A DNA stretch of 13,802 bases from Bacteroidia bacterium (GCA_016788065.1 JAEUTI010000041.1:1-13802); one strand, 5' to 3'. Shown: positions 1-13,802, counted from the first letter of the stretch. Notes: generated by a model from the letters alone, not told the origin. Program-made: numbers and translations.

Positions 1-69
1 ACCCACTGTAATTGCTTTGTGCTTCATTAAAACGCGAAGAATAGCTCTATCGTTCTGTTGTTTTTCCAT
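1..69 (-). CDS. 5' end of a gene running off the left edge (23 codons seen: MEKQQNDRAILRVLMKHKAITVG). It may be the N-terminus of a winged-helix/HTH regulator.
   Basis: Hand translation of the reverse complement. ATG at 69..67 and open to the window edge, with an in-frame TAA upstream at 99..97. The ILRVLxxHxxIT pattern resembles HTH N-termini, but 23 aa is too short to classify. Confidence 0.3.
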   Translation of the reverse strand, partial: MEKQQNDRAILRVLMKHKAITVG

Positions 70-145
70 GATTTCAGACACTTTTTCAGTGCTGTTTTAC
101 TCTATTTAAGCAGAAAGGTTTCACGAATCCAGCTCTTCACCGATT

Positions 146-396
146 GGCCCATTCGACAAGCTCAAGAGCCTATTGAGACTCACTATTCATTGATAATCTT
201 ATTTGGCCCTTGAGCCTGTCGAAAGGGCCGAATTTCTGCTATTCATTGTGCTCTTGATGGGCCCCTGAGCCTGCCGTAGGGGCCATATTTCTGCTATTCA
301 TCGATACTCTTGACAGGCCCCTGAGCCTGCCGCAGGGACCATACTTCTGCTATTCATCTAAACTCTCATCTGGCCCCTGAGCCTGTCGCAGGAGCC
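146..396. repeat. Cluster 1 of the hairpin-repeat family. It has five 25-nt hairpins (146-170 with inverted loop; 205-229, 260-284, 316-340 and 372-396 direct) at 55-59 bp spacing, separated by a conserved linker containing TTCTGCTATTCAT.
   Basis: Units read directly: GGCCCTT-GAGCCTGTCGA-AAGGGCC, GGCCCCT-GAGCCTGCCGT-AGGGGCC, GGCCCCT-GAGCCTGCCGC-AGGGACC and GGCCCCT-GAGCCTGTCGC-AGGAGCC. The linker motif TTCTGCTATTCAT is at 234-246, 289-301 and 345-357. The T/A to C/G change in the stem is compensatory. Confidence 0.9.
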
Positions 397-468
397 ATTT
401 CATGTCTCTGAGAATCGCTTAAACGACTCCTCGAAACTATCTATCCCCGTATACGTTCTAAAAACACT

Positions 469-792
469 ATGAAAACGATCAATTCTGAAGGTGAATTTAG
501 GGCAATTACAGGGGCGTCAGGCATTGTTTTAGTCGACTTTTATGCGTCCTGGTGTGAACCCTGTAAATGGCTCGATTCTATCCTGGAATCGATCAATTCA
601 TCGATACCTGAAGGATCCTCTATCTTAAAAATCGACACTGAACTGTTTTCCGATCTGGCGACTGAGTTTGAGATCAGGAGCGTTCCGGTGCTTCTTTTAT
701 TTGTAGATGGTGAAGTCGTTTGGCGGATGAATGGATTCAAAACGGGACCAGAATTATTGGAGGTGATGCAGACGTTTTCACGTGGAACATGA
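469..792 (+). CDS. Thioredoxin-family protein (107 aa) with an atypical WCEPC active site
   Basis: The DFYASWCEPCKW motif matches the Trx WCGPCK context except for Gly->Glu. The cis-Pro region SVPVLLLF and the GxxxG-like C-terminus are present, and the length is typical. Stop codon is TGA. Confidence 0.85.
   Translation: MKTINSEGEFRAITGASGIVLVDFYASWCEPCKWLDSILESINSSIPEGSSILKIDTELFSDLATEFEIRSVPVLLLFVDGEVVWRMNGFKTGPELLEVMQTFSRGT
775..788. promoter_or_regulatory. Palindromic motif copy b (TTTTCACGTGGAAC), overlapping the last codons of the thioredoxin gene
   Basis: Matches GTTyCACGTGrAAC. The 13-mer TTTCACGTGGAAC is identical to the reverse complement of the copy at 2280-2293. Confidence 0.25.
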
Positions 793-976
793 TTTTCATT
801 TTTCATGTCCTTTCCAACTTTATGTTAAATTGACATTCCAACTTTTCAAACGGAGTATTCAAGATTGGTTTTATTGATTTTTATACCCGTTTTCTCTGAT
901 TTTCCCCTTTTCATTTATTTCCGAGTTTATTAAATTTATTTAATAATTGATTTTATTTTCTTTTTTGAAAATTTGA

Positions 977-990
977 GTTTCACGTGAAAT
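977..990. promoter_or_regulatory. Palindromic motif copy c (GTTTCACGTGAAAT); the core TTTCACGTGAAA is a perfect 12-bp palindrome
   Basis: Read directly. It lies in the AT-rich spacer between convergent genes. Confidence 0.3.
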
Positions 991-1148
991 AATAATTTTT
1001 ATAAAAAACTCTCACTTTTGTTCCATGTGTTTTCTTTTAAATAATATTTTCTCAAATTTAATTCAAGATAGATCTGAAATGTAAAAGAAAAACGATTTTG
1101 ATCTGTTTTTAGCCACTTTTTATGTGGCGACTATACAGAATCTTAATT

Positions 1149-1287
1149 GGCCCTTGAACTTGACGTATGAGCTGTAGGTTTTCTGGAATTGAAAGATAAT
1201 TCTGGCCCCTGAGCCTGTCGCAGAGGCCGAATAATTTCTGCTATTCATCGATAAACTAAGTTGGCCCTTGAGCCCGTCGAAAGGGCC
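1149..1287 (+). repeat. Cluster 2 of the hairpin-repeat family: three copies at 1149-1173 (degenerate), 1204-1228 and 1263-1287, with the same linker (TTCTGCTATTCAT at 1236-1248)
   Basis: GGCCCCT-GAGCCTGTCGC-AGAGGCC followed by GAATAATTTCTGCTATTCATCGATAAACT, then GGCCCTT-GAGCCCGTCGA-AAGGGCC. Same orientation as the direct copies in cluster 1. Confidence 0.85.
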
Positions 1288-1296
1288 GTTAGATTT

Positions 1297-1316
1297 GTTT
1301 CACATGAAACATGTGA
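1297..1316. promoter_or_regulatory. Palindromic motif copy d (GTTTCACATGAAAC), overlapping a second inverted repeat TCACATG-AAA-CATGTGA
   Basis: Read directly. It matches 11 of 12 positions of the 978-989 palindrome core and lies about 75 nt beyond the 3' end of the methyltransferase gene. A TAGATTTG (TAnnTTTG-like) box sits at 1290-1297. Confidence 0.25.
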
Positions 1317-1383
1317 TAAAGTCTGATGAAAAAATGGAGTCCGAAAAGCTCCGATAGGTTCCTGGTCGAACAGGAAGAAAAGT

Positions 1384-2286
1384 CTACATCTTTTCTACGA
1401 TGTAGATTAGCGAGGTGTAATTGTTCACTTTTTGAACGCCTGCAATGTTCGTTCGTAAGCCGTTCCAAAAAGCTTTCACGGGATTCATGCTTCCGGTCTT
1501 GTATTTTTCGCTCAAAAGCGACACGTAGAACGAATCGAATACCATCGGCTTAACATCAACGACCTTTAGCTGATGTTTTTCGAGCAACTTTTCGACTGTT
1601 TTTTGAGTGAAATGGTAAAGATGTCGTGGCACATCCCAACCTCCCCAGTACTTGCCATAGATTTGAGCATCTTTTGATTCAGCATTTGGTACTGCGATAA
1701 CCATTTTTCCCTTTTCTGAGAGCAGACTTCTCAGTTGGGCCATCGTTTCATTCAACTGATGGATGTGTTCCATCACATGCCACATGGTAATAATGGAAAA
1801 TTGGCCTTTTTCGAGGTTATAAATGGTCTCTGGTGAGGTAATTTCAAGCTTATAGTTGTCGATTGCCTGCTTTCTGGCCTGTTCACTGGGCTCAATTCCC
1901 CTGGCTTGCCACTTATTTAGCTGCATTACGTTCAAAAACTCGCCTGTTCCGCATCCATAATCGAGTATAGTGCGTTTTCCGTCGACTAAACGCATCATTA
2001 AGGCGACTTTTTTAGCTATTGTATAGTGCCGAACCTGCTTATAGATGTTATTTATGAGTCCTTTTGAGCTGTTACTATGGGAAATATAGACCTCTGACTC
2101 ATAATATGGGCCTATATACTCGCTTTTTGGCCTCGGATTGGTGAAAAGGAATGTACAGTTGTCACATTGTACAATTTTAAAGGGTTCCTGACTAATGCTG
2201 TAGTCGTTCAAATCCATGAAATTGGTGAGGTTTTGAAGGCCACAAACGGGACAAGCAACAAGGGTTTCGGTTTTGGTAGGTTCCAC
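1384..2286 (-). CDS. Class I SAM-dependent methyltransferase with an N-terminal 4-Cys zinc-ribbon (300 aa)
   Basis: Motif I is ILDYGCGTGEF. The downstream acidic and hydrophobic motifs (ARGIEPS, IITMWHVMEH, GKMVIAVPN) fit the Rossmann methyltransferase fold. The N-terminal CPVCG...CDNC forms the zinc-ribbon. GTG start, TAG stop. Confidence 0.85.
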   Translation of the reverse strand: MEPTKTETLVACPVCGLQNLTNFMDLNDYSISQEPFKIVQCDNCTFLFTNPRPKSEYIGPYYESEVYISHSNSSKGLINNIYKQVRHYTIAKKVALMMRLVDGKRTILDYGCGTGEFLNVMQLNKWQARGIEPSEQARKQAIDNYKLEITSPETIYNLEKGQFSIITMWHVMEHIHQLNETMAQLRSLLSEKGKMVIAVPNAESKDAQIYGKYWGGWDVPRHLYHFTQKTVEKLLEKHQLKVVDVKPMVFDSFYVSLLSEKYKTGSMNPVKAFWNGLRTNIAGVQKVNNYTSLIYIVEKM

Positions 2287-2293
2287 GTGAAAC
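2280..2293. promoter_or_regulatory. Palindromic motif copy e (GTTCCACGTGAAAC, reverse complement GTTTCACGTGGAAC), overlapping the GTG start codon of the methyltransferase
   Basis: Read directly. The central CACGTG contains the start codon (2286..2284). Confidence 0.3.
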
Positions 2294-2548
2294 TAGGTTT
2301 AAGTTTAATGAAGTAAAGGTCAGTAAAAGGACCAAAAGTGTGTAAGTCCCTTCAATTATTTTATTAATAGTGAATGGTTTATAACTTTTTTCGTAGATTT
2401 TGGATGGGCAGGAGGTATGTGTGGAGTTCCGGAAGAAATGGGGTAGACCAAGGGACCTGTTTTATTAAAAGACCCCCTGATTGGTGAGGTGTTTTGCCTA
2501 AAATATTGGTTCCGAAAGGATGTTAATTCAGGAAAAAGCTAAACGGAA

Positions 2549-4420
2549 TTACCGTCCCATGTGGACCATTAAAATGGAAATATCTGAAGGCGAAACACCG
2601 GAAATACGGGAGGCCTGACCAAGCGTAATTGGCTTGATTTTGGTGAGTTTTTGGCGGGCTTCTGAAGATAAAGATTGAATTTTGCTGTAGTCATAATCGG
2701 CATCCAGAGCGATATGTTCGAGCTTATTCATCTTGTCAACCATGTCTTGTTCCTTGTTAATATAGCCTTGATATTTCATTAAAATTTCGGCTTGCTCTAC
2801 AACTTCTTCAGCATAGTTTTTCAGTTTTTCCTCTAAAAAAGGAACGCCAGCACGGAGCTCAGGTATGCCTAATTGTGGTCTGCTAACAACGTTTACCAGC
2901 TTAATTTTTTGACGGATTGGCTCCGTTTCATACTGCTCTAAAACAGGGTTAACCTCATCCGGAGAAATACTGGTTTCTTTGAAAAATTCAATGATTTCAT
3001 TGGTTCCGGAAACTTTTGATTCAACTTCCCTAAACCGGCTTTCTGATGCCAGTCCGAGGTGATAACCTAAAGGAGTTAACCTTATATCGGCATTATCCTG
3101 CCTTAGAATGGTGCGGAATTCAGCGCGCGAAGTGAACATTCTATACGGCTCATCGGTACCCTTTGTAACCAGGTCATCGATTAATACACCTATGTAAGCA
3201 TCCGAACGCTTTAATACGAAAGGATCTTTTTCGTTTAATTTCAAATGGGCATTAATACCGGCCATAAGTCCTTGACAAGCAGCTTCTTCGTAACCGGTGG
3301 TGCCGTTAATCTGACCAGCAAAATAGAGGTTTTCTACATTTTTGGTTTCTAAAGTAAGCTTCAATTGATCCGGTGGGAAATAATCGTATTCAATGGCATA
3401 TCCCGGACGGAACATCTTCACATTTTCGAAACCGGGAATTAGCTTGAGAGCCTTTAACTGTACATCTTCCGGAAGGGAAGAAGAAAAGCCATTCACATAA
3501 ATTTCAACGGTATTCCAACCTTCAGGTTCAACGAAAAGCTGATGACGATCGCGTTCCGCAAAGCGACTAATTTTATCTTCAATAGACGGACAATATCTCG
3601 GACCTAATCCCTGGATTCGGCCGGTGAACATCGGTGATTTTTCGAAACCCGTTCTTAAAATTTCATGAACCGCCTCGTTGGTATAAGTAACATGGCAACT
3701 TCTTTGAATTGCCGGAGGTGCTGTATTTGTAAATGAAAACTTCCCGGGGATTTCGTCTCCCGGTTGTTCTTCCATAAGATCATAATTCAACGAGCGACCA
3801 TCGAGGCGGGGAGGTGTTCCCGTTTTCATCCGGCCACTGGTAAATCCTAAAGTCAGAAGTTGCTCGGTAATTCCTATCGATGCTTTTTCTCCGGTGCGGC
3901 CACCGCCAAAGCGTTTTTCTCCTATATGAATGAGTCCGTTTAAAAAAGTTCCGTTGGTTAAAACCACCGCCCGCGAGCGGAATTCTATGCCCATGCCGGT
4001 GACAACACCGCAAACTTTACCTTTTTCAACAAGCAATCCACTGACCATATCCTGCCAAAAATCGACATTCGGTGTTTGCTCGAGCATCAGTCGCCATTGT
4101 TCTGCAAAAAGCATCCGGTCGTTTTGTGTCCGTGGACTCCACATTGCCGGACCCTTCGAACGATTTAACATCCGAAACTGAATCATGGACCGATCGCTCA
4201 CAATTCCCGAATAACCTCCGAGTGCATCAATCTCCCGAACAATCTGTCCCTTCGCAATACCGCCCATGGCGGGGTTGCACGACATCTGAGCGATGGTTTG
4301 CATGTTCATGGTCACCAAAAGTACTTTGGAACCCATGTTGGCCGCCGCCGCTGCAGCTTCGCAACCGGCATGTCCGGCACCGACTACAATTACATCGTAA
4401 GAAGGGAATAAGGTTGACAT
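2549..4420 (-). CDS. mnmG: tRNA uridine 5-carboxymethylaminomethyl modification enzyme MnmG (GidA), 623 aa
   Basis: Canonical FAD-binding N-terminus [16 protein letters not shown], plus conserved blocks [32 protein letters not shown] and a C-terminal helical domain. I place the start at the ATG at 4420 ([14 protein letters not shown]) rather than the ORF-track start at 4522. The 34 extra codons are translated hairpin repeats. Confidence 0.96.
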
Positions 4421-4424
4421 GGTG

Positions 4425-4432
4425 CAAAGGTA
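4425..4432 (-). promoter_or_regulatory. Possible Bacteroidota -7 promoter box (TACCTTTG, matching TAnnTTTG), 4 nt upstream of the mnmG ATG
   Basis: The reverse complement of CAAAGGTA matches the published Bacteroidetes sigma-A -7 consensus TAnnTTTG. Its position would give a leaderless or near-leaderless mRNA. A single match in AT-rich DNA is weak evidence. Confidence 0.25.
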
Positions 4433-4437
4433 GTAAT

Positions 4438-4508
4438 CTGGTTCGACAGGCTCACCAGGCCCTTTCGACAGGCTCATGGTCCTGAGTCCTTTTGACAAGC
4501 TCAATGGA
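4438..4508 (-). repeat. Cluster 3 of the hairpin-repeat family: three back-to-back copies (4438-4458, 4458-4482, about 4486-4508) in opposite orientation and without the linker
   Basis: CTGGT-TCGACAGGCTC-ACCAG has a different 5-bp stem but the identical 11-nt loop. The others are GGCCCTT-TCGACAGGCTC-ATGGTCC and a degenerate TCCTT-TTGACAAGCTC-AATGGA. Confidence 0.85.
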
Positions 4509-4566
4509 ATACACCAGGGCAATAAAAAAAGCTACCATTAAATTTATTTATCACTTTAAATTCCAC

Positions 4567-4595
4567 AAAAAAAGCCTCATTTAATGAGGCTTTTT
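4567..4595 (-). terminator. Rho-independent, structurally bidirectional terminator downstream of the 509-aa gene
   Basis: Stem GCCTCAT/ATGAGGC (4574-4580 and 4584-4590) with a 3-nt loop, flanked by A7 and T5. On the minus strand the hairpin is followed by TTTTTTT, 38 nt after the stop. A 9-bp inverted repeat TTCCACAAA/TTTGTGGAA (4561-4569 and 4611-4619) brackets it. Confidence 0.8.
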
Positions 4596-4632
4596 CATGG
4601 AATGTCTGTCTTTGTGGAACGGACACAGATTA

Positions 4633-6162
4633 TCAAAGATAATTTACCTTTTCTATTCTGCTTGTTAATGTTTTTTTCTTTTTGTAATACTCCACGATGT
4701 TAACATAACCGGGTTTTGCAGGATGAATCCATATATTGGTAGCCGTTGAGTTTATGGCAAATTTGTTGGTGGAAATTTTCAAATCTTCATACATAATTAC
4801 ACCTAACATTAAGTCAGCCTTTTCTCCATCCGATTGTTTTCTATCGCTATCCTGGAAAATTGCGAAATAGCGGTTTCTGTTGTCGGTAGATGCAAATTTG
4901 AAATCAAACCCTCCCAAAGATTTAATATACATGGCAAGAGCTGCAGAGGAAAGGTAACCAGCTCCTGCTGGTAGCGGACACCTTGTCTTTTTCTTTTCAA
5001 TCACCGGGTAATTTTTAATCTTAAAGTCTTTGTCAAATTCCATTACAACCATATTTTTAATAGTCATCTGAGAAGCACCTGATTGACCTTTCGACAAAAC
5101 AGCTCCGGCAACACCAAGTCCGCTGACAGTTTTTTTATACTGTTCGCCAATAGCTACAATGCCTCCGTCTGGAGACTGGTAAACGGAATGAACAAAAACT
5201 CTTGGGAGTTCATCTTTATCATCTTCATCCATCTGTCCTTTAATAACTTTTTTTACATCACCGTCCCACGATATATTGCTTAGAATTTGTTTCTGGCCGG
5301 AAGCATTGAGTACAAGTACGTACATTCCTTTGCTTTTGCTTTTTAGCATGTCTTCACCAGGTGCATAATATTCACCTACCACCTGAAATTTCCCTTCAGC
5401 TTCATTAACAAGTACATTTATAGCTGACATTTCACTGCTTTTTTCCTTTAATGGATATTCAAAGATTTTTTTCCCGTTTGTTGCATCAACAGCTATCAGA
5501 AAACCATCTCCGTTACCAGACATGAGGTTTTTCTTTTTTACAACATTGGCTACAACATATTTTGATGATGAGTAAACGATATCAGCCATTTCAATCATTT
5601 CAGAATTAGGGTCGGAACCAAATTTCCAAATTTGTTTAAAAGTATTATCATAACCGTTTAGAATATAACCGTACTTATCGTTTTTCAACATACTCATCTG
5701 CACGAATCCATTTTCAGACAACGGAAAGATGGTCACATTGCCCGTCTCTTCATCACTCTTTAATTGTTGATCGATACGCATCAGTTCCATTCGTGATAAA
5801 TCATCGAACACTTTTGAACCTAATTTTTTTCCTGACTTGTCGTAAGTTAAAAACTGCATTTCTCTTTTATTCGGGTGATAAAAAGTAAGCACAAACGCCT
5901 TTCCATTGAAAACCATTTCCAATAAACGACTGTTTCTTTGTTCTATAATATCGACCGTTTTAACAGAGTTGCAATTGTCGTCCATCAACTCGAGTTTGTA
6001 CATGTCGTTGGTCTTGTCGGCTTTATCAAATCGGTAGAGCGCATAATATCCGGCGACATTGTCCATTTCTTTAATGTACCCGGTACTGTTCAGTGTGATT
6101 TTTGTTGCCGATTCAAATTGTTTAGTGATTTGTGCATTGGCCGTCATGGTTAGTGTCATCAA
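4633..6162 (-). CDS. Hypothetical protein (509 aa as tracked), probably secreted, family not recognised. The 5' end is anomalous (see findings).
   Basis: Long uninterrupted ORF with beta-rich, Lys/Asn-rich composition and a TGA-TAA tandem stop. The ORF-track start is TTG at 6162 and the first ATG is at 6159. An upstream in-frame ATG at 6195 would complete a signal peptide but is cut off by a TGA. Confidence 0.7.
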   Translation of the reverse strand: MMTLTMTANAQITKQFESATKITLNSTGYIKEMDNVAGYYALYRFDKADKTNDMYKLELMDDNCNSVKTVDIIEQRNSRLLEMVFNGKAFVLTFYHPNKREMQFLTYDKSGKKLGSKVFDDLSRMELMRIDQQLKSDEETGNVTIFPLSENGFVQMSMLKNDKYGYILNGYDNTFKQIWKFGSDPNSEMIEMADIVYSSSKYVVANVVKKKNLMSGNGDGFLIAVDATNGKKIFEYPLKEKSSEMSAINVLVNEAEGKFQVVGEYYAPGEDMLKSKSKGMYVLVLNASGQKQILSNISWDGDVKKVIKGQMDEDDKDELPRVFVHSVYQSPDGGIVAIGEQYKKTVSGLGVAGAVLSKGQSGASQMTIKNMVVMEFDKDFKIKNYPVIEKKKTRCPLPAGAGYLSSAALAMYIKSLGGFDFKFASTDNRNRYFAIFQDSDRKQSDGEKADLMLGVIMYEDLKISTNKFAINSTATNIWIHPAKPGYVNIVEYYKKKKTLTSRIEKVNYL

Positions 6163-6207
6163 TCATGCTAAAACGTGTGTCAATTTTGTTTTCATTTGTG
6201 TATTTGG

Positions 6208-7683
6208 TTAGTTTAAGTTTAAATTCCGGATCTGCCAATTATATTTTCCTTTTGAAAAATTTTTCAGAAATTCTGTCTGGTATTTAATAAATGATTCTTT
6301 TTGTTTACTTATATACGCCTGGTAAACAAATGCCGAAAGCACATGCTCATGCTCTGTCATAGAGGAAGGAACTCTGTTTAGGAAAACTTCTGCAATTCCG
6401 GCGGTCTCACTCTTTTTCAACTCCCAAAGGAAGCTTATGATACGATTATAATTTTCATCATAAAAATGGCTGGGTAAAGGCATCACTTTATTTGCAGAAG
6501 TTTTTTCCTGATAATTGGATAGCATAGCGAACGCATGTGCCATCGTTACATTAGAATAAATGGTGTCGTGCGGCCAGTGTTTCTGCATTTGAGTTGCCAG
6601 GAAAATGGCTCGGCCCACATTTCCTGTTGCCAGATAAAGTTCAACTATCTCGCCTTCAGAAGCCATCTTCATGTGAGCAAATTGGGTCTCCGGTTGTCGA
6701 AAAAATTGGCCTCCCGACTTCGCGTTTGGTGGAATTACTAATTGGATTTTTTCAGCCCGGATTTTTGTGTCAGGGTGCGTCTTCAGCGAATCCTCATCTG
6801 CTGTCCGCTCTTCTTCTTCAAAAACGCCCAATGAAGATCCGGGTTCATAATAGGTCCATCCGTTTCTAAATGGCACACTTGGAGAACTGAATACCTCTTT
6901 AATATCTATTGGCGACAAATCCGACTCTTTGTCCGCATTATCGAGAATCTCCATTATTTCAAGTGCAGCTGCCGGGGCGTAATCGGTATTCAGAAAAAAA
7001 CGCATTCCTATTGTGTCTGCTTCAATTTCATAATCCCTGCTATATCGCATATCTTCTAATACACCTGGCTTTACAAGATCTGTAAGTTTTTGCTTCACCA
7101 TATACTGCTCCTGCAGCACCTCTTTCAATTTCTTTTGAAATTCCGGATCCAAATACTTTTTGGCATTTCCAATAGCTTTGGCGGAATTATGGTTTTTATG
7201 ATCGTGTGCAAGTTCATGACAAAGGATAAATGCCAGCTGTGCTTCATTATCGAGCCGTTCTAACAATCCCGAATAAATTATTATAATGCCATCCCCTAAA
7301 GAATAAGCATTTACCATCGGATTTCTGGACACTAAAAGAAGCATGTCTTTTCGCAAAACCGGGTTTTTGCTTAAAATATGATCTAAAACATTTTGTGCAT
7401 ACGTCTGCAGAAATGAATCAAATAAAAACTCTCCACCACTGATCGCCGATTTAAGATATTCTTTTCGCTCCGTATAAATATCTTTAAGATAGTCTTTAAT
7501 ATATTTTTCCTCGTTTTGAATTAATGCAATCGACTGGTTATATGTTTTATCAATTCTTACCTGAGCAACAGAGTCTTTTACTACCAGTTTCGATGGAATA
7601 AATGTTGTAGGAACCTGTGATAATGCGCATTGATAAAATAAAAAAAATGCAATCAAAAGCAAACAAAGATTAGTTGGTCGCAT
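6208..7683 (-). CDS. M48-family zinc metallopeptidase (BepA/Ste24-like) with a helical, TPR-like C-terminal half. 491 aa from the preferred start.
   Basis: HExxH motif in LCHELAHDHKNH, plus the family-typical downstream SRDYEIEADTIG (ExEAD) motif. The start at 7683 gives a clean signal peptide MRPTNLCLLLIAFFLFYQCALSQ. The ORF-track start at 7758 adds 25 residues that would bury the signal peptide. Confidence 0.85.
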   Translation of the reverse strand: MRPTNLCLLLIAFFLFYQCALSQVPTTFIPSKLVVKDSVAQVRIDKTYNQSIALIQNEEKYIKDYLKDIYTERKEYLKSAISGGEFLFDSFLQTYAQNVLDHILSKNPVLRKDMLLLVSRNPMVNAYSLGDGIIIIYSGLLERLDNEAQLAFILCHELAHDHKNHNSAKAIGNAKKYLDPEFQKKLKEVLQEQYMVKQKLTDLVKPGVLEDMRYSRDYEIEADTIGMRFFLNTDYAPAAALEIMEILDNADKESDLSPIDIKEVFSSPSVPFRNGWTYYEPGSSLGVFEEEERTADEDSLKTHPDTKIRAEKIQLVIPPNAKSGGQFFRQPETQFAHMKMASEGEIVELYLATGNVGRAIFLATQMQKHWPHDTIYSNVTMAHAFAMLSNYQEKTSANKVMPLPSHFYDENYNRIISFLWELKKSETAGIAEVFLNRVPSSMTEHEHVLSAFVYQAYISKQKESFIKYQTEFLKNFSKGKYNWQIRNLNLN

Positions 7684-8198
7684 TGAATTTTGAATAACCG
7701 GACATCTGTTTTTTTTAAAAGATAAACCTGAAACAGACTTGCTAAAATATGGCTTCATTTAAAAATTTGATCAAAAATCTATTTGAGGCTAAATTAAGTG
7801 CTAGTACCCACCTTTCCAAATTTTTCAAACATTTATTAAGATCAGTATAATCAACAACTTGCGAACACTTTTGTGTACGCTCCACACTGTAATTGATAAC
7901 CTGTTATCAGAAAAACTTCAACTTTGAAAGCAGATTTATTTTATCCGTCTATTCAGATACATATATGGGAACTACGATATTCAAAGCACCGATTTTTCAA
8001 TTTCTGCCTTTATGTACCTCCTCCTCCTATGACCCAATCACTGGTAAGGAGCCCCACGGTAATTTTTTCATAGTGAATTGACAATCTTATTGGAATAGAG
8101 TCCCAACTTTAATGATCGAGGGTTGATAAAACCTCCCATCACAAACACTCAATCACAGGCAAAATAATGCCCATTTAGTGTTTAATTGGAGCAGGACC

Positions 8199-8957
8199 TT
8201 AATTTCTTTGGTAATACCAATGCATCATTTGATTTCTGACCAACTGCTCGCTGGTGGTATCATCGAGAATTTGCAGATAAGACATCTTTTTAATGTCCAT
8301 GCAATATTGAACTAACGTCCAGTAGTTATAATATTCCCGTGGTGATATTGTTCCATCTTCAAATTTAACTTCCCACAAAGTTTCATCTGTTGCAATTAAC
8401 CGATCAATATTTTTGGAAAGGTTTTTTTGATTGGGGTTCTGACGGGAAATATATTCCGCATAACCTTCCCATTTCCAATCAGGAATAGCAGCAATTGGAT
8501 TTGATTTCCTAAGACCCAGATAATCGAACTGCAAACAATGCGTCATCTCATGAGTTAATAGCTGAGTTAAATTCCACCTGTAACCATGTAATTCGACAAT
8601 ATTTTCCGGAACATTGGTGGTTCCCTGCAGGATAACTTTATTGTAGAAGCCCCATGCAAATGCAGGACCCCGCAATGTTTTCATCAGATCCGGATAACTG
8701 GAACCATCATTCAAACAAATGTCAAGGTGCAGATTGGGGTTGTAAAATTCACTCGTTTTTAAATGTTCAGTTGCGTTATCAAGATGACTCAAAAGAGTTG
8801 GATCAAGGGGTTGATGATGAAATACGGAATAATTAGAATGAGTAGTTTTTCCGGCATAAGTCAATACCGGCTTTAAAATAATCAGCAGCAACAGAATGGT
8901 GATCAATAATCCTGATACGGTTAATCGAAGGGTCCATTTTTTAATTTGCTTTTTCAT
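8199..8957 (-). CDS. Membrane-anchored putative zinc metalloprotease-like protein (252 aa), family not recognised
   Basis: N-terminal MKKQIKKW followed by a TM helix LTVSGLLITILLLLIIL. HExxH is in LLTHEMTHCLQ, with a candidate third ligand Glu about 28 residues later (WEGYAEY), which fits a gluzincin-like arrangement. Confidence 0.6.
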   Translation of the reverse strand: MKKQIKKWTLRLTVSGLLITILLLLIILKPVLTYAGKTTHSNYSVFHHQPLDPTLLSHLDNATEHLKTSEFYNPNLHLDICLNDGSSYPDLMKTLRGPAFAWGFYNKVILQGTTNVPENIVELHGYRWNLTQLLTHEMTHCLQFDYLGLRKSNPIAAIPDWKWEGYAEYISRQNPNQKNLSKNIDRLIATDETLWEVKFEDGTISPREYYNYWTLVQYCMDIKKMSYLQILDDTTSEQLVRNQMMHWYYQRN

Positions 8958-9072
8958 GAGAATGCTTATTAGAGGTTATTAATGAAATTGTGCTTTCGTT
9001 TATGGTATGGTGATTGGCAAAACCTTACTTCGATTCATGTTCTAAAATATACTGGTCATGTGCTATTTAGAA

Positions 9073-9219
9073 TTACAGAATAGTCTTATGGCTGTTAGAA
9101 ATGGTTATTGCTTTATAATTTTCCGGGTGATCTCGCCTTTCTTTGAAACCATACGCACCAAGTGCAATTATCATGATCCAACCTTCCAGGAAAGGAATAA
9201 TAAAAATTGGATTTCCCAT
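9073..9219 (-). CDS. Possible small membrane protein (48 aa), below the ORF-track cutoff
   Basis: Hand translation gives MGNPIFIIPFLEGWIMIIALGAYGFKERRDHPENYKAITISNSHKTIL, with ATG at 9219 and TAA at 9075..9073. It has one clear hydrophobic helix followed by a positive cluster. There is no further support. Confidence 0.3.
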   Translation of the reverse strand: MGNPIFIIPFLEGWIMIIALGAYGFKERRDHPENYKAITISNSHKTIL

Positions 9220-9373
9220 AACTTGAATTATTTTTTAAACTTGCCGCTACCCACACCATCTAAAAATCTCAGGCTTCTCAAAAATAATAAATATTTTCAA
9301 TGCCGCGAGGAAAACTTCTACCTGGTGTTGCAAATTGGAATAGCACTTACTCAGATTCTGATATTAATTTTGT

Positions 9374-9898
9374 TCACTTCGTATTTAAATACAAGTCAAA
9401 TTCATCTGCTTTGATTTCTTCCGGCATTAATCTTAAATGTCCATTAGCAACTACTGCCTTAAATGTTTCATTTCCTAAATTATTGCCTCCCACAAAATTT
9501 GAGTTGCAGGTAACAACCAAATTACCCAAATAAAAATAGAATTGAAATGTTTTCATAGCGAGGCCATTGAATTGAGAAAACGGCATACTTTTATACACGG
9601 TACTATCCAGTTTATAACAAACAACCATACCATTATCAAGTATAGCTTGAGTAATTTCAGGGATTGATAACACTGCAGAATCATTACTATTTGCTGAAGT
9701 ATTATAAGTATACCAATCATTCGGAGCAACGGTAACTATTTTTGAATATATCTCTATTGCTCCATTCTCTCCACTCGGTCCTTGCGGACCCTGAGGACCA
9801 ATTTCACAATCATCTTCCTTATTGCAACTGGTATATACCATTGAAAATGATAATATGAAAAAGAGTACTACTTTTGAAGGTTGGAATCGAGCCATCAT
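9374..9898 (-). CDS. Lipoprotein (174 aa) with a short collagen-like Gly-X-Y segment, probably surface-exposed
   Basis: Signal peptide with lipobox-like YTSC, then CNKEDD (acidic stretch after the +1 Cys), then GPQGPQGPSGENG. TGA stop. Confidence 0.7.
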   Translation of the reverse strand: MMARFQPSKVVLFFILSFSMVYTSCNKEDDCEIGPQGPQGPSGENGAIEIYSKIVTVAPNDWYTYNTSANSNDSAVLSIPEITQAILDNGMVVCYKLDSTVYKSMPFSQFNGLAMKTFQFYFYLGNLVVTCNSNFVGGNNLGNETFKAVVANGHLRLMPEEIKADEFDLYLNTK

Positions 9899-10205
9899 AA
9901 TAAAATATTTTAGTTTGTTGTAGATTGATAAGGATTATTGATGTTTTTAAGCTATCTGCAGTTGGTGATTTAGGAGCGCTGTACTGTTTGCCTAAACCGA
10001 ACTTGATATGCAGTATCAGGGATAATTGTTTAAATAATAATCTTCCATTTAATTAAATTCAATAAGATTCGCATCCTCAATTTCTGGTGCTCTATTTAAT
10101 AATTCCATCTGAAGTTTTAAGGTTTGCTTAAAGTGGTGGTTAAGAATTGTTGCAGAGCAAGTTGTTTATACCTGTTCATTCCATCTTACTTTAATCATTC
10201 AATTC

Positions 10206-12317
10206 TCAAAATCCCGCTACAATTAATTTCCTATAATATGATTTCTTAGCTGTTAGGATAGAAACCAAATACATCCCGGGTGAAAGATTGGAGATATTCA
10301 GACGCAAAGAAGTTGTGTTGTGAATAGATCTCTTCAGATGCAATTTCCCCGATAAATCCAGAATTTCCAGTTGACCCGATTTAATACGTTCGTGCATGCG
10401 GATAGTAACTTGCGTGTTTGCAGGGTTAGGATAAAGTTGCATTTCGTTAGGTTCAGAAATTTGTTCCCCAAGTCCGGTAAAATCACTTAAGGGTCTACGA
10501 TAAATTGAAAATCGGGTACGCCAACTGCCTGTGCTGACAAACAAATAGTCATTATTTACATAAAAGGAACGGATATCTACAATATCGAGCTCAGGATATA
10601 AACCATAGCTTAAATCGCTCCAGGAATCGCCGGCATCGGCAGAATATACAATACCACTATGGAAAACAGTTCCTGCAAACACATGGTTGTTGACTGATAT
10701 CAATGCACTTATCCATGGCTCCGGTGTTCCAAAATTATATGGAATCCATGTTAAACCGTAATCAATAGATTTATGAATTCCCCCCGGTTGAGTTCCTACA
10801 AATAGAATGGTATCAAGAACTGTCATCGACCAAATATTGGCGGAATTCAAACCATTGTTAATAGCTGTCCAGGAAACACCGTTATCATTAGAAACAAACA
10901 TACCATCATTGCCTGAGGTTGCAACATATAATGAAGTATCAAGAAACGCTATGTCCACCAAGTTGCTGTTTGTAAGAGTAATGCTGGAAAATAAATTCCA
11001 TGTTTGAGCAGAGTCCACCGAGGTGTGAATAAGTCCTGTATTTCCAATTGCATAAAGAATTCCATCATGCATCCTAAGTGCAACAATTTGTGAATCCGCA
11101 ATTCCGTTGCTGGCAGTTACCCACGTTGAACCTGTATCTGCAGTCATAAATAATCCATGATTATACAACGACATAAGCATGCTGTTGTCTACAGCTAAAA
11201 AGCATGCTGGAAATTCATTATATAAATTCTGAAAGGGTAATCCTGCATTGACCGGCTTCCAGGAGGTTCCATTATTTTTAGAAACAGTAACACCTGCAGA
11301 TTCGCCATTTTCATTAATGGCCCCCGCAAACAACACATCACCAAATCCACCCATCGCAATTACATCTAATGCCGGCAACCCTTTCAGTGACCAATTGGAT
11401 GGTACCTGATAAGATTTGTACAATCCACCCATAGTGCCGGCCAGGATGGTGGAATCATCAACTGCTAATTTTGTTATTTCACGAAAACCCATTCCAGTAT
11501 TGGAAGGGGCCCATGTTTGTCCATGATCTGGTGAATAGAAAACACCATTATTTTTGCCGACCACTAATGTATCTCCATAAAAGCTCACATCTTTGATAGC
11601 TGAAATTGAAAAGCCTATATTCGACCAGGTATTTCCAAGGTCTGCTGAAAAAAACACACCGTCTCCTTGTGAGCCAGCGATAACATTTGAGTCACGGGCA
11701 GCAATAGATCTAATATCGTATCCCGTAAGGCCATTATTGGATGCCTGCCAGGACTGACCCCAATCATCGGTTCGATACATTCCAACAGGTGTAGCTGCAA
11801 ACAATTGCAGTCCGTTGGTAGCCAGATCGTGGACAAAATATTGAGCTGGAAGACCTGAACTAACATTTGTCCAATTTATTCCACCGTCAGTGGTTACATA
11901 AACTCCCGCTGCAATAGCTACAAATACTTGATTTCCTACTACAGCAAGCGAGGTGCATTCATTGGATGCCAACCCGTTCAAAGATGGTAACCAGGTGATT
12001 CCATGATCAACAGACCGGTAAACACCACTGTCGGATGTACTCATAAATATTAGTGAGTCTTGAAAGGCTATATCTCTTATAACATAGCCATTAGTACATA
12101 AAACAGGACTCCATGTTTCTCCTAAATCAACAGAGCGGAACAACTGACTCCAATGATTACTGTTGCCAAAGCTGCATACTGCCATCACCTCATTTCCTTT
12201 CACTCCCATGCAAAGAATCTCCGCACCATTTGGCCCATTGCAATTCACCCATTGTGCACTTACATTGAAATAACAATTGATGAGCATAAAAAGAAGTATT
12301 GTAAGTTTGAATTTCAC
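10206..12317 (-). CDS. Secreted BNR/Asp-box repeat protein (703 aa; tandem beta-propeller likely) with a T9SS C-terminal sorting domain
   Basis: Twelve S/T-x-D-x-G-x-(T/S)-W boxes, for example SVDLGETW, SVDHGITW, SADLGNTW, SPDHGQTW, TADTGSTW, SNDNGVSW, SIDYGLTW and SADAGDSW. The C-terminus LYPNPANTQVTI...LSPGMYLVSILTAKKSYYRKLIV is a typical Por_Secre_tail. GTG start gives the signal peptide MKFKLTILLFMLINCYFNVSAQ. Confidence 0.88.
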   Translation of the reverse strand: MKFKLTILLFMLINCYFNVSAQWVNCNGPNGAEILCMGVKGNEVMAVCSFGNSNHWSQLFRSVDLGETWSPVLCTNGYVIRDIAFQDSLIFMSTSDSGVYRSVDHGITWLPSLNGLASNECTSLAVVGNQVFVAIAAGVYVTTDGGINWTNVSSGLPAQYFVHDLATNGLQLFAATPVGMYRTDDWGQSWQASNNGLTGYDIRSIAARDSNVIAGSQGDGVFFSADLGNTWSNIGFSISAIKDVSFYGDTLVVGKNNGVFYSPDHGQTWAPSNTGMGFREITKLAVDDSTILAGTMGGLYKSYQVPSNWSLKGLPALDVIAMGGFGDVLFAGAINENGESAGVTVSKNNGTSWKPVNAGLPFQNLYNEFPACFLAVDNSMLMSLYNHGLFMTADTGSTWVTASNGIADSQIVALRMHDGILYAIGNTGLIHTSVDSAQTWNLFSSITLTNSNLVDIAFLDTSLYVATSGNDGMFVSNDNGVSWTAINNGLNSANIWSMTVLDTILFVGTQPGGIHKSIDYGLTWIPYNFGTPEPWISALISVNNHVFAGTVFHSGIVYSADAGDSWSDLSYGLYPELDIVDIRSFYVNNDYLFVSTGSWRTRFSIYRRPLSDFTGLGEQISEPNEMQLYPNPANTQVTIRMHERIKSGQLEILDLSGKLHLKRSIHNTTSLRLNISNLSPGMYLVSILTAKKSYYRKLIVAGF

Positions 12318-12688
12318 TGGGTATTGATTTAAAGATTAAGCATTAAAAGTACAAATGTTTCTTCATCTTAGCAACTTTTTAAAAAGAGGGGTATTTGGCA
12401 GATTAACTTTGATTTGTGCAAGGCAACAAGAACAATTCCCCAAAATTGATAAAATCGTTTCAGCTATCTGAAAGGGTGCCATGAGGATAACTTCTACCGG
12501 GTTTTGAATAAGGAACTCGATCTACGATTCATTTTAAAAGACAAAGCCCAATTAACTTGCAATTTAACAAAATGAATGTTGTTTTTTACATTTTGATACA
12601 GAAACCGGCTGTTTCGACTGGTACTCTATAAAAATCTGATAGCGATATCAGGCAGCTAATTGCACTAACAAAAGTTATATTTTTTTTT

Positions 12689-12725
12689 AAAAAGTTGTGC
12701 CTCTCCGACTGAATTGGCAGGCAAC
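12689..12725 (-). terminator. Probable intrinsic terminator downstream of the 2-TM protein gene
   Basis: On the minus strand the hairpin is GTTG(CC)TGCC-14 nt loop-GGCACAAC, followed by TTTTT, 37 nt after the TAA stop. The stem has a 2-nt bulge, so it is of moderate quality. Confidence 0.4.
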
Positions 12726-12761
12726 GGTCACCGATGTTGTACGCTGGCCTATAAATGCCAG

Positions 12762-13199
12762 TTAAACCCGTTCGTTGTCAGCCTGCCATTCCTGAATTGA
12801 TTTTTTTATTTGGTCACCTTTTAAACCATCGTGTAATGCTCTTTGAAGGAGTGTAATAAACTCTTCATCATTTGCAAATCGTAGAGCGGAGATTTGATCA
12901 AAGGTCAACTGTTTTTCGATCGGATCCGTTCTTTTACCGAATAATTCGAAATATCTTAATTTAAATTCCAAACGAACTATTCTATTTTGATTACCCAAAG
13001 CATAATGTTGTCTTACCATTAAAGTAAGATAAAGTATACAAGATATCGCAACAGTAAATAGTAACCATGACAAATTGTTTTCCTCACTTAAGTAAATGTT
13101 TCTAATACCGATAAAAATTAATATCAGTAAAATGGGTAAAAAAACAAAATGGTGTGGAATATAATACCTTTTGTGATTCGAATAGTTTTGCTTTTTCAT
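12762..13199 (-). CDS. Small membrane protein with two TM helices and a soluble helical C-terminal domain (145 aa from the preferred start)
   Basis: From the ATG at 13199 it reads MKKQNYSNHKRYYIPHHFVFLPILLILIFIGI...WLLFTVAISCILYLTLMV, then a charged C-terminal domain. The ORF-track start at 13277 adds 26 non-hydrophobic residues that overlap remnant sequence. No family is assigned with confidence. Confidence 0.65.
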   Translation of the reverse strand: MKKQNYSNHKRYYIPHHFVFLPILLILIFIGIRNIYLSEENNLSWLLFTVAISCILYLTLMVRQHYALGNQNRIVRLEFKLRYFELFGKRTDPIEKQLTFDQISALRFANDEEFITLLQRALHDGLKGDQIKKSIQEWQADNERV

Positions 13200-13357
13200 A
13201 TTTTGTACAGTTACAAAAATCAAACCACTATTGCCATCTCTATAAAAGTTTAGCAATGTCCTTCGTAAATTTGCCATTTGGTTGAAAGCTGTCTAAAGCT
13301 TGTGCAACACCGGCTGTTAAAAGCAGGCGTAGCAAATCTATCAACGGAATACCAAGC

Positions 13358-13683
13358 TTATTGTCGAATAAATAATATTGGTAGTTTGTTATCATAAACT
13401 TCCGGAACTACTTTGAGTCCAAAATTATTAATATACGCATTCAAAATCTTATCCTTAACTATAAAAATGTCAATCTTGGAAATTTCACTGGAAAATTATT
13501 AGTGTAGAGGTTTTCTGAATTAATGTAAACTGCATCTATGAAGAGTTGATAAAAGTCCACCACCTCATCAATAAATTGTTTCTTATTTGCCAGTCAATCG
13601 ATCAACTTTCTTTCACACCACTCTGTTCAAATAGCATTTCCTTGACCATATTCGCTTGGTGATAACGTCAGACTGTGAAAATA
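13358..13683 (-). pseudogene. Probable decayed gene remnant: protein-like reading frames broken by two TGA codons and one frameshift, with no start codon
   Basis: Hand translation of the minus strand gives YFHSLTLSPSEYGQGNAI*TEWCERKLID*LANKKQFIDEVVDFYQLFIDAVYINSENLYTNNF, then a 1-nt shift in a T-run, then SSEISKIDIFIVKDKILNAYINNFGLKVVPEVYDNKLPILFIRQ*. The ORF track has no ORF of 60 aa or more anywhere in 13278-13802. Confidence 0.3.
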
Positions 13684-13802
13684 CTAATTTTCCTCATCCC
13701 TTTGTTAATTTCTATTGAAAAATTGTTCCTAACTCGAGCATTTTGATTGCTATTTTTAGGGAAAATCAAACTCATGCAACACATAGTACCCATGGACAGA
13801 TA

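Follow-up and report, generated by a model that had tools for sequence, protein, structure and literature searches.

The window, a 13,802-nucleotide stretch of DNA from a Bacteroidia bacterium, carries 11 copies of a GC-rich stem-loop, nine clear and two decayed, in three intergenic clusters at 146-396, 1148-1287 and 4438-4509. These occupy the divergent gap between a kinase-like gene and trx, the convergent gap between trx and a methyltransferase gene, and the gap between the mnmG ATG (4420) and a DUF6770 gene. A sequence-only reading had placed about 11 hairpins, all intergenic, within 4.4 kb, and both the number and the placement were borne out. The number is far above chance: GAGCCTGYCGA occurs nine times in the window at one mismatch or fewer, compared with 0.11 expected (0 of 200 shuffles reached nine), with all nine sites within 146-4509 and none in 4510-13802. 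R1, a covariance model built only from hairpin copies of unrelated genomes, recovered 10 of the 11 window copies, nine with E values between 0.0004 and 0.34 and one with E = 4.2. DNA folding gave the expected hairpin for seven of the 11 (-2.8 to -7.6 kcal/mol); the copies at 146, 1148, 4459 and 4485 did not form it. The individual features are as follows.

146..171 (-): hairpin copy 1, inverted, imperfect stem; minus strand GGCTCTT-GAGCTTGTCGA-ATGGGCC; one loop mismatch; R1 matches the core alone, E = 0.01; does not fold stably
183..398 (+): tandem array, period 56 nt, 3.9 units (TRF: 81% matches, score 241)
205..229 (+): hairpin copy 2, GGCCCTT-GAGCCTGTCGA-AAGGGCC, exact loop; R1 21.2 bits, E = 0.0004; fold -7.1 kcal/mol, z = -2.85
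260..284 (+): hairpin copy 3, GGCCCCT-GAGCCTGCCGT-AGGGGCC; R1 15.3 bits; fold -7.6 kcal/mol
316..340 (+): hairpin copy 4, GGCCCCT-GAGCCTGCCGC-AGGGACC, one stem mismatch; R1 10.6 bits; -5.1 kcal/mol
372..396 (+): hairpin copy 5, GGCCCCT-GAGCCTGTCGC-AGGAGCC, one stem mismatch; R1 19.5 bits; -6.1 kcal/mol
1148..1172 (+): decayed copy 6, GGCCCTT-GAACTTGACGT-ATGAGCT; loop and stem both broken; 62% identity within its repeat family in the window; no R1 match and no fold
1204..1228 (+): hairpin copy 7, GGCCCCT-GAGCCTGTCGC-AGAGGCC; R1 17.3 bits; -5.3 kcal/mol
1263..1287 (+): hairpin copy 8, GGCCCTT-GAGCCCGTCGA-AAGGGCC; R1 12.9 bits; -7.0 kcal/mol, z = -2.48
4438..4458 (-): hairpin copy 9, CTGGT-GAGCCTGTCGA-ACCAG; R1 18.0 bits; 18 nt upstream of the mnmG ATG
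4459..4483 (-): hairpin copy 10, GGACCAT-GAGCCTGTCGA-AAGGGCC; exact loop, degenerate stem; R1 core only, 16 bits
4485..4509 (-): degenerate hairpin copy 11, TCCATT-GAGCTTGTCAA-AAGGA; two loop mismatches; R1 6.5 bits

Each unit of the 183..398 array, which sits upstream of trx in the divergent intergenic region, consists of one hairpin and a spacer of ~31 nt (ATTTCTGCTATTCATYGATAMTCTTGA); the sister strain L212 has a different number of units. The window stem is GGCCC/GGGCC, and the stems listed by the sequence-only reading were all found (GGCCCTT/AAGGGCC at 205 and 1263, GGCCCCT/AGGGGCC at 260 and CTGGT/ACCAG at 4438), the arms at 4438 being of a widespread 'TGGT...ACCA' class present in many genomes. 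The loop, however, is not invariant as that reading had it. It is exact in three copies only (at 212, 4443 and 4465), while six differ by one base, with T or C as the final loop base at 267, 323, 379 and 1211 and one changed base each at 1270 and 153; the copies at 1148 and 4492 (GAGCTTGTCAA) are decayed.

The window hairpins belong to a very large repeat family found in the genomes of most bacterial phyla. A scan of GTDB genomes with the 15-nt core returned at least 120 loci in many phyla. The suggestion of the sequence-only reading that LSLSKG, FDKL and PVEP peptides point to a broader family was therefore right, and several GIY-YIG ORFs translate through such hairpins. A family member consists of a 5-7 bp stem, free in sequence but complementary, that encloses a conserved 11-nt loop, GAGCYTGYCGA (family consensus [N3-5]CT-GAGCYTGYCGA-AG[N'3-5]). 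Next to the fixed C-G and T-A pairs, two stem positions were paired in 137 and 143 of 149 distinct copies, with three (CG/UA/GC) and two (CG/GC) common pair types, respectively. Over the same copies 90% of stem cells were paired, compared with 70% in shuffles (0 of 500 as high), and sliding the partner column by one reduced pairing to 53-57%. The strong stem covariation, seen over hundreds of unrelated copies, supports the proposal that the element is structure-specific. R1, which recovers the window copies, was built from the 149 copies.

These data make it extremely improbable that the window copies are functionless relics, that is, a GC-rich palindrome duplicated locally in tandem and decaying neutrally. 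Four of the 11 copies are degenerate and in the 56-nt array hairpin and spacer are simply duplicated together in tandem, consistent with such an origin. However, the identical loop is shared by contigs of 32% to 75% GC from many phyla, and the stems show compensation, not decay; the many-phylum occurrence, the stem covariation and the density of copies around a nuclease gene (see below) contradict simple relics.

At the two co-varying stem positions, G-T outnumbers A-C by 17 to 5 on the GAGC strand, an indirect hint in the sequences that suggests strand-specific folding of the hairpin. In the pan-phylum set the hairpin is preceded on its 5' side by a conserved CCGYTCR motif that has no 3' counterpart; high-GC 'CCGTTCG' copies occur in Alpha- and Betaproteobacteria, Chloroflexota and Actinomycetota. 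In the Bacteroidota set, a conserved CGGTG... flank is mirrored by a 3' CACC and therefore represents merely a longer stem. The commonest arrangement is an inverted +/- doublet with copies 30-70 nt apart, present at many loci. Many such pairs would be able to form one long hairpin; however, the arms carry different, self-complementary local stems (for example gcc/ggc and ggg/ccc at locus L099), which favours stems formed within each arm over pairing between the arms. No target duplication was seen at the hairpin copies.

Comparison with relatives points to a protein partner, which is probably a nuclease of ~95 aa that has a single GIY-YIG domain and is related to Ssn. No nuclease gene lies inside the window. 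L212, whose MnmG protein is 100% identical to that of the window, carries between DUF6770 and mnmG a GIY-YIG gene (PF01541), amid ~12 hairpins where the window has three.

L212:8938-9435 (-): GIY-YIG nuclease gene, PF01541 only; conserved domain of ~95 aa
4463..4504 of the window (no strand): cassette junction, at which L212 has ~900 extra nt comprising the GIY-YIG gene and ~9 further hairpins

The rest of the ORF called at L212:8938-9435 is hairpin read-through, and homologues of the nuclease are 88-160 aa long. In a blastn comparison of the window with L212, the aligned segments 1285-4504 and 4463-9064 overlap, and 4463..4504 aligns to both ends of the insertion, the pattern that recombination between hairpins in direct repeat leaves behind. 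Copy 11 is common to the window and the cassette's left edge in L212. L212 has 26 R1 matches, confined to 5.5 kb of a 22-kb stretch. In relatives at 87-88% MnmG identity the GIY-YIG gene is also present and hairpin-flanked, and hairpins flank the nuclease gene in L212, L213, L215 and L438.

The association was quantified in 80 metagenome loci encoding nuclease homologues (55-64% identity). Hairpin density was 2.05/kb at -150..0 and 3.12/kb at 0..+150 of the nuclease gene, 1.6/kb at 150-300 nt and at most 0.06/kb past 1 kb. A hairpin lay within 300 nt of the gene at 28 of the 80 loci and in none of the shuffled sequence; within non-ORF DNA of the same loci, hairpins numbered 1.88/kb near the gene compared with 0.15/kb at a distance. 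Under the criteria used, only 35-49% of homologue loci had a hairpin. Two gammaproteobacterial MAGs showed the same hairpin-nuclease architecture, and such a repeat was missing beside eight plasmid homologues that are more distant (35-47% identity). No GIY-YIG ORF was present in 1.72 Mb of loci chosen by hairpin presence; the link between gene and repeat is therefore visible from the gene side only.

Repeat and nuclease also vary together. Loop positions 4 and 7 change jointly (63 copies have C..G and 32 have G..C, with no more than 5 for other combinations), and the loop class pairs with the C-terminal tail of the nuclease (..KN.. versus ..AYRD..) at 15 + 8 loci with zero exceptions (Fisher p = 2e-6). 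The two loop classes are not separated by the nuclease core domain. Physical linkage could underlie the co-variation, since the tail is encoded right beside the downstream repeats.

A selfish homing cassette, in which a GIY-YIG homing endonuclease without host function uses the hairpins as its target or ends and the window copies are scars, would account for the repeat-gene-repeat order, which resembles an insertion sequence, and for the presence or absence of the gene between strains of identical MnmG. It would also fit the patchy occurrence at unrelated loci in Bacteroidota and Gammaproteobacteria and the finding that divergence within the region is greatest in the repeat arrays. We nevertheless regard it as unlikely, since the mnmG-upstream site is retained down to 87% MnmG identity, so that the gene in these relatives looks vertically inherited rather than freshly invading. 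The recognition mechanism would moreover be the same as in the explanation we prefer, the two differing only in the beneficiary.

The sequence-only reading had suggested a partner among RAYTs, IS200/IS605 tyrosine transposases and other recombinases; the evidence points to a nuclease instead. The resemblance to REP/REPIN elements and their RAYTs is nonetheless considerable: short extragenic palindromes commonly form inverted doublets or mosaic clusters, a single-copy protein gene lies between its own repeats, repeat and protein co-evolve, and recognition is of folded single-stranded DNA, as presumed for the window-type repeat. It is still very unlikely that the repeats are REP/REPIN-like or derive from IS200/IS605 and are mobilised by an HUH/Y1 transposase encoded elsewhere in the genome, with the GIY-YIG gene as no more than a frequent neighbour or insertion target. 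Such an origin is consistent with palindromes that are strictly extragenic, occur as inverted doublets or tandem clusters and lack target duplications, and with the bulk of copies being distant from GIY-YIG genes. However, a RAYT is an HUH/Y1 transposase, and at L212-L215 a GIY-YIG gene lies between the repeats and the gene tables contain no Y1 transposase family. The conserved block is the loop, in contrast to the 5' head and stem of REPs; the 5' GTAG head is absent, flank counts showing CCGYTCR instead; and one 15-nt core is common to phyla, while REPs are lineage-specific and vary between species. In addition, the GIY-YIG gene is the density peak, and loop class tracks the nuclease tail.

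A closer parallel is provided by Ssn enzymes, ssDNA-specific nucleases that bind NTS/SRM hairpin repeats flanking their genes; Ssn binds these hairpins only as ssDNA and on one strand, cuts upstream of them and is not active on RNA (Chenal et al., Nat Commun 2025, PMC11893778). The Ssn clade is delimited as cd10448, by blastp E < 1e-10 to N. meningitidis SsnA (CAX49033.1). The profile of the partner nuclease aligned with NTS-flanked Ssn-like proteins over the whole domain (hhalign probability 99.2%, E = 2e-19, 41% identity), and pairwise comparison with three such proteins gave 37-42% identity (E = 4e-17 to 4e-11). Both are single-domain GIY-YIG proteins of ~94-95 aa, homologous over the full domain, and in both systems short hairpin repeats lie on either side of the nuclease gene, many extragenic clustered copies surround other genes (in the Ssn system tens to hundreds per genome, in the window family as judged from local stretches), and separate nuclease clades are paired with separate repeats. 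The repeats themselves differ: NTS/SRM combines an 8-bp stem with a loop of 3-5 nt and is headed by CGTCAT, whereas the window family has a variable 5-7 bp stem and a conserved 11-nt loop. Activity on ssDNA has been demonstrated for Ssn and is assumed by homology for the GIY-YIG partner. The published SRM consensus, HGTCWYN(0-2)YYVSBRHN(0-5)WNVSBRGN(0-2)RNCYNB, had zero matches in the window, in L212 and in all 80 loci of the partner clade. Canonical Ssn-like loci contained SRM in 11 of 12 cases and the window-type hairpin in 0 of 12; the two repeats nowhere co-occurred locally, and nuclease/repeat pairs were unmixed. The kind of system is one already described, and of the earlier claim of an unrecognised class only the part that concerns the repeat family stands.

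Proteins of the UPF0213 group are equally close to the partner. BH0048 (1ZG2) shares 43% identity with it (E = 1e-18), and the closest solved structures are 1ZG2 BH0048 (E = 3.5e-13) and 1YWL EF2693 (E = 2.9e-08). Size and the single GIY-YIG domain are as in the partner nuclease, but UPF0213 proteins have no assigned function. They are not known to have associated repeats, and the plasmid homologues, which are about as distant from the partner as UPF0213, have no flanking hairpins.

Whether the element is recognised as ssDNA or as RNA had been left undecided, and the evidence favours ssDNA, with a protein partner encoded beside the repeats. We consider it quite unlikely that the element is an RNA, a transcript hairpin of 5' leaders or 3' UTRs that binds protein or serves in processing, stabilising or terminating the transcript. 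All three window clusters lie in sense orientation to an adjacent transcript (one upstream of trx, one downstream of it and one upstream of mnmG), and the excess of G-U over A-C on the GAGC strand is equally compatible with RNA. However, hairpin orientations around the nuclease gene are balanced (32/30 downstream, 18/17 upstream), inverted doublets are the most frequent form, and the hairpins lack a trailing U-tract; furthermore, the repeats follow the nuclease gene, and the homologous Ssn enzymes bind no RNA. As the sequence-only reading had supposed, no Rfam family reached threshold. In favour of RNA, one copy-containing RNA is catalogued, as Aggregatibacter sRNA 41 (RF02901, AaHKsRNA41), a model in which the 15-nt core occurs twice in inverted orientation (CUGAGCUUGCCGAAG...CUUCGGCAAGCUCAG) and which matches family members in other phyla at E = 1e-6 to 1e-3. 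It is a 187-nt species-level sRNA model whose two arms pair mutually. Membership was rejected on a best score of 43.5 bits (L177) against a gathering score of 97, and the window had no match at E <= 1.

Taken together with the cassette junction at mnmG, our analysis makes it likely that the window hairpins are cognate ssDNA repeats of an Ssn-like nuclease, orphaned here by gene loss. The hairpins would serve as DNA-level cognate recognition elements of the ~95-residue single-domain GIY-YIG nuclease. By homology to Ssn, the repeat would fold once DNA becomes single-stranded during replication, transformation, conjugation or repair, and the nuclease would bind the folded hairpin in a strand-specific manner and make a single-strand cut nearby. 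Repeat-flanked DNA would thereby become a target for ssDNA cleavage, and recombination of incoming DNA would be restricted or modulated. Combined with recombination between repeats, such cleavage would cause repeat units, and the nuclease cassette itself, to be gained and lost locally. The majority of copies elsewhere are orphans scattered off the gene in the fashion of REP/REPIN elements. Plasmid records carry up to 9 hairpin places each.

Searches of the window for GAGCCTGYCGA with at most one mismatch returned nine matches, compared with 0.11 in shuffled sequence, and all nine lay within positions 146-4509. Combining the sequence reading with relaxed matching and a repeat finder gave a tally of eleven copies in three clusters, in line with the approximately eleven hairpins proposed by the sequence-only reading:

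146-171, minus strand: cluster 1, one hairpin copy (motif reading)
205-229, 260-284, 316-340 and 372-396, plus strand: cluster 1, four hairpin copies (motif reading)
1148-1172, 1204-1228 and 1263-1287, plus strand: cluster 2, three hairpin copies (motif reading)
4438-4458, 4459-4483 and 4485-4509, minus strand: cluster 3, three hairpin copies (motif reading)

Cluster 1 is a tandem array with a 56-nt period, each repeat taking in the spacer along with the hairpin. This cluster is located between the divergent kinase-like and trx genes and cluster 2 between the convergent trx and methyltransferase genes, whereas cluster 3 separates mnmG (start codon at 4420) from the gene before it; the intergenic placement noted earlier thus holds for all three. 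The stems are as that reading described them, but the loop, which it took to be invariant, is exact in three copies, one base off in six and decayed in two. The CTGGT/ACCAG stem that it called unrelated is indeed present; it belongs, however, to the second common arm class of the family, TGGT...ACCA. Only 7 of the 11 copies keep the expected DNA fold. A covariance model built from copies in unrelated genomes (R1) recovers 10. Locus L001 is identical to the window and is therefore uninformative on polymorphism. The host is a Bacteroidota genome of approximately 39% GC, the window carries a T9SS sorting domain along with a DUF6770 gene, and the MnmG homologues of the window are named as Bacteroidia or Bacteroidota.

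The same hairpin, exemplified by TTGGCCCTTGAGCCTGTCGAAAGGGCCGA, is widespread. We scanned one genome per GTDB species with CTGAGCYTGTCGAAG and obtained at least 120 loci, the matches listed including Bacteroidota, Chloroflexota, Cyanobacteria, Actinomycetota, Alpha-, Beta-, Gamma- and Deltaproteobacteria, Planctomycetota, Nitrospirota, Acidobacteriota, Armatimonadota, CPR bacteria and others. Because approximately 2,000 chance matches to this pattern are expected in the collection by arithmetic, raw counts prove little, and it is the paired flanks that carry the evidence. Among the matches listed, Watson-Crick pairing at the two positions that lie just beyond the fixed C-G and T-A pairs was found in 144/157 and 134/157 copies, compared with 75 and 51 expected. 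For 149 distinct copies, pairing was 90% versus 70% after shuffling (0/500 shuffles as high) and fell to 53-57% when the partner column was slid by one; pair types were CG 91 and GC 39 at one position, and CG 53, UA 38 and GC 36 at the other. The stems of the repeat therefore co-vary, as had been predicted for a structure-specific element recognized in folded form: with genomes scanned, stem pairing tabulated and a covariance model built, supported covariation was found. Flank pairing and covariation together define the unit as [CCGYTCR] N S C T - GAGCYTGTCGA - A G S' N'. Searching viral contigs for tandem pairs of the loop yielded coding microsatellites together with approximately 35 contigs (35-70% GC) bearing the same hairpin on quite different, complementary stems.

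Some copies stand alone; others form inverted doublets spaced by 30-70 nt or tandem arrays of 21-24 or 39-56 nt. The two arms of a doublet carry different local stems, each self-complementary, which argues that the small hairpins matter, and not arm-to-arm pairing only. On annotated plasmids (Sphingobium, Moraxella osloensis, Comamonas, Microbacterium and others), nearly every match falls in intergenic DNA that bears no annotation. With the window and 15 family loci as queries at relaxed E-values, no Rfam family reached threshold, consistent with the earlier impression that this is not a named Rfam class; the only related model, at sub-threshold similarity, was RF02901 (Aggregatibacter sRNA), which holds an inverted pair of the core. 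Literature string searches with the motif as DNA, RNA or peptide gave nothing relevant, and the core positions do not fit hammerhead-like (CUGA...GAA) or tRNA anticodon-loop (CCUGUC) resemblances. The loop also exists in a third form, with one extra base but an unchanged stem context (CTGAGCGWAGYCGAAG, loop GAGCGWAGYCGA), which adjoins canonical copies and a GIY-YIG gene; it was seen at positions 9880-9905 of the sister-strain contig L212, approximately 60 nt upstream of the GIY-YIG gene in Chitinophaga caeni (L437), and at loci L112 and L125.

A candidate partner gene was found at the mnmG locus of relatives. The MnmG protein of L212 is identical to that of the window, and DNA identity across the genes of L212 is 93-98%, but L212 has approximately 900 extra bases exactly at the mnmG-upstream cluster, consisting of a small GIY-YIG gene (PF01541; protein MKGYTYILECCDGSFYTGST...) embedded in about 12 hairpins. 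Window positions 4463-4504 align to both ends of this segment, a hallmark of direct-repeat recombination. In relatives whose MnmG is 87-88% identical, the hairpin-flanked GIY-YIG gene is present there too, so the window strain most likely lost it. Divergence within the region is greatest in the repeat arrays (85-88% identity, with whole-unit differences). Both the cassette and array units are thus gained and lost between close strains, and the repeats mark sites of rapid change even where MnmG proteins are identical. One relative has an SRA/HNH (ScoMcrA-like) gene, of a type that acts in methylation-dependent restriction, immediately next to its hairpin-flanked GIY-YIG gene (L215:355-1227, minus strand).

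The hairpins also explain a common annotation artefact, as they give rise to numerous spurious 'hypothetical proteins' and to proteins falsely extended at the N or C terminus. The called GIY-YIG ORF of L212 continues through the downstream hairpins, which accounts for the hypothetical-protein peptides mentioned in the sequence-only reading; artefact peptides include LSLSKG, FDKLR, LRQAQ, EPVE and STSSG. Similarly, a database MnmG entry 99% identical to that of the window (P0002) has a called length of 662 aa rather than 623 aa, a false N-terminal extension of 39 aa read through hairpins. The longest mnmG ORF of the window (2549-4522, minus strand) begins at a TTG within the hairpin cluster.

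Association between the hairpin and the gene was measured at 80 metagenome loci encoding homologues of 55-64% identity, counting hairpins with at most one loop mismatch and at least 4/5 stem pairs. Density was 2.05/kb in the 150 nt before the gene, 3.12/kb from 0 to +150, 1.6/kb from +150 to +300, and at most 0.06/kb beyond 1 kb; 28/80 loci had a copy within 300 nt, compared with none in shuffled sequence. Density was 1.88/kb near the gene but 0.15/kb in distant non-ORF DNA of these loci, so the effect is not merely one of intergenic versus coding DNA. The hairpin is thus tightly linked to one clade of small GIY-YIG nuclease genes. A RAYT-like partner had been suggested, but the loci examined gave no support for RAYT or IS200/IS605, and the GIY-YIG gene is the candidate. 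Starting from the repeats, the link does not show: profile HMMs detected no GIY-YIG ORF in 1.72 Mb of loci selected for the hairpin, and hence most copies are orphans. The nuclease clade was found at two loci in viral contigs, too few to inform. The two hairpin orientations are equally common around the nuclease gene, upstream and downstream alike, and in two gammaproteobacterial MAGs inverted doublets adjoin the gene, in one of them on both sides. Equal orientations, the prevalence of inverted doublets and linkage to a nuclease gene all argue against the main rival explanation, in which the hairpin acts as RNA, even though all three window clusters are sense-oriented with respect to an adjacent gene and one member of the family has been detected as an sRNA.

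The E. coli YhbQ lead gave an empty tblastn search against the first hairpin loci and became fruitful only via the sister-strain contig; literature string searches on UPF0213/YhbQ/COG2827 gave nothing. Distant hairpin pairs (L104, L097, L195 and L108) enclose neither a transposase nor any shared partner, only housekeeping genes or a DUF222-HNH gene. The latter, with HNH endonuclease, is at 4794-6419 of L097 (Microbacterium mangrovi), between hairpin arrays at 4449-4625 and 6452-6654 made of 54-nt tandem units and inverted pairs; this gene family is a repeated element in actinobacteria. At locus L223, an inverted hairpin doublet is repeated in tandem as approximately five units of 96 nt, +73 to +481 past the GIY-YIG gene and directly downstream of it, a BIME-like amplification of whole doublets.

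The layout resembles that of Ssn, single-domain GIY-YIG proteins of approximately 94 aa (cd10448), described as the first site-specific nucleases acting on ssDNA only (Chenal et al., Nat Commun 2025; PMC11893778). Ssn genes are flanked by hairpin repeats (NTS in Neisseria, SRM generally); the purified protein binds one strand of the repeat, as ssDNA only, and cuts upstream of it, is inactive on dsDNA and RNA, and modulates transformation in Neisseria (PMC11893778). Its authors noted an IS-like repeat-gene-repeat layout and expected many nuclease/repeat pairs (PMC11893778). Besides sharing the hairpin-gene-hairpin layout, the nuclease is homologous to Ssn, with 37-42% identity to three NTS-flanked Ssn-like proteins from viral contigs and a profile-profile probability of 99.2% (41% identity across the whole domain), although UPF0213 (1ZG2, 43% identity) is equally near. 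The repeats differ, however: the published SRM pattern finds no match in the window, L212 or the 80 clade loci, whereas it occurs in 11/12 canonical Ssn-like loci, none of which has the present hairpin, and the two showed no local co-occurrence. Hairpin/nuclease and SRM/Ssn are not the same pair. Eight loci of distant GIY-YIG homologues on plasmids had neither repeat. A distant homologue without hairpins (L300, Planktothrix agardhii plasmid p1, 1489-1773) lies inside a defence island, with an MmeI-type restriction-modification gene on one side and drmA, which encodes the DISARM helicase, on the other.

Loop and protein tail also co-vary. Near nuclease genes, loop positions 4 and 7 swap together (GAGCYTGYCGA 63, GAGGYTCYCGA 32, all other combinations together at most 5). 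Loops are exclusively C..G at the 15 loci whose tail reads ..L[SA][KR]N.. and exclusively G..C at the eight with ..AYRD.., without exception (Fisher p = 2e-6); three loci hold both loop types, each with an AYRD tail. The core domain does not separate the loop classes (identity 0.684 within, 0.683 between, p = 0.42). Either the tail reads the loop, or tail and downstream repeats are inherited as one block.

We tentatively suggest, with somewhat less than even confidence, that the GAGCYTGYCGA hairpin is the recognition element of a separate, nearly pan-bacterial Ssn-like branch missed by the SRM definition, with a compensated two-base loop swap (C4..G7 to G4..C7) matched by a tail switch (..KN.. 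to ..AYRD..). In the leading and more probable explanation the repeats are simply the cognate elements of this nuclease: by analogy with Ssn, the repeat would fold once DNA becomes single-stranded, and the nuclease would then bind it and cut nearby, with effects on ssDNA that is incoming or being replicated and on recombination in the vicinity. The rival of a purely selfish cassette departs from the leading explanation only in who benefits. The kind of system is already described; the motif and its matching nuclease clade would be a second, sequence-unrelated pair, the hairpin repeats gaining a likely partner and each such pair being a potential tool. The apparent loop/tail switch offers a concrete and testable way into how a single-domain protein of 95 residues reads folded DNA and, if the proposal is true, would be a readable specificity determinant in such an enzyme, while orphan copies from Bacteroidota to Chloroflexota, Actinomycetota and CPR bacteria would record the spread of one system.

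Several minor features were also observed. The tetrapeptide FDKL, encoded by the hairpin in one frame, also occurs within a conserved C-terminal helix (ALINGDFDKLS, residues ~80-85) of many GIY-YIG homologues, which may be coincidence or old read-through. An anammox MAG (L108, 1400-1470) has a composite inverted hairpin pair inside a 1039-aa ORF and a near-identical pair in an intergenic region 3.7 kb away; the former may be an in-frame insertion of the element into coding sequence. Four parS-like sites in the window (774-789, 976-991, 1296-1311 and 2279-2294) match TGTTTCACGTGAAACA with 1-3 mismatches (chance expectation 0.11), which near mnmG/gidA suggests an origin-proximal ParB loading region; an origin within the window was rejected, as there is neither an enrichment of DnaA boxes nor a switch in GC skew. 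Finally, a perfect AAAAAAGCCTCATTTAATGAGGCTTTTT hairpin at 4565-4600, resembling a bidirectional intrinsic terminator, lies between the DUF6770 gene and the hairpin cluster and is the cause of a weak Rfam 'Phe_leader' match.
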